This document shows positions 1 to 64,000 of a stretch of DNA of 64,000 bases, piece after piece (the first letter of the stretch is position 1; each line of letters begins with the position of its first letter). The stretch lies in IMG/VR virus record IMGVR_UViG_3300022752_000037, positions 31,264-95,263 of that record; one strand, 5' to 3'. Below the pieces are notes generated by a model. It was given only the letters and a program-made list of their open reading frames with translations. It did no database searches and had not been told where the DNA came from. Source of the DNA: a virus. The translations under genes were made by a program, and so were the position numbers.

Positions 1-216
1 TACTAGCATGTTAAATTCTTCTTGATGCCTGTTATTAAAATTTAAACTTTTTAATGCTTTAAGATTTATACTAAAGCTAACATGATATTGAAATTTAAAT
101 TTAGGTGCTAAACGAATATCATCATCATCGAACAATCGTGCAGCATGACGAAAATCACTTACAATACCCTTAGGGTTAGTCAAGGATTTTAGGTAATTAT
201 TAATTTTTGATGTCAT
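1..216 (-). CDS. 5' part of a tail-tube-related/baseplate protein (runs off window; absent from the ORF track)
   Basis: ATG at 216 with an open frame to base 1 (MTSKINNYLKSLTNPKGIVSDFRHAARLFDDDDIRLAPKFKFQYHVSF...). The APKFKFQYHVSF segment resembles the tube's MPKLKYRFRVSF. TAAATA lies 4 nt upstream. Confidence 0.7.
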   Translation of the reverse strand, partial: MTSKINNYLKSLTNPKGIVSDFRHAARLFDDDDIRLAPKFKFQYHVSFSINLKALKSLNFNNRHQEEFNMLV

Positions 217-220
217 ACTA

Positions 221-226
221 TATTTA
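221..226 (-). promoter_or_regulatory. T4-type late promoter (TAAATA)
   Basis: GATAAATA on the minus strand, 4 nt before ATG 216. Confidence 0.65.
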
Positions 227-260
227 TCAGCATTATAATATGCGTAGTTTATAAGAGTTT

Positions 261-288
261 AAAAAAAAGCACCGTTTCCGGTGCTTTT
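261..288 (-). terminator. Intrinsic terminator after the tail tube gene (possibly bidirectional)
   Basis: AAAAGCACCG-TTTC-CGGTGCTTTT inverted repeat flanked by A8 and T4 tracts. Confidence 0.85.
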
Positions 289-301
289 AATTTTAGGATT
301 A

Positions 302-940
302 TTAACCTAGACCAGCTGAACCGGTAGCGAATTCTCCTATTGTACGAGCTACAACTTGTCCAACACCCTGAGCAATTGGGAACTGAGTACAGTTATCCAT
401 TTGTATGGTTAAAGCTATTGTAGCTGGAGCACTGTCAGAGTAGGCAAGATTTTGATAATTTGCCTGTTGAATGTAGCAACCGACTATATCCCATGTTTCT
501 AAGACAAATCCGGATCCATCAATACCGTTTTGACCATCAAGTATTTCGATTAGCATTTGAAACTTATAATTACTTGCAGCAGCAGCACTACTTTGTTCTA
601 AAAAGTCAAACTGTTTCTGAAGTTGGGCCCCTACTGCTTTGCTAATGTTTCCATTAGCATCGTCTCGTAGATTTAATGTCATCGGGTTCCATGTGTGTTT
701 TCCTGCATAATTAACTTTACTGTTATAAACGTCTATAACCTGATTAACAAATTGTACTGTGGGTCTGGTAACATCAATTACCTGTTTTGTTAATTCATTT
801 AAACCATTTCCACCTGTTCCAAACGAAATAAAGCTAACTCTAAAGCGATATTTCAGCTTAGGCATTAGCATACCTTGAGAAGTAGCACTTTGATTAGATG
901 CTAATGGAACTGTGAATTTTGAAAGTGAAGCAATTGCCAT
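302..940 (-). CDS. gp19: Tail tube protein
   Basis: PKLKYRFRV, YAGKHTWNPMTLNLRDD and W-x-I-x-GC motifs of T4-like tube proteins; directly downstream of the sheath gene. Confidence 0.9.
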   Translation of the reverse strand: MAIASLSKFTVPLASNQSATSQGMLMPKLKYRFRVSFISFGTGGNGLNELTKQVIDVTRPTVQFVNQVIDVYNSKVNYAGKHTWNPMTLNLRDDANGNISKAVGAQLQKQFDFLEQSSAAAASNYKFQMLIEILDGQNGIDGSGFVLETWDIVGCYIQQANYQNLAYSDSAPATIALTIQMDNCTQFPIAQGVGQVVARTIGEFATGSAGLG

Positions 941-955
941 TTATATTCTCCTAAA

Positions 956-3900
956 TTAGCCTAAGCTCGCAATTTCACCTGTGTTCTTAATACGTAATGG
1001 AATGTAGATAAATTCTACAGCCTTTACAGGCTCGATAGCTACATCTAACCATAGCTCATTACGATCAATTCTACTTGGTGTGTTATTAGATTCGTCACAA
1101 ACAACAATATAATCATATATTGCTCGTTGACTTACAAGTTCTACAAGTAAAGATTCTGCTGCTGCTTTTAATTGATCTCTTGTAATCTTATCGTTTGGTT
1201 CGAAAATATAAGGTTTAGCTAATATACTTAATTGTCTACGTAGGTATACAATTAATCTGGCTACATTAACGCGGTCAAGAGCACTATTTCCTCTAGCTCT
1301 TGTTTTTTGTCCATAGCATACTAAACCAGTTCCTGTAAGGAATGTAATAGGATTAATCTTTTGTTCATACAATGTATCTCTACGACCTGTGTTAAGAGCT
1401 ACACTTCTAAACTCACCTTCACCTGTTACATATCCAACTGCTGTAGCATTTGTAATACCACCACGACGCACACCTGCTGGAGCAAACCATGGATAAGAAA
1501 CTTGATCGCTTAGAGCAATTGTTCTTAGCATCATGTGACTTGGTGGGACAACAACGTTGTTACCGAAGTTGTCGCTAGTAAAGCCCCACGGATAATACAT
1601 AGCTACGTATTCATCAAACGTAGTAGCACCGATATCATTATCTTCTACAGCGACTAATTCGTTACTACTCCATCTTAGTAAGCTAGTACCATCAGATGGT
1701 AGTCTAGCTGGACTATCTCCTACTACAAAACCTGTTAATGCACGATCGTAGTTTAGTGTAACCAATTCGCCTATTAGCTCAGGATACCCTGGGCAAGCTA
1801 ATAAATTAAACACACGACGCTCTTCGTCTCTAAGATCCTCGTTACTATTAACTGCTGCTTGGAGTGCTGTTACAACAACTTTTCTTTGGGCTTTACGTCC
1901 GAAACTACCTGATCCACTATCCTGATTTCCACTGATTGTAACCCAACGATGTGGATAATATGTTCCCATTGGACTGTTGTCACGTGGATTATCTTCTGAT
2001 GGATTAATATAATCACGCTTGAATTGTTTTACATTAAATCCACTACGACGTAAATTCCATAATAACATTCCTTTTGGATACAACGCAGGGTCCGGAGCAT
2101 CTGGGTCTAAAAAGTCGCTTACAAGCAAGTCTGTAATACTACTTGCTTCTGCTCCTGCGTTTGATCCTACATCTGTCCAACGAACATCGGCAAATAATAC
2201 ACCTTCTTCTGTTGTTTGATCACTAGTATCACGCTTGACCCAACGCTTCACAACTGGAACATTTGTTAAGTTAGCATTATAGACATAAATTTGTGGAAAG
2301 TTTTCTAGATCACTAGTATCGACCCAAATGTCACCGTTAACTAATGATGTTACACCGTCACCTTGGGTTTCAGGTGCGCTTGCAGCCGCAATCGGACCAT
2401 TAACACCTGAGTAAACATTTTTGTAACCTTTCCAAGTTGTTCCATTATGTACCATGATGTCTACTTCATCAATAATACTACTGTACCAAATCTGTCCATC
2501 ATCAGGGATACGCTCAGGAGCTGTTCCAGAAGCAGCATATGCTAGTGGTTCCCAATTACTCGCGATAAATTCATTTGTAGCATCTGGAGCATCGTGCAAG
2601 AAACGAGTTTTTCCTGAATTAATTGCACCTGGTTCATAATCAAACACTGCAAAAATTAAAGGTAAAGGACTGGTTCCTGAACCGTTATCAAAACGCATTT
2701 CACCACCATTTAGATGCTTAATTACTAAACGATTTTGTGAATCTACTTCTGCTTGAACAAATTGAAATGCTGCATTATTAATTGCCGCCGCCAAAGTGTC
2801 TGCATCTAATGGAGCTTCTGTTGAATCGTCATTTACTGTTGTAGCTGCTGTAAATGTAATTGTTTTAATGGTTCCTAATGTCCCATCTAATAAACTTTCA
2901 CGCATTTGAAAACTATATGATGTTCCGTCTGTGAAAGTATTTGCTAGAATAGGATTACTAGTTATAACTGTTTCTCCAACAGTTCCACGTTTCCATATTT
3001 TAAAATTTACAATTGCAGGACTGGCTTCAGTATGATTTGTTTGAGCATATAGTGCTCCGGTTAATAAATTCTTTCCGCCTCCAGTAGGATCCAAACCATA
3101 AATTGCCGAATGACCATTACTATATACTGGGCATCCTACACGTTCCCATGCTAAAGTACCGCTATTAAAACGTTGGACATAGATATTTGCACCATTATTA
3201 GGTGTGGTAGTTTTTATCCATACACTGCCGGATGGTTTTGGAGTGGCGTCACTTGACTTCCATTCTGGAACCTGAGTATGAGGACTAACTTGTAATGCTA
3301 GACCTCCTGTTGCCCAGTTTGTTGAACCTACAGGCACCCATCCAGTCCCTGCTTTTTTATAGTATAAACCATGTTCATAAACATCACCGTGAACAGTTGT
3401 TAATGTTGAAGTTGCTGGATCTGTATCTACAGAAACTATTGCATAGTCTCCGAATGAACCTACTGCTGCTTTTGGAGCACCTGTAGTGATATCAACTTTA
3501 CTTACTTCTGTAATAACTATGGGTGTTTTGCTTACAAATTTTTGTCCTCCTGCTGTAATAGCAGAAGAATCCCATTCAAATATCCCAAATTTTGTAATAC
3601 CTGTATGGAACCAATGTGTACCTCCTATTGGAGTACTAGCTGGTTCTGTAGCAGAGGGCTGTAATTGATTTAAATCAATATCTGCTCTTACTACATAAGC
3701 TCTATTACTTACTCCTAAAAAGCTATAGGCTGCTTGTAATCCATATTCATTTAACTCGCCAGCATGAACTGGATTTCCACTGATATCTGTCTGAAATACT
3801 GGATCTCCAAAATAATCAGCAAGGTCACGTTGACTGGTTAATAGATAAATTTGTCCGGCATTAGCTTTTAGAGTTCCTAGTGCTAAACCTGATCCGGATC

Positions 3901-4018
3901 CGTTAGTTTTGTTCTCAGCCGAGGCAACCACAATTAAAGGAACTGTGCCAGGTTCGGCTGGTGTATAAAATGACTCGTCAATAACTTTGACTTCTACGCC
4001 TGGTGAACTTAATGCCAT
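956..4018 (-). CDS. gp18: Tail sheath protein with a large central insertion (~1020 aa)
   Basis: N-term MALSSPGVEVKVIDES; C-term WFAPAGVRRG, LDRVNVARL, FEPND, PVKAVEFIYI. Start moved to 4018 because an AGGAG SD precedes it. Confidence 0.95.
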   Translation of the reverse strand: MALSSPGVEVKVIDESFYTPAEPGTVPLIVVASAENKTNGSGSGLALGTLKANAGQIYLLTSQRDLADYFGDPVFQTDISGNPVHAGELNEYGLQAAYSFLGVSNRAYVVRADIDLNQLQPSATEPASTPIGGTHWFHTGITKFGIFEWDSSAITAGGQKFVSKTPIVITEVSKVDITTGAPKAAVGSFGDYAIVSVDTDPATSTLTTVHGDVYEHGLYYKKAGTGWVPVGSTNWATGGLALQVSPHTQVPEWKSSDATPKPSGSVWIKTTTPNNGANIYVQRFNSGTLAWERVGCPVYSNGHSAIYGLDPTGGGKNLLTGALYAQTNHTEASPAIVNFKIWKRGTVGETVITSNPILANTFTDGTSYSFQMRESLLDGTLGTIKTITFTAATTVNDDSTEAPLDADTLAAAINNAAFQFVQAEVDSQNRLVIKHLNGGEMRFDNGSGTSPLPLIFAVFDYEPGAINSGKTRFLHDAPDATNEFIASNWEPLAYAASGTAPERIPDDGQIWYSSIIDEVDIMVHNGTTWKGYKNVYSGVNGPIAAASAPETQGDGVTSLVNGDIWVDTSDLENFPQIYVYNANLTNVPVVKRWVKRDTSDQTTEEGVLFADVRWTDVGSNAGAEASSITDLLVSDFLDPDAPDPALYPKGMLLWNLRRSGFNVKQFKRDYINPSEDNPRDNSPMGTYYPHRWVTISGNQDSGSGSFGRKAQRKVVVTALQAAVNSNEDLRDEERRVFNLLACPGYPELIGELVTLNYDRALTGFVVGDSPARLPSDGTSLLRWSSNELVAVEDNDIGATTFDEYVAMYYPWGFTSDNFGNNVVVPPSHMMLRTIALSDQVSYPWFAPAGVRRGGITNATAVGYVTGEGEFRSVALNTGRRDTLYEQKINPITFLTGTGLVCYGQKTRARGNSALDRVNVARLIVYLRRQLSILAKPYIFEPNDKITRDQLKAAAESLLVELVSQRAIYDYIVVCDESNNTPSRIDRNELWLDVAIEPVKAVEFIYIPLRIKNTGEIASLG

Positions 4019-4050
4019 CTTGGATTCTCCTAAGGTTTCTGTTCTAATAT

Positions 4051-4058
4051 TATTTATA
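4051..4058 (-). promoter_or_regulatory. T4 late promoter TATAAATA for the sheath-tube operon
   Basis: Exact T4 late consensus upstream of the sheath SD. Confidence 0.8.
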
Positions 4059-4115
4059 GTATTCCTGCAAAAATAATCAGTTATAACCTTAGGAAAAGGT
4101 ACAAAAAAGGGCAAC

Positions 4116-4121
4116 TAAATA
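4116..4121 (+). promoter_or_regulatory. Late promoter TAAATA
   Basis: 7 nt upstream of ATG 4129. Confidence 0.55.
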
Positions 4122-4128
4122 GTAAATT

Positions 4129-4467
4129 ATGCGTCCGTTATGTTTGTGTAAACTAAGACCTGCCGCCATTAATTATAAAAAAAATGGTAAAATTTATTAT
4201 AGAAAAAAATGTGAAACATGCTTACGCTATGGAGGCGTAAGCAAAGGAGATCCGAAATGGTACCAAGAAGGATACAGAATAAAATTAATCTGTGATAAAT
4301 GCGGTTATAAAAGTAAACATAAAGAACAATTTGATGTTTATCATATAGACGGAAACTTAAACAATAACCGGTTCGCTAATTTAAAGACAGTATGTGCGAA
4401 TTGTCAACGTGTTCTGCATATTGAGCATCATATTTGGAGGCGAGGTGATCCTCAACCAGATTTTTAA
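4129..4467 (+). CDS. Small Zn-finger/HNH endonuclease-like protein
   Basis: CxxC pairs and H-IDGN-xx-NN...NL..VCANC-x3-H HNH-type motif. Confidence 0.8.
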   Translation: MRPLCLCKLRPAAINYKKNGKIYYRKKCETCLRYGGVSKGDPKWYQEGYRIKLICDKCGYKSKHKEQFDVYHIDGNLNNNRFANLKTVCANCQRVLHIEHHIWRRGDPQPDF

Positions 4468-5074
4468 GTTGGCCGAACAATGTGTCCATGCTGCCGTTAT
4501 TATCTATAATATAGTCTATGTCTCCACCGACCCAGCTTGTTTCACTAGAGTGGATATTTAATTCTGACATTCGTTGTTTACTAATTGCCCAACTCATGTT
4601 GGTAGGGCCTTTATTCATGTTAACAGCATCATCATACCAGTCAGGATCTGGACCACGACGAACTCTTACTACTAGACCTTTGGCATTGTGTATAGCTTGA
4701 ATTTCGTTAGGAAATCTTACATCACTGATAACAATGTTATCTTTAGTTTTTCTCAGTTTATTTTCTAGACTAGCAATCCAGATATCATCGTGAAACCCTT
4801 GACGACATACTTCAGTGCCCCAATATTGTAAAACCCAACGTGGAGTAATTTGTCTGCCTAACCGATTTGACCACCAAAAATCTACTTGATCACGCCAAGC
4901 ACGACTTTCTGCTGTGCGTCCTTCTAATAGGGTTCTATCCCAGCCAAACACTGCTGCTACAGCATCTTTTAAGGTATTGGCGAAACTGTCCCGCCTGAAT
5001 TCATGAAAATTAACAAGGTAATCTGCTGCGGTATCTTTGCCAGATCCTATAAATCCAACGAAGCCAATGATCAT
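4376..5074 (-). CDS. gp1: Deoxynucleoside monophosphate kinase
   Basis: P-loop GFIGSGKDT, SFA..LKD, TPR..LQ..GTE, ISDVRFPNE, HSSE. Confidence 0.92.
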   Translation of the reverse strand: MIIGFVGFIGSGKDTAADYLVNFHEFRRDSFANTLKDAVAAVFGWDRTLLEGRTAESRAWRDQVDFWWSNRLGRQITPRWVLQYWGTEVCRQGFHDDIWIASLENKLRKTKDNIVISDVRFPNEIQAIHNAKGLVVRVRRGPDPDWYDDAVNMNKGPTNMSWAISKQRMSELNIHSSETSWVGGDIDYIIDNNGSMDTLFGQLKNLVEDHLASKYDAQYAEHVDNSHILSLN

Positions 5075-5096
5075 AGTATCTCCTTAGTGATACTAT

Positions 5097-5125
5097 ATTT
5101 TATAAAATTTATTCTACATTGTCAA
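5097..5125 (-). promoter_or_regulatory. Host sigma70-type promoter for dNMP kinase
   Basis: TTGACA (5125-5120), 17-nt spacer, TAAAAT (5102-5097); AAGGAG SD downstream. Confidence 0.7.
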
Positions 5126-5128
5126 GAA

Positions 5129-5485
5129 TTATACACCATATTTGTTAGGTTTTGGCTTGGCTACTATACTCTGTTTATTTACTGATTTTAATTCTTGACT
5201 TGGGCCTTTTCCAACTATAGTTTTTCCTTTAATGCCTTGGTTTTTCTGTGCTTGGTTAACTATATCTTCTTCACCTTTACTGTACATCCAAACAGCAGGA
5301 ACATCTTTAGCCGGCCCTTCTTTAGCTACTGGTTTATCAGGAGCTCCTGCCATGGCTATACCAAATCTATACATTCCATAATATTGATCTATATCTCCGT
5401 ACTGTTTAGCATGAGATCCAGATTGTTTGATATTTTTACCTAGTTTTTTTTCTGCTTTTTCAATTAATATATCTCTAACTTTCAT
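5129..5485 (-). CDS. Hypothetical basic protein, possibly an internal head protein
   Basis: 118-aa Lys-rich ORF; N-term MKVRDILIE resembles a capsid-targeting propeptide. Confidence 0.6.
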   Translation of the reverse strand: MKVRDILIEKAEKKLGKNIKQSGSHAKQYGDIDQYYGMYRFGIAMAGAPDKPVAKEGPAKDVPAVWMYSKGEEDIVNQAQKNQGIKGKTIVGKGPSQELKSVNKQSIVAKPKPNKYGV

Positions 5486-5488
5486 AAG

Positions 5489-6250
5489 TTAACCTATCAC
5501 AAAAGTATATCCTGTGCCACCAGGTATCAAATCAAATAATTCTTTTTCAAGCCTCTCAATATCAGCTAATCCTTGTGTTTTAAGATCACCCCCGTTAAGT
5601 TGACTACCTCCTTGGGGTCCAGCAATAGTAGCAAATTTGCTTCTTGCTTCTCCAAGTATAATTTTACAATTAGCCAAGGTATAATCTAAAATCCACTGGC
5701 GTGCATATAGATCGTTTAAAAGGACAAAATCGGGCCTAAAATTCTGTACTCTAAGCATTAGTGTTTCACCCTCTGTGAATGGACGTTGTAAAACTCTAAA
5801 AGTTCTGCTATATTGAATCCATTGAAATTCGATATAACTTCCAAAGATTTTACCTATCATTTCTTGGTAACTAGCAAACATATAGTAAGTTGCTATGCCG
5901 CCTAACATTGTACTGTTTAAAAGATAGGTGTTAGTATAAGCTAGATTGAATGGTTCGAAATTAGTGCCTGTTCCACCACCAGTTCTGCTTCCTAATGTTC
6001 TACGAAAACAACTTTGTACATTGATAATTTCATCGCTAAGTTTATAATCATTTTTATCTTTTTCTAAAGTCAAAAAGCAATAACTTTCTTCTACACTATT
6101 ACTACTGCGTTGTCTAAATTTAGCTAGGGTACGATTAAGTGCTGTTTCATAATGTGTAGGGTCTAGTTCGACATCGATCATACCGTCGCCTAGCATTGTT
6201 CTGCAATAATCGTAAACTTTTTGACGTTCTTCTTGCGGATTATCGTTCAT
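5489..6250 (-). CDS. gp13: Neck protein (head-tail adaptor)
   Basis: LGDGMIDVEL, W..DY.LA..K.ILG..RSKF, GPQGG..LNG motifs; GGAG SD supports start 6250. Confidence 0.88.
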   Translation of the reverse strand: MNDNPQEERQKVYDYCRTMLGDGMIDVELDPTHYETALNRTLAKFRQRSSNSVEESYCFLTLEKDKNDYKLSDEIINVQSCFRRTLGSRTGGGTGTNFEPFNLAYTNTYLLNSTMLGGIATYYMFASYQEMIGKIFGSYIEFQWIQYSRTFRVLQRPFTEGETLMLRVQNFRPDFVLLNDLYARQWILDYTLANCKIILGEARSKFATIAGPQGGSQLNGGDLKTQGLADIERLEKELFDLIPGGTGYTFVIG

Positions 6251-6265
6251 ACATTTCTCCATTAA

Positions 6266-6280
6266 TATTTACCATAAATA
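6266..6280. promoter_or_regulatory. Back-to-back divergent late promoters for gp13 and gp14
   Basis: TATTTA (6266-6271, minus-strand TAAATA) and TAAATA (6275-6280, plus strand). Confidence 0.75.
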
Positions 6281-6287
6281 TATTACT

Positions 6288-7589
6288 ATGCCACGTTTAT
6301 CATTATACCGTCCTGAAAAGGGTAACGATTACAAATTTTTAGACAGAAACATTAGTGAAATGTTTCAAATAGGTGGAACCGATTTATACTTTCACAAGTA
6401 TATTGGACCCCTCAACACTCCAGAAGGCGAATCTACTCCTGAAAGACCTCACTATGCCAGTCAAAGTGAAACCAACATACAGGATTTACTTTTTTTAGAA
6501 AATCGAGATAGAAAGTATGATTCTAGTATATATACATTACGTGGAATTTATAATGTAGCAGATATAGATTTTAATTTAAGTCAGTTTGGATTATGGTTAG
6601 ATAATGATACTTTAACCTTAACTGTTCACATTAACGATACAGTAAAATTAATAGGACGTAAACCTTTAAGTGGTGATGTAATTGAGTTACCACATCTACG
6701 TGATGAATTTGCTTTAAACAATTTTGATACTGCTCTTCCTAGATTCTATGTCATTGAAGATGTAGGGCGTGCTAGCGAAGGATTTAGTAGAACTTGGTAT
6801 CCTCATTTATATCGTTTAAAATTAAAAAAAATCACAGACAGTCAACAATATGCTGATATATTAAAAACGCCCACAGATAAAGATGCTAATTTTGTTGGAG
6901 ATTATAGCGAAACAACTACATATCAACCTGGAGAGATAGTTAGATTTCAAGGAGGGTTGTATACTGTATTATCTATAATTACTGGAACCGAACCACCGGA
7001 TACAACATATTATATGCCCTATGTAGAAACCACCATTAGAGATATTTTGAGTACTCAAAATAAAGCATTAGAAATCAATGATGCTATAATTTCAGAAGCA
7101 GAAGAAAACACTCCAAAAAGTGGCTATGAAACTAGACAATTTTTTACATTAGCTGCTAATGAAGAAGGAAAGCCTGCTTTAATTACAGCTGATGATACTT
7201 TACCGCCTCCTGATGCAAGTTCTACAACTATGGATGCTAGCAGAATTATGGAGCGTCCTATTAGAACTGGTTATGCAGGATATATGTTAGGAGATGGAGT
7301 ACCAGATAATGGAGTACAATTTGGGTTTGGTGGGAGCTTCCCCCAGGGTGCGATAGAAGGAGATTATTTCTTACGTACTGACTATGTGCCTAATAGACTA
7401 TTTCGTTATACCGGAAATCGTTGGCTAAAACGTGAGGATAATGTACGACATACATTAACAAATACTGATACTAGAAAAACTCGTAAAACTAGCTTTATTA
7501 ATAATACAAATGTTGATAATATAGGCGGTACAAATATTGAAGAACGTCAACCAATTAGTAAGGCCCTTAAACCTAAGGCAGATTTATAA
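6288..7589 (+). CDS. gp14: Neck/head-completion protein (gp14-like) with an inserted CBM5/12-like module
   Basis: IQDLLFLENRDRKY, FNLSQFG, GRKPLSGDVIELPHL; position between gp13 and gp15; insert YQPGEIVRFQGGLY. Confidence 0.75.
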   Translation: MPRLSLYRPEKGNDYKFLDRNISEMFQIGGTDLYFHKYIGPLNTPEGESTPERPHYASQSETNIQDLLFLENRDRKYDSSIYTLRGIYNVADIDFNLSQFGLWLDNDTLTLTVHINDTVKLIGRKPLSGDVIELPHLRDEFALNNFDTALPRFYVIEDVGRASEGFSRTWYPHLYRLKLKKITDSQQYADILKTPTDKDANFVGDYSETTTYQPGEIVRFQGGLYTVLSIITGTEPPDTTYYMPYVETTIRDILSTQNKALEINDAIISEAEENTPKSGYETRQFFTLAANEEGKPALITADDTLPPPDASSTTMDASRIMERPIRTGYAGYMLGDGVPDNGVQFGFGGSFPQGAIEGDYFLRTDYVPNRLFRYTGNRWLKREDNVRHTLTNTDTRKTRKTSFINNTNVDNIGGTNIEERQPISKALKPKADL

Positions 7590-9238
7590 TGCAATTTTTT
7601 TATGATGGTCAAATAAGACGCTACCTTACTCAAATAATGAGATTATTAAGTAATTTTGTTGTTAGGCATAGCGACGGAACTCTAGTTAGGATTCCAGTGA
7701 TGTACGGGGATCCTGATAGACAAGCTGCGAATATAATAAATCAAAATAGTGAAAATACTATTCCTAGCGTGCCCAGAATAGCTGTATATATCACTGAATA
7801 TGACTTAAATCGTAATAGAATTCAAGAACCTACTTTTATAAGTAAAATTCACCTAAGAGAACGAGCTATAGAAGTAGATGAAGATGGTAACGAGTATTAT
7901 ACCAGTGCTCAAGGTAGACAAGTAACAGTTGAACGTATGATGCCTACTCCTTTTGATCTTACTGTTAAGGTAGATATTTGGAGCTCTAATACAGAACAAA
8001 AGTTACAAATTTTAGAGCAAATCCTGGTTTTATTTAATCCTAGTTTGGAAATTCAAACCACAGACAATTTTATAGACTGGACCAGTTTAAGTGTAGTAGA
8101 ACTAGAAGATGTTAATTTTAGTAGTAGATCTGTACCTACAGGAACTAATAGTTCAATAGATATAGCCAGCATTACTTTAAAAACGCCTACATGGTTAAGT
8201 CCACCTGTAAAAGTTAAAAAGCTGGGTGTAGTAACTAGTGTTATTAGTAATTTATACACGGGAATAGATCCAGGAATTGGAGATTATCTTGAGGGATTTG
8301 GTATAGATCCCGCTGCCTATGAAAGAAGTCCTGTAAATTTTGAATTTACTCAATACAATACTGTAGGAAATTTTGAAATAGAAGTTACTAATAATACTAT
8401 ACGTATGTTTGGAGTAGAAAAAGGCGAAGACGACAATTTACCGTGGGATCAACTTCTTATGCAATTTCCCGGAACTTTTCGTAATGGGCTGAGTAAATTA
8501 TTTTTATTACAAAAAGATCAGTCTGTAATTATAGGAACTCTAAGTCGTAATCCGTTAGATCCTACTTTATTGAGTGTTACTTGGGATGTAGACAGTTATC
8601 ATAGTAATAATTACATAGATGAAAACGGAAATATAGAAAACATTGATACAGATTATGATCCTAATACTGGTAGAGGAACATTTGATGCAGTAATTAATCC
8701 ACAAACATTTAATCCTAAAAGACCAAATGGCGAACCTATAGATCAACCGATTGCTGTAGGAGTAAGATACCTTTTAGTAGAAAATTGCGGAGGAGGTCTA
8801 CGAGAAACATTTTTAATGCCTCGAGCATCTAAGTACATCAATACCGGAGAAATTTTTTCCAATATAAACCATAGTCAACTAGTAATAAATGGCATAGTTG
8901 TTTCTCATATTATTCAAAATTCTAATGGTAAGTGTCAAATAAAAACTAACACAACAATTACAAAAAATAGTATTGTTACTTATGTTTTAAATTATAACGA
9001 GGATGGTCCGGACGCTTGGAAAAATTTAGATGGATCTGATACTATAGCTTTCACCAATGATATCATTATGTGGAGTGGCACAGAATGGAAAATAATATTC
9101 GATGCTCAAACAAGAGTAGATGATTTGATCTATCAGACTAATTATTTTACAGGGACTCAATACAAATGGAATGGAATTAATTGGGTTAAAAGTTTCGAGG
9201 GCGATTATGGTAGAGGAAGTTGGAGAATACAGCTCTAA
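7589..9238 (+). CDS. gp15: Tail sheath stabiliser/tail terminator with C-terminal extension
   Basis: MQFFYDGQIRRY, IPVMYG, PTPFDL, QILEQILVLFNP. Confidence 0.85.
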   Translation: MQFFYDGQIRRYLTQIMRLLSNFVVRHSDGTLVRIPVMYGDPDRQAANIINQNSENTIPSVPRIAVYITEYDLNRNRIQEPTFISKIHLRERAIEVDEDGNEYYTSAQGRQVTVERMMPTPFDLTVKVDIWSSNTEQKLQILEQILVLFNPSLEIQTTDNFIDWTSLSVVELEDVNFSSRSVPTGTNSSIDIASITLKTPTWLSPPVKVKKLGVVTSVISNLYTGIDPGIGDYLEGFGIDPAAYERSPVNFEFTQYNTVGNFEIEVTNNTIRMFGVEKGEDDNLPWDQLLMQFPGTFRNGLSKLFLLQKDQSVIIGTLSRNPLDPTLLSVTWDVDSYHSNNYIDENGNIENIDTDYDPNTGRGTFDAVINPQTFNPKRPNGEPIDQPIAVGVRYLLVENCGGGLRETFLMPRASKYINTGEIFSNINHSQLVINGIVVSHIIQNSNGKCQIKTNTTITKNSIVTYVLNYNEDGPDAWKNLDGSDTIAFTNDIIMWSGTEWKIIFDAQTRVDDLIYQTNYFTGTQYKWNGINWVKSFEGDYGRGSWRIQL

Positions 9239-9668
9239 TAAAGAAATTAGATGTTCAGGAGCAATGATTTGCTCTAAAAAAACAAAACGTGTAATACTTT
9301 TACAAAAAGCCAATGGTAAACATAACGGATTTTGGGGACTAGTTGGTGGTACAAACATTGGTGTTGAAACAGTTTGGCAGGGGTTATGTAGAGAAATAGA
9401 AGAGGAAGTAGGATTTTTACCTGAATTTTTAAAAATTATTCCTTTAGAAAAATTTGTAAGTAACGATCACTTATTTCACTTTAATACATTTTTTTGTATT
9501 GTTGAAGAAGAGTTTATTCCTAGCTTAAGTAAGGAACATAAAGCATGGGGATGGTTTAATTTGAAATCTCTACCTAAGCCTATTCATAAAGCGTTAGACT
9601 TAAGTCTTAGGAATAAATTTTTAGAAAATAAAATTAGTACAATAATTGAACTCATCGAGATAATGTAA
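9207..9668 (+). CDS. NUDIX hydrolase
   Basis: Nudix box GG-x5-ET..GLCREIEEEVG; start uncertain (9171 or 9207). Confidence 0.85.
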   Translation: MVEEVGEYSSNKEIRCSGAMICSKKTKRVILLQKANGKHNGFWGLVGGTNIGVETVWQGLCREIEEEVGFLPEFLKIIPLEKFVSNDHLFHFNTFFCIVEEEFIPSLSKEHKAWGWFNLKSLPKPIHKALDLSLRNKFLENKISTIIELIEIM

Positions 9669-9937
9669 TGCTTAGTTTAGAACATAGTGAAGATTTTAAA
9701 AAAGATTTTATGAAATTTAAAACAGAAATTGATAACTTAGATGATTTATTTCTTAAAGAAAAGTTAACAAATTTACTTAACTCCTTATTAGAATCAGTAA
9801 GGAAAATTGATGAACTTCATAAGGAATCTATATTCGATAAGGCTCCTCTTTCAAGTAAAGTAAGTAGAGAAACGATTATTAAGATTAGATCTGAATTAGT
9901 AGAGCAGCTATTAATGGCCCAGTCCAGGTATAATTAA
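9668..9937 (+). CDS. Hypothetical helical protein
   Basis: 89-aa ORF coupled (TAATG) to the NUDIX gene. Confidence 0.6.
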   Translation: MLSLEHSEDFKKDFMKFKTEIDNLDDLFLKEKLTNLLNSLLESVRKIDELHKESIFDKAPLSSKVSRETIIKIRSELVEQLLMAQSRYN

Positions 9938-10531
9938 TTCTGTGCTACCTTCTCTGTTTCCTAACCACCCTATAGGAAAAGTATTAAAACTTAAACTAAT
10001 TCTTGCATGTTCATGTTGAACAAGATCTACTTCATGGAATAAAGAAGAAGGAAAAATTAACAATTCTCCAGTTTTTACGGGGACCCACCATGACATAGAG
10101 TTATAGATATTCCATTCATTAGGAGTAACTAAAATGTCTCGTAAACCTTGATAATTGTGAAAAAAGATTCTATCTTCGCCTTCAACTGCGTTGATATAAA
10201 ATACACCGCTATATAAAGAATTCCAATGTTTATGTTGATGATGAGACTGTCCTTTTTTAGTTATATTGATCCAACTTTGAGTAATTTCTAAATGAACTTC
10301 GTTCTTTGGATTTATAATTGCTTGAAAATATTCATCTAAACTTTTTTTAAAAAAATTATTTAAACTTTGTAAAGCTGAATTTTTTAGAATATAATTGTCT
10401 GTTGTAAAAAAATTGGTTCGATTCTCTTTAAATTGAGCCTGATTCATTACAAAATCAAGCTCAAATGTTGTTAATGGTCTATCTAATATAAATTTACCTA
10501 GAGGTATAGGGAATAAGTTTAAAATTTCCAT
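9911..10531 (-). CDS. Putative 2OG-Fe(II) oxygenase (TIGR02466-like)
   Basis: SWIN, HxH (HKH), SGVFY, IFPSSLFHEV, RISLSFN. Confidence 0.85.
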   Translation of the reverse strand: MEILNLFPIPLGKFILDRPLTTFELDFVMNQAQFKENRTNFFTTDNYILKNSALQSLNNFFKKSLDEYFQAIINPKNEVHLEITQSWINITKKGQSHHQHKHWNSLYSGVFYINAVEGEDRIFFHNYQGLRDILVTPNEWNIYNSMSWWVPVKTGELLIFPSSLFHEVDLVQHEHARISLSFNTFPIGWLGNREGSTELIIPGLGH

Positions 10532-10538
10532 CCATTAT

Positions 10539-13500
10539 TTACGCTTGTGCTTCACCCCATCGTAAATTTATACTGGCATTATATCCTGTACCACCTGTCA
10601 AGTAAGCATTTATTGCTAATACATCAGGGCCGTTTGGAAAAGTACCACGTCCACCTATAGTAGTATTTGTCAACTCGTTCAATTTGGACAGATCCAATGA
10701 GCTGGATCCACCGGGAGCAGCAATTAATGAAAAAATTGTTTGTCCTGGAAGTGCAGCACTGGCAGCAGTAAAGGTTATATTTGTACCTATGTTCACGTTC
10801 CCAGTAAGAGCTTGATTTATTAGAATCCTTGTTACACCTGCAAATGGATTATTATCTGCTTTAGACTGTACAAGTGCTCCTCCTGCAATATTACTGCCAC
10901 TAACTGTTTGTCCAACTACTACTCCGCTCACGGTGTTGGTTGAAAAATATAAATCAATATTTCCTCTTTGTCTATTAAAATTTGTAGTTGCTGCTGTTAT
11001 AACAGTGGTTCCTGTGGTCCATGCCACAGTTCCTCCACTAGCAATTTGGGCAAAGCTTGGTTGTCCTCCAAGTGCAGACGAATTCAAACTTGTCCAAGTT
11101 ATATCAACAGGATTAGTAGGATAATTTTGAGGATTCAAGATTCCTTCAAGAACCATAGATCCTACTGCTCCAGATGTACCACCTGTAATTTCAACACCTT
11201 GTAAAAGTAACTGTGCTCGATTTATTAATTCTCTCTCACCTAAGTCACCAATGACGCTGTTACTAACACTTGGAGCAAGTCGGATTAAAAATACTGTTTT
11301 CTTAGTTGTTGTTAGACTAACTTCAGCTGCTTGATAATTAAAAATAAATCCTCTATCGTCATCAAAATTTCCATCTATAAGATAGGCACTACCCCAGTGA
11401 CTTATAATAGGACTTGCTGTACAACTTATCAATACAACACCTGACTTCGCTGCATGAGTAGAATTAGGACCTGCTTTATAGCTTCTTGCACTTCCTGCTG
11501 CGAAATTTGTATAGGTTGCACTTCTTGTAATTCCAGTTAGATTATTTCCAGACTTGCCACTAAATGATATTAGCTCATTATCAATGTAAACTACTCCTGA
11601 ATTAGGAAATCTTGATGCATCCTCTAACGGTATAGTAGTAGATAAAAGGTTCATAGAACTAGCTAATCTTCCGTTAGAACCTTCATTTAAAACTTCATAT
11701 CGTACAGGAAGGTTACCGGTTCTCATATATGCTTCGTTGTTAAGGTTGTTGCCCTTAAGTCTATGACAAAATAGATAATCTCCAGTCGAACCTCGTAACA
11801 TCCAGTCAATAAATCCTGCTCCGTACCAACTAAATTGTATTCCAATCATCTGCATTTTAGTCGGATCAATATGATATCCACTAGGGCCGTTTCCATCACA
11901 AGTATCAATATTCCATTCACTCTGCGGAATAATAATGTCTATAACTTTAGCTATTTTTACTCCGCTAACTAAATTTACACCTCTAAAATCAGGACTTACT
12001 GTCATGCTTGTTTGTCCGCTGATACTTGTTACTACGTGAGTCATTCCCCTAAGAACTATACGATCCCCTGCACTTAATTGATCTTGGAATCGAGTATTAT
12101 TTCCAATAACAGCATTACTGTTAGCTGCTATTGTAATAGTTCCGCTTAATTGAAAAGTACTGCTTCTTCTGCCTACTGCCATTTCTCGGCCGTCGTATTG
12201 CCAAAAAATTCCATTTTGGTCGTCAAAGATTCCTGATCTAACAACAGCACCCGACCAATATTTCATAGCAGCATAGCAAGGACTTCCTATGTCAGCACTA
12301 GTAGATCCTAAAGGTAAGTCTGCTTCTACAGTAAAAGCTCTTTCATCAATAATATTAGTAACAACATATTCACCATCATAACCAATAGTAGTTATACCTT
12401 CAATAACAACAGTAGATCCTACCTGTAATCCATGATCCATATCATCAGTAACAACCGTAATAGTCGATCCTGCACTAACTCCAGAAGCTATTGCACTCCG
12501 TATATCAAAACTTGGAGCAAATAAAGCTCCAGTGTTATACATAGCTCCTTTTCCTGATTGGTATCGAATATATTTTTTACTTTGACGTATAGCTTGAGCT
12601 CCATGTTGAGCTCCACCTGTGCTTAATTGAACTCCTCCATCAAAAGGTCTATGAGTAAAATAAGCATCAGGTCTAGCATATATCAATCCTGTGATTCCTG
12701 AAGTTTGCACACTTCCAGTTCCTCTAGCTGTCCATCTTATTTGTGTCAAACTAGGAACTTCTATAACAGAGAATGGACCAGCAGCTAGAGCATGATTAGT
12801 TCCTACACTTGTTATAGATACTAATATATTTGCTCCAGGAACTAAACCGTGAGCAGAAGCAAAATCTGCTTGAAGTGTAGCGATAGCACTAAAACTTACA
12901 CTACTAGCGACTCCCATACTGGCTGTAGTAGCTGCGGTTATACTTATTGCCGAGTAGACTGGTATTATGTTTCCCCTTACTGCTGTTCCTGAGCTAATAG
13001 TTAATCCATAAGCACCACCTTGTCCATAAGCACCACCTGGTAAGTAATTAGTTGTTGCGTCAATATAAAGTGCTAGATTGTTTGTTGGAGTGGTGCCTCC
13101 AAGATCTGCTCCATTAACAGTAAATCTATTACCTACATTATATCCAGATCCTGCATAGTAAGGAATAGCTGTATAGGAGCCTCCGTTACGCTGTACAGAT
13201 AATAATATTCCAGTTCCAATTGTTTCACTATTCGTTCCTGAAACATTCTGATATGTTCCTTCTGTTAAAGTGGTATGTGCTCCTCTTGCTGTAGTTACTT
13301 TTGTAACTGTGCCACTTGATACAGTATTGATATTAATATAAAGATCATCGTCTGGAGTCACTCCTCCTAGACTTGTACCTAAAATTTTAATTGTGTCTCC
13401 CTGTTGATACCCTGTACCTGCTTGTTGAATAGCAGGTAAAGTTCCACTACCTGTTACTGCTATACTAGCTTGATTAGTATATGTTCCATTAGCGGCTGAA

Positions 13501-15470
13501 ACATTGTATGGGTTAACTATAGCGGTAGTAACAGCTCCTCCTGTTACTCCTGTGATAGAAATTCTACAATCATTAGTTCCGTTTACTCCTCCTAATAGGC
13601 TACCTAACACTTTAACTACATCACCGGAGGCATATCCTGTTCCTCCTGCGGTTACACTATCTATAGTGTAAGTTCCTCCGTTACCTGTTATTGTAAATCT
13701 TGCACCTGATCCAGTAGGAACATTAGATGCTCCTAATGTATATACTCCAGCTGCTCCTACACTAATGTTAAATCTAGCATTGGTCCCTGTGCCTATTACT
13801 GAAACAGGACTTATAAAATAATCTTCTACATCTCCTTTAAATGCTGCTCCAATTTGATCTTGTAGAGTCGCTTGGTCTCCTGTTAAACTAGTAATAGCAT
13901 TTTGTGTACCTGAATTGTTTAAAACCATATTAGAACTGAGACCTGTTACATCTGCAAAATAAATTATTGTGTCGGAAGAGATAGTACTAAATTTTACTCT
14001 GTAGTCTCCAACTTTTCCACCAGTTCCGAATACACCAGCTGTTTGAGCCCCTGACGGTATAGATGGGTGGCTTACCGGAGCTCCTATTGACGGAGCGGTT
14101 CCTGTGAAATTAATAACTGTAGATCCAGAAGGAACAATATATGAAGTTGAGAAAGTTCCTGAGCTTCCGTTACTTGAGACGCTGATTGTGGGGTTAGCTA
14201 ATTCTGACCCAGTATAAAAAGCAGCCTTTCTCAATTGAACATTTGAACCGCCGATTACTTCATTTTGACTTAAACCTACTTTTGCCTTAGCATAAAAAGT
14301 AAAGCTGGATGTAGTAGGAACAGTATTAACTAAAAATGTACCTTCGGCTCTATTAAAACCTACCACTGTTGAATTAAGAGCCCTAATTGTAAAAGGGTCA
14401 CCTATAACCAATCCGTGGGAAGATTGTGAGGTAACTGTAATTAAACTTGATCCTATACCGCCACCGCTACTACTGGCATCAGTAGTAATTGAAGTTATAG
14501 GTATATCAGTGCCTAAAACTTCATAAGTAGTAGGATACCCTCTAGCCACCGCTATAGCCTGCCATTTTGTAGGTTGTAATCCATATTCAAAGTCTGCGTC
14601 TATCATAGCCTGAGGTTGGGATATTCTCATTCGTTCAATAGCATCAGTTCCAAAATCATAAGGGCGAACTCTAATCTCTGATGTTTCAACAAAGATTTGA
14701 AATTTATGTGTACTAAGCATTGAGCTTGTACTGTAATTCATAAAGATGGTTGTTACACCGTTATTAATCTGTATAGCATTAGGGAATTTATCACTATTTC
14801 CTGCGAAAAATTCTACCTCGCCGCCTTTGGTAGGATCTGTAAAATTAAAGACTACAGTATTTGTGGTTGAATTTGTTATCAGTAAAATTTCATTAAGCAA
14901 CCACTTTCCAATAATTTCTATACGTCCCGGACCGCCAATTTCCGCAGGTATAGAACTTAGCCCGTTTGTTATAACTGTGGTTATCAGACTGGATACTAGG
15001 GTTATGACATCATCTGATAAGGATTCAGCAGTCTTAGTCAAATCAATGACTTGGTCTACTGCTGTTTGATAAGCTGTGGCAGGTAAATTTTTAAAAATAT
15101 AATTATTGATCAGATCACGAGCAAATTGATAACTGCGAATTTCAGGTAATCTTGTTCCATCAATAACCGGAACATTACCATTCCAATAGCCTTTAGCTGC
15201 TTTTCGTGTAGCTACATTTCCTCCATACTTTAAATCAAAAATCCAAGCATCTAACACATACCCGCTATCTCTCAGACATAAATCGGTATCATAAACATAG
15301 CCAACAAATTCAGCATCATTAGCTGCTATACGAGCATTAATATAGCCTATTATTTCACGTTGAATAAATTCTTTATTAAGTTGTAAAAGAGCTAGAGCAT
15401 TAGGGTAAACATATGATGTCCAACCAGGTCCCGGAGTAAATCTATAATTTTTAATCAGTTTCTTACCCAT
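10539..15470 (-). CDS. Large virion structural/tail appendage protein (1643 aa)
   Basis: Gly/Ser/Thr-rich beta repeats; three T..HGL..G (FCCH-like) modules; one N-terminal helical CxRD domain; lectin-like region YQSGK...WYGAG. Confidence 0.7.
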   Translation of the reverse strand: MGKKLIKNYRFTPGPGWTSYVYPNALALLQLNKEFIQREIIGYINARIAANDAEFVGYVYDTDLCLRDSGYVLDAWIFDLKYGGNVATRKAAKGYWNGNVPVIDGTRLPEIRSYQFARDLINNYIFKNLPATAYQTAVDQVIDLTKTAESLSDDVITLVSSLITTVITNGLSSIPAEIGGPGRIEIIGKWLLNEILLITNSTTNTVVFNFTDPTKGGEVEFFAGNSDKFPNAIQINNGVTTIFMNYSTSSMLSTHKFQIFVETSEIRVRPYDFGTDAIERMRISQPQAMIDADFEYGLQPTKWQAIAVARGYPTTYEVLGTDIPITSITTDASSSGGGIGSSLITVTSQSSHGLVIGDPFTIRALNSTVVGFNRAEGTFLVNTVPTTSSFTFYAKAKVGLSQNEVIGGSNVQLRKAAFYTGSELANPTISVSSNGSSGTFSTSYIVPSGSTVINFTGTAPSIGAPVSHPSIPSGAQTAGVFGTGGKVGDYRVKFSTISSDTIIYFADVTGLSSNMVLNNSGTQNAITSLTGDQATLQDQIGAAFKGDVEDYFISPVSVIGTGTNARFNISVGAAGVYTLGASNVPTGSGARFTITGNGGTYTIDSVTAGGTGYASGDVVKVLGSLLGGVNGTNDCRISITGVTGGAVTTAIVNPYNVSAANGTYTNQASIAVTGSGTLPAIQQAGTGYQQGDTIKILGTSLGGVTPDDDLYININTVSSGTVTKVTTARGAHTTLTEGTYQNVSGTNSETIGTGILLSVQRNGGSYTAIPYYAGSGYNVGNRFTVNGADLGGTTPTNNLALYIDATTNYLPGGAYGQGGAYGLTISSGTAVRGNIIPVYSAISITAATTASMGVASSVSFSAIATLQADFASAHGLVPGANILVSITSVGTNHALAAGPFSVIEVPSLTQIRWTARGTGSVQTSGITGLIYARPDAYFTHRPFDGGVQLSTGGAQHGAQAIRQSKKYIRYQSGKGAMYNTGALFAPSFDIRSAIASGVSAGSTITVVTDDMDHGLQVGSTVVIEGITTIGYDGEYVVTNIIDERAFTVEADLPLGSTSADIGSPCYAAMKYWSGAVVRSGIFDDQNGIFWQYDGREMAVGRRSSTFQLSGTITIAANSNAVIGNNTRFQDQLSAGDRIVLRGMTHVVTSISGQTSMTVSPDFRGVNLVSGVKIAKVIDIIIPQSEWNIDTCDGNGPSGYHIDPTKMQMIGIQFSWYGAGFIDWMLRGSTGDYLFCHRLKGNNLNNEAYMRTGNLPVRYEVLNEGSNGRLASSMNLLSTTIPLEDASRFPNSGVVYIDNELISFSGKSGNNLTGITRSATYTNFAAGSARSYKAGPNSTHAAKSGVVLISCTASPIISHWGSAYLIDGNFDDDRGFIFNYQAAEVSLTTTKKTVFLIRLAPSVSNSVIGDLGERELINRAQLLLQGVEITGGTSGAVGSMVLEGILNPQNYPTNPVDITWTSLNSSALGGQPSFAQIASGGTVAWTTGTTVITAATTNFNRQRGNIDLYFSTNTVSGVVVGQTVSGSNIAGGALVQSKADNNPFAGVTRILINQALTGNVNIGTNITFTAASAALPGQTIFSLIAAPGGSSSLDLSKLNELTNTTIGGRGTFPNGPDVLAINAYLTGGTGYNASINLRWGEAQA

Positions 15471-15478
15471 ATTATTCC

Positions 15479-16417
15479 TTATATACCAAACACAACAGCC
15501 AATGCTAGACTTGTATTATCTACATAGTTTTTATTAGTTAATTGATTAGCACTAACTACACTACTACTAGAATATATTTCTCCTGCTACATTAATATCTC
15601 CCGAAACTCCGACCCCGCCAGCTACAATCAAAGCCCCTGTCATACTAGAACTAGATGCTGTAGAATTAGTAATATTAACTGGTATGGCAAAATTTCCTGT
15701 GCTTGTTGAACTAGCAGAAATTTGTATTTCTCCGTTAACTATCTGGTAGGTTATATTATTACCAGGTTTAAGTGTGAATTGACTTAGTTCTGTACCGCTA
15801 GCATTAAGATTTACCTTAACTCTACCATTACTCAATGAACTCGCTGTATTTGTTAATGTAGGTAAACTACTATTGATTGTTAATTTTTGATTTGTTACAC
15901 TAAGAGAAATATTCGTTCCTGCTTCGATTTCTACGTCATAATCTGTATTATTAGCATTTAGTCTTAATGTTTTACTATTAACACTTGTATTAACAAGATT
16001 AAACGTAGCGGCACCACCACCACCCTCCCCTGCTATATCAACTCCGTTAACCCATTTTGATCCATTATATTTTAAAACTTGTCCATTGAGCGGTGATGTA
16101 ACCTGTACGTCAGTTAGTGAAATTAGAGTCGAGGATCCACCGCCCCCTCCTCCGCTACTACTTATAGTAATTGTATCTGTAGTGTTATCTGTAGTAAGAG
16201 TAATTCCTGTACCAGCAGCTAATGTAAGAGTATCATTAGGCTGTTCCGCTACTATAGAAGCTTGTCCGTTTATAGCTATAGTTCTAAAAGTATCTTGACT
16301 CACTGTCGGTGGGGTCGCAGATTTTATGTCCCAAGTAGATCCAGTCCAAATCCAAGTTGTTGTATCTACTGTGATTTCCTGATTAATAGTAGGAATATTA
16401 GGAAAATTTATTGCCAT
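15479..16417 (-). CDS. Tail fibre-like protein
   Basis: N-term FP..P...W.W.G..W anchor; L.DV....GQVLKYNG..W and TGALIVAGGVG fibre repeats. Confidence 0.7.
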   Translation of the reverse strand: MAINFPNIPTINQEITVDTTTWIWTGSTWDIKSATPPTVSQDTFRTIAINGQASIVAEQPNDTLTLAAGTGITLTTDNTTDTITISSSGGGGGGSSTLISLTDVQVTSPLNGQVLKYNGSKWVNGVDIAGEGGGGAATFNLVNTSVNSKTLRLNANNTDYDVEIEAGTNISLSVTNQKLTINSSLPTLTNTASSLSNGRVKVNLNASGTELSQFTLKPGNNITYQIVNGEIQISASSTSTGNFAIPVNITNSTASSSSMTGALIVAGGVGVSGDINVAGEIYSSSSVVSANQLTNKNYVDNTSLALAVVFGI

Positions 16418-16423
16418 TGTTAC

Positions 16424-16444
16424 CTCTTAATAAGAGTATTTATT
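16424..16444 (-). promoter_or_regulatory. Late promoter plus SD hairpin element (copy 1 of a 21-nt identical element)
   Basis: Minus strand AATAAATACTCTTATTAAGAG, identical to 22364-22384. Confidence 0.7.
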
Positions 16445-16466
16445 GAAAAAATTATCCATATTATCA

Positions 16467-18209
16467 CTATGAAGTGAACCTGATAACTCCTGTTCCGCTA
16501 ATAAATGTAGAAATTTTATAAGCTCCTGAAGTCTGTGTAGAAATATTAAGATTTCCGGATATAGTTGTTATAGTAAGTGTATTAGGATATCTAACTTTAA
16601 CAACACCTGATCCGCCTGCTCCAGCAAATGCATTATAATGTGCTCCACCGCCACCGCCACCACCTCCAGTATTAGCAGTTCCTGCTACATTATTTCTTCC
16701 ACCGCCACCAATACCTCCTGAACTATTTGCTGCACCACGATCTGTTCTGCTATTTCCGCCACCTCCACCACCGTAGTAATTGCCATCTATAGGCCATTGT
16801 ACACCATCTCCACCGTTACCTCCTACTGAACTGCCTCCACCGCCACCATTGGATCCAGCTCCAGCACCACCACCTCCACCACCGTTATAAGGTCCACCAC
16901 CTCCACCATTTCCAGCTGTAAATGCTCCATATCTTGTTAACACGCCAGTGCTTTTACCTGTACTCGTTCCTGCTATGTCTGGTCCGGTGGCATTGTCTCC
17001 TCCACATCCTCCTCCAGGATTAGTGGCATTACCTCCTCGTTTACCAGGACTTGAAGTGTCATATAATGTATTTGATCCACCTCTACCTCCCCCGTTTACT
17101 GTTTCAGAGGCAAATATGCTATTTTGGCCTGTACCATTCACTGCTCCTCCTTCACCTATAGTCACAGAATAGTTTGTCGCTGATACTAAAGATAGTGTAC
17201 CGTAGGCAACTTCGCCTGCTCCGCCACCGCCACCGAGATCTGCTCCGCCACCGCCACCGCCACCTACTACTAAAACATCTGCGGAAAAGTTTATTGTAGT
17301 AGAAACAGATAAACTAAATGTACCCGAACCCGAAGTAAATGTCACTATTTTAAATCCTCCTATAGATGATTCGGTATAGACCAAACTCGGAGATGCGGTA
17401 ACTCCGTATGTTAAAGGAATTCGTAAAATAGCCACACCAGATCCGCCATTCGAGCCCACAGCATCTCTGGCACCTCCACCACCTCCACCACCAGTGTTTG
17501 CTTGTCCTGGAGTCGATGTCTGTTGTATACCGCCAGAATTACAAGCAGCTCCTCGGCCACCACCTCCTGTGCCGGCTGTACCTGCCACCATACCTCCACC
17601 GTCATACTGTGCGCCACCGCCACCGCCACCACTATAGTATACTGGGGATCCTGTTATAGACACTTCGTAACCGATTCCTCCGTTTCCTCCTCGACTTACT
17701 CCTCCGCTTATGGATCCATTAGAACCTGCCCCGCCTGCACCACCACCTCCTGCACCAGCTCCTGTGGCGTCACAGTTACCTCCTCCAAAACCTGTTCCTG
17801 CTGTTCCTCCGTCATAACCTTGGCCTGGAGTGCCTGTTCCTCCTGATCCATTAGAACCGCATACTGACCAGCCACCACCTCCACCAGATCCTCCATTTCC
17901 TGCACCTCCACCAGATCCTCCGTTACCGCCACCGATGGCAGTTCTGTTAACGAAAGCTCCTATTATTGAGGAGCTACCTGATGAAGCACCTCCATAAACA
18001 CCTCCAAGTCCAATGGAAAGTGAATAGTTTGCTAAAATCGCAAAAGCTTGGTTTATTTGATAAATGACTCCACCGCCACCGCCACCACCTGATTTTGTTC
18101 CAAAACCACCACCGGCACCACCACCGCCAACTAATAGGAAATCTCCACGTATTATAGCTCTATCTACGGACAATAATGCACGAGACTTAAATCGAGATAG
18201 TTTAGCCAT
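16467..18209 (-). CDS. Glycine-rich virion/adhesin protein with two Gly-rich domains
   Basis: Two LVVGGGGGG...GGSGVV.(L/V)R.P polyglycine domains. Confidence 0.75.
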   Translation of the reverse strand: MAKLSRFKSRALLSVDRAIIRGDFLLVGGGGAGGGFGTKSGGGGGGGVIYQINQAFAILANYSLSIGLGGVYGGASSGSSSIIGAFVNRTAIGGGNGGSGGGAGNGGSGGGGGWSVCGSNGSGGTGTPGQGYDGGTAGTGFGGGNCDATGAGAGGGGAGGAGSNGSISGGVSRGGNGGIGYEVSITGSPVYYSGGGGGGAQYDGGGMVAGTAGTGGGGRGAACNSGGIQQTSTPGQANTGGGGGGGARDAVGSNGGSGVAILRIPLTYGVTASPSLVYTESSIGGFKIVTFTSGSGTFSLSVSTTINFSADVLVVGGGGGGGADLGGGGGAGEVAYGTLSLVSATNYSVTIGEGGAVNGTGQNSIFASETVNGGGRGGSNTLYDTSSPGKRGGNATNPGGGCGGDNATGPDIAGTSTGKSTGVLTRYGAFTAGNGGGGGPYNGGGGGGAGAGSNGGGGGSSVGGNGGDGVQWPIDGNYYGGGGGGNSRTDRGAANSSGGIGGGGRNNVAGTANTGGGGGGGGAHYNAFAGAGGSGVVKVRYPNTLTITTISGNLNISTQTSGAYKISTFISGTGVIRFTS

Positions 18210-19215
18210 ACGACGATATATTTCCTAACAGTACAAAAGCTGAACTCTTGTAGTACATTAAGAAACTTATGATATCTTTTTTACTAGCAGAAGGAACAGA
18301 ATTAGCCCATTGTACTGCTGTTGCCGTTGAATTTATGGTAACTGTATTAGGATAATATGCAGTACTGCCTTGATTTACTATAATGTTAAATGATATAACA
18401 CTATTTTCTATAGTTGGTACATTTATAAAATTTGCCTGCCAGTTACTGCTACGACCACTGGTATAAAATAAAAGTCCTGCATTATAATTGTACGTATTTT
18501 GAACACCTAAATCTAAGAAATTTTCGAAACTTGGATTTATTATGTTTATAGTACCGGTCATAACAGCATGAGCACCGCATACATACTTGTAAGGTCCTAT
18601 GATATCAGGAGGAATATTCCAATATAATATACCCGAAGTTTTTGATTGAGCATTCGATCCTGTAGATATGACATCATTAGATCCTACGTGAACTAAACCG
18701 GTATTATAATTTGCAGAAGCAGAAGTCTGAATTACAAAAGGATGTCCGGGGGCGTTTAGATAAAAAGCCACTGTAGTTCCTGCTGTGAATGTTAAGGTCG
18801 GATTGTCTCCAGAATATGAACTAAAAGTGTAGGCTATAGCAGCATTATTTCCCACATCTAATTTAGTTACAGCAGGGTAAACCACTGGTTTCACTATAGA
18901 TGCTATTCCACCACTATCCACTGTTAAAGTAATATTGTCTGGTTTGATACCTCCTAATACAGAAGTTGTAGCTATAGGAATTTCGTCATTAGGAGAAAAT
19001 GTAAATTCTCCTGTAGCACCATTATATGTTAAACTTGATTGAGGAGCAGAACTAGCTGTTAATACACTAAGATCCGATAAAGAAATGCCACCACCACCAC
19101 CGCCTCCCGATGATGAAGATAAAATTCTCCAATATTCTCCGTTCCAAATCCAAGAAGTAGAATTATATGTATAAATGTCGTCTAGTACGGGTGATGATGG
19201 GAAGCTAAAAGGCAT
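18202..19215 (-). CDS. Tail fibre protein with a cupredoxin (blue-copper-like) domain
   Basis: FP..P...W.W.G..W N-term; GHPF...YVCGAHAVMTG. Confidence 0.7.
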   Translation of the reverse strand: MPFSFPSSPVLDDIYTYNSTSWIWNGEYWRILSSSSGGGGGGGISLSDLSVLTASSAPQSSLTYNGATGEFTFSPNDEIPIATTSVLGGIKPDNITLTVDSGGIASIVKPVVYPAVTKLDVGNNAAIAYTFSSYSGDNPTLTFTAGTTVAFYLNAPGHPFVIQTSASANYNTGLVHVGSNDVISTGSNAQSKTSGILYWNIPPDIIGPYKYVCGAHAVMTGTINIINPSFENFLDLGVQNTYNYNAGLLFYTSGRSSNWQANFINVPTIENSVISFNIIVNQGSTAYYPNTVTINSTATAVQWANSVPSASKKDIISFLMYYKSSAFVLLGNISSYG

Positions 19216-19222
19216 AATCTAA

Positions 19223-19228
19223 TATTTA
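19223..19228 (-). promoter_or_regulatory. Late promoter TAAATA
   Basis: 7 nt upstream of ATG 19215. Confidence 0.6.
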
Positions 19229-19708
19229 TTCGCTAGGATCAAGTGGCCACTGCACGTTCCACGGGAATCCTTCTTGTAGACTAACATCTCTCAGTGCTTG
19301 CCTATAATTTTTATATTCTAATTTCTTTTCTTCAGAAAGCGGACTATCGGGCAGTTGAGACCAATCTGTCATATATAATCGACCATCTCGTAATCTTCTA
19401 ATAGATTCTTCCTGTTCTTTATCTTCAGCTAGGCATTCTTCAGGTGTTTTATCTACAACTTCCCAGTTTTGAAACCAAATTCCATTGTAGGGATTTAGTC
19501 GAGGAGTTCCTTCAACTATTTTTTTATACCGTTCAACAGATGGTTGTTGACTGAATTCATAGATCCCATAACCTAAGGACTGAACCAAAGCAGGGGTAAT
19601 TATTTGATTAAAATTAAAATCAGGAAATAAGTATTCCATGTTTTCTTGGACTAAAGGATATCCCACTGCTAGTTCATTTTCTAACTTTATAAACATTGTC
19701 ATTGTCAA
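19226..19708 (-). CDS. Tail fibre assembly chaperone
   Basis: R..RD.RL..TDWSQLPDSP...YRQALRDV..Q.GFP..V.WP. Confidence 0.88.
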   Translation of the reverse strand: MTMTMFIKLENELAVGYPLVQENMEYLFPDFNFNQIITPALVQSLGYGIYEFSQQPSVERYKKIVEGTPRLNPYNGIWFQNWEVVDKTPEECLAEDKEQEESIRRLRDGRLYMTDWSQLPDSPLSEEKKLEYKNYRQALRDVSLQEGFPWNVQWPLDPSE

Positions 19709-20601
19709 ATATTTCCTGTGTTATTTGAAGGAAAGCTACGATTCGGTCCCCAGATGATTCTTAACCCTCCCGCAGCAGATTGACCGGAACTTTCGCCGGC
19801 ATAGGCAGCAGACGTAGAACCTCCAGCGCCGCCGCCATACGCTCCGCCACTACCTCCTACAGCAGAATTAAATCCATTGGTGGCCTGTGTACCATTCCCT
19901 CCGCCACTGCCTCCTCCTCCACCAGCTCCTGTTCTTGTTGCGGCAGCGGCACCATCAGCTCCTTGTCCAAGTAATCCAGTACCTCCTCCTCCTCCTCCAG
20001 AGTAGTAACTAGTGTAACCTGCCATTGTAGATCCTCCACCTCCAGCGCCGCCGGATCCAGCTGTTACTGCATCTCGATCTGATTCACCGTTTCCACCGTT
20101 TCCGGAGTATCCACCTGCTCCACCTCCCGCAGAAGCGCTAAAGTTTCCACCGCCGCCTCCACCTTTTCCTCCCGATCCACCCCCGTCTCCTGCGTATCCA
20201 CCACCAATTCCGCCAAATTTTTCACCGTACGGCGCCCCACCTCCTCCTCCTCTTACCGTGGTGGTGTTAATAAAATAACTGTCTGCTCCAGCTGACAAGG
20301 TTGCCCAACGTGATCCTCCAGAACCTCCGCCGCCTATGATTACAAGATAGCCAGTCCCAGGAACTACTGGGATATTATTTTTCCATCCTAATCCACCACC
20401 ACCACCAGCACCTTGGTTAAAACCATTGTAGCCAAATCCTGCTACAGATCCACCACCACCACCAATAGCTACAACATGCACTTTAGTTACACCCGCAGGT
20501 GCAGTAAATGTATAAGTACCTGGAGTTGTATACTGTACTTGTCCTGTAGGACCGCCTTCAATAGAATACGATCCAAGAGCTAGTCCTAATTTTCCGCCCA
20601 T
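19705..20601 (-). CDS. Glycine-rich adhesin-like virion protein
   Basis: YTTPGTYTFTAPAGVT.V.VVAIGGGGG...GGLRIIWG; start MGGKLG couples to the upstream stop. Confidence 0.75.
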   Translation of the reverse strand: MGGKLGLALGSYSIEGGPTGQVQYTTPGTYTFTAPAGVTKVHVVAIGGGGGSVAGFGYNGFNQGAGGGGGLGWKNNIPVVPGTGYLVIIGGGGSGGSRWATLSAGADSYFINTTTVRGGGGGAPYGEKFGGIGGGYAGDGGGSGGKGGGGGGNFSASAGGGAGGYSGNGGNGESDRDAVTAGSGGAGGGGSTMAGYTSYYSGGGGGGTGLLGQGADGAAAATRTGAGGGGGSGGGNGTQATNGFNSAVGGSGGAYGGGAGGSTSAAYAGESSGQSAAGGLRIIWGPNRSFPSNNTGNI

Positions 20602-22355
20602 TAAGTAATTCCTATTCCTGTAATATACCAAATATCTTGTGCAACCTTTAGTAACGTAGCTAGCCCATTTGCTGCCATAGTCCTGTTACCGGTAGTAGTT
20701 GTATTGGCTAATTTTAGAGTTACTCCTGTACCTTGAATTATTGTAAAAGATGACCCGCTGCTAACAATAGAAATAACAGTGCCTATTGGAAATGGTACGC
20801 TAGCATTTGGCGGCACAGTGATGTTAGATGCTAGATATAAATGTTTTCCATTATCAGAAGCAATGAGAGTTCCGGTAGCATTTGAGCTTTGAGGCATATT
20901 TCTAAAACCTATTTCGTAGGCATTTGTACCATCTGAAATAGTGCTAGAGTTAGAAATAGCTACTCCAGTTAAACTACCATTTGTTATTGTTGGTGTATCA
21001 ATAGTTGGAGTATTAATTGTTGGGGTTGTTAAGGTCTTGTTTGTCAGTGTCTCAGTACCGGCAGTACTGACAAAATTAGCATTGCTACAAGCTGTATTAA
21101 ATTCTGCTAATGTTCCTGTAAGAGTATTATTTGATAAATTAATTGATTTATTTGTTAATCCTTGACTTCCATCTGTAATAACTATGTTATTCACATTACC
21201 TGTAAATGCATTTGTAACAGATATAATACCATTTGTTATACTAATTGTTGTACCATCTATTTTTACGCCGCCTAACTGGGAAGTGCTAGCTGTGGGTAAT
21301 GTGTAAGTAGGGCTACTAGGCTGTATCCATTCCGACCCTGTATATATTACGAAATTACCAGATCCACTGTCTAACCATGCAGATCCTATACTAGGACTAG
21401 ATGGAGTATTATCACTTACAGTAATTGTTCCTCCTATTTCTCCTTGAACTGCGCTTATTATTCCATTGCTAATAGTTATTGTAGTTCCGTCTACTATAAC
21501 TCCGCCTTTTTGAGTTGTACTAGCTGTGGCCAATGATATAGTGCCACTACTATTATTTAATCCACTCGAAGCTACATTAGGTACAATAACTCCGCCTCTG
21601 GTTGAACTTGTAGCAGCAGGCAGTGTATATTGAGTAGGAATATCTGAAGCTAGTGGAACAGGAGTCCATTGTCCGCTGTGAGCAAAATAAATCCGACCTT
21701 CATTATGACAATGTGCTATCATTCCATGCCATGTACTAGCACTAACTTCTGATTCTAATTGTGCTAAACTGTTCCAATGAAATCTTATTTTATTCTTTTG
21801 AGCAGTAACTTGTATTCGTCCATCTACTTTAAATTCACCGCTACTACCAGTTCCTGACCATGTTACCTGACTCTGATCACTAACTGTGTCTCCTGGAAGA
21901 GCATAATAGGCAAAGCGTCCTTCTTGCAGAGTAGGACTAACTGTTCCACTTCCTGCTCCACCGCCTGTGCCGCCAGTAGTCCATGGAACATGACTTGGTT
22001 GAATCCATTGATAGCTATTACCATCGTAATAATAAACATAAAGTTTACCATTTGTAGTGTTAAGCCATATGGCTCCTGATTCTAAATCTTCTGTAGGTGC
22101 TGTATCAGAAACCGTTATACTTGCACTGCCTGTACCACCACCTGCATCTTCTAACTTGGCTAAAAATGCTGCTGTACTTACATTGCTTAGATCATCATGG
22201 GCAAGGGCGAATCCTCCCTTGGTAGTTCCATCCATTATGTTTAGAGTTTTTTTGGTAGTATTATACCAAATTACTCCGCTTTCAGATAAACGACGTTCAA
22301 TGTCATCATCGTCTTTGCCTCGTACTCGTAGATACCTTAAAGGTAAAACTGCCAT
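20601..22355 (-). CDS. Tail fibre protein
   Basis: VSDTAP...G.IW...G motifs, LP.A..S.LGGV.IDG repeats, LTNKTLT and C-terminal VPPNASVPFPIG...W...G domain. Confidence 0.75.
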   Translation of the reverse strand: MAVLPLRYLRVRGKDDDDIERRLSESGVIWYNTTKKTLNIMDGTTKGGFALAHDDLSNVSTAAFLAKLEDAGGGTGSASITVSDTAPTEDLESGAIWLNTTNGKLYVYYYDGNSYQWIQPSHVPWTTGGTGGGAGSGTVSPTLQEGRFAYYALPGDTVSDQSQVTWSGTGSSGEFKVDGRIQVTAQKNKIRFHWNSLAQLESEVSASTWHGMIAHCHNEGRIYFAHSGQWTPVPLASDIPTQYTLPAATSSTRGGVIVPNVASSGLNNSSGTISLATASTTQKGGVIVDGTTITISNGIISAVQGEIGGTITVSDNTPSSPSIGSAWLDSGSGNFVIYTGSEWIQPSSPTYTLPTASTSQLGGVKIDGTTISITNGIISVTNAFTGNVNNIVITDGSQGLTNKSINLSNNTLTGTLAEFNTACSNANFVSTAGTETLTNKTLTTPTINTPTIDTPTITNGSLTGVAISNSSTISDGTNAYEIGFRNMPQSSNATGTLIASDNGKHLYLASNITVPPNASVPFPIGTVISIVSSGSSFTIIQGTGVTLKLANTTTTGNRTMAANGLATLLKVAQDIWYITGIGIT

Positions 22356-22356
22356 A

Positions 22357-22384
22357 AAATACTCTCTTAATAAGAGTATTTATT
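22357..22384 (-). promoter_or_regulatory. Late promoter within an AAATACTC/GAGTATTT inverted repeat (copy 2 of the 21-nt element)
   Basis: TAAATA overlapping a palindrome immediately upstream of ATG 22355. Confidence 0.7.
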
Positions 22385-22389
22385 TGTTT

Positions 22390-23055
22390 TTAAACTACTT
22401 TTGCTTGCCCATTATAGGTCAGTTGACCAGCAGCTGGATCATCGTAATAAAAATCAGGATTTCCATTAAAATCAACATTTAAAGTCCTACGTAATCCATC
22501 TCCTTGAGGATACACACCATGAGGAATCCAGCTTGGAAAAATTACTAAACTGCCTCTTCCTGGTACAAAATGCATAGTTCGTGTGCGTGGAATACTTAGG
22601 CTTGAATAGCTATCTGAATGAAATACAAAGTAAATTTGCCCCTCGGGATCATTAGGTTTGTCCGGAACATTGAGATATAACACACTGCTTATATTATTTG
22701 GTCCATGATCGTGTAGAGTATGATAGCTTCCCTTTTCTCCTGTTACCATCCATGCTGAATAAGCATGTATTTTTTTCCAATTATCAGGCATTTTTCCATG
22801 ATGAATTAACTGTCGTTGAACCATGTTTTCTAAATATACTTTTAGTTTGGGCCATAACTTGGGTTCTGTAATTGTAGACCCAGGTAACCATCGTGGAGGA
22901 ATTATATAATTTTGTACTGATCCTATACCTTTAGCACTAGTGTACATATTAAAATTTGTTGTATCAACCTGTTGGGCCAACTCATCATAAAAATGTAAAT
23001 CTTCAACAAAATCTATGATAACCCAGTTTAATCCTTCTTGAATTAATTGACTCAT
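22390..23055 (-). CDS. Putative 2OG-Fe(II) oxygenase (TIGR02466-like)
   Basis: HTLHDH, SSVLYL, IFPSWIPHGVYP, RRTLN. Confidence 0.85.
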   Translation of the reverse strand: MSQLIQEGLNWVIIDFVEDLHFYDELAQQVDTTNFNMYTSAKGIGSVQNYIIPPRWLPGSTITEPKLWPKLKVYLENMVQRQLIHHGKMPDNWKKIHAYSAWMVTGEKGSYHTLHDHGPNNISSVLYLNVPDKPNDPEGQIYFVFHSDSYSSLSIPRTRTMHFVPGRGSLVIFPSWIPHGVYPQGDGLRRTLNVDFNGNPDFYYDDPAAGQLTYNGQAKVV

Positions 23056-24524
23056 TATGACTCCGGGTTATCTATTATCCACTGTAATGCTGTTCTGTGA
23101 TCTACTAATTTTTCGTTTTCAGGTAAATTTATAAGATTGTGTAGATTAAATTTTATGCTTTCAATAATGTGATCAGGCTGCTCATTTAAATCTTTGAGAG
23201 CTACTTCTTTATCTATTAGACCTAATCCATGCATAACTAAAATCCAATTAGCTTCCTTAAATAACACTTGTCTATTAGAAAAATCACTTATACTGGGCAT
23301 TTTTAATTTATACAGTTCTAATTTTTCTTCTAATCCTGGAGTAAGCAAAATGTCTCCTACAGATTTCCAAAAATCTGTATCATTTCTACGACTTATATAA
23401 TGAAGTTGGACAAAATCAAAAATATTTTCTACTATATCTTTTGAATTTTCATTAAACACATTTTCGCAATAAGTTCTGTTAGGAACATAACTGTTTAACA
23501 ATCTACCTAACAATAACGCTTGTTGAATACTTGTTCCGATACTACTTGCTTCTAATGGTTCTACAAAACTTGAACTTAATCCTATAGCTACACAATTTTT
23601 TGTCCAGCTTTTTTCCAAGTATCCTGCATCAAATTTTATTTTCTTTGCAACATTGATACTGGTTCCATACAGTCTTTCTACTTCAGTTTGAGCTTGATCA
23701 AAGTTGATAAAACTGTCGTTAAAAACATAACCGTTACCGTGTCTATCTTGAGTAGGAATTCTCCATAACCATCCTGCATTCATTGCTCTACTTATAGTAT
23801 AACTGGCTATTTGTTCCGTTCTTTCTGTAGGAAAAGCTATGGCACTATTCATGGGTAAATATTTTCCATAACTAATCCATTTTACTGCTAATGCTTTTTC
23901 CATTATAAATCGATGAAAACCAGTGCTATCAACATAAAAGTCGTATAAAAGTTCTTGATCTTCCGTAGTTTTAAGACTGTGAACAAATCCTTGTTGGTTT
24001 AAATTTACTGTTTTAATCTCTGCTTTTACTATATTAATATTTCTTTTTTCACATAGTCTATGAAGATAATCATTTAATTTAAATGTGTTAAAATGAAACT
24101 GATTAATTCCCCAATAAGGTTGTCTATGTAAACTTTGTTCTATATAACTATGTGTCAGTCCGTTTTCAGCTGCCCCGTTGGCAATAAGATAGCTGTAGAT
24201 AAATTTACTTCCTGTCTGACTTTCTATATTAAAACTACTGCTTACGTTTTGAATATAGTGTTTTCCGTCTCCTTGCCAATTAATAAAATTAATTCCGTAT
24301 TTAAAAGTAGCATCAGTTTCTTTAACAAGTTCATGAAGTTTAATATCACAGTGAACCATGAACTGAGCCCAATGTTCAGTGCTGCCTTCACCTACTCCTA
24401 CTATACCGATCTTATCTGACTCTACTAGGTCAATTTTTAATTTGGGGTAATCCTTTCGTAGAACAAGAGCTGTAATAAGCCCTGCTGTTCCTCCTCCTAC
24501 AATGGCCAAGTTATTAATTTGCAT
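23055..24524 (-). CDS. Flavin-dependent (tryptophan halogenase/PrnA family) halogenase
   Basis: VGGGTAG, GVGEGST, ATFKYGI (catalytic Lys position), WLWRIP (WxWxIP), FVEPLEASSIG. Confidence 0.92.
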   Translation of the reverse strand: MQINNLAIVGGGTAGLITALVLRKDYPKLKIDLVESDKIGIVGVGEGSTEHWAQFMVHCDIKLHELVKETDATFKYGINFINWQGDGKHYIQNVSSSFNIESQTGSKFIYSYLIANGAAENGLTHSYIEQSLHRQPYWGINQFHFNTFKLNDYLHRLCEKRNINIVKAEIKTVNLNQQGFVHSLKTTEDQELLYDFYVDSTGFHRFIMEKALAVKWISYGKYLPMNSAIAFPTERTEQIASYTISRAMNAGWLWRIPTQDRHGNGYVFNDSFINFDQAQTEVERLYGTSINVAKKIKFDAGYLEKSWTKNCVAIGLSSSFVEPLEASSIGTSIQQALLLGRLLNSYVPNRTYCENVFNENSKDIVENIFDFVQLHYISRRNDTDFWKSVGDILLTPGLEEKLELYKLKMPSISDFSNRQVLFKEANWILVMHGLGLIDKEVALKDLNEQPDHIIESIKFNLHNLINLPENEKLVDHRTALQWIIDNPES

Positions 24525-24969
24525 ATTCTATCTCATCTGGTGCAGGTAATTCACAAGTGTGTATGGTTTGATAGGTTAAATATAAACTGTTTATGTAATC
24601 AAACATTAAATTGAGATGCCATTCTAATCCTTGTTTTTTCCAAGGAGTTTTCCAATGATTTTTAATCAAACCAGGCACATCATATTTTTGCTCTACGATT
24701 ATAACTGTGGAAGATATTAATCTTAAATTTTTAATAAGATCTACAGGATCGTCAATTTCTTCTAAAATTTCATTTAAGATCACATAATCAAATTTCATAT
24801 CTGATTTATAAGTAAACTTATTGTCCTGATATAAATCATCCATATTCACACATACATAGATATCCGCATCTTGTTCTATAAGTTTACTATGATCTTTAAT
24901 AGATAAAATTTTTTTACTTTTTTTTATTTTATCTGCTAAAATTTCATCAATTGTAAGAAATTCTGACAT
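24514..24969 (-). CDS. Methyltransferase-like protein (partial class I fold)
   Basis: KFDYVILNEILEEIDDP resembles the post-motif-II region of SAM methyltransferases; GxGxG motif not evident. Confidence 0.5.
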   Translation of the reverse strand: MSEFLTIDEILADKIKKSKKILSIKDHSKLIEQDADIYVCVNMDDLYQDNKFTYKSDMKFDYVILNEILEEIDDPVDLIKNLRLISSTVIIVEQKYDVPGLIKNHWKTPWKKQGLEWHLNLMFDYINSLYLTYQTIHTCELPAPDEIEYAN

Positions 24970-26619
24970 TTAGATTCCTTTTTTCCTAACCACATTAATA
25001 TAAAGTCCATTCCACCAATTAACGTCAGACTCTACATCATTTAATATTTTTCTCTCATATATCAAGTCGTAATCTGTTTTAGCCCAAGCATCTTGAGCAC
25101 CATCTACTATACCTTCCCAATTAGCATCATCTAAAATTACTATGGCTGTATCGGCAAAACAAGATGAAAAATATCTTAATGCATTAGAAGTAGATTCTTT
25201 ACTGTGATCTCCGTCGTAAAAAAATAAATCAATTTTTTCCAATTCGGCACGATTGACAGATAAAAAATCACAATCGAATACTTTTACAGAATTATTTCCT
25301 TTATATTTTTTAATATTTTCGATAAATTCTTTTTTATTATTGTCGGGTAATCCATCACGTTTTTCAGCTTGTATGTTAGTTGACCAATTGTCAACAGCAT
25401 AGGCAGTCAAGCAATTATCTTTTAAAACTGAACATATTGTAGCACCTAAGAAACTACCAACTTCTAAGTATACTTTACTGTGTTTTCCTAAATAATTTAA
25501 TAACTTTTGTACTCTATTACTAGTAAGTCCTGGCAAATTTATATCTAGATCAAGATTTACGCTTTCTACAATACTGTTTACTGCTAATTTAATTTTAGCA
25601 TCTACTTCTTGATTCTTTTTTGCCGCCCAAATTTTATCACAATAATGACAGTCCCAACACTCAAATTTACATGTTCGAATTTTTTCGCGCCAAACATTAA
25701 TAGGTTTTTCAACTAGGTTAGTTTCTTGTATAAAATCTTCAAAAGTATCAAACAATATTTCTTTATTATTGGCATATCGTTTGATTATAGTGCATGTTTC
25801 GTGTAATCGAGAAATGCTTTCTCTTCCATGCATTTTAAAAACATCTATTCCAAGATTGTTTATAAAATCATCCCAGTCTTCTTTCCAAGGAGGTAAGTCT
25901 GCTGCTTTGAGCGGAGAACTAGGATCTATATTATCCCATTTGGCACAACTTACACGACTAATAGGATCGTTAAAATATTGAGGACCAGTTGAACGAGTAT
26001 TATTGAATTCATAATGCTCCTCCATATAAGCACATCCACCCATACAGCCTTCATTGGCCAATAAGGCTATTTTGACCTTGCTATATTCCTTGGCTTTTTT
26101 AATTTCTAACAACTTTTGTCTATCTCTCATAAGATTTCGATCTATGTTAATATAGTGAAATCCTGCATTAGCTTGTTCTACTACCTCACGCGGTTCAGTA
26201 GTTTTTCGTAAAATTGTATTTTTAATCAGCAATTCAGGAAATTCTTTTTGAATTTGCTTGGTAGCTAACCAATGAATATGTGGTATAGTAGCACTTTTTA
26301 CACCAGCTTGATATAAAGGTTTAAAGTTTTTTATCCACAAATCTAAATTTTGTTGTGTAGGTCTAACTTGAAGGTTATTGAAAGTAGCACTTATGGTAAT
26401 TCCAGTTTGATGTTGAATATAAAGTGCTGCTTCTATCGCAGTCATAGCATCCTGTTCTTGTAAGAAAACGTCACCCATGGCATCTTGGCCGAAAGGAGCA
26501 ATACGACTTGTAAAGTACACGTCATAGACATAATTCTTGTAGTGCGAAAGAAAGTCTACAAAATTATAAAATTCTTTTTCGTTTAATTTAGGATTTAATG
26601 GTACTGAAAAAATTTTCAT
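24970..26619 (-). CDS. Peptidase U32-family Fe-S protein fused to a class I SAM methyltransferase
   Basis: NEGCMGGC, FKMHGRE, CKFECWDCHYC; C-terminal YLEVGSFLGAT, AVDNW, FFYDGDH, ILDD. Confidence 0.8.
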   Translation of the reverse strand: MKIFSVPLNPKLNEKEFYNFVDFLSHYKNYVYDVYFTSRIAPFGQDAMGDVFLQEQDAMTAIEAALYIQHQTGITISATFNNLQVRPTQQNLDLWIKNFKPLYQAGVKSATIPHIHWLATKQIQKEFPELLIKNTILRKTTEPREVVEQANAGFHYINIDRNLMRDRQKLLEIKKAKEYSKVKIALLANEGCMGGCAYMEEHYEFNNTRSTGPQYFNDPISRVSCAKWDNIDPSSPLKAADLPPWKEDWDDFINNLGIDVFKMHGRESISRLHETCTIIKRYANNKEILFDTFEDFIQETNLVEKPINVWREKIRTCKFECWDCHYCDKIWAAKKNQEVDAKIKLAVNSIVESVNLDLDINLPGLTSNRVQKLLNYLGKHSKVYLEVGSFLGATICSVLKDNCLTAYAVDNWSTNIQAEKRDGLPDNNKKEFIENIKKYKGNNSVKVFDCDFLSVNRAELEKIDLFFYDGDHSKESTSNALRYFSSCFADTAIVILDDANWEGIVDGAQDAWAKTDYDLIYERKILNDVESDVNWWNGLYINVVRKKGI

Positions 26620-27314
26620 TAATCAATTTGTTCACTGGATGTTTTATGTTGACTTGCCAACAATTTATCAATTGTACTAATTTTTTTAGTGTTTGTCAAC
26701 TCCAATTTTACATCTTCGTCCATATATCCTATTGCTTTGTTCAAACTATTGGTATAAGACAGTCCTAATCTTATAACTTCTTGTTGATCTTCTATAGGCA
26801 TCATAGAAATACTATCAAGATTTCCTTGACCTATTCGTCCTAAAGCCAGCATATCTAAAGCAGCCTGTTTGCCCATTCTTAGAATCCAATATTCTCTTTC
26901 TTTTTCTTCATTGTGTCCTTTATAACTTTCTAATGATTCTTTGTCAGGAACAAGTTCTTTGATTAGGTTACAAAACATATCTAACTCTTCCTCACAGATA
27001 CGTAATTTTTTTTCGTAAACACTATTATCATATTGATATTGATCTAAGTCAATCAAAAGTAATTCCTGTTTTAAAGGATTGGGTTCTGCTGCTATTTCTT
27101 CTATTTTTAATTTTATCAAAATATCATTTCTTTTTAGATTACGTTCCATTTGTTTCTTAGCAGCTATTCTTGTCTCAATTTCTAATACAGCCTGTTTTAC
27201 ACGCCTATAATCTGTTACATGACTGTTAACTACAAAATATCTGCTTTGAAAGTCACTCATAGACCAATTGCCGTATGATTCGGCCAAGGATAATATATCA
27301 TCATTCGTCAGCAT
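26619..27314 (-). CDS. Hypothetical coiled-coil protein
   Basis: 231 aa, heptad-rich; coupled to the U32 gene. Confidence 0.7.
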   Translation of the reverse strand: MLTNDDILSLAESYGNWSMSDFQSRYFVVNSHVTDYRRVKQAVLEIETRIAAKKQMERNLKRNDILIKLKIEEIAAEPNPLKQELLLIDLDQYQYDNSVYEKKLRICEEELDMFCNLIKELVPDKESLESYKGHNEEKEREYWILRMGKQAALDMLALGRIGQGNLDSISMMPIEDQQEVIRLGLSYTNSLNKAIGYMDEDVKLELTNTKKISTIDKLLASQHKTSSEQID

Positions 27315-27315
27315 A

Positions 27316-27864
27316 TTAAAATTTTACTCCCCAGATTGGTGGATTAATACGTCTATTTTCTGAATCAATAAGGCCTGCTTCGCGAGCCAAAGGCCACGGA
27401 ACTTCTCGTCCAAAATATTTTTCTAAAAACCAGCATACCTGTTTTATTGTGGTACAGGCGTCCAGTTCTGCTACAATAGAAATTTCATTACTACGATCTT
27501 GTCTACTATCAAATTCTTCTTTTATTCTAAGCTTAGTGATTTTTTTCATCAGACTAGTTGTAATAGATTCAATCTCTGGGGTCTTATAGACCTTAGTTTT
27601 TCTTTTTCCTTGAGCTAGACTTTCCGGATCGGGTTCGAGTCCTTCCACGTCGCTGTAGGCACTACGGTACTCTCTACATTCGTCATAGAATAAAGATCCT
27701 ATGTTATATTCTTCTTCTGTAAGAGCAGTATGATAATATATACGATAGCCAGTATATGAAGGATCTTTAATATTAATTAAAGCGAATCCATCGTGACTAC
27801 TTTTAAAATCTAAAATATCAGTCGATGGAATTTCTTTCGTAAATTTCACTGCATAAAAGCTCAT
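27316..27864 (-). CDS. Hypothetical protein, first gene of the modifying-enzyme operon
   Basis: 182 aa with strong AGGAGG SD. Confidence 0.7.
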   Translation of the reverse strand: MSFYAVKFTKEIPSTDILDFKSSHDGFALINIKDPSYTGYRIYYHTALTEEEYNIGSLFYDECREYRSAYSDVEGLEPDPESLAQGKRKTKVYKTPEIESITTSLMKKITKLRIKEEFDSRQDRSNEISIVAELDACTTIKQVCWFLEKYFGREVPWPLAREAGLIDSENRRINPPIWGVKF

Positions 27865-27870
27865 AAAAGC

Positions 27871-27900
27871 CTCCTTTAGACTATTTACTGTCTAAAAGAG
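27871..27900 (-). promoter_or_regulatory. Late promoter in the loop of an SD-sequestering hairpin
   Basis: Minus strand CTCTTTTAGAC-AGTAAATA-GTCTAAAGGAG. Confidence 0.75.
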
Positions 27901-27914
27901 ACGTTTAGATTATT

Positions 27915-29621
27915 TTAGAATCCGCCTAAAATCTGAGCACTGGCACTGGCCATGGCTGCTGAACTCATGCCGCCGTGCCCTTTAGGTTCTGTAGTTGAAC
28001 TCATTCTAGTAAATGTAGAAGTAGCATGAGTAATTTTCCAAGTATTATTATTTTGTGCACCATTATAATTTCCAAGACAATATCCCCAATCTTGTCCTGT
28101 TTGAAAATTCTCTTCACCGCAGTTATCAGGTGTTGATAAATTAGTGGCTAAATTAGTTCCAGTTGTATCATCTATACGCCAAATGCTAGTTGTAGTATTA
28201 CCTCCGTTTTTAACATAGGCATACCCTTCTTTGGTTTTTAGTGCCTTGCCCCAACCGTCAGTACCAACAGTAAGACCAGCAGCAGTCCAAGTTTCATTAC
28301 TAAATTGTATCTTATGATTACGACCACCCGCACTGTGTTTGACCCAGCCGTAGTCTTTACCATACCAAGCACAGACAAAATTTCCAGCAGTACCAGCTTG
28401 ACCTCCTGAACCTGAAGAAAACATCACACCTGTGACCAAATTATGTTTATCAATATTAGCAGCTTCACCCACTATCCATGCCAATGTGAGATTACCATTC
28501 AGTATAACACCTGAATCATCAGAGCTGCTCTTGGTGTTCCAGTTTGTGGCATCTGATCTTCTTCCTGATTCAGTGGACATATCAATGCTTAGTGTAGTGC
28601 TGCTACCACCCATGCCACCGGCGTTGTAGATCCAAGCATGATAGTCACTCATTCCGCCATCTATATAGGCAGCAGAAGTATCCATGATATCACCCAAATT
28701 AGTGGTAACATCTGTATAATGTACAGTTCGATTTACATTACGCCATGGACTTGAATTTTGATATCCTCCGCTAACATATCCTCTGGTATATATAGTTCTA
28801 TATTTAAAAGCATAATCCCTGCCGTCTTTGGTAATTTGCCATGTAAAATTACGATAGGCTCTACCATCAGAAGGTAATCCTTGTTGGCTAATTGCCACTT
28901 GGAAGCTATAAGTAGCTGCTTCATTACCGATACTCGAACCTGTTATGACACCTGTATCTCTATTAATAGTCACATTACCTGGTAAGGCACCGTCTGTAAT
29001 TTCAAAAATAGTACCACTTGCCTGTATTGTTGTGCTATAGGTTAGACCAGAACCTAATATAACAGGTGTTAAAGCACCGGCTGCGGTAATAAATGTAGGT
29101 GGTTCAGAGTAGGCAGGAATATACTCTTCTACTATTATATGTCCTGGAACATCCCTACCATCACCGCCTCCATCCCAGTATTGTGTGTGATATAAATGAG
29201 CATTGTGATTGCCTTCAGCATATGCACGACTTTGTAAGCCTGCCCTTGCCATTACGCCAGCTCCCCAGCTGGGTATTTCCCATTCTATACTGTTATGATT
29301 TTCCACATGATGGCCAGATCTACTAAATCTACCATATTCATTATCATCTAAGTAAAACTTATAATGAGTAATCATGTGTTGACTTGGGCCGTATTGTCTT
29401 GTATGAATATTAAAAGTAAATCTTATACGACTATCGCCTCTTACAGGTCTAAAATAAACATATCCTCCTGCAATCCAGTTGTATGTATTATTATTTCTCC
29501 ACCAACCCACACGATGAGTATAACTAACACGTTGTAATACTCTACGTTGTAGTTGTTTAACTGGGATAGTCAAAAGGCCTGATTCATTTTGTAGTTCTTT
29601 AATAACGGCAGCACTGGTCAT
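27915..29621 (-). CDS. Tip-family paralog B6 with a putative Ig domain and a beta-propeller-like domain
   Basis: Shared N-terminal domain (DSRIRF, HMITH, SGHHVE, IPSWG, YWDGGG, EEY); GALPG..I..DTGVITG Ig motif; GYVSGGY propeller-like repeats. Confidence 0.7.
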   Translation of the reverse strand: MTSAAVIKELQNESGLLTIPVKQLQRRVLQRVSYTHRVGWWRNNNTYNWIAGGYVYFRPVRGDSRIRFTFNIHTRQYGPSQHMITHYKFYLDDNEYGRFSRSGHHVENHNSIEWEIPSWGAGVMARAGLQSRAYAEGNHNAHLYHTQYWDGGGDGRDVPGHIIVEEYIPAYSEPPTFITAAGALTPVILGSGLTYSTTIQASGTIFEITDGALPGNVTINRDTGVITGSSIGNEAATYSFQVAISQQGLPSDGRAYRNFTWQITKDGRDYAFKYRTIYTRGYVSGGYQNSSPWRNVNRTVHYTDVTTNLGDIMDTSAAYIDGGMSDYHAWIYNAGGMGGSSTTLSIDMSTESGRRSDATNWNTKSSSDDSGVILNGNLTLAWIVGEAANIDKHNLVTGVMFSSGSGGQAGTAGNFVCAWYGKDYGWVKHSAGGRNHKIQFSNETWTAAGLTVGTDGWGKALKTKEGYAYVKNGGNTTTSIWRIDDTTGTNLATNLSTPDNCGEENFQTGQDWGYCLGNYNGAQNNNTWKITHATSTFTRMSSTTEPKGHGGMSSAAMASASAQILGGF

Positions 29622-30464
29622 TTAGTCAAAAATCCTTACAAATCCGCTGGCACCTGTAACAGTAGTGGCGGAATAAAACATAAGATCAGGAGCAGTATAG
29701 GGAACAGTAAATGTAAACAAACTGGAAGTATTTCCACTGACTCCTGTGGTAAATGATGCACCTGTAACTGATCCTGTTCTAAACTGCCAAGGTAGTGCTG
29801 CTCCTGCATTATTAATAAAATTATAAGTGCCGCCTCTTACTAATCTCAATCCAGGATTTATTTCATTGGGATCAACATCCCATCCTGAAATTCTATACGT
29901 ATTGCTTACATTAGTAAGAATATATGTGGCATCTGCCAAACCTGGTAGCCATTCTTCTGCTGTTACCCAGCTTTGTTGAGGTCTAAAACTACCACCTCCA
30001 TTCCACCAGTAACTGGCATTTGTGGCTATGTAATGGCTACCCGAGGCATAATTACGCATGAGTAGGCCCATTGTTGCAGCTTCGCCTTTGCCGTAGCTAG
30101 GAATCCACCATTCATGGCTGAACCCGTCTTCCATGTGATCCCCACTTCGACAATATCTAGCGTATTCTCTATTACCCCAACGACCTTCGGCATAAAATAT
30201 CCAATGACTAATTTCATGTGCATTTCCACCGTTAGGGTAAGTCACAGGCATTTTTAAAATATATCTAATATAGCTTTGATCATATACAGGTGTTATACCT
30301 ATGGTACTGCCTGGAATTTGATAATAAGTATTACCTGGATTCCATGTACCAAATTTAAAAACCAGTTGAGTTCTTTGAATAAGACGTTTTTTCATGAACT
30401 CAACATCTACACGAACAGTACCGGTACTGTTCTGTATTTGATCAACTAATAAAATTCCCGTCAT
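29622..30464 (-). CDS. Tip-family paralog B5 with a degenerate cupredoxin-like domain
   Basis: GTWNPGN.Y, HEISHW.FY, SGDHMED; C-term L.RGGTY.F...VP..APD..FY lacks Cu ligands. Confidence 0.7.
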   Translation of the reverse strand: MTGILLVDQIQNSTGTVRVDVEFMKKRLIQRTQLVFKFGTWNPGNTYYQIPGSTIGITPVYDQSYIRYILKMPVTYPNGGNAHEISHWIFYAEGRWGNREYARYCRSGDHMEDGFSHEWWIPSYGKGEAATMGLLMRNYASGSHYIATNASYWWNGGGSFRPQQSWVTAEEWLPGLADATYILTNVSNTYRISGWDVDPNEINPGLRLVRGGTYNFINNAGAALPWQFRTGSVTGASFTTGVSGNTSSLFTFTVPYTAPDLMFYSATTVTGASGFVRIFD

Positions 30465-30467
30465 TAT

Positions 30468-30797
30468 TTAGACGCTTGGTTTAGGAAATTGTGTTTTAAT
30501 TTGTTCTCTTCGTGCCTGTAATGCTTGAGCAGTTTCTGGACGATTTTCCACAACCATCTCCCATAGTGCCACAATCATATCATCCTTACTGGGATAATTT
30601 CCTGGCACCGCACGTTTTTGTTGAACACGACGTATGGCCACATCATCTTTAATCTGCTCCCATAGAGCAGCCAATTCTTCTGCACTGGGCTGTGGACTAT
30701 CTTCTAACCAAGTTATATCTTCATATCTCGGACCACGTACACCGTATTGTCTACCAGCATAAAATCTATGCATAACTTCGCCGTAATCTATATCCAT
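30468..30797 (-). CDS. XkdW-like/tail fibre chaperone
   Basis: Y..I.W....P.PS.EEL...R...YPS..D...ALW...IK..FPKP. Confidence 0.7.
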   Translation of the reverse strand: MDIDYGEVMHRFYAGRQYGVRGPRYEDITWLEDSPQPSAEELAALWEQIKDDVAIRRVQQKRAVPGNYPSKDDMIVALWEMVVENRPETAQALQARREQIKTQFPKPSV

Positions 30798-30816
30798 GTA
30801 AAATCTCCCTATACCT

Positions 30817-30822
30817 TATTTA
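30817..30822 (-). promoter_or_regulatory. Late promoter TAAATA
   Basis: Upstream of the GGAG SD of 30797. Confidence 0.6.
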
Positions 30823-30835
30823 AGTAATTATAGTT

Positions 30836-31915
30836 TTAACCTCTTATTTGTACATTCGCATGAGTAATGTACATAGCTTCGTCTGTTTGAGCTGTATCAG
30901 CACCGAAATAATGAGTAAACACTGCCGATGCAGCAGTATGATTTATCCAGCCCGTGTCTACAATAAAATAGCCATTTTGCTGGCTATTACCTCCCCATGG
31001 ACTGTAACTATATTGTTGATTAAGCACAAAAGTCACTCTTTCACATAGGTTAACACTAATGCTGCCCGTATTATTATATACTTTAGTGAAAGTAAGATAC
31101 CTCACTCCATCCACGTTGAGATAATTTGTTTCTCCATCGAGGCTATCTACACAGTGCCAATAGAATGTATATCTTATTTGACTGTGTGTAGGAAGGTTAG
31201 GCACAGTTAAAATATAGTTCGTAGTAGGTGTATACCCATGACCTGTTCCTTGACCAAATCCAGCAAAGTTAGTCATAGTATATGTAGTACTTGGAGTCCA
31301 ATAACTTAAAGTAGCAGTAGGATTAAGAACTTCATTTAACACAGTGCTGGTAAAGTCAAATACAGGTTCCGGATCTTGTATACCACCAGGTTTCCAACTT
31401 GCAGGTTGATCAGTATTTTCATATTCTTCTATGATAAGTTGTCCATAGCAGTTTTGAGCTGCTCGACCTGTACCGTTCCAATAGTAAGTTGTATACAATC
31501 TGCATTCATGATTGTCGTTAGCATAGGATCTAATTTGATATCCGATACGTCCTTGACTAGTCCCCCAACTTGGTACGTCATACTTCATAACATTGCCATC
31601 TTCTATGTGAACTCCACTTTGACTGTGTCGGTAATAAAGAATATTATTGACATAAAACTGCCAATGACTGATAACATGAGAGGCATTAGACCAAGCATGT
31701 GGAACACGCCAAATATAGCTAATTCTACTGTCTGTGCGTCTCGGTGTGAAATCTACATAACTACCTGGAGCCCATGTGTAGCTGTTATCGGGGTTCCATT
31801 CTCCAGCTATATAATTAAAAATATACTGTTGTATAACACGTTTAGTTAGTTCTATTGTTGGTAGAATTAGTGTGCCGTCTGGATGGTTGATTGATGTGGT
31901 TCGTAGTGTTCCCAT
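30836..31915 (-). CDS. Tip-family paralog B4 with a C-terminal beta-sandwich (lectin-like) domain
   Basis: GEWNPDN.Y.W.PG.YVDF.P, HVISHW.FY, SGVHIED; C-term LPTHSQIR...DSLDGE...DEA. Confidence 0.7.
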   Translation of the reverse strand: MGTLRTTSINHPDGTLILPTIELTKRVIQQYIFNYIAGEWNPDNSYTWAPGSYVDFTPRRTDSRISYIWRVPHAWSNASHVISHWQFYVNNILYYRHSQSGVHIEDGNVMKYDVPSWGTSQGRIGYQIRSYANDNHECRLYTTYYWNGTGRAAQNCYGQLIIEEYENTDQPASWKPGGIQDPEPVFDFTSTVLNEVLNPTATLSYWTPSTTYTMTNFAGFGQGTGHGYTPTTNYILTVPNLPTHSQIRYTFYWHCVDSLDGETNYLNVDGVRYLTFTKVYNNTGSISVNLCERVTFVLNQQYSYSPWGGNSQQNGYFIVDTGWINHTAASAVFTHYFGADTAQTDEAMYITHANVQIRG

Positions 31916-32418
31916 TATTGCATCCATTCCTCAACCCAGAGTGTACCTATAGCTATTTGTGCTGATCTTCCAGTTCCATTCCAGTAATAAGTTGTGTATA
32001 ACCTAAATTCATTATTATCTTCCGCATAGCTACGTGTCTTAAGACCTATTCTTGCTGAGAACGTTCCCCAACTGGGCACTTCAAAATCATAGGTTGGAGC
32101 TCCTTCATAATGTGTTCTACTTGTTCCATAGCTATAAAATAATACGTTATTGGCATAAAATTCCCAGTGTTGTATAGCGTGACTGGCGGCTACCCATGCC
32201 AATGGTTTTCTTAAACGATATCTAATTCTACTGTCTGCACGCCTCGGTGTGAAATCTACATAGCCCCCTGGAAGCCAGTTATAGTCATTATTAGGATTCC
32301 ATTCGCCTTCTCGCCAATCTTTTCTATATTGTTGAATAATTCGATTTTGTAGTTCACGTCCTAGAACCTTAACTCCATTATCATTTGTACGTATCTGATC
32401 TAAATTTACCGAACCCAT
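31915..32418 (-). CDS. Tip-family paralog B3 (stand-alone domain)
   Basis: GEWNPNNDYNWLPG, HAIQHWEFY, VPSWG, YTTYYWNGTG. Confidence 0.75.
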   Translation of the reverse strand: MGSVNLDQIRTNDNGVKVLGRELQNRIIQQYRKDWREGEWNPNNDYNWLPGGYVDFTPRRADSRIRYRLRKPLAWVAASHAIQHWEFYANNVLFYSYGTSRTHYEGAPTYDFEVPSWGTFSARIGLKTRSYAEDNNEFRLYTTYYWNGTGRSAQIAIGTLWVEEWMQ

Positions 32419-32419
32419 A

Positions 32420-33262
32420 TTATGTTGGCCTTGCTGAAATTATAATTTGTCCTGACATAGCTCCATGAAGTTGACAGATATAGTAATATGTGCCAGCTGT
32501 CACGCCTGTAGTATTCCATGTCACTGTACCTAGTTCTGTACCATTACCAGTAATTGTTCCTTGTGTAACTCCGTTGCCAGTACCAGTTGTAGCGCTAGTC
32601 TTAATCCAAAAAGGATGCCCAGTTGCAGCGATATTGAATTTTAAAATATCTCCAACCGTGGCATAGATAGTTAAATCCTCACCGGTGACCTCGCCTTGTA
32701 ATTGATAGGATGTTGAACCGTTATTAGTAACCCAAAACTCCAATGTGCGTCCACCAAAATATTGTATGATATATTCTTCTAAAAATATCTGTCCGTAGCA
32801 ATTTTGACTACTACCCCCACCATCCCAGTATCGTGTGGTATATGGCCTAACCTCATTATTATCGTTAGCATGTGATCTCATTTGATAGCCTATTCTCGCA
32901 GTTGTGGTTCCCCAAGAACCTACATCGTAGGCAAAAGTACAATTATCTTCGAGATGATTACCACTTACACAATGTCTTGCAATTTCTAAATTATTCGCAT
33001 AAAATATCCAATGACTAATAGCATGGGCCGCATTTAATCCCACATAAGGTATAGTACATGTTACCTTGATACGGCTTCTGGCACTAACAGGAATATAGTC
33101 TAAATACATACCTGGAATCCAATTATAGTTATTATCTGGATTCCATTGTCCTGATGTATAAGTTGATATAACAGTTTTAATTGGACGATACCACAAATCA
33201 GATACAGGTAGATAGGGTTTATCTGGGTCAACCTGAATATTATCAACAATAATTTTACTCAT
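32420..33262 (-). CDS. Tip-family paralog B2 with a cupredoxin domain
   Basis: GQWNPDN, HAISHW.FY, SGNHLED; C-term GHPFWI...YYYICQLHGAMSG. Confidence 0.75.
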   Translation of the reverse strand: MSKIIVDNIQVDPDKPYLPVSDLWYRPIKTVISTYTSGQWNPDNNYNWIPGMYLDYIPVSARSRIKVTCTIPYVGLNAAHAISHWIFYANNLEIARHCVSGNHLEDNCTFAYDVGSWGTTTARIGYQMRSHANDNNEVRPYTTRYWDGGGSSQNCYGQIFLEEYIIQYFGGRTLEFWVTNNGSTSYQLQGEVTGEDLTIYATVGDILKFNIAATGHPFWIKTSATTGTGNGVTQGTITGNGTELGTVTWNTTGVTAGTYYYICQLHGAMSGQIIISARPT

Positions 33263-34146
33263 ACATGTGTCCAATCAATAGTATCAGCAAAATATTTTTC
33301 GTCAAATGCACTTTTTAGTGATTGAGTACCAAATACTAACCTGTAGGTAGTACCTGCTACAAATGTATAAGTAGCATGTGCTAGAGTCAAAGTTCTTCCG
33401 TTTACGGTATATTCTGTTGATGAAACAGGCCAAGAATAAGCAGTTAAATAACTGCCTCCAGATAATCGTTGTAATGTTATAGCGTTTAATGCACCTTTGG
33501 CTATATTTTCGTTAAATTTAAGTTGTAGAGCTTGTGTAGTCACTCCGGTATATGTGCTTGCAGGGGCGTCAAATAGTAAGGTAAGACTTGGTAAACTAGC
33601 ATCACCTGCTATTACAGACGTTCCTATAGTCCATGTGACCACATTATTAGTCATAGGTACATATTCATCAATATAGATCTGTGTATGAGCATTTTGATTG
33701 CTGCCACCGCCGTCCCAATGGGTCGTGCCGTGAACCCGAGGAATATTACTGCCACCATATCTTCTAGCCTGATAACCTATGCGAGCAAGACTGCCTCCCC
33801 AACTGGCCACGTCCCATACATAACAGTGTCTATGTTCGGGACTTTGACCTGCTATATTATGCCTACCTATTTCCACACTGTTGGCATAAAATATACAGTG
33901 CATGATAGCGTGCCCGCTGTTATGTGCAAAGCTAAGATTTATAGTAAATCTAATACGTGAATCTGTCAATAAAGGTGTATAGTCAACATAGGCATTAGGA
34001 ATCCATTGATAACTATCGCTGGGTTCCCAACTTCCACCACTGTACTGAAATCGATAGTCTTTAACTATTCGAACTTGCATTTCTCCTAAGGATACAAGAC
34101 TTTGATCTGCTCCTGGAGAAATATTATTAACCTTTATTCTACTCAT
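33259..34146 (-). CDS. Tip-family paralog B1 with an Ig-like (Big_5-like) domain
   Basis: GSWEPSD.Y.WIP, HAIMH, VASWG; C-term LKFNENI...L...GTTYRL. Confidence 0.7.
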   Translation of the reverse strand: MSRIKVNNISPGADQSLVSLGEMQVRIVKDYRFQYSGGSWEPSDSYQWIPNAYVDYTPLLTDSRIRFTINLSFAHNSGHAIMHCIFYANSVEIGRHNIAGQSPEHRHCYVWDVASWGGSLARIGYQARRYGGSNIPRVHGTTHWDGGGSNQNAHTQIYIDEYVPMTNNVVTWTIGTSVIAGDASLPSLTLLFDAPASTYTGVTTQALQLKFNENIAKGALNAITLQRLSGGSYLTAYSWPVSSTEYTVNGRTLTLAHATYTFVAGTTYRLVFGTQSLKSAFDEKYFADTIDWTHV

Positions 34147-34562
34147 CTAAAGCTCGATTTGTCCCTAAATCCGGCTAGTGGATGTAGACCATCTGGTCTT
34201 GTTGGCCAATCTACAATCACTAAACGACCAGCACCTATCACAGGCGTTTGTGTTTCTGTTATGTCGGCCAAGGCCTGCATGTAGTCTCGCCATTCTTGTG
34301 GTATAGGTTCACCTGTTCTTACACTGCGTAAAGTTACCCAATCTACTGCTTTCATTCTTAAATCACGTTCAGCCCTAAGCTGTTTCATTGGCAATTCTGC
34401 CTTGATTTCTCTAGCCTTAGCAACTACCTCGTCTTTGGTAGGCATTGTACTTGGGTCATCTTGCCATCTAATACCTTCATAGCTATCTCCCTCCATGCTC
34501 CAAACACTGTTTGGTCTAAGTTGACGAAGTGCCAATGCCATTGGTAAATTTTCTTCTTCCAT
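34143..34562 (-). CDS. Tail fibre assembly chaperone
   Basis: AL..LRP...W, LR.ERD.R...DW, WRDY.QAL.DIT, WPT.P. Confidence 0.85.
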   Translation of the reverse strand: MEEENLPMALALRQLRPNSVWSMEGDSYEGIRWQDDPSTMPTKDEVVAKAREIKAELPMKQLRAERDLRMKAVDWVTLRSVRTGEPIPQEWRDYMQALADITETQTPVIGAGRLVIVDWPTRPDGLHPLAGFRDKSSFR

Positions 34563-34580
34563 TACATACCTCGTTTTAGA

Positions 34581-34586
34581 TATTTA
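34581..34586 (-). promoter_or_regulatory. Late promoter TAAATA
   Basis: Overlaps the upstream stop codon; GAGG SD follows. Confidence 0.6.
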
Positions 34587-35201
34587 TCGGGCTACTTCTT
34601 GAGCTATTGAGAAACTCGTTCCCATTTCTTCTGCATCTGTTCCATATATGTAGCTGCTCATTGTGCCGTTTAATACAAAAGTTTGTCCAGAGCTATTACT
34701 GCTTTTTACCGCTACACTATAAGTTACCCATTCTGTAGTTCCTGGATAGTCTACCCAGGGTAAATTAATGTAACTAGGAGTACTACTGTTATTATTATCG
34801 TAACGAGTAACGCCTGCTCCGACCCATTTTCCTGCGTTAAGGTCTTCCATTTGATATTGGGCACCTATAAGATTACTGTCTCTCATAACTGAAAGCACTG
34901 TATCAGCACTTGCCTCATAGTGTATGTTAAATTCTAATATAATAGCACTTCTTGGGCTAGTTGGTTTTATACTTATATCCAAAGGACGAATAATGATTCC
35001 TCCATCATAGATGTCACCTGCTTGATTATCTCCTCTCATACCACCGTCATTGGTGGGAGGGTTCATGTATACACGTTGAAATACTGTGCTATATCTAACC
35101 TGTATGATATGTCCTGGAGCATATAACACACTAGGTGTTCTCATGTATATTTGATTAACACCAGCAGGCCCTTCTAATGTATTGACACGAAGCATACTCA
35201 T
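34584..35201 (-). CDS. Tip-family paralog A3
   Basis: MSMLRVNTL N-term, PGHIIQV, I.P.S..S.I, SSTPS, AQEVA. Confidence 0.7.
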   Translation of the reverse strand: MSMLRVNTLEGPAGVNQIYMRTPSVLYAPGHIIQVRYSTVFQRVYMNPPTNDGGMRGDNQAGDIYDGGIIIRPLDISIKPTSPRSAIILEFNIHYEASADTVLSVMRDSNLIGAQYQMEDLNAGKWVGAGVTRYDNNNSSTPSYINLPWVDYPGTTEWVTYSVAVKSSNSSGQTFVLNGTMSSYIYGTDAEEMGTSFSIAQEVAR

Positions 35202-35776
35202 CTTGCTATTTCCCTTGCCCATCCGAAACTTACACCTACTTCATTACCATCTGCTCCGGCACTGCTGTTAGTTCTATTTAAAGCTAGTGTATAAGCTGCA
35301 CCGCTGGCAGATCTACATGCCAAACTATAGGTAAATTGTGTAGCAGCGGCTCCGGATTCTAAACTTCTTGAAAGATCGTCAAACCAGTTTACTGTATAGG
35401 AACTTGGAGTGGTGCTATAATCATTGTCATATAAGAATGTTAATATGCCACTAAATCGCACATCACCTCTATCTCTATTATAACCTATAAGAGTGCTTCC
35501 TCTGTGTACAACCAACATAGTTTCGTGATGTGCTTCGCCATGAATTGTCCATCTAAGCCAAATTACACTGTCTAATCTTTTAGGAGTTATAACAAGATTC
35601 AAAGGTGTTATAACAGTTCCTATTCCAGAAGTAGGAGCTGAATATGTGTTCCTTACATCACTTCTTACTGTAACTGTTTGTATTACTTTTCCGCTTTGAG
35701 CGAATGTATGATTTGTAGTTAAGCCTATTTCATTAGTTGTTGACAGTCCAGATAGTCCACTTAAAGATAAAGTCAT
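35198..35776 (-). CDS. Tip-family paralog A2
   Basis: GKVIQT, ITPK..DS.I, EAHHE, STTPS, GVS..AREIA. Confidence 0.7.
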   Translation of the reverse strand: MTLSLSGLSGLSTTNEIGLTTNHTFAQSGKVIQTVTVRSDVRNTYSAPTSGIGTVITPLNLVITPKRLDSVIWLRWTIHGEAHHETMLVVHRGSTLIGYNRDRGDVRFSGILTFLYDNDYSTTPSSYTVNWFDDLSRSLESGAAATQFTYSLACRSASGAAYTLALNRTNSSAGADGNEVGVSFGWAREIAR

Positions 35777-36336
35777 ACTGCTATCTCCTCAGCGATAACC
35801 CAGCTAACACCAGCTTCATAGCTATCACTAAAACTGCTCCAGGCTCTATTCATTCTAATATCGTAATTAGCAGATGAAGAACTACGTACACCTAATTGAT
35901 AAGTCCAAGGACCTATAGCAGCAGGTGTGTCAATATAGGCTAATTGTTGGTAACTTGGAGTAGACGATTGATCATGGCTGTGTTCATATTCAGCTGATCC
36001 TATGCCGCTCCATCTTGTTAGACCTGCTTCTAAATTATATCCTATTACTGTGCCGTTTCTCATTGTTTGAAATGTAATATCGTGGTGTGCTTCATAAAAA
36101 ATATACCATCTTAGGTATACTTTACTTGTGGCCTTGCGTAGTTTAATAGTTAAATTTAAGCCGCTAATAGTTCTTGCGGCATCATTGTAGGCATTATATG
36201 TTACATGATTTTCAAATCGTCGCCATACAGTTTGGATTGTCTGCCCAGGAAAGTATACAGTGGTTGTATTTGGAACACTTACAACATAGTTTGATTCCTT
36301 CCTTCCACTAATTTCATCGGCTATAATCTTACTCAT
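35773..36336 (-). CDS. Tip-family paralog A1
   Basis: MSKIIADEI, PGQTIQT, EAHHD, SSTPS, GVS..AEEIA; TAATG coupling to the giant gene. Confidence 0.7.
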   Translation of the reverse strand: MSKIIADEISGRKESNYVVSVPNTTTVYFPGQTIQTVWRRFENHVTYNAYNDAARTISGLNLTIKLRKATSKVYLRWYIFYEAHHDITFQTMRNGTVIGYNLEAGLTRWSGIGSAEYEHSHDQSSTPSYQQLAYIDTPAAIGPWTYQLGVRSSSSANYDIRMNRAWSSFSDSYEAGVSWVIAEEIAV

Positions 36337-39300
36337 TAAACAATGCTCCAATCACCGGTAACGGTAACGGTAAATCCATCATTAATGGTTACTGGTCCAG
36401 CACTCATACCATTAGTTCCTGCTGGAATAACAATATTTTCACCAATTGAGTTACTGTTAGTTCTAATCATCGAGTTAGTTCCTAGGTATGGGAATTCAGT
36501 CTTACCAGCTATAGGTCCACCGTTAAGTGTAACCGTACCAACAAGAGCTGTAGTTCCGCTTAGAGTAACATTTGTAAAAGAAGATCCGGCGGTTCCAGTA
36601 ACTACACCTTGTATATTACCTGTTACATTACCTGTTACATTACCTGTTACATTACCTGTTATTGGTCCATTGAATCCAGTTGCATAGACTGTTCCCGCAA
36701 TACCAGCTCCACCAGCAACTTGTAGTGCTCCAGTAGTTGTACTACTAGATGCTTGTGTAGATGTTACTTTAGTTATGCCTCCAATATTAACAGCACCTCC
36801 AACTCCGACTCCGCCTGTTACAACTAAGGCTCCTGATGCAGTCGAAGTACTAGCAGTGTTATTAGTAAATGAGGTTATACCACTACTTGCTAGAGTTGTA
36901 AATGCTCCTGTGCTAGGTGTAGTATTACCAATTGGTGTATTATTAATTCCGCCACCACCACCACCACCAAGCTGAATGGCACCACCAATGTACAAGTCGC
37001 CGCCTACACTGGCACCACCTGCAACGATAAGTGCTCCCGAGCTTGTGCTAGTAGCCGCTACAGTTGATGTAATTTTAACTCCTGTATCAACCTTAACTTC
37101 TAATAGGTCACCGTCTAATGTATCAATCTCGTTGCCTGTAATTACTACATTACCTGCTGTAATAGCATTAACAGCCAAGTTACCGCCACCCGATCCTAAC
37201 TGTGCTGCGATATAAGTTTTGATAGCTTTTTGTGTTGGAACAATACCATCTGAATTAGCAAAGAATGTTGGATCTGTCGAAAATTCACGAATAACAGCAC
37301 CAGTACCGCCAAGTGTAACACCGCCAAGTGACAATTCGTTCAAGCCTGACAAGTTAAACGCATCAGCATTCAATGTAGCAATACCAGTTGCCTGTTCAAC
37401 ACGGAATAGTTCACCGACTCTGAAGTTACCGTCTTGATCTGTTGATGTATAGAAACAACGTCCTCCACCAAACTCAACGACTTCATTTTCCTGTGCAGGA
37501 TTATTAATTGGAATACCTGGATAATTAGTTTCTGTTTTATTTCCAGTACCTATATTTAGATAATCATGTCCAGTTAAACGAACTTGAGAATACTTACTAC
37601 GTAGTGTTAAACTTACTCCATCTAATGGACTGGTATTTACGCTCAGTTCAGGACTTACCTGTAACCTTGCTGTGTACAAACCTGGAGGAAGTGCTCCTGG
37701 ACCATTAGTAATAATATTGACTAATTCTGTTATACAATCTTCAATTTTATCATCTAATGCATATTTTCCTACATTGGCTATTGTACCTGGAATTCTTGGA
37801 ATAGCTTCTTGGAACTTAATTTCTATTTCTTGATTTAATGCTATTTTTAACAATAATGATTTCATGTAGTTAATAGCAGCAAGAGTTTCATCACCTTGTT
37901 CTTCAATTGCTATTAGAGCACTTTCGCTAGAATAATATCGTAGACCAGCTTCACGAGATCTTGAAAACCCTCCAAAAATATCGTAGCTTATAGCATCTAT
38001 AATATAGCCTACATCTCTAGCACATAGTTCTTGATTGTAAGTAAAATATTCATAAGTAGCATTTACGTAACTTACTGTTTCAGCTGCTACAAAGTTCTTA
38101 TTAAGACTTAATAAATCTTTAAGATCGTATAGTGTTTCTCCAGTTTCAATAATTCTTCTTATTATTCTATAACTGTCTGCTATTTGAGTACCAGCATCAC
38201 CTCCGTTAGTAATACTTGGAAATTTTTCTTGGAATGCTCTATTCTGTGTTCTTGTTACAGTTGTATTTCTAATTATTTTTTGGCATAATTCGTTGGTAAA
38301 ATCTATAGCTGCTGCTGTTTGCGGCAATTGATCTGATATAACTAGAGCAGCAGTACTAGCATAGTAACGTTGGCCTGCCTCCACACTCTTTGCCACATCA
38401 CCGTAGATATCGTCGGCCACAGCTTGTACAATAAGCCCTACGTCTCTAAAACAGGTATCTCGATTATAGCTGAATGTTACAAAAGTATTATCAATATAAT
38501 CTATTAAATCATCTTGTATACTAGACTTATTTGTTCTTAGGTTTGATCTTGCCAACTGGAGACTTGCTGAAAATAAACTGACATCAGCACTGACTACTGG
38601 AGGACTGGCTTCTGGACCGCCAGCTATTACCCCTTGATAAGCTGCCATATTGCTGCTTATTCTACTTGCAGAAGCAGCATCTCCTGGAGGTAGACTGGTG
38701 TTTTGAGTAGCAGTGACACCGCTTAACGGCACTACAATAGAGTTTCTTGAAATGTCATCTAGTAAGTCTGCCAAATAAGATAATAGTGCTTGATAATTTG
38801 ATTTATTAGCTACAGCAGATCCTGGTAATACAAACACTCCTGATGACCAAAAACTTTTTGCCAGTAGTATGGTTTGACTGTTTCCACCATAGGCTAGGTC
38901 GTAGGCCATAGCATATACAATTTCTCTTATTTCTTTTGACCATCTAGTAGAATCAAATGTCATTGAAGGGTAAGCAGCACTAATATATGCTATACCCATT
39001 TGTCTTATGAACAATTCATTAGCTATTAATACACTTTTGGCGTAATCATCTTGTACATCTATGCCACCATTAGGAATACTGATTGCAGGTAATGCTTGAT
39101 ATTCTTCTTGATTTCTAATCCATTCAGTTACAAAGGCTATAAAGTCGGTTACTCTTGATCTAAATGTAGCACTAGCTGTACCAATGGCATTTAAGGCAAG
39201 ACTAGTTAATTGGTCGAATGTGTAGGCTGTTTGAATACGTTGATTAGCAAATGTAGAATATTCACCTCGCTCATATTGATAGACCTGAGCTAAGGATCTA

Positions 39301-42300
39301 TAATTACTATTAAACACTGCATCATCAGCCAATCCATCTATAAAATATCCAGCGTCTCTTCTACATTTAGCATTATCGTAGGTAAAATTGTCTAAGTAGC
39401 TGACAACTTCTTCTTGTATGAAGGTTTTATTAGCTAACAATAAACCTCTTGCTCCAAAATATCCGGTTGGACCTACTACTTCACGAACAGTTACTAGTTT
39501 ATAGAAAGTATCATCACCTTCAAACTGTAAGTTGGCACCTGGACTTGGGATATTAGTTAGTTCTTTTACATAAACATAGGATCCAGTTTGTTGAATATCT
39601 GAAAAACCATTACCTGAAATATTAACGCTTGCTGATAAAAATCCTGTTCCTCTATTAGCAAATGTAGGTTGTCCTAAAACGCCGTTGGCTACTTTAACTT
39701 CAAAGTCAGCATCTTCTGTATTATTAGGATCTGTAATTACCAGTTGAGGACCTGCTGTATATCCGCTTCCTGGATGAATGATACTAATCTCTGTAACATT
39801 GTCACCGGCAATTTTACAACGAGCAAACGCACCTGATCCGGTATCTGCTGTGATTGCTACCGTAGGATTAGTCTGATATCCTTTACCAAAATTAGTAATT
39901 GTAAATCCTGTTATGGCTCCTGTTACACGGTTTCTTACCGCGGTAGCAGTAGCAGTTGTGGTAGGACTTCCACCGTTTAAGGCTACAGTTACTCCTCCGC
40001 TATATCCAGACCCTGCGTTGTTTACTACTATAGTACTAATAACACCTGTAGTAGTGGCTGTAGCAGTTGCATTTGAATTTTCAGCATATAATAAATCACT
40101 ACGTAAACTATCTACAATAAATCCTGTATCTCTACCACATAGTACTTGATTGTAGTTTAAGTCTTGATAAGTTGTGTTTATAAATCCTAAAACCTCAGCA
40201 ATAATATATAAGCGATTACTTTGTAATAAAGCTACTGCGTTAGTATATGTATTATTACTAACATCGCTTTCTAAAATATTTTTAACATGTTGAATACAAT
40301 TTGAAATAGCTGTGGCCGACCCGTCTTCAAATAATATTTCTAAATCAAATACCTGCGTTATAGTATTTTGTATATTGCTTACATCTTCATTTTGTATAAT
40401 AGTCTGAATCAAACTATTCATTTTTGTCAAAGCTGCAAATATTTCAGTTAATTTTGTTGTTCTATCTGTTATAAAAACTGTATTAATAGCTACGTTTGTT
40501 GTATATTCTAAGCTACCATTTACAATATCCTTCATTATTGCATCAATAATTAATTGTAAATCTCTTCTCCACAAAGCAGCATTATAAGTAAATGGTGCCG
40601 GATAAGTTGTGTTAATAAAGGATAATATCTCAGCTCTAATAAACGTTTTATTAAGAGCAATTAAGTCACGAGCATTTTTGTAACCACTAGAATTGGCAAT
40701 AACATATTGTATGCTGGATATCCAAGTATCAATAGCAGAATCAATGCCTGCTGGAGGAGTGTAACCTCCAGCACCTGCAACACGGGATACTGTTGATTGA
40801 TGTGTTGTCGAAGGTGCTTCGTTATTAACCACAGCCTTTGCTACAAGAGCTATATGGCCAATTCCTGCTAAAGTTTCTACTACCTGTTCTTCTCCAATGG
40901 CTATTAAACCACTAGCATTAGTATAATATCTAGATCCTGCTATTAGACTCTTATAATTACCACCATTAACAAAAGTAATTTTTGGAGTAGCGTCATGATT
41001 TCTTCCCGGATGTGTAACTGTAACTGTTTGCACAGTGCCGCTGATACGTGAACGAGCAATAGCTCCTGATCCTTGACTACCACTAATAGCGATAGCAGGA
41101 TTACTCGTATAGCCCTCACCTCCATCAGTAACTGTGATAGACTGTAGCACATCCTGAACTTGATTAACAACAGCAGTGGCTCCTACGCCTCCACCGCCAT
41201 TAAAACTAATAATTGGTATACCTGTAAATCCAAATCCGCCTTCTATAATTGAAAGACCTGTAACACTTCCTGTAATATTTGCTGTAGCTGTTGCTCCTGT
41301 TCCACCACCTCCTGATAGTGTAACAACAGGCGATGTAACATAGCCTTTACCATTATTTGTTACTATGATACTGGCCACTTGACCTCTAATATTAGCTGTT
41401 GCACTAGCGTCAATACCTTCTCCAGTAATAATTACTGTAGGATTAGAACTATAACTATTTCCTTGATTAGTAACTGTTATACCTGTAATAACTCCAGGAG
41501 TTACCCCTGCTACATAAGCTCCAAAATCTATCACGGCTGTAGCCGTTGCCGCACTTCCGCCACCTCCTGCGATAGTAACATTAGTTGTAGCTGGAACATA
41601 TCCACTACCGCCTTCAAGCATAGTAATGCTAGTAACTTGAGCACTTAAATTAGCTGTAGCTTGGGCACTAATTTCAGGACTACCACCACTAAAAACTACA
41701 TTAGGTGCTTGAGTATAATTTATTCCATTTGTATTAACAGTAACAGTTCCTACCACATCACTTATTGATGCTGTAATTAATGCTCCGCTACCGCTTCCTC
41801 CTGAAACACTAACGCTAGGTGGAGCAGTAAATCCAACACCTCCTGATGTCAATGTTACTTGTGTAACTGTTCCGCTCACTGTGGCTGTAGCAGTGGCATG
41901 GTTAGGACTGCCATCTGGTAATCCACCGCCTACAAATGTAATAGTAGGCACAGTTGTATATCCTACACCTTTGCTAGTGACAATAACCTCTTCTACAAAT
42001 CCCGAAATAGTGGATGTAGCAGTAGCATCTGAACCGCCTGTGTCACTTTCATTACCATCGATTAAAACCGTTGGTGCTACAATATACTTAGATCCTGCTG
42101 TTGCAATACTAATTCTATCTATACCTGTTGTTTTTGTAGCGGTTGCTGTAGCTCCTGATCCAGTAGTAAATACTGCTCGAGGTTCAATAGTATAGCGAGT
42201 TGTAGTGTCAAGAGCTGTAACAACAGCTTGACCTACTACAAATACATCCCAACCCGGAGTTCCATTACTTTCTTTGTATATGGATGCAATTTTAGTACCA

Positions 42301-44693
42301 CCGTCATAAGAATTTATATATCCATATTGTCCTGTTCCAACTCCATCTATAATCAAAATTCTCATACCGTTGTAACCACTGGAAACAGTAGTATCTGAAG
42401 CACTAAGAGTGACTGTAGTTGTTGTACCTGACTGAGCGTTAGCTGTTACAGTTTTGTATGAAGATCCGTCAGCAAGAATACGTACACTGGTTACACCGCC
42501 ATTATAATAGTTAGGAGTAACATTAACTTGCGATGTATTTCCAGTTCCGCTCCAAGAGTAAGTTACAGAACTATAACTTTGTCCTGCGTTAAGGTATTCA
42601 ATGTACAATATCTGATCACCATTTGTTTGTACTCTACTTGCTAATGCTTCAAGTCTTCTATTATCTACCTTGGCTGTACGTGAAATTTCTGTTGGGTCAA
42701 CACCTAATGAAACAGTACCATAAGTTCCGTATGAACTATTACCGTTAGTTGCACGAATAATACCTCCATTTTCAGCAAGGTATCCCATGTAACCATAATA
42801 TGAGAATACTGAAACAAGTTCTGCACGACCTTGGTTAGTAATCCATGCACCGATACCGTCGGATAATACCTGTGTAAAGTCATTAGCGGTCATTGAACTT
42901 GCACCGCCATTATGCAGTGACCCGTCTACTTTCATTCCTACACAGTTTTCACCAAATGTTGAAACGTTTTGTATATATGGTGATTTTGTAGTGATCCATA
43001 CTGATTCGTCGGTTGGTCCTGTACCTGGATCCAATGTTACCCATGCTCCGCCTGTTGGTCTTTTTAGGCCATATTGATCAGCAGAACTTAAAGTTCCTGT
43101 AGCACCACGCCATGTCATATTACGAATAGTTGTATTATTTCTAACACGGAATTTATCTAGAGTTGCTGTCGCTGGTGTTGGTTCTACGATAGTTGTTCGC
43201 ATTTCATCACCAACTATAGAAGTAAAAGCAGGAATACTTATTGGAAATTCTTCTACAAACACACCAGTCTTAATATAAACTGTAGCAGGAGCAGCATCTT
43301 GAGCCTCAACTTGAGCTAGAGCATATTTGATTGTTCTAAAAGGAAAATCTAGAGTTTTTCCTGCTAAAGGTGTATCTGAACCATTTAAAGCGACATAAAA
43401 TACTTGATCAATTTCTCCGAAATAGTCCCAAGTTGGATCTGAACCAGTTATTTTTAAAACTTGACCTGTAGATCCTATAGGTAATCTAATATTTTGTATA
43501 GCATTACGAGTGATAAGGTCTCCACGTCTTGTAGTAACATTAGTTTCGTCACCTTCTGCTACTGTGTTCCAGTAAGTACCGTCATCTAAATCTGGTCGAA
43601 TTTGCGTACTGCCATCAGATGTATGCTCTAAAACACAAATATAACTTGTTGATCCATATCTAACAACGTCTCCAACTATATAAGTAGCATCATCTTCCCA
43701 GTCACTTCTCCAACGGAACCCATCTATAATCTTTTCCCATTTGAGAGGTTGTAGAGTAGGAGTTTGTCCTGCCAATATTTCTAGTTTAGCAACATAACTA
43801 TTTCCGCCATATCTTACGACATCACCTACTTTATAGGCTGTTGTGGGATTAAATTCTCCTCTAGGATTGAATCCTGTAGTAAACAAATCCCAATCATTCG
43901 GCTCACTAGGTGGAACCTTTGCTTGGTTTATTGTTTTACTAATATAACTGTAACCACCATATGTTACCAAATCGCCTGGCTGATAAGCTGTCAGAGCACT
44001 CCATGTATCTTCAAACTCTAGTCCTGTGACAAATGGAATAAATGATGATGTGCTAAATGCTACACTTGATACATGCTGTGTTTGGCATAGATATAAACTA
44101 GGACCGTATTTAACAACATCATTAACTACATATCTAGTGTTAGTTACCCAGTCACTTCTCCATTTAAATCCTGAAGTATAGGTATCCCATTTAGATTGAT
44201 CTGTCTCTAAACCATCTATTACAGTGCCTGCCGATGTGTGACCAGTGTTACAAATATAAACATTAGCATTATATCGAACTATGTCACGTTCTTTATAATA
44301 AGTGCTTACAGTCCAAGGACCTTTCCAATCAGTTCCTTCTGTAAACAAATTCCATTTTCCAGCATCTTCATCAGTGTAAAAACCACCTGCTACAGTAGAA
44401 GATGATGTATGATTAACAGGCGTAATGTAAACACGACCACCATATCGAACAATGTCCCCTTGATTATAAACTGTGCTTACTGACCATGGTGTGCTTACCC
44501 ACTGCTGACCGTCAGTAATCAAATCCCATCTTAAAGCAGTGTAATCAATCTCGAATGTACTTGATGTATGACCCGCTATGCAAACATAGGCACGACCGCC
44601 TTTTCTTACTATATCATCTCTTAGATATGCTGTTCCTGCTGTCCAAATACCTTTCCAAGTGAATTTTAATCTACCAAGTTTAAACTCTGCCAT
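36336..44693 (-). CDS. Giant multidomain virion/tail fibre protein (2785 aa)
   Basis: About 8 N-terminal CBM5/12-like repeats (W...Y..GD.V.YG..Y.C...H.S); pectin-lyase-like beta-helix entry (YVALNGSD...PFRTI..AL); many GATATA...V..I.VT..G.GY...P.V repeats; 6 helical CxRD-type domains; TGALxVAGG and TGNV fibre repeats. Confidence 0.8.
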   Translation of the reverse strand: MAEFKLGRLKFTWKGIWTAGTAYLRDDIVRKGGRAYVCIAGHTSSTFEIDYTALRWDLITDGQQWVSTPWSVSTVYNQGDIVRYGGRVYITPVNHTSSSTVAGGFYTDEDAGKWNLFTEGTDWKGPWTVSTYYKERDIVRYNANVYICNTGHTSAGTVIDGLETDQSKWDTYTSGFKWRSDWVTNTRYVVNDVVKYGPSLYLCQTQHVSSVAFSTSSFIPFVTGLEFEDTWSALTAYQPGDLVTYGGYSYISKTINQAKVPPSEPNDWDLFTTGFNPRGEFNPTTAYKVGDVVRYGGNSYVAKLEILAGQTPTLQPLKWEKIIDGFRWRSDWEDDATYIVGDVVRYGSTSYICVLEHTSDGSTQIRPDLDDGTYWNTVAEGDETNVTTRRGDLITRNAIQNIRLPIGSTGQVLKITGSDPTWDYFGEIDQVFYVALNGSDTPLAGKTLDFPFRTIKYALAQVEAQDAAPATVYIKTGVFVEEFPISIPAFTSIVGDEMRTTIVEPTPATATLDKFRVRNNTTIRNMTWRGATGTLSSADQYGLKRPTGGAWVTLDPGTGPTDESVWITTKSPYIQNVSTFGENCVGMKVDGSLHNGGASSMTANDFTQVLSDGIGAWITNQGRAELVSVFSYYGYMGYLAENGGIIRATNGNSSYGTYGTVSLGVDPTEISRTAKVDNRRLEALASRVQTNGDQILYIEYLNAGQSYSSVTYSWSGTGNTSQVNVTPNYYNGGVTSVRILADGSSYKTVTANAQSGTTTTVTLSASDTTVSSGYNGMRILIIDGVGTGQYGYINSYDGGTKIASIYKESNGTPGWDVFVVGQAVVTALDTTTRYTIEPRAVFTTGSGATATATKTTGIDRISIATAGSKYIVAPTVLIDGNESDTGGSDATATSTISGFVEEVIVTSKGVGYTTVPTITFVGGGLPDGSPNHATATATVSGTVTQVTLTSGGVGFTAPPSVSVSGGSGSGALITASISDVVGTVTVNTNGINYTQAPNVVFSGGSPEISAQATANLSAQVTSITMLEGGSGYVPATTNVTIAGGGGSAATATAVIDFGAYVAGVTPGVITGITVTNQGNSYSSNPTVIITGEGIDASATANIRGQVASIIVTNNGKGYVTSPVVTLSGGGGTGATATANITGSVTGLSIIEGGFGFTGIPIISFNGGGGVGATAVVNQVQDVLQSITVTDGGEGYTSNPAIAISGSQGSGAIARSRISGTVQTVTVTHPGRNHDATPKITFVNGGNYKSLIAGSRYYTNASGLIAIGEEQVVETLAGIGHIALVAKAVVNNEAPSTTHQSTVSRVAGAGGYTPPAGIDSAIDTWISSIQYVIANSSGYKNARDLIALNKTFIRAEILSFINTTYPAPFTYNAALWRRDLQLIIDAIMKDIVNGSLEYTTNVAINTVFITDRTTKLTEIFAALTKMNSLIQTIIQNEDVSNIQNTITQVFDLEILFEDGSATAISNCIQHVKNILESDVSNNTYTNAVALLQSNRLYIIAEVLGFINTTYQDLNYNQVLCGRDTGFIVDSLRSDLLYAENSNATATATTTGVISTIVVNNAGSGYSGGVTVALNGGSPTTTATATAVRNRVTGAITGFTITNFGKGYQTNPTVAITADTGSGAFARCKIAGDNVTEISIIHPGSGYTAGPQLVITDPNNTEDADFEVKVANGVLGQPTFANRGTGFLSASVNISGNGFSDIQQTGSYVYVKELTNIPSPGANLQFEGDDTFYKLVTVREVVGPTGYFGARGLLLANKTFIQEEVVSYLDNFTYDNAKCRRDAGYFIDGLADDAVFNSNYRSLAQVYQYERGEYSTFANQRIQTAYTFDQLTSLALNAIGTASATFRSRVTDFIAFVTEWIRNQEEYQALPAISIPNGGIDVQDDYAKSVLIANELFIRQMGIAYISAAYPSMTFDSTRWSKEIREIVYAMAYDLAYGGNSQTILLAKSFWSSGVFVLPGSAVANKSNYQALLSYLADLLDDISRNSIVVPLSGVTATQNTSLPPGDAASASRISSNMAAYQGVIAGGPEASPPVVSADVSLFSASLQLARSNLRTNKSSIQDDLIDYIDNTFVTFSYNRDTCFRDVGLIVQAVADDIYGDVAKSVEAGQRYYASTAALVISDQLPQTAAAIDFTNELCQKIIRNTTVTRTQNRAFQEKFPSITNGGDAGTQIADSYRIIRRIIETGETLYDLKDLLSLNKNFVAAETVSYVNATYEYFTYNQELCARDVGYIIDAISYDIFGGFSRSREAGLRYYSSESALIAIEEQGDETLAAINYMKSLLLKIALNQEIEIKFQEAIPRIPGTIANVGKYALDDKIEDCITELVNIITNGPGALPPGLYTARLQVSPELSVNTSPLDGVSLTLRSKYSQVRLTGHDYLNIGTGNKTETNYPGIPINNPAQENEVVEFGGGRCFYTSTDQDGNFRVGELFRVEQATGIATLNADAFNLSGLNELSLGGVTLGGTGAVIREFSTDPTFFANSDGIVPTQKAIKTYIAAQLGSGGGNLAVNAITAGNVVITGNEIDTLDGDLLEVKVDTGVKITSTVAATSTSSGALIVAGGASVGGDLYIGGAIQLGGGGGGGINNTPIGNTTPSTGAFTTLASSGITSFTNNTASTSTASGALVVTGGVGVGGAVNIGGITKVTSTQASSSTTTGALQVAGGAGIAGTVYATGFNGPITGNVTGNVTGNVTGNIQGVVTGTAGSSFTNVTLSGTTALVGTVTLNGGPIAGKTEFPYLGTNSMIRTNSNSIGENIVIPAGTNGMSAGPVTINDGFTVTVTGDWSIV
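36615..36660 (-). repeat. 12-bp tandem repeat (~3.8 copies) encoding TGNV
   Basis: ATTACCTGTTAC repeated, in frame within the fibre shaft. Confidence 0.8.
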
Positions 44694-44722
44694 TTGATCA
44701 CATCCTAATTATCAACTTTTAA

Positions 44723-44730
44723 TATTTATA
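44723..44730 (-). promoter_or_regulatory. Late promoter TATAAATA for the giant gene and tip array
   Basis: Exact consensus 30 nt upstream of ATG 44693. Confidence 0.75.
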
Positions 44731-45106
44731 CATCTGGATCTGTATAGATGTAGGCTTGATTAACACGTACAACAAGTTCTCCATTTTCGTTCAAGTAATA
44801 AAAAAGATTAGTCGAATCCCATTTAAATTGATCATAGACTAAATTTTTATATGTTCGTTCATGGAATTCATCTCTACCTTCAAAATAGTCTGTACCGAAT
44901 TCAAAATCAGGAAAATCTTCTGATGTGTCGTATGTTAGTTCGTTAATAGTAATACTTTCGCTATCTAATAATGTGTCAGTTTTTGTAAAATACAAATCAC
45001 CTTGTTCTGTTCTTCTTAGAGCGTAAAAGTATCTAGCTTCTCTTAGTATAGGATTTAAATTAATTAAGTCGCCTGTTCCGTTACCGACAAAGTAGGTTTC
45101 TGACAT
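44726..45106 (-). CDS. Hypothetical virion-associated protein
   Basis: 126 aa, FYALRRT..G.LY...YYLNENGELVVRVN; in structural operon. Confidence 0.65.
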   Translation of the reverse strand: MSETYFVGNGTGDLINLNPILREARYFYALRRTEQGDLYFTKTDTLLDSESITINELTYDTSEDFPDFEFGTDYFEGRDEFHERTYKNLVYDQFKWDSTNLFYYLNENGELVVRVNQAYIYTDPDV

Positions 45107-45115
45107 TTTATTTCC

Positions 45116-45445
45116 TTAGGTTATATCAACATAGCTAATAATAGCATCCATACAATTTTCTAAATTTGCCTGTATGGTAATTTTATTATTTGGTGCAAGT
45201 ATTAGCTTTTCTCCACCATTAACAAGTCGTAATGAGCTCTGAGGAGGTACTACTAATTGTTTGACATAATATCCTGATGTGCTAGTATCATCAGTAATTT
45301 TGACATCTATAAGAATAATACCCTCTTGAGTATTTGCCAAACTAAATCCAATGATAGTCGATCTTACATTAGATGCTGTTGTCAAAACATCTACTGGAGT
45401 AGTTCCTATATTTGTAAAAACTTTATTTTTTAATACTGTAGGCAT
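45116..45445 (-). CDS. Small beta-rich virion protein (paralog of 46560..46886)
   Basis: L.N...DV...L.VP..S...EKLIL...I pattern. Confidence 0.7.
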   Translation of the reverse strand: MPTVLKNKVFTNIGTTPVDVLTTASNVRSTIIGFSLANTQEGIILIDVKITDDTSTSGYYVKQLVVPPQSSLRLVNGGEKLILAPNNKITIQANLENCMDAIISYVDIT

Positions 45446-45448
45446 GAA

Positions 45449-46009
45449 TTATCCGAATATAAGTGCGTAAATAAAATCATCACCGGTGTCTGCTTGATTA
45501 GGATCTGTCAAATCTGTATCATTGACCCAAGCGGTTCCATTAAATTTTAAAACTTGTCCTGCACTTGGATCAGTGATTAACACATTAGAAAGATCATTCA
45601 AACTAGCCGATGCTGCTGTATTTATTGTTATAGCACCTGTAGTCGGATTAGTTACTAGAGTAACACCAGTTCCAGCTACTAAATTTGGACTATATGCCGT
45701 CCAGTTAGCTTCAGAATTGGGTAAACTTCCTGTCGAAGAATTTCTTACTTGGCCTGAAAGAATAGAATATTTGTAATAAGTGTTAGCAGATCTAATATAA
45801 GATCCTGAAATGTATCCAGTCTGAAGATAAACTAGCATGCCATCTTCTAATCGCTGTCCTGAAATATCAGTTAATTGATCCCCTGAAGTTCCTGCTATAG
45901 TTCTTAGAGATCCTCTAATCTCTCTATCTAAAACTATAGGATGAAAACTGCTAGGACTAAAGGTACCTGGCCAAGAATTTCTAGTTAAACCATTATAATC
46001 TACTGGCAT
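45449..46009 (-). CDS. Short fibre-like virion protein
   Basis: LVAGTGVTL, LNDLSNV...GQVLKFNG..W, ends FIYALIFG. Confidence 0.65.
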   Translation of the reverse strand: MPVDYNGLTRNSWPGTFSPSSFHPIVLDREIRGSLRTIAGTSGDQLTDISGQRLEDGMLVYLQTGYISGSYIRSANTYYKYSILSGQVRNSSTGSLPNSEANWTAYSPNLVAGTGVTLVTNPTTGAITINTAASASLNDLSNVLITDPSAGQVLKFNGTAWVNDTDLTDPNQADTGDDFIYALIFG

Positions 46010-46017
46010 ATAAATCT

Positions 46018-46560
46018 CTAGCGATCAAATCCATTTATTACATAAACATTTTTTGTTATAGGAACATTACTACCAAAATGTATATAAGCTCCAGCAGCAT
46101 ATCCTCCTGGATCTTTATAAATTTCATAATTTACATTAGCCACTTGAATTACATTTTCGACAATTACTATTAGTCGTTGAGCTGCTTCTATTGTTGTTAA
46201 ATCTGAATTAGTATCTTCTTTTTTAAAATCAAATGGATTTATTGCAAGAGGTCCAAAAATATCGCCTCCGCTATGATTGTCGAATACTTGAAAACTTAAT
46301 ATACTAGGTTCTTTATATTTAATACTTCTCCATATAGCAGTGCCCGAGCCGCTATCTCCTTGATAAGCCTCAAACTCTTTAAGTGTAGAATTATATCGTA
46401 TCATACCTTCTACTGGTACAGCAGGTCTATTAGCAGTAGTACCTTTAGGTATTAATAGACTAAGTTTACCGTCCATTGTAACTCGGCCGTCAGTTTCTAC
46501 ACTTACACTATGATCTTTAACGTTTCTAAAGTTCAACTGACTTCTTTTTAAAAACTTCAT
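46018..46560 (-). CDS. Virion structural protein
   Basis: IPKGTTANRP...GMIRYN.T...FE.Y motif typical of phage tail/baseplate proteins. Confidence 0.7.
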   Translation of the reverse strand: MKFLKRSQLNFRNVKDHSVSVETDGRVTMDGKLSLLIPKGTTANRPAVPVEGMIRYNSTLKEFEAYQGDSGSGTAIWRSIKYKEPSILSFQVFDNHSGGDIFGPLAINPFDFKKEDTNSDLTTIEAAQRLIVIVENVIQVANVNYEIYKDPGGYAAGAYIHFGSNVPITKNVYVINGFDR

Positions 46561-46886
46561 TAACTTACTCTCATTGAACTAACTGTAGCTACTAATCGAT
46601 TTGTTGCTGACGCTGTTGCTGTTAAATAATCACCAGTTGATAAGACTAATTTCTCTGTGTCAAAAGTAAATGTCTCTCCCGCGGGAATTGTTAAACTATT
46701 AATTAATTTCATAGAATTGCCAGTATCTTGACTGTACGCGAGAATATCTAAATTAACATCTGCAATATCAATATTACAAAAAATTATACAAGTAACTGCA
46801 TGTTCTTGTATATCAGTCACTAGACTTCCTGGGCATGTGAATATTGTAGTTCCTCCTGTAGCTATAGCTGCATTACGAATTGCCAT
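46560..46886 (-). CDS. Small beta-rich virion protein (paralog of 45116..45445)
   Basis: IFCN...L.IPAGETF...EKLVL..GD. Confidence 0.7.
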   Translation of the reverse strand: MAIRNAAIATGGTTIFTCPGSLVTDIQEHAVTCIIFCNIDIADVNLDILAYSQDTGNSMKLINSLTIPAGETFTFDTEKLVLSTGDYLTATASATNRLVATVSSMRVS

Positions 46887-46897
46887 TTGTTATATCC

Positions 46898-47995
46898 TTA
46901 AAATATCATACTAAACCCTAGGGCTCTTCGTCTACTTATTAACTCATCACTAGTTTTTGGATTTGTAAAGTAGAGACCAGTTTTACCCATTCCTAGTGTG
47001 GATTTACTATATACTACATTATAACTGCTATTATTAGGAGGATCAGTAGCTTGGTTATCAAGTTGCAATACTCCAGTCGTTTCTAAGTTTGACAATATTT
47101 TAACTTTACCTGTACCTGCTGGATCTAATTCTATATTTCTATTTCCACCAGTAATGCTTAAAATAGCATTTTGTGCATCCCCAGATATTCTTAAATAATC
47201 TATACCTGGATAACAATCATCTTGTGCGCTATAAACTGTATTATAAGTGATTGGAATCAATAAATTATCATTAGTAATTTTTAATCGTTCAGTCTGATTA
47301 GTTTTAAAAATAATTTTACTTTCTGAGGCACCTTGATCAACATCCCAAGCACGGCCGCCAGTATCATAATAAGTTAAAGTAGCTGGATCATAGGCTACAA
47401 ATCGATCAACTGCTGCTTGTCCATTTCCAGCTGCCACATAGCTTGTTAAATATTTTAAGTTAGGAATATCGTCATCGTCTGTTACCTGATCTTCGTAGTT
47501 ATTAGTTCCCGCTACACTAAGTACACCTGTACCTTGATTTATTAAATATAAGTCCTCATTTGGAGCAACATTTATACTAGAAACAAAAATACCTGCTCTA
47601 TTATTTCCAATTCTAAATTCAAAACTTCCATTAGTTAAATTGAAAGCACTGTTACGATGATATAAATCTTCATTAAAGTATAAGTAGGCGTTAGAATAAT
47701 TTGTTTGTCCTCCTCGAATTATTTCAAATCCTGCCACTTCTCCTGGATCGGCACTATGAGTTCCTGTAATTCCGGGACCAACTTCTCCTTTGTTAAGGGT
47801 GATTATTCTGTCTTGAATTTCTAATTGTTCTGAATTTATATAAGTAATGTTTCCTTCGACAACTAATTGTCCAAATATACTTACTTGTCCAATTCCTGTA
47901 CCAGCTGGGCCTCTTGTATCAAATACAATGGATCCAGAATCTTTTACTGAGATTCTATAGTCGCCGTTACTTACATTTAATACTCTTGTAACCAT
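46898..47995 (-). CDS. Virion structural protein (fibre/whisker-like)
   Basis: G.L.VEG..T.I....L.I.D.II.LNKGE, AG.EI.RG, DDDIPN.KY; ends ALGFSMIF. Confidence 0.7.
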   Translation of the reverse strand: MVTRVLNVSNGDYRISVKDSGSIVFDTRGPAGTGIGQVSIFGQLVVEGNITYINSEQLEIQDRIITLNKGEVGPGITGTHSADPGEVAGFEIIRGGQTNYSNAYLYFNEDLYHRNSAFNLTNGSFEFRIGNNRAGIFVSSINVAPNEDLYLINQGTGVLSVAGTNNYEDQVTDDDDIPNLKYLTSYVAAGNGQAAVDRFVAYDPATLTYYDTGGRAWDVDQGASESKIIFKTNQTERLKITNDNLLIPITYNTVYSAQDDCYPGIDYLRISGDAQNAILSITGGNRNIELDPAGTGKVKILSNLETTGVLQLDNQATDPPNNSSYNVVYSKSTLGMGKTGLYFTNPKTSDELISRRRALGFSMIF

Positions 47996-47996
47996 A

Positions 47997-48425
47997 TTAT
48001 ACCGCTGTTAAAACAATATAGTCGTTTGAAGAATCGTTATCTAAGTACCAAGTATATCGATTACCACTAAAATCATAGGCTAATCTTCTTGTAAGTTTTG
48101 CTACTGAAACAAGAGTTCCGCTGTTAGAACTAGTGTATCCTTGAATTCTAATTTCTCCTTCAGCAGCAGGAGTGCCTGAAACTAAAGTACCAACTTTGGC
48201 ATTGTTTCCTATTGTGTTTAACGATTCAGTATCTGTAAATTCATCTGTACTTGTTTTTAAAACTACAAAAGTACTTTTTCCTCTTTGCTTGACTATTTGA
48301 TAATCGCTAGCCAAAGAACCAAAGTAACCTTGAACTCGAATACCTGCTTGGTTATCTGCACCTGTTCTTGTAAATGAACGTGTTACTCTAACACCGTTTA
48401 CATCTTTATGTAATGGACGTCCCAT
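47997..48425 (-). CDS. Hypothetical virion protein downstream of the major capsid gene
   Basis: MGRPL..., IVKQRG...F, V.KLTRR; strong AAGGAG SD and own late promoter. Confidence 0.7.
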   Translation of the reverse strand: MGRPLHKDVNGVRVTRSFTRTGADNQAGIRVQGYFGSLASDYQIVKQRGKSTFVVLKTSTDEFTDTESLNTIGNNAKVGTLVSGTPAAEGEIRIQGYTSSNSGTLVSVAKLTRRLAYDFSGNRYTWYLDNDSSNDYIVLTAV

Positions 48426-48491
48426 TTGTTTCTCCTTAAATTGACGTTCTAGGTCTACGCGGTGGGTTCCGCATAAATCATTTTGATAATG

Positions 48492-48499
48492 TATTTATA
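48492..48499 (-). promoter_or_regulatory. Late promoter TATAAATA
   Basis: Exact consensus just downstream of the capsid-gene terminator. Confidence 0.75.
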
Positions 48500-48506
48500 A
48501 AAATAA

Positions 48507-48531
48507 CAAAGGGCGCACTGTGCGCCCTTTG
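48507..48531 (-). terminator. Intrinsic terminator after the major capsid gene
   Basis: CAAAGGGCGCA-CTG-TGCGCCCTTTG perfect stem followed on the minus strand by TTATTTTT. Confidence 0.85.
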
Positions 48532-48556
48532 ATAAACAAACATTTTTCCTTTTAGA

Positions 48557-49738
48557 TTAAAAGAATGTTGCGTTTGATACTGTTACTGTACCTAGATAAT
48601 CTTGAGCATTACCAAGAGAACTTGCAGTATTTGTTAACTCTACATAACCATAACGTGTCATAAAGCTAACTACTGGCTCAAAACTACTTGGATCAAGTAC
48701 AACACCACTACTCATTAATGGAATATATGGGCAGTAGAAAGCTGCGGCGTCAGATTCTGTAGAACCTTTGTAACCGACAAGCACTTTGTCTGATCCTGAA
48801 ACTTCTGTTGCATATGTGTCAACGTAAATCTTCATTGCACCATTTAATGTACCAGCAAACTTGGTATTTGTTGGAGCTTCAAATGTACCTTCAGTTGTAC
48901 GAGCAAATGCACTTGTTGTAGCACTCTGTAGCATTGTTAATACTTGAGGACTCACAACAGCCCAGTTACCTGCACCACGACGTGTACGTTGAGCGATTCT
49001 GTTACTTACACGATTAATAGCAACTGCCAAAGCTGCGTGTTCATCACCGACAAATGTAGCTGTACCACTAACAGCGGCTTGATTAAACTCGATGTTATTT
49101 TGTGATCCGGCTAATGAACGTAGGCTTGAAAGGATTTCACGATCGATTTCAGCAGTAATTTCTTGTGCTAGAGCAGCCATAATTTCTGCTTCAACATCGA
49201 TACCGTGTTGAGCTTGCATATCTTGAGCAGCTTCAAATGTCCAACGAGCTGATAGCTTACGAGTTTTAGCTTCAACTGTTTGCTTTAAGATTTGAATGCT
49301 CATTCTACGACCGGCGGCACCTTCTAGAGCTGCTGTTGCAGCAGCAGTTCCCGCATCTGATCCTGAATAGCCTTCAGCAATCTTAAATGGACTTAGAGCT
49401 TCTTCACCTGGTACAGCACTATCGCCAGCTGTAGCACTAAAGTTATCCGCATAACGAACTCTTAGAGTATGAATCTGGCCAACTGGTCCAGTCATAGGTT
49501 GTACGCCAACTAGCTCATTAGCAATAACGGTTGGCATAACACGTCTGATTACTGGAAGAATCACACGATTTAATGTTGCGACGTTGCCGGCAGAAGTAGC
49601 ACCAGCTGTAGCACTTTCTGCGAGATACTTACGAGTATTCTCTAGAGTAGTTGCCATTACTGATTTCTTGGTGCCTTGTAGGCCTTCAAGAAGGGCCTCT
49701 TTTGTCTCTGCCCAACGGCTTGTTAGTAGTTCTGACAT
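48557..49738 (-). CDS. gp23: Major capsid protein
   Basis: LPVIRRVMP..IA.ELVGVQPMTGPVGQI, VEAKTRKLSARWT.E.AQD, EI..EIDREI, FYCPYIPL, F.TRYG. Confidence 0.97.
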   Translation of the reverse strand: MSELLTSRWAETKEALLEGLQGTKKSVMATTLENTRKYLAESATAGATSAGNVATLNRVILPVIRRVMPTVIANELVGVQPMTGPVGQIHTLRVRYADNFSATAGDSAVPGEEALSPFKIAEGYSGSDAGTAAATAALEGAAGRRMSIQILKQTVEAKTRKLSARWTFEAAQDMQAQHGIDVEAEIMAALAQEITAEIDREILSSLRSLAGSQNNIEFNQAAVSGTATFVGDEHAALAVAINRVSNRIAQRTRRGAGNWAVVSPQVLTMLQSATTSAFARTTEGTFEAPTNTKFAGTLNGAMKIYVDTYATEVSGSDKVLVGYKGSTESDAAAFYCPYIPLMSSGVVLDPSSFEPVVSFMTRYGYVELTNTASSLGNAQDYLGTVTVSNATFF

Positions 49739-49764
49739 TATAATTTCTCCTAATTGTCTATAAC

Positions 49765-50856
49765 TTAAATTCCAGCAAGACGACGTATATCAATGATATT
49801 ACTGTCTTCTTTGCTGCTACTTACGCTGTTGGTTTCCTTGTTGCCTGTAACTTCTTTTGCCTCAACTAATGCCTGTTTTTTCTTTTCAGGAGCCTGACCA
49901 GCTATTACTGCTGGCAGGTACTTGTCAAAACTATTTCGTAGTTTTGATGTCTGTACACTTTCAAGTAATTCTTTCATAATAGCCTTTTGCTGTGGAGCTA
50001 AAGGAGCTACTAATTCACCGAGAATAACTTGACGTTCTTGGCTTTCTTTAAGAATTTTAACTTCTTTCTCTTTGCTTTCCATAACTAAACGTGCTTCTGC
50101 TACAGCGTTTTTGGCAGCGGCAAGTTCTAATTCCTTAGTGTCTATGACCTTAAGCAAACGAGATGTTTCTGATTTTTCATTAAGATAACTGTTCTGATAT
50201 TCGTTAACAAATGCTTCAAACAATTTGCGACCAAAGTCATTACGGCGAGCACTTTCGATATCTTCTTTCAGTTGTCCAATCTCTTTGGTAAGAGTTTTTT
50301 CAACTGTAGATTCTACTAATTGTGCAGCACGTTTTACAAATTGTTGTTTCATATTAGCAAGAGCTTGACGTCCTTCACGAACAAGTTTAACCTTAGTTTT
50401 TGCTAAATCTTGCTTGTCTAAATGAAATTCTGCTATTTCTTGAGCAAGAGCTTCTACTACAAACTTTTCTAAAGTTTTGAATTTCTCCGCCATCTGTACT
50501 TGATCTTCATGCAACTCTTTAACTTCGCTAACTAGTTGTCGGGTAACAAATTCTTTCATTAAACGAGAGACTTTTTTACCTTCTACAACCACACGAGCTT
50601 TAGCTTCAGCGAGCTGATTACGATCTTCTACAAATTGCTTTATTTCGTCTCTTAGTTGATCACCAAGCATACGATCAATTGCTTCTACCATGACTTGTTT
50701 GTCATGTTCGTAGCGTTGAGCAAATTCTTCACGTAGTTCTTGAGTAAGTTGGGTGCGAGCTTCGGTTAGACGATCGTTCCATGCTTTCTCAATGTCAGCT
50801 TTTACCTCTTCAGAAATCACATTATTCTCAAATAGTTGTTTTATTGCATCCAACAT
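49765..50856 (-). CDS. gp22: Prohead core scaffolding protein
   Basis: Coiled-coil Glu/Lys-rich protein between protease and capsid genes; NDFGRKLFEAF. Confidence 0.85.
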   Translation of the reverse strand: MLDAIKQLFENNVISEEVKADIEKAWNDRLTEARTQLTQELREEFAQRYEHDKQVMVEAIDRMLGDQLRDEIKQFVEDRNQLAEAKARVVVEGKKVSRLMKEFVTRQLVSEVKELHEDQVQMAEKFKTLEKFVVEALAQEIAEFHLDKQDLAKTKVKLVREGRQALANMKQQFVKRAAQLVESTVEKTLTKEIGQLKEDIESARRNDFGRKLFEAFVNEYQNSYLNEKSETSRLLKVIDTKELELAAAKNAVAEARLVMESKEKEVKILKESQERQVILGELVAPLAPQQKAIMKELLESVQTSKLRNSFDKYLPAVIAGQAPEKKKQALVEAKEVTGNKETNSVSSSKEDSNIIDIRRLAGI

Positions 50857-50871
50857 GTGATTCTCCTCTGT

Positions 50872-51504
50872 TTATCGGAGCTTGCCTATTATTGCTAATA
50901 GGCTCTCTTTGAGATATTTTTGTGCCTTAGGATCATCCTTGGCCGCTTGCGCTATACGCAAGCCACGATAACCATTACGAGTATTCATAAGGTGTTCGTA
51001 TATTGGTGTAGGATATGCTCCAGGAGCACTTGGTTGAGCTACCACATCCACTGTGATAATCTCGAAATCGGAAACTTCACCGGAACCGTCATCTCTGACG
51101 TTCCCGGATCCGCGACTACTTACTCCTAACTTCACACCGCTTTCTAACATAGTCTTTACTAGGTTACCCATTGGTGTGGGTAGGATTTTTAATTTTCCAT
51201 AACCGTCTGCGCCTTCCATCCACATTTTTGTGACCATATGGCACACGCGGTCAAGGTTAATTCTTAGGTCATCAGGATGATCTACTTCGCCAAGAACTGA
51301 ATATCCACCTTCAATTTGATCGTTCAGGGTTTTGACAGCCCTGGCGATTTCTTTCGCAGGATAAACACGCTGATTCTGATTCCTTTTGTCACCTTGGATG
51401 AAAATACCAGTCATATAAAGACTTTTACTTCCATCCTGACCATCGGACTCAACGACCATCTTAGCTTGGTCGAAACTCAGGTTTTCACGAAGATAGTTCA
51501 TCAA
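50872..51504 (-). CDS. gp21: Prohead protease
   Basis: NQNQRVYP, LGEVDHP, PTPMG, GVSSRGSG, DVVAQPSAPGA. Confidence 0.95.
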   Translation of the reverse strand: MMNYLRENLSFDQAKMVVESDGQDGSKSLYMTGIFIQGDKRNQNQRVYPAKEIARAVKTLNDQIEGGYSVLGEVDHPDDLRINLDRVCHMVTKMWMEGADGYGKLKILPTPMGNLVKTMLESGVKLGVSSRGSGNVRDDGSGEVSDFEIITVDVVAQPSAPGAYPTPIYEHLMNTRNGYRGLRIAQAAKDDPKAQKYLKESLLAIIGKLR

Positions 51505-51510
51505 TCAACC

Positions 51511-52443
51511 TTATTTGGCACGCTTTGGAGCACCGTTCATAAGACTCCCGGCACCTTTATCAGCTTGCTCTTTACCTAAGCCATTTGGATATGTTGGCTC
51601 TTTATGTTTGAATGCTGTTTTACCAGCATTACCACCTGGGACATTAATATTGCCCATGTTATCTTCTTTAGGGTTTCCTTTGAAAACACTGCTTCCTTTT
51701 AGGTGACCCTTGTTGGCCTCTACTGGACCACTCTCTGTACCGCCTTTTAGGTTAGCTGTTGTTCCACCCATGTCATTCTTTCCTGCTACAATGCTTTTGG
51801 TGTTAACACCATTATCGCCCATTTTACCGTAGCTTGTATAGTCTTTACCACCTACCTTTTCTACGTATTCACGCATGAAATTATCAGTTTCAAAACTTAG
51901 TTTATCTTCTTCATCGTCTATGCCCATGTCATCCATGCCCATACCATCGTCACCAGCAGCGAATTCATCACCACCGATGTCATCCATTCCTTCTTCGCCA
52001 CCCATCATGGCTTCGAATTCTGACTTGAGTTCATCAAGAGCATCTTCTAAATCCATTACACGATCTTCTAGGTCGCCCTCGCCGCCTATATCATCTGTAT
52101 CATCCATGCCTTCTTCATCATCTGCCTCAAGGTCGTCGATCATGTCGTCTCCGGCATCACCGCCTACATCGTCACCAGTTTCATCATCTTCGCCTTCGGA
52201 GAAACCGAAACTTTCATCCATGTCTTTGTCTTCATCGTCTTCTTCAGCAGACTCGTCGACTTCTTTATCTTCGTCGTCGTCTTCTTTTTTCTCGTCAAGG
52301 TCTTCGAAATCCTCAGCAAGAATTTGTTCGTAAATTTCACGTGATTTAGCAACCACGATTTGATGGAAAAGCTCTTTAGCTTTGTCACTATCGTCATTAA
52401 TTAGATGTTCGAGCATCTGCTCGAATTTGTTTCGATCAGTCAT
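51511..52443 (-). CDS. Highly acidic prohead core protein
   Basis: A..LFH.IVV.KSREIYE N-term and long D/E tracts; position between portal and protease. Confidence 0.7.
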   Translation of the reverse strand: MTDRNKFEQMLEHLINDDSDKAKELFHQIVVAKSREIYEQILAEDFEDLDEKKEDDDEDKEVDESAEEDDEDKDMDESFGFSEGEDDETGDDVGGDAGDDMIDDLEADDEEGMDDTDDIGGEGDLEDRVMDLEDALDELKSEFEAMMGGEEGMDDIGGDEFAAGDDGMGMDDMGIDDEEDKLSFETDNFMREYVEKVGGKDYTSYGKMGDNGVNTKSIVAGKNDMGGTTANLKGGTESGPVEANKGHLKGSSVFKGNPKEDNMGNINVPGGNAGKTAFKHKEPTYPNGLGKEQADKGAGSLMNGAPKRAK

Positions 52444-52477
52444 GTTTGGTCTCCTGTAAGTTCAAGGCTGTCAATTA

Positions 52478-52483
52478 TATTTA
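52478..52483 (-). promoter_or_regulatory. Late promoter TAAATA for the head operon
   Basis: Upstream of the AGGAG SD of 52443. Confidence 0.65.
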
Positions 52484-52520
52484 CAAATTATTACAATAAA
52501 CCGTGTTAAACAGTGTATTT

Positions 52521-53108
52521 TTAACGTATTTTTTTCCAAGTTGTAATATTTTTCCTAAAATTTTCAATTGTGATATTTTCAAAATTTAATACATCAAAAT
52601 CAGGATTATAAAAATTTTCGTCAACTACTCTATAGTAATTTACTTTAGGATATTTTTTTAGAATTTCGTAGGTCTGTCTTTTCCAATTACCATAGTAAGT
52701 AGCTTGTTCGTTTGATTTTTTATAATTTTCAGTATCAGAATAAATGTTATTAACATATCCTCGTGGACTTCCGATGTAATCAAATCCTAATATATAAATT
52801 TCAGTTGCTCCATGATTACTAGCCATATTCAAGGCTGTTGGTCCACTGCTCCATCCTAAACTTGGTTCGAAATAATTTAGATTTTTAAATTTTTTAAATT
52901 TAGAATTTTGATTAGTCCATACCGGATTATTAAGATGATACCCTTTACTTTCTATCTCAACGACCATTTTTACATCAACTGCTATTAGATAATCAGGAGT
53001 AAAATCTCTATACAGCGCATTACATCCGTATATTAAACCATAGGATCTTAATTCTTCGAGATTAATATTAGAACGGCTTTTCCCGTTACCACATACAAAA
53101 CTACGCAT
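52521..53108 (-). CDS. DUF115/Maf/CstII-like nucleotide-sugar transferase-fold protein
   Basis: VCGNGKSR, YGCNALYR..PDYL.AVD, SSGPTA...A, IYILGFD; start 53108 has an AAGGA SD. Confidence 0.6.
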   Translation of the reverse strand: MRSFVCGNGKSRSNINLEELRSYGLIYGCNALYRDFTPDYLIAVDVKMVVEIESKGYHLNNPVWTNQNSKFKKFKNLNYFEPSLGWSSGPTALNMASNHGATEIYILGFDYIGSPRGYVNNIYSDTENYKKSNEQATYYGNWKRQTYEILKKYPKVNYYRVVDENFYNPDFDVLNFENITIENFRKNITTWKKIR

Positions 53109-53127
53109 AATTATCCTTTTGAATAAT

Positions 53128-53367
53128 TTATGCTGCTGGCTGTGGTGGAGGCTTGTACATTGATTCAATAAATTCTAATTCTTTTTCTTGTTCTAGAATA
53201 TGCCGTTCACTAGATTTTCTTAGTTCGTTTATTTGTTTTAAGCTTAATCTTGTCTTACGTGTGTCACTTCTTTTCATGACATCATTATCTCTTCTTGGAC
53301 TATATCCAAGGTTATCCGAAAGAGCGTTAGCTTCTTGACTTCTATAAAATAATTCACGTAATATCAT
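53128..53367 (-). CDS. Small head-region protein
   Basis: MILRELF...DTRKTRL.L.QINELRK...MY; own TATAAATA promoter. Confidence 0.7.
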   Translation of the reverse strand: MILRELFYRSQEANALSDNLGYSPRRDNDVMKRSDTRKTRLSLKQINELRKSSERHILEQEKELEFIESMYKPPPQPAA

Positions 53368-53372
53368 AAAAA

Positions 53373-53380
53373 TATTTATA
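53373..53380 (-). promoter_or_regulatory. Late promoter TATAAATA
   Basis: 5 nt upstream of ATG 53367, overlapping the portal stop. Confidence 0.7.
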
Positions 53381-55103
53381 CAGTTACAGTTCCAGCAGGT
53401 GCCGATGGAGCCGCTTGCCCAGAAGGCGGCATAGCAGTTTCTCCAGGAGCCGCTCCTATTTCTGGAGGAGCATTTTCATCTGATAAATCAGTTAAGTCAC
53501 TTTCTATTCCAGCCTGACTAATCCCTGCTCCACGAAGTTCTCCACTCGGATCAGTAGAAACAATATTAGATTTACCGTTTTCTTCAGCCCATAGTTTCTG
53601 ATTTTCCGCCATTTCTTCATCACTAAGACCAAGAAATCTTTTTAGGGCAAATCTTTTACTAATGAACGGAACTTGTTGTAATGTATTAAATGTGTTAATT
53701 CTTTGTCCATCCATCTCGCTTTGTCTATATGCAGCAAAATTTAAAGGAGGATTTAACTGAAGCTCGAATAAACTAGTATCTATGTTAACTCCTTTATCAT
53801 AAAGAAACAATTTAAATTCTTGATCGAATACGTCTTCTAATAAACTTTGTAATCTTTCACAGTATTTGTTAAATCTTAATTCTTGAATATAAGCAGTTCC
53901 TACACGACCATCATTGTAACTGGCTTGACTATCATCGGCTCCTGTAGGCAAATAACTACTAGGAATTCTCAATCCTCTAAATAATTTATTAGTGAAATAT
54001 TTTAAATCATCTATCTCACCGAGATTGGTACCTCCTGGTAAAGTATCAACTTTTGACCCTCTACCTTCTGCTGTTTGTGGGAAAAAGTAATCTTCATTAA
54101 TACTTAATGGATTATAAGCACTATCAATAACATTTTGTCCTCCTCCTGTAGAACTAGGAATTCGTCTTTGATGTATTTCGTTTTTTACACGTTCGACAAA
54201 GCTCATAGCCAAATGACTTGGCATATTACCTACATCAATATAGAAAACACGGCGTTCAGGAGCACGTTGTACTCTATAAATTATAATAGCATCTTCTAAT
54301 AATTCTTTTTGTTTATAGACTTTAAATACCTGTTCAAGTAGACTGTTTCCAAAAGGATAATTATTATCTAATCCTTCACTTAGACTAAGATGTATAACGT
54401 GCTTAGATTCAATAGCTACTTCATTTTGATTGTTTTGAAAACGTGTTCCTGGACTAATTGGATAGGCACTAGCTTGTCCTCTAGCCGCAGCTCCTCCTGC
54501 TACATATGCTGTTCCTCGATTATTTGTATTGGTTGTATTTGGATTAATAGCAGTTACAACTAAGTCCATAAAATTTGGATTTAAATCTCTAATAACATAT
54601 TGTTCTGGCTTTTTGCCTTCACTCTCGTTAACAATAATTTTTGTAATTTTACCTGGGTCAACATGATACCATTGTTTACTTTCAGGATCTCTAATAAAAA
54701 ATCCATCGCCATATTTAAATATATTTCTTACGATTCTAAACACCCGTGTGTCAAATTTGTTCATTTTGCACCATTGTTGTAGATATTCACGTAATATTGT
54801 TATTTCGCTAGTAGTTGCCTGTGATTTAAAATGAAGTTGGAATGGTGTTTTATTAGTTTCATTTGGTTGGGTACAGAATTCAGCAAGTATGTCAAGGGCA
54901 GCATTAACTTCACTATCCATATCCATAGTGTCATATTGAAGATATCTATCAATACGATTAGGAGCACCTGTATAAACATCTGGAAGATAGCTACTATAAT
55001 TTGCCCTTGCAGGCCCAGGTCTACTGGCATTCATTCCTAATGGACTAAATGTTCCAGGTTGATTATCTACTAGTACAGGTGTGAAATATTTTTTCCAACT
55101 CAT
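53376..55103 (-). CDS. gp20: Portal vertex protein
   Basis: LLEDAIIIYRVQRAPERRVFYIDVGNMP, EDYFFP..GRGSKVDTLPGG.NLGEIDD, ELRF.KY. Confidence 0.97.
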   Translation of the reverse strand: MSWKKYFTPVLVDNQPGTFSPLGMNASRPGPARANYSSYLPDVYTGAPNRIDRYLQYDTMDMDSEVNAALDILAEFCTQPNETNKTPFQLHFKSQATTSEITILREYLQQWCKMNKFDTRVFRIVRNIFKYGDGFFIRDPESKQWYHVDPGKITKIIVNESEGKKPEQYVIRDLNPNFMDLVVTAINPNTTNTNNRGTAYVAGGAAARGQASAYPISPGTRFQNNQNEVAIESKHVIHLSLSEGLDNNYPFGNSLLEQVFKVYKQKELLEDAIIIYRVQRAPERRVFYIDVGNMPSHLAMSFVERVKNEIHQRRIPSSTGGGQNVIDSAYNPLSINEDYFFPQTAEGRGSKVDTLPGGTNLGEIDDLKYFTNKLFRGLRIPSSYLPTGADDSQASYNDGRVGTAYIQELRFNKYCERLQSLLEDVFDQEFKLFLYDKGVNIDTSLFELQLNPPLNFAAYRQSEMDGQRINTFNTLQQVPFISKRFALKRFLGLSDEEMAENQKLWAEENGKSNIVSTDPSGELRGAGISQAGIESDLTDLSDENAPPEIGAAPGETAMPPSGQAAPSAPAGTVTV

Positions 55104-58100
55104 TAATAAACGCCTACAAAATTATTTTTATTATTTGCTTTAACTGCTCTGAGCTGATCACCTAGTAACTTTTGATTTTGATCAATAAGATTCTGCATAT
55201 TCTTATTTAATGAACTTAGTTGTTTTACAACATCATTAAGAGTTGCATCTTTTGTTACAGTTGCAGTGGATTTAGATTCAGATGTTTTAGATTCATTATT
55301 AGATGTTTCACTATCAGACTTTTTTTCTGCCTGTCTTTTTAATCTAGCAGTTTCAGCACTGCTTTCGTTTTCTTCTTTTTTAGATATACTCTGAGTTTGA
55401 GATTTTAAATCTGCACCGTATTTTTTCATTCCTGGTAGATGTATAGTATTAAGATCTAATTCACCTTTCTCATTAAAAAAGGGATTAGTCGTCTTTAATT
55501 GAGAATCTAAGCTCTTTTTAGATTCTTCAGGAATATCAGTGTAATATCTTTCTCCAGTTTCTGGATTTATCTTGATACCTTGTGCTACACTACCATCTTC
55601 TGCTAATACATCCATGCCAGATGTATTTTTTTGAATATTTTTTTGTAGTTCTATTGCTTTGTCAAGACCTGCAAATTCATCAAACGGTAGTGCATTTTTT
55701 ATAGCTGATGAAATATAATCTGTATCTTCTTCTTCTTTTGGTAGATGTTTATCGATCATTGAACCTAAATTAGCTTGTATATCACCGACTACTTCATCGA
55801 GTCCACCACGCATATCATCAGCAAATAATAACATCTTTTCTTGTTCATTTATTGCTTTATCTACGCCTGCAAATTCATCAAACGGTAGTGCATTTTTTAT
55901 AGCTGATGAAATATAATCTGTATCTTCTTCTTTTGGTAGATGTTTATCGATCATTGAACCTAAATTAGCTTGTATATCACCGACTACTTCATCGAGTCCA
56001 CCACGCATATCATCAGCAAATAATAACATCTTTTCTTGTTCATTTATTGCTTTATCTACGCCTGCAAATTCATCAAACGGTAGTGCATTTTTTATAGCTG
56101 ATGAAATATAATCTGTATCTTCCTCTTCTGGTTGCTGATATTCATCAAGCATCGATCCTAAGTTGGCTTGAATGTCGTGTGCAACTTCATCGAGTCCACC
56201 ACGCATATCATCAGCAAATAATAACATCTTTTCTTGTTCATTTATTGCTTTATCTACGCCTGCAAATTCATCAAACGGTAGTGCATTTTTTATAGATGAT
56301 GAAATATAATCTGTATCACCGATCAGATCATCTATTTCTATCGGTTTAAATTCTATACCAGACATTACACTTTCGATATCTTCAGCTATGTTATTAGCTT
56401 CAAGCATCATGGCATCTTTAGCAGCAATTACACTATCTGTAGGAATAAGATCAGCCATTTCGCTCGCTATCTCATCTGCTGCCATAGTCATATCTGATAA
56501 TGTTGTAGTAGCAGCCGGAATAGATTTTGTAATGTTATTAATGTCTTCAGCAATTTCATTTGCTTCTAACATAAAATTATCTCTTGCCTGAACTAATACA
56601 TCTTCTACTTGTATTGGTGGAATATCAACAGCAGACATTTCTCCGGCGATGTCTTCAGCAATTTCGTTCGCTTCTAGCATCATAGCATCTTTAGCAGCAA
56701 TTACACTATCTGTAGGAATAAGATCTGTTATTTCACTAGCAATTTCATTTGCTTCAAGCATCATAGCATCTTTAGCTTGTGTTACGCTGTCTAATTGAGA
56801 AATATTAGTTTTTTCTGTAACGCCGACAATCTGTCCTTGAATGCCTTCTGATAACTCTAGCTGATCATTCAGAGCTTTTTTAGTAGCTTCAATTTCAGCT
56901 TTGTTATATTCTTCATTGGTCTTTAAAACATCTATCCTATGTTTTAAACTTTCTAATTGTAGTTGTTCTTCATAGGTTAGTTGTTGTTCTTGTGCCTTAG
57001 CTTCTAATTGCTCAATTTCACCTAATGTTAATTTTTCTCGCTCTAATCTTTTTTGTTCTTTCTCGTTCAAATAAACAAGATGCTCTTCATTAGATTCTAC
57101 AGAAGAATTCATTGCTTCTTTGTAAGACTGGCTAAATCTTCTAGCAGATCCAGACATTTCTTCGCTAGATTTTTGTATTTCTATCACAGGCAATGATTCA
57201 ATTAGGTCTTTGTTTATTTCTTCAAGCTTTAAATTAAAACCTGAAAGATCAACTTTGCCCATTGTAGACTGAATATCATTGTAAGTTTTTTCAAAACTAC
57301 TACCGAACTCGTCCATCATACTGCCAAATGGCAGTTTCATTTCTTCTCCGAATTCACTAGTTAATGCTTTGAAATCTGGTTTAGGAACGTCAGGAGCGTT
57401 GTCTACTGCTCTAACACTTGCTTGAGTAGGTGTAAGTTTAGCTGCTTCTGCTCTTTGTAATTCACTAATAACAGTTCCTGTAACTGATTTGATATCCAGA
57501 GGCTCTTGAGTTGTTTTTTCTATCTTATTATCTATTGCTCTAACACTTGCTTGAGTAGGTGTAAGTTTAGCTGCTTCTGCTCTTTGTAATTCACTAATAA
57601 CAGTTCCTGTAACTGATTTGATATCCAGAGGCTCTTGAGTTGTTTTTTCTATCTTATTATCTATTGCTCTAACACTTGCTTGAGTAGGTGTAGGTTTAGC
57701 TGCTTCAACTGGTTTAGCTGCTTCTTCTTTTTTCGCAACAGGAGAAGGAGGAGGCGGTGGAACATTAGATTTACCAAAGTCTTTAGGCCAATTAATAACT
57801 TCTACTTTGCTAGGTGTAGTGGGCTGCTTTAATTCTATAGTTTGTGGAGTCTTAGGTATTGGTGCTGATACTGTTGTTGAAATATCTTTACTAATAGAAT
57901 TTAAATCAATTCCTTTAGTAGAATGCATAGAAGATATTTGTTTTTTTAAATTATCAATAGCCTTAGCTGCTCCTTGATTTGTCATGCCTTTAGCAATATT
58001 TGTCATTTCATCTGGACGCACTACACCTTCTAAACCATGCAGCTCAACAAGAGTGCCTTTACCCCAATCTTCAAATAGATTGCCAGTCATCTGCACACTA

Positions 58101-59752
58101 CCGCCCTGTCTTTTAGGTACCTGTTGTCCAGCATTTTTCAATGATTCAATAAAAGCATCTGCTCCTTTTTTCAGTGCATTCGGTAATGATGTTCCAGCAC
58201 TATCGACTATTTTTTTAAAATTCTCCGCTATTCCAAAATTAGCAGCATCGTTAAACATTTTGCCTGCATTTTTTATCACAGTACCAGCTTCGGTAGCTCC
58301 TGTTACTAGAGCTGCACTTCCAATATTAACTGCCTTTAAAAGATCTCCGCCTAATCCGCTAACATTTTCAACTGCTTTTCCTTCTCTTCCCTGCTGTGCT
58401 GCATCTGCTATTGCTGGTCGTATGCCTTTTCCTGTACCGCCGAAGTTTTCACTCAGTCCTCTCAGTGTAGTATTAAATTCTTTAAAGGCTGGATCTAATT
58501 TCCTTAATGGTTCCAACAATCCTTCATTTATAGCCACAGCAGCATCTTTGGCCCGTGCCTCAAATAATATCATTGCTGATCCAAGTTCGTTAACTTTTTT
58601 ACCTTGATCGTCTCTTCCCTGCATTTCTTTTAGAGCACGATCACGAGCCATTTTATCAAGTTCTTCGGCACTCTTGCCTCTACCTTCTTCACTTAGTTGA
58701 AGTTGTCTTAAGGCATCATGATAGCCACGTGTGGCTGTTATATTATCTGCTATAGCCTTACTGGCCACATTTCCTGTATGGTTCAGCGTGCCTAATTGTA
58801 ACTTACTGATATCTCTACTATCTTCGTAGGCTGCTGCTCGACCTTTTGCAGCGGCTTCTTGAGCTTCTTTCTCTTGTCCTCTTTGAGTGGCAAGAGCCAT
58901 ATCTCTTGTAGCAGCAGCTTGTTGACTGTTGATTGCTGCTTGAGTGGCAGCTTCTTTGGTAACTATCTGTCCTGTGGCAAATATTTCTTTGAACATTTGC
59001 CCTTGCCCACGTAATTGAGCTTCGTTATATTGTTGAGCAAAAAGAGCACGAGCTTTTGCCTCTTCTTCTGGGCCTTTGGTAGCTCCTATTAATCTAAACT
59101 TTGACTCAACAGCAGCATCTTGAGAAGCTTTTTTCATCGCCTCTGCTTGTTCTTCTCTAGACTTTCCTGTTAAACGAGCCATTAAGTCCATTTCAGTAGC
59201 TAATTTAGTAGCTGCCTCGATTGACTGTTTTTGACCTTCTTGATCCAGTTTTTGACTATATCTTGTATAAGCTAGTTGTAAAGCAAGAACTTCATTAAGG
59301 TCTTTACTTGTATAGCCTAACAATCTTAGATTATCAGTAGCAGGTTCGTCCATAAAACGTTTGCTGAGAGTAGCAAATGCCTCTGCTCCCCTAGTAACAC
59401 TACCACCTAAACCTATAAAATTTTCTCTATTTTCTTTGATTAAATTAGCGAACTCACCCAATGTTAGTCTTGTATTCGCTGCTGCTACACTAAGACCTAT
59501 AAGGTCACCTCTAAACCCTGCGCCAGCTTTGCTTAAATCCATGAATGCATCTTTAGCATTCAACAAACTTTGTGCAGTTTCTTTTCCATATCCTGGTAAC
59601 TTTTCAAAGGCTGCTATTAAAGGGTTAGTGCTTTGAGCTGTTTTGTTCAATGCAGCTTCTAGCCCGCCATCGCTATATTTTGGAGCTGCGGTTTGACTTT
59701 GAGCCCATTTCTTAAAGAATCTTTCAAATTCTAAACTTTTTTCGTCAGCCAT
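55103..59752 (-). CDS. Tape-measure-like/baseplate hub protein with internal tandem repeats (1549 aa)
   Basis: Long Ala/Gln/Glu-rich helical N-terminal half; R..GG...G.GTLVELHG.EGV motif; divergent from the gp26-like gene. Confidence 0.65.
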   Translation of the reverse strand: MADEKSLEFERFFKKWAQSQTAAPKYSDGGLEAALNKTAQSTNPLIAAFEKLPGYGKETAQSLLNAKDAFMDLSKAGAGFRGDLIGLSVAAANTRLTLGEFANLIKENRENFIGLGGSVTRGAEAFATLSKRFMDEPATDNLRLLGYTSKDLNEVLALQLAYTRYSQKLDQEGQKQSIEAATKLATEMDLMARLTGKSREEQAEAMKKASQDAAVESKFRLIGATKGPEEEAKARALFAQQYNEAQLRGQGQMFKEIFATGQIVTKEAATQAAINSQQAAATRDMALATQRGQEKEAQEAAAKGRAAAYEDSRDISKLQLGTLNHTGNVASKAIADNITATRGYHDALRQLQLSEEGRGKSAEELDKMARDRALKEMQGRDDQGKKVNELGSAMILFEARAKDAAVAINEGLLEPLRKLDPAFKEFNTTLRGLSENFGGTGKGIRPAIADAAQQGREGKAVENVSGLGGDLLKAVNIGSAALVTGATEAGTVIKNAGKMFNDAANFGIAENFKKIVDSAGTSLPNALKKGADAFIESLKNAGQQVPKRQGGSVQMTGNLFEDWGKGTLVELHGLEGVVRPDEMTNIAKGMTNQGAAKAIDNLKKQISSMHSTKGIDLNSISKDISTTVSAPIPKTPQTIELKQPTTPSKVEVINWPKDFGKSNVPPPPPSPVAKKEEAAKPVEAAKPTPTQASVRAIDNKIEKTTQEPLDIKSVTGTVISELQRAEAAKLTPTQASVRAIDNKIEKTTQEPLDIKSVTGTVISELQRAEAAKLTPTQASVRAVDNAPDVPKPDFKALTSEFGEEMKLPFGSMMDEFGSSFEKTYNDIQSTMGKVDLSGFNLKLEEINKDLIESLPVIEIQKSSEEMSGSARRFSQSYKEAMNSSVESNEEHLVYLNEKEQKRLEREKLTLGEIEQLEAKAQEQQLTYEEQLQLESLKHRIDVLKTNEEYNKAEIEATKKALNDQLELSEGIQGQIVGVTEKTNISQLDSVTQAKDAMMLEANEIASEITDLIPTDSVIAAKDAMMLEANEIAEDIAGEMSAVDIPPIQVEDVLVQARDNFMLEANEIAEDINNITKSIPAATTTLSDMTMAADEIASEMADLIPTDSVIAAKDAMMLEANNIAEDIESVMSGIEFKPIEIDDLIGDTDYISSSIKNALPFDEFAGVDKAINEQEKMLLFADDMRGGLDEVAHDIQANLGSMLDEYQQPEEEDTDYISSAIKNALPFDEFAGVDKAINEQEKMLLFADDMRGGLDEVVGDIQANLGSMIDKHLPKEEDTDYISSAIKNALPFDEFAGVDKAINEQEKMLLFADDMRGGLDEVVGDIQANLGSMIDKHLPKEEEDTDYISSAIKNALPFDEFAGLDKAIELQKNIQKNTSGMDVLAEDGSVAQGIKINPETGERYYTDIPEESKKSLDSQLKTTNPFFNEKGELDLNTIHLPGMKKYGADLKSQTQSISKKEENESSAETARLKRQAEKKSDSETSNNESKTSESKSTATVTKDATLNDVVKQLSSLNKNMQNLIDQNQKLLGDQLRAVKANNKNNFVGVY
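55668..56318 (-). repeat. 195-198-bp near-identical coding tandem repeat (3 full copies plus a partial fourth)
   Basis: CCTGCAAATTCATCAAACGGTAGTGCATTTTTTATAG starts at 55668, 55866, 56061, 56259. Confidence 0.9.
57407..57692 (-). repeat. 129-bp coding tandem repeat (~2.2 copies, 43 aa)
   Basis: TGCTCTAACACTTGCTTGAGTAGGTGTA at 57407, 57536, 57665. Confidence 0.9.
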
Positions 59753-59777
59753 TATTTTTCCAGGTAAAAACTACGTA

Positions 59778-59800
59778 TATAAATATCTATATTATATTTA
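59778..59800. promoter_or_regulatory. Face-to-face late promoters for the divergent tape-measure-like and gp26-like genes
   Basis: TATAAATA on plus (59778-59785) and TAAATA on minus (59795-59800). Confidence 0.7.
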
Positions 59801-59812
59801 TCGGATCATTTT

Positions 59813-60637
59813 ATGAATCAAAGCAATCCACTTTTGAAATATTTCAGACAACCTAAGATTTATATTAATTTGCCAAGCCGTGGACTATATTATGAAAATA
59901 ACTCATTACAAGGCAATTACGAGCAGGTTCCTATTTTTGCTATGACAGGAATGGATGAAATTATTAGTAAAACTCCGGATGCATTGTTCAGTGGAGAAGC
60001 CACAGCCAAAGTAATTGAAAGTTGTTGTCCGGTGATTAAAAATGCCAAATTGATGCCCAGTATTGATTTAGATGCGTTATTAATTGCTATAAGAATTGCT
60101 ACATTTGGTCCTACTATGAACTTTACCCAAGTTTGTAAAAATTGTAGTACTGAAAATGATTATGAAGTAGAATTAAATGTTATCATAGACTATTTTCAAA
60201 ATTTAAAATTTGTTAATACTATTAATATTGACGAAAACCTTATTATTAAAGTCAGACCTCTATTGTATGAAGAAATGAATTATTTCGCGATAGAAAATTT
60301 TAAATTACAAAAAATGTTGTATCAAACAAGAGATCTTGAAGACGTAGAGAGACAAAAAACTATTGATAAAATTTATCTCGATCTTAGTGATTTACAATTG
60401 CAGCTTTTCTTAACTGTTATTAGTTCTATTCAAATTCCTGATATGGTTGTTTCAGAAAAAGACTTTATAGAAGAATATTTAAGAAACTGTGAACGTGACC
60501 AGTACAATTTAATTAAATCTAAATTAGAAGAAAACAAAGAAACATGGGCGATTCCTAAACAAAAAATTCAATGTTCTAATTGTAAAACTGAAGATGAAAT
60601 GCAAGTAGTATTGGATCAATCTAATTTTTTCGGTTAA
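59813..60637 (+). CDS. gp26: Baseplate hub/tail assembly protein (T4 gp26/gp51-like)
   Basis: NPL..YFRQPKIYI.LPS.G, MT..DE, D.DA.LIAIRIAT.G, two CxxC pairs, ends NFFG. Confidence 0.8.
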   Translation: MNQSNPLLKYFRQPKIYINLPSRGLYYENNSLQGNYEQVPIFAMTGMDEIISKTPDALFSGEATAKVIESCCPVIKNAKLMPSIDLDALLIAIRIATFGPTMNFTQVCKNCSTENDYEVELNVIIDYFQNLKFVNTINIDENLIIKVRPLLYEEMNYFAIENFKLQKMLYQTRDLEDVERQKTIDKIYLDLSDLQLQLFLTVISSIQIPDMVVSEKDFIEEYLRNCERDQYNLIKSKLEENKETWAIPKQKIQCSNCKTEDEMQVVLDQSNFFG

Positions 60638-60864
60638 GGCTTCTAAAACTTAACAATGAGGACATACTGAAATATACAGAAAGATTAGATTTAGAAGCCA
60701 AAGAAATAAAAGATGAAATTTTTAGAATAAGTTGGTATATGAGGGGTGGCGTAAGCAGCACTGATTTATTTTATCTATACAGTTATGAAGACAGAACAAT
60801 TCTAAATCAGATTATTAAAGATAATATTGATGCTACCAAGAAGTCAGGAATAAATCTTATCTAG
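60625..60864 (+). CDS. Unannotated -1-frame ORF, probable frameshift extension of the gp26-like gene
   Basis: 79 open codons (...LKLNNEDILKYTERLDLEAKEIKDEIFRISWYMRGG...YSYEDR.IL..IIKDNI..TKKSGINLI*) beginning exactly at the T TTT TTC slippery site; no ATG/GTG/TTG until 60739. Confidence 0.75.
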   Translation, partial: FFRLRLLKLNNEDILKYTERLDLEAKEIKDEIFRISWYMRGGVSSTDLFYLYSYEDRTILNQIIKDNIDATKKSGINLI

Positions 60865-62464
60865 CCAAATATGGTAGTTGCTGTCCAGGTTTTAAAAACT
60901 GTTGTAATGGATCCGGTTTACCTTTAGCTATTTCCGACCGCCTATAGGCAGTTAAATCCCAATTTGTACTAAGACTTGAATTACTAATTAGTTCTTTATT
61001 TGGACCTTTAGCAATTAAAACACTATTATCATCTGGTTTATCTGTTAATTCACCAGTTGTAGTGTTCAAATACCAAAGACCAGAACTATTTGCTACTGGC
61101 TCCGAAGTTGCTTGACGTATAGTTCCGTTAGGAGCCGCAGGAGCATTTGTAGGAGGATTAGCACTTTGTCCTGTAGATTGAGTTTTAGAAGCAGCTTGAG
61201 CACCGGTCTGCGAATAAGCATAATGTACAGGATCTTTTATAGGTTCGGGTCGACGCCATCCTTGAGAATTCATCCATTCTTCCTCTTCTCGACTTAACGG
61301 AGGACTTACATCAATGGCCCATAGATGAAACCATTCTTTATTCTTATGTTTGTCAGGATTAGTAGGTATATATATACCTTTTTCTCCTTTTTGCCATCTA
61401 TCATAAAGATCCTGTTGTTTATCTCTAGTACGTTCTGCACTAGTTATGTTTAACTCTTTTCCAAATTTCAATCTGTATTCTTTTTTAATTTTTTCAACAG
61501 CTCTTTTACTATTGGCCAAATCCTGATCACTACCAGGTACATCATACTTTTCTTGTTTTTGATATTGACCTAATACTCGACCTAATTCTGTATCTTCGAA
61601 ATCTCTTACATCCTTGAATATATTCAATCCTAGTTCTTCTAATGCGGCAGCAGACCCTGCTATAACTGCATTAACAAATTGTTCTAACCATACTCTACCT
61701 TTATCAGAATTTAAAAAAGTAATCCAAGCAGCTTTTAAAGTCGCATTAGCTAAAACTGCCGAGGCTAAATTTAATGTAATTTTTCCACCAGTAGCCATAC
61801 CTGCGGCCAGTGCTAGCATAGCAGTAGCACTTTTAGCAATTAGGTTACCACTGATAATTTGAGCTACAACCGCAGTAGCGAATATTGCTAACTCTTTATT
61901 TCTACGAGGATCATCTGGGGGTAATGCATCAACTTTTTCATTATAAACTTCCCAGGCATACCAAATTCCCCATATTCCGACAAGTTTATTAACAAGATAA
62001 CCTAGAGCAAGCCAACGCGGAGAATTCCAGAATTTAGTCATTTTACTTTGAAATGCACTTGTAGCAGGTCTATTCATTATGTCTTGATAACTTTGAGATA
62101 TTTGACTACTAGATGCAGCAGTTTTGAAATAGGCAGCAACTTTAGAATCACTTCTTTTCTTTATTTCATCTAATACAACTTTTAGGTCATTGCCTTGAAG
62201 ATTAGGATCTAAATCTTTATGTAAAAATTTATAAAAATCAGGATCTTTAACCCTGCCAGTTTCTCTTGATTTAATTACTGCTTCTGCATATTTGTCAGAC
62301 TTAGCTTGTATGAAAGGCTCCATTCTCTTCAGTAATTCTTTTTGAGATTTAGATGCTTGATAAGCTTGTTGTGCTTTATTTAAACCTTTCTTTGCTGCAT
62401 TAGTAGCTGATTTTGCAGTAGATTTAAATACACCTGCTTCAAATACAATTTCGTGAGCTTTCAT
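60857..62464 (-). CDS. Membrane-segment protein with an M15 (VanY/endolysin-like) Zn peptidase domain
   Basis: ITSAERT...Q..LY, H..AIDV, GW, DPVHY; hydrophobic segments around aa 150-250; N-term MKAHEIVFE. Confidence 0.7.
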   Translation of the reverse strand: MKAHEIVFEAGVFKSTAKSATNAAKKGLNKAQQAYQASKSQKELLKRMEPFIQAKSDKYAEAVIKSRETGRVKDPDFYKFLHKDLDPNLQGNDLKVVLDEIKKRSDSKVAAYFKTAASSSQISQSYQDIMNRPATSAFQSKMTKFWNSPRWLALGYLVNKLVGIWGIWYAWEVYNEKVDALPPDDPRRNKELAIFATAVVAQIISGNLIAKSATAMLALAAGMATGGKITLNLASAVLANATLKAAWITFLNSDKGRVWLEQFVNAVIAGSAAALEELGLNIFKDVRDFEDTELGRVLGQYQKQEKYDVPGSDQDLANSKRAVEKIKKEYRLKFGKELNITSAERTRDKQQDLYDRWQKGEKGIYIPTNPDKHKNKEWFHLWAIDVSPPLSREEEEWMNSQGWRRPEPIKDPVHYAYSQTGAQAASKTQSTGQSANPPTNAPAAPNGTIRQATSEPVANSSGLWYLNTTTGELTDKPDDNSVLIAKGPNKELISNSSLSTNWDLTAYRRSEIAKGKPDPLQQFLKPGQQLPYLAR

Positions 62465-62471
62465 GATAAGA

Positions 62472-62477
62472 TATTTA
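62472..62477 (-). promoter_or_regulatory. Late promoter TAAATA
   Basis: 7 nt upstream of ATG 62464. Confidence 0.65.
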
Positions 62478-62479
62478 TT

Positions 62480-62922
62480 AGAAGTTGAACGTAGTTCAAC
62501 TGTTCTTCGCTCACGCTCGAACAGTTCTTCTGCGAAGCAGTTTTAATATTATCCAGATACAATGGTCACACTTTGCCCGTTAAGGGCAAAAATGACTTTA
62601 CATTATCCGAGTACGCAAGTCACATAGCGTTAGAGCTACGAGGCTGTAAAAAATTTTTACTACCTCACGCAGGCGGTCATCCGGTACCTGCTCACTCCGT
62701 CTTTACAATGACGGCAGTCTATACACATACGCTAACACATGCATAGCCGTTAGGGAGTTACCCTTCTTTTGGCCTTTCGTCCTTTTCAAACAACCAAATC
62801 GCAGGTCTTAAGCGATCTTCATCTCTGAGAGGTAGTGGTTGAGTTCTTGTTACGGCGACAAGATTCCATCCCTGTGACACGAGTCCAGGTCTAGGGCGCA
62901 CGAAATTAGGCCTGCGCTAGCC
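62480..62922 (-). ncRNA. Candidate large structured non-coding RNA (alternatively an origin or other cis element)
   Basis: Longest ORF-free gap in the window, GC-richer than flanks, at least 10 stems and two loop-distal complementarities. Confidence 0.6.
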
Positions 62923-63360
62923 TTAACCGTTTAATTGTTTGCCTTTGATATGTGAGCCATGAACACGAACAGATATCTGTCCGTTATAGTATTCGTCTGA
63001 TTCTAATACACGCCTTGAGAATTGCTCTCTTGCCTCAATGTAACTACATTCTGCCTTGGTTTTACAAAAATAAAGTATGTCTCTACGAAAGTTATCTAGG
63101 CCTAATTTTATAACATCTGCCTGTAATTCGTCATTTGATCCGTAATAGTCTCGCCAATCACTTTCTATTTTGCCTCTGATGCGTTTCTTTTTCTTGTTGC
63201 CATTCTTTAATTTCACTGTGCGAACTGTGGTCTTTGCGAATTTAGCCAGTTTTTTGCCTATGTATTTTCTATTATTGGTAAGATTGGTTATAATATAAAC
63301 AAAGCCTATATATTCTTCTTCAATTGATTCTACGATCGCATCGTTATAATACCAAGACAT
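62923..63360 (-). CDS. Small GIY-YIG endonuclease (T4 EndoII/DenA-like)
   Basis: GFVYIITN...RKYIGKK, YYGS, E and YYN motifs; Lys/Arg-rich insertion. Confidence 0.85.
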   Translation of the reverse strand: MSWYYNDAIVESIEEEYIGFVYIITNLTNNRKYIGKKLAKFAKTTVRTVKLKNGNKKKKRIRGKIESDWRDYYGSNDELQADVIKLGLDNFRRDILYFCKTKAECSYIEAREQFSRRVLESDEYYNGQISVRVHGSHIKGKQLNG

Positions 63361-63363
63361 CTA

Positions 63364-63618
63364 CTATGTATCAAGATTTCGCCTTCGAATCTTGTCTCTT
63401 GGCACACCACCTTTGCGATATTTTTCACTATATCTTCTGTGTCTTTCTTTGTAGGTATCCAACAATGCTTGTCTCATTTCTTGCGAAAGTTTAATCATCT
63501 GCATTAAGTTTGCTCTTGTTCGCTTGGCACTAGCCATAGTTCGTTCCACAGCAAACTGTTGATAATTTGTAAAATAGATACGAAACTCTCGCATCAGTCG
63601 ATCATGAAGCTCATCCAT
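63364..63618 (-). CDS. Small basic helical protein (Hc1/histone-like family resemblance)
   Basis: F....ASAKRTRANL..M.KL...MR pattern; GGAG SD supports start 63618. Confidence 0.55.
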   Translation of the reverse strand: MDELHDRLMREFRIYFTNYQQFAVERTMASAKRTRANLMQMIKLSQEMRQALLDTYKERHRRYSEKYRKGGVPRDKIRRRNLDT

Positions 63619-64000
63619 TCTCGAACTCCAAGTCATTAGCATAGCTAGTATAGCCATTTTCTTTTATAACTTTTAGCACATTATTGACACGGCCTACTAG
63701 TTCATCCTTATGACTGATTAGGTAAATGTTTTTGTTTCGTTCTCTTGCCATTTTTTTCAGTAGTGCTAGAGCACTTTCTACACCAGCAGCATCTAATCCG
63801 TTGTCTATAAGTTCATCGATAAACAGTAAATTGATATTTTGATAAAGACTTTCCCACACATCACGGAAACTCCAACTAAGTCCTAGGATTAATCTGTTGC
63901 GTTCTCCTCTGCTTAGATTGTCAAAGTCAAGCTCTTGTCCTAACTGAGTTATCTCTACGTTAAGATCATTTAAGAAACTGACTTGATGAGGTAGTCCCAT
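63611..64000 (-). CDS. gp46: Recombination endonuclease ATPase subunit (SbcC/Rad50), 3' end
   Basis: ABC signature LSRGE, Walker B LFIDE, H-loop ISH. Confidence 0.92.
   Translation of the reverse strand: MGLPHQVSFLNDLNVEITQLGQELDFDNLSRGERNRLILGLSWSFRDVWESLYQNINLLFIDELIDNGLDAAGVESALALLKKMARERNKNIYLISHKDELVGRVNNVLKVIKENGYTSYANDLEFENG

What the first reader, a model, noticed from the sequence alone, without database searches (positions are those of the whole stretch)
62480..62922. ~450-nt ornate, pseudoknotted non-coding element directly downstream of a small GIY-YIG nuclease
Seen: the only long intergenic gap in the window, packed with stems. These include CTAG-GCGCA/TGCGC-CTAG (62891-62920), CCTG-GAC/GTC-CAGG, TCTTGT/ACAAGA, CAACCA/TGGTTG enclosing ATCGC/GCGAT, ACGGC...GCCGT (62711-62750), GCAGG-CGG/CCG-CCTGC (62669-62691), GAGG-GTAAAA/TTTTAC-CCTC (62640-62666), TTTGCCC/GGGCAAA (62572-62590) and two overlapping terminal palindromes (62483-62527). 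Two loops have distal partners: on the minus strand GGCC..TTTCG (62901-12) pairs with CGAAAGGCC (62771-79), and TAGCGT (in 62729-36) pairs with ACGCTA (62625-30). The structure starts 2 nt after the stop of a 145-aa GIY-YIG protein with a very basic insertion. I do not recognise tRNA, tmRNA, RNase P or group I/II intron cores. Inference: a large structured phage RNA, possibly forming an RNP with the nuclease, by analogy to nuclease-associated RNAs such as HEARO/omega RNAs.
Basis: partly seen in the sequence, partly recalled or inferred. Interest (0 to 1): 0.85.

Follow-up and report, generated by a model that had tools for sequence, protein, structure and literature searches.

The report
Full-length Polynucleobacter-1 twin-box phage RNA
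The gene-free 440 bases behind a small nuclease gene of this uncultured freshwater T4-like phage encode a real, doubly knotted non-coding RNA; its first third is an orphan RNA motif catalogued in 2010, the rest is uncatalogued and shows one 7-letter word twice, and its job is still unknown.

Summary
Window 62480-62922, minus strand, is one conserved structured RNA of about 440 nt. Its 5' 135 nt (62788-62922) match Rfam RF01718, Polynucleobacter-1, at 104.8 bits against a cut-off of 37. The remaining ~305 nt match nothing in Rfam, yet they are conserved and covary in every relative.

On 55 non-redundant relatives, 105 proposed pairs give 673 compensatory cells against 191 in shuffles (0 of 500 shuffles reach it). 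Two pseudoknots carry compensatory changes.

The 3' domain holds two modules whose 7-nt box (GGAUAAU here) is identical twice in 55 of 55 RNAs, with 8 different words. No partner was found.

The RNA ends at its own hairpin, directly before a late-promoter-like word.

The nuclease-RNP reading is not supported. The GIY-YIG family is common without the RNA, genes can sit between the two, the gene is inverted in a marine relative, and no nuclease residue tracks the boxes. Still, 95 of 96 RNAs found by RNA motif alone have the gene upstream.

Function is unknown. My best guess is a trans-acting RNA that presents two identical sites to one reader.

This scan has reported the same RNA family on other DNA several times.

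The parts
62480..62922 (-). Whole structured RNA, about 440 nt (5' end at or near 62922, last hairpin ends at 62485)
   Evidence: A profile of the whole length is found in nearly all relatives, starting 2-15 nt after the GIY stop.
62788..62922 (-). 5' domain = Rfam RF01718 Polynucleobacter-1 (hairpins P1, P2, P3 and a multi-stem P4/P4a/P4b)
   Evidence: cmscan gives 104.8 bits (cut-off 37), E 1e-21, model positions 1-141 of 141. P1, P4 and P4b are 99.6-99.7% paired with double changes.
62717..62748 (-). Hairpin P6, whose loop GUUAGCGU forms pseudoknot A
   Evidence: 10 of 10 pairs have changes on both sides; 90.9% of cells paired (helix 13).
62729..62734 (-). Pseudoknot A, 5' strand (UAGCGU in the P6 loop); pairs with 62625-62630
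   Evidence: 6 of 6 pairs have double changes and 99.7% of cells are paired, e.g. CG 43 / UA 12 and GC 42 / AU 12 (helix 14).
62625..62630 (-). Pseudoknot A, 3' strand (ACGCUA)
   Evidence: As above (helix 14).
62708..62712 (-). Pseudoknot B, 5' strand (GUCAU); pairs with 62676-62680
   Evidence: CG 28 / UA 27, and GC 37 / AU 16; 97.1% of cells paired (helix 15).
62676..62680 (-). Pseudoknot B, 3' strand (AUGAC), inside the near-invariant loop GGUACCGGAYRACCGCC
   Evidence: As above. The loop letters are invariant in 55 sequences.
62632..62698 (-). Helices P8 (62694-62698 with 62632-62636) and P9 (62687-62691 with 62669-62673)
   Evidence: P8: 5 of 5 pairs have double changes (GC 27 / CG 22; AU 37 / GC 8 / UA 6 / CG 4). 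P9: 99.1% of cells paired (helices 16, 17).
62638..62668 (-). Window-specific expansion hairpin (GAGG..UAAAAA / UUUUUA..CCUC) between P9 and the 3' strand of P8
   Evidence: Present as an insertion in only a few of 55 relatives (columns 339-392).
62602..62608 (-). Twin box 1 (GGAUAAU), preceded by A-CUC; lies in a ~12-nt loop closed by a stem whose register varies
   Evidence: Box 1 equals box 2 in 55 of 55 RNAs, 8 different words. The closing stem is shown.
62548..62554 (-). Twin box 2 (GGAUAAU), preceded by A-UCU
   Evidence: At least 21 word changes on a tree built without these columns.
62619..62623 (-). Head of module 1 (GUGAC)
   Evidence: The first letter R is the same in both heads in 55 of 55 RNAs (G,G 51; A,A 4).
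62565..62569 (-). Head of module 2 (GUGAC); always 11 nt before box 2
   Evidence: spacing is constant in 55 of 55.
62572..62590 (-). Hairpin P11 (UUUGCCC / GGGCAAA) between the two modules
   Evidence: 86% of cells paired; UA 34 / CG 6 / AU 3 at the third pair (helix 21).
62500..62524 (-). Hairpin P13 with an inner GNRA-capped GC stem
   Evidence: CG 33 / UA 14 and further double changes (helices 24, 25).
62485..62499 (-). Last hairpin P14 (UUGAAC UAC GUUCAA): probable 3' end or terminator, without a U tract
   Evidence: 99.6% of cells paired, 4 pairs with double changes (helix 26). The terminator scan does not call it.
62472..62479 (-). AATAAATA, a T4-type late-promoter-like word for the next gene; not part of the RNA
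   Evidence: NATAAATA lies 0-13 nt after P14 in 34 of 55 relatives (exact TATAAATA in 14). It is mostly missing where the next gene converges.
62923..63360 (-). 145-aa GIY-YIG nuclease gene (SegE-like, phrog_447): neighbour of the RNA
   Evidence: PF19835 E 2.3e-32; phrog_447. The model's best structural match is the I-TevI catalytic domain, probability 0.95.

Best explanation
Shown: this is the full-length form of the Polynucleobacter-1 RNA. It is an independently folding non-coding RNA of about 440 nt on the minus strand, with a 5' domain that is the catalogued motif and an uncatalogued core with two pseudoknots. Its 3' domain carries two copies of a module (RUGAC, spacer, A-YYY, 7-nt box RGAURAW). 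It belongs to a deep group of freshwater T4-like phages.

Inferred:
- The RNA is made as the tail of the early/middle transcript that runs sbcC(gp46) -> small basic ORF -> GIY-YIG. No promoter-like word lies between the stop codon and the RNA.
- It ends at its own last hairpin, just before the late promoter of the following late (baseplate/tail-region) genes. It is therefore neither that gene's leader nor a protein-coding stretch.
- It acts in trans as a folded scaffold that presents two identical single-stranded boxes to one and the same reader. Which reader is unknown.
- The GIY-YIG nuclease is most likely a syntenic neighbour, not the RNA's partner.

My odds: real RNA of this family 0.93; 'one reader, two boxes' as the working principle about 0.4; any functional tie to the nuclease beyond co-transcription about 0.2.
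For: - Family: RF01718 at 104.8 bits over the whole model.
- Extension: the 3' ~320 nt are conserved in all 25 loci found by a 5'-domain word. They are also conserved in about 60 of the 80 loci found through the nuclease protein.
- Structure: 86.5% of cells paired against 74.7% in shuffles. 673 compensatory cells against 191. Covariation score 0.354 against 0.149 in shuffles and at most 0.079 when partners are slid. 0 of 500 shuffles reach the observed values.
- Strand: the family hit is strand-specific. Near-invariant G-U pairs (GU 54, GU 42, UG 23) would be A-C on the other strand. Over all pairs, G-U 442 against A-C 214.
- Twin boxes: identical in 55 of 55 RNAs and 67 of 67 loci, 8 words, at least 21 changes on the tree. 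No Watson-Crick partner column exists inside the RNA.
- 3' boundary: a covarying last hairpin is followed by NATAAATA in 34 of 55. In several relatives the next gene converges, so the RNA is not a 5' leader.
- Not a nuclease partner.
- Weak hint of expression: contigs from one metatranscriptome library, from relatives 85-95% alike, cover the nuclease gene and run on into the RNA's first hairpin (records 15 and 16).
Against: - No direct evidence of a discrete transcript, its ends or its abundance. The RNA-library contigs are shallow and could be DNA carry-over.
- No reader was found. There is no conserved complement within 4 kb. The complement's 3-fold excess in the window lies inside ORFs in codon context. 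No residue of the nuclease or of the upstream small protein tracks the box.
- The count of box changes may be inflated if the 60-nt twin-box block recombines between phages.
- The adjacency RNA -> nuclease gene (95 of 96) is tighter than simple neighbourhood would predict. A functional tie is therefore not excluded.
- The fold of the region between the two boxes is only partly resolved.
Confidence: 0.6

Rival explanations
1. Nuclease-RNA particle. The RNA binds the minimal GIY-YIG nuclease, which lacks a DNA-binding domain, and guides, tethers, activates or inhibits it. The twin boxes would then be protein-binding or target-pairing sites.
For: 95 of 96 RNAs found by RNA motif alone have the gene upstream on the same strand, 88 of them directly (also 25 of 25). 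The protein is only a catalytic domain plus a basic beta-hairpin and an invariant, poorly modelled C-terminal tail.
Against: The family is in 380 cultured phage records at other loci, and there is no RF01718 in four complete genomes. Downstream gaps are 87 and 148 nt in S-SRM01 and Melnitz. Seven ~70%-identical genes have no RNA in the 0.6-2.5 kb of downstream DNA held. ORFs sit between gene and RNA in 9 loci. The gene is inverted in marine L186. The basic hairpin is also present in RNA-less homologues. The highest mutual information between box position 1 and any nuclease residue is 0.25 bit. There is no hypervariable guide.
Confidence: 0.08
2. Cis-acting 3' end element. The RNA is an elaborate 3' UTR that terminates and stabilises the early/middle sbcC-GIY transcript and insulates it from the late promoter behind it.
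For: It starts at the stop codon with no promoter word in between. It ends in a conserved hairpin directly before NATAAATA. It keeps its orientation relative to sbcC even where the nuclease gene is inverted.
Against: About 440 nt with two pseudoknots, many invariant single-stranded letters and twin boxes is far more than a terminator or stabiliser needs. The last hairpin has no U tract. Weinberg et al. 2010 list it as a likely cis-regulatory candidate of uncertain type, and its Rfam entry types it 'Gene; sRNA', but no function has been tested.
Confidence: 0.1
3. RNA-only assembly. Like GOLLD, ROOL and OLE, the RNA forms a symmetric homo-oligomer, and conserved loops make contacts between copies.
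For: Its size, ornate fold and phage origin resemble GOLLD and ROOL, which form homo-oligomers in cryo-EM (PMC12286853, found). Many invariant unpaired letters are unexplained.
Against: Watson-Crick contacts between copies would give complementary or palindromic sites, not two identical words. Box 2 plus its pre-box is self-complementary only in some alleles. No sequence or model similarity to GOLLD or ROOL.
Confidence: 0.1
4. Replication primer or origin RNA, or a self-processing ribozyme that frees itself from the mRNA.
For: It lies at the border of the replication/recombination gene block. ColE1 RNA II is a precedent for a long folded primer (my own knowledge, not tested here). The 5' end coincides with the stop codon, so processing is plausible.
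Against: There is no match to any ribozyme or intron model in Rfam at E up to 10. No DNA-level origin features were examined.
Confidence: 0.07

Closest known systems
Polynucleobacter-1 RNA motif (Rfam RF01718; Weinberg et al. 2010, Genome Biol 11:R31, PMC2864571)
   Same: The 5' 135 nt match the whole 141-position model at 104.8 bits. The habitat is the same (fresh water). It sits 'downstream of genes of family GOS11034', as the authors noted, which is probably this GIY-YIG family.
   Different: The catalogued motif is only the first third. The authors found no example in a purified phage and described no 3' extension. Here the RNA is clearly phage-borne and continues for ~305 nt with two covarying pseudoknots and the twin modules.
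GOLLD (RF01998), ROOL (RF03087) and OLE: large ornate bacterial and phage RNAs
   Same: It is several hundred nucleotides long, has many helices and pseudoknots, is often phage- or prophage-borne, and has no known function.
   Different: No sequence or model similarity. It is smaller. Identical twin boxes are not a described feature of those RNAs. Its oligomeric state is unknown.
HEARO/omega RNAs of IscB and TnpB (OMEGA systems)
   Same: A structured RNA encoded directly beside a small nuclease gene.
   Different: Those nucleases are RuvC/HNH enzymes inside IS200/IS605 elements, and their RNA carries a variable guide at one end. Here the nuclease is GIY-YIG, there is no transposon end and no guide-like hypervariable end, and the nuclease family is common without the RNA.
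Group I introns carrying GIY-YIG homing endonuclease genes (T4 td / I-TevI)
   Same: A T4-like phage, a GIY-YIG ORF and an adjacent folded RNA.
   Different: No intron model matches. The previous ORF ends 3 nt before the GIY start, so there is no 5' intron half. The downstream genes differ or converge among relatives, so there is no second exon.

Membership tests
Rfam RF01718 Polynucleobacter-1 | Covariance-model score at or above the curated gathering score (37 bits) | tested here: met
   104.8 bits, E 1.2e-21, at 62788-62922 on the minus strand.
Rfam RF01718 Polynucleobacter-1 | All model helices present (full model coverage) | tested here: met
   Model positions 1-141 of 141 are aligned and no pair is flagged non-canonical. 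In 55 relatives P1, P4 and P4b are 99.6-99.7% paired with double changes.
Rfam RF01718 Polynucleobacter-1 | Lies downstream of a gene of family GOS11034 (authors' note) | not testable with these tools
The GOS11034 sequences are not at hand.
Rfam RF01718 Polynucleobacter-1 | Fresh-water or estuary origin | tested here: met
   The runs holding half or more of the stretch's sampled words are freshwater, lake-water and one subsurface metagenome; further runs at 0.42-0.47 are freshwater, aquatic, riverine and fish-gut.
RNA-guided nuclease systems (OMEGA: HEARO/omega RNA with IscB/TnpB) | RuvC-type nuclease of the IscB/TnpB/Cas lineage | tested here: not met
   The protein is GIY-YIG (PF19835 E 2.3e-32; I-TevI-like fold).
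RNA-guided nuclease systems (OMEGA: HEARO/omega RNA with IscB/TnpB) | A variable guide segment at one end of an otherwise conserved RNA | tested here: not met
   Both ends are conserved hairpins. The only fast-changing letters are 3-4 positions of an internal 7-nt word with 8 alleles.
RNA-guided nuclease systems (OMEGA: HEARO/omega RNA with IscB/TnpB) | Nuclease and RNA depend on each other (co-occurrence both ways) | tested here: not met
   RNA -> gene holds in 95 of 96 loci. Gene -> RNA fails: 380 cultured phage records carry the gene, and 0 of 4 complete genomes checked has the RNA. Seven close homologues have no RNA in the downstream DNA held.
Group I intron with homing endonuclease ORF | Intron core (P3-P9) recognisable, with flanking exons of one gene | tested here: not met
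   No intron family in Rfam at E up to 10. The upstream ORF abuts the GIY start, and the downstream genes are unrelated or convergent.
tRNA / tmRNA | Cloverleaf or tRNA-like domain with a tag reading frame | tested here: not met
   ARAGORN finds no tRNA or tmRNA in the window.
Intrinsic terminator only | G+C-rich hairpin followed by a U tract, and nothing more | tested here: not met
   The scan calls no terminator at the RNA's 3' end. 440 nt of covarying structure precede the last hairpin.
GOLLD/ROOL-type RNA-only assemblies | Homo-oligomer formation | not testable with these tools
   This needs native gels or cryo-EM. There is no model similarity.

The most novel reading that the evidence does not exclude
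The twin boxes are a two-fold address. The RNA reads one 7-nt word twice, either on a nucleic acid carrying the complement or through a coevolving dimeric reader, and the 8 box alleles are different specificities. That would make this a new kind of programmable phage RNA. If the two identical strands instead pair with each other in parallel by like-with-like base pairs, it would be a natural RNA motif of a kind not yet described.
Probability: 0.1. Interest if true: 0.9.

Novelty: new variant of a known kind. Interest (0 to 1): 0.55.

Why it matters
Large, intricately folded RNAs without a known function are rare. Each one solved so far (RNase P, group I/II introns, tmRNA, OLE, HEARO/omega RNA) opened new biology.

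This one is common: more than 560 related loci in one viral collection. It is phage-borne and three times larger than its catalogue entry. It also carries an unusual signature, two sites kept letter-for-letter identical through many changes. That signature gives a sharp experimental handle: change one box, or change both.

A corrected full-length model would also improve annotation of freshwater phage genomes and of the Rfam family.

Tried and rejected
1. Rfam for the 3' two-thirds: only chance-level hits at E above 4.
2. tRNA or tmRNA: none.
3. A cis or nearby partner for the boxes: there is no Watson-Crick column inside the RNA and no conserved complement within 4 kb in 55 loci. ATTATCC occurs 11 times against 3.8 expected in the window, but all copies lie inside long ORFs, ten of eleven on the coding strand in codon context such as TAT-TAT-CC.
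4. Coevolution of box letters with the nuclease or with the small upstream protein: nothing beyond clade markers.
5. Mini-ORF reading (RUG ... RGA-URA, where every box contains UAA or UGA): module 2 is in frame only because its spacing is fixed. Module 1 is in frame in 29 of 55. Rejected.
6. CsrA-type GGA sites: 32 of 55 boxes read AGA. Rejected.
7. The basic insertion as an RNA-specific feature: it is also present in RNA-less homologues.
8. Bacterial 'hosts': the 18 genome hits are all metagenome bins of unrelated phyla carrying phage-type neighbours such as sbcC and the baseplate hub. They are most likely mis-binned phage contigs.
9. Expression: one metatranscriptome holds shallow contigs of relatives. 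This gives no ends, no strand and no level.
10. Cultured phage with the RNA: none by blastn, and none of four complete genomes by the family model.
11. Solved-structure sequence search for the nuclease: nothing.
12. RNAalifold's GCC/GGC long-range pairs are invariant and one of them is G-G.

Full report
**What is there**

The window is the end of a 95-kb IMG/VR viral contig, estimated 27% complete. It comes from a T4-like myovirus. It carries a baseplate-hub gene at 59813-60637 and the C-terminal part of SbcC/gp46 at 63611-64000.

On the minus strand the order is:
- sbcC;
- a 97-aa basic ORF (63364-63657);
- a 145-aa GIY-YIG protein (62923-63360; PF19835 E 2.3e-32, phrog_447);
- a 458-nt stretch without ORFs of 60 aa or more (62465-62922);
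- a 535-aa ORF with no family hit.

**Known part**

Rfam places 62788-62922 (minus strand) in RF01718, Polynucleobacter-1. The score is 104.8 bits against a gathering score of 37, and the whole 141-position model is covered.

The only paper in the library that names the motif is Weinberg et al. 2010. Its supplement says the following:
- the 3' half is not always detected;
- most examples lie downstream of genes of family GOS11034;
- no example was seen in a purified phage.

Nothing in Rfam matches the remaining 62465-62787. ARAGORN finds no tRNA or tmRNA.

**The RNA is three times larger than its catalogue entry**

- A 15-nt word from the 5' domain fetched 25 true relatives from viral contigs. 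In all of them the 3' ~320 nt are conserved as well, with nhmmer E-values down to 1e-32.
- A search with the nuclease protein found at least 569 related places. Eighty were kept, and in about 60 of them the whole RNA starts 2-15 nt after the stop codon. Most of the rest were too short downstream to tell.
- A third search used a word from the 3' domain only. It gave 117 loci, of which 96 could be judged. In 88 the GIY-YIG gene lies directly upstream, in 7 it lies 70-1400 nt upstream, and in 1 it is absent.

**Structure**

My model has 105 pairs. The counts are:

| Measure | Observed | Control |
|---|---|---|
| Cells paired | 86.5% | 74.7% in shuffles |
| Compensatory cells | 673 | 191 in shuffles |
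| Covariation score | 0.354 | 0.149 in shuffles; at most 0.079 with partners slid |

None of 500 shuffles reaches the observed values.

Two pseudoknots are well supported:
- Pseudoknot A joins 62729-62734 with 62625-62630. It is 99.7% paired, and 6 of 6 pairs show double changes.
- Pseudoknot B joins 62708-62712 with 62676-62680 and is new. It shows CG 28 / UA 27 and GC 37 / AU 16.

Its TTTCG/CGAAA half is paired in only 41-64% of cells. ACGGC/GCCGT and the CTAG extension are not conserved. The GAGG..CCTC hairpin is an expansion specific to this window and a few relatives.

Low pairing percentages in some of my helices (P3, P5, P10, P12, P13) come from MAFFT register errors in regions rich in insertions and deletions.

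The strand is the minus strand. The family match is strand-specific. Near-invariant G-U pairs (GU 54, GU 42, UG 23) would be A-C mismatches on the other strand.

**Twin modules**

The 3' domain holds two copies of the following module:
- a head RUGAC;
- a spacer;
- a pre-box, always A-CUC in copy 1 and A-UCU in copy 2;
- a 7-nt box RGAURAW.

In the window both boxes read GGAUAAU (62608-62602 and 62554-62548).

- In 55 of 55 non-redundant RNAs, and 67 of 67 loci, the two boxes are identical although 8 different words occur. The first letter of the two heads is also always the same.
- On a tree built without these columns, box position 1 changes at least 15 times and the whole word at least 21 times. 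Exchange of the 60-nt block by recombination could inflate this count.
- Box 1 sits in a loop of about 12 nt closed by a covarying stem whose register varies.
- A second pair of positions covaries by identity, columns 300 and 469 of A2. It suggests two similar strands sharing one partner.

I looked for the boxes' partner and found none:
- No Watson-Crick column inside the RNA.
- No conserved complement within 4 kb.
- The complement's excess in the window is codon context inside ORFs.
- No residue of the nuclease or of the small upstream protein follows box position 1.

**Boundaries and transcription (inferred)**

No promoter-like word lies between the nuclease stop and the RNA. The sigma-70 scan is at chance level.

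The last hairpin (62499-62485) covaries. In 34 of 55 relatives it is followed within 0-13 nt by NATAAATA, the late-promoter word of T4-like phages. The window has AATAAATA at 62479-62472. Most relatives without this word are ones in which the next gene converges.

So the RNA is most simply the tail of the early/middle sbcC-GIY transcript, and it ends before the late transcription unit begins. It is not the leader of the next gene.

One metatranscriptome holds shallow contigs of relatives that run from the nuclease gene into the RNA's first hairpin. This is only a weak hint, because contigs cannot show strand, ends or level, and DNA may be present in the library.

**Is the nuclease the partner?**

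For:
- The adjacency is tight in one direction.
- The protein is a bare catalytic domain with a basic beta-hairpin and an invariant, poorly modelled C-terminal tail.

Against:
- The family is a common gene of cyanomyoviruses and other T4-like phages. It occurs in 380 cultured records at other loci, for example after nrdA-nrdB in S-SCSM1. From my own knowledge, that is the place of denA in T4.
- Downstream gaps there are short or absent, and there is no RF01718 in four complete genomes.
- Seven ~70%-identical genes are followed at once by another ORF, with no RNA in the 0.6-2.5 kb of downstream DNA held.
- ORFs lie between gene and RNA in 9 loci.
- In marine L186 the gene is inverted, while the RNA keeps its orientation relative to sbcC.
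- The basic hairpin is not specific to RNA-bearing loci.
- There is no coevolution signal.

I therefore read the nuclease as a long-standing neighbour, with about 0.2 odds of some functional tie.

The 'bacterial' hits of the nuclease are metagenome bins of unrelated phyla with phage neighbours. They are most likely mis-binned phage DNA.

**Verdict**

The RNA is real, belongs to a known orphan family, and is much larger and more intricate than catalogued. The nuclease-RNP analogy is not supported.

The function is unknown. The mechanism I commit to, at about 0.4, is a trans-acting scaffold that offers two identical sites to one reader.

Earlier reports of this scan on other genomes reached the same description, 'twin-box' Polynucleobacter-1 RNA. 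I had seen the identity covariation before reading them. I re-tested their main claims here.

What I found here, and did not see in the short summaries returned to me, is:
- the late-promoter boundary;
- the RNA-first association count (95 of 96);
- the negative coevolution tests;
- the inverted-gene case;
- the tree count of box changes.

Noticed in passing
window 48423-48493 (-): A second Rfam match: RF02980 freshwater-2 RNA, 50.8 bits, just over its cut-off of 49.9.
   Followed up: no
window 63364-63657 (-): The 97-aa basic helical ORF between sbcC and the GIY-YIG gene belongs to a fast-evolving family found at this spot in many relatives (45 of 76 unique upstream ORFs). The Atlas gives a weak lead to histone-H1-like Hc1, PF07432, on 16% of the nearest cluster. 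No link to the box alleles was found.
   Followed up: partly
window 62472-62479 (-), and the same place in L055, L017, L012, L160, L070, L136 and others: A T4-type late-promoter word (NATAAATA) lies 0-13 nt after the RNA's last hairpin in 34 of 55 relatives. Most relatives without it are ones in which the next gene converges.
   Followed up: yes
L193 (Synechococcus phage S-SCSM1, NC_070962.1 98328-98756): A homologue of the GIY-YIG gene lies directly after nrdA-nrdB, the position that denA (endonuclease II, also GIY-YIG) holds in T4 by my own knowledge. The family may be a DenA counterpart rather than a homing endonuclease.
   Followed up: no
L186 2526-3435: In a marine relative, binned as a Rickettsiales MAG, the GIY-YIG gene is inverted between sbcC and the RNA, and only model positions 158-416 of the RNA are recognisable. 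So the 5' Polynucleobacter-1 domain is divergent or absent there.
   Followed up: partly
L133 1440-1930 and L152 2935-3420: Two loci, 82% alike to each other, have a ~450-nt ORF-poor gap behind the nuclease gene. Only the last hairpins match the RNA profile and no twin boxes are found. This may be a replaced or strongly divergent RNA.
   Followed up: partly
window 55103-59752 (-) and 60857-62464 (-): The 1549-aa ORF has several long internal tandem repeats visible in its translation. It lies beside the baseplate-hub gene, so it may be like a tape measure or gp29. The 535-aa ORF directly after the RNA has no Pfam or PHROG family and is not conserved among relatives.
   Followed up: no
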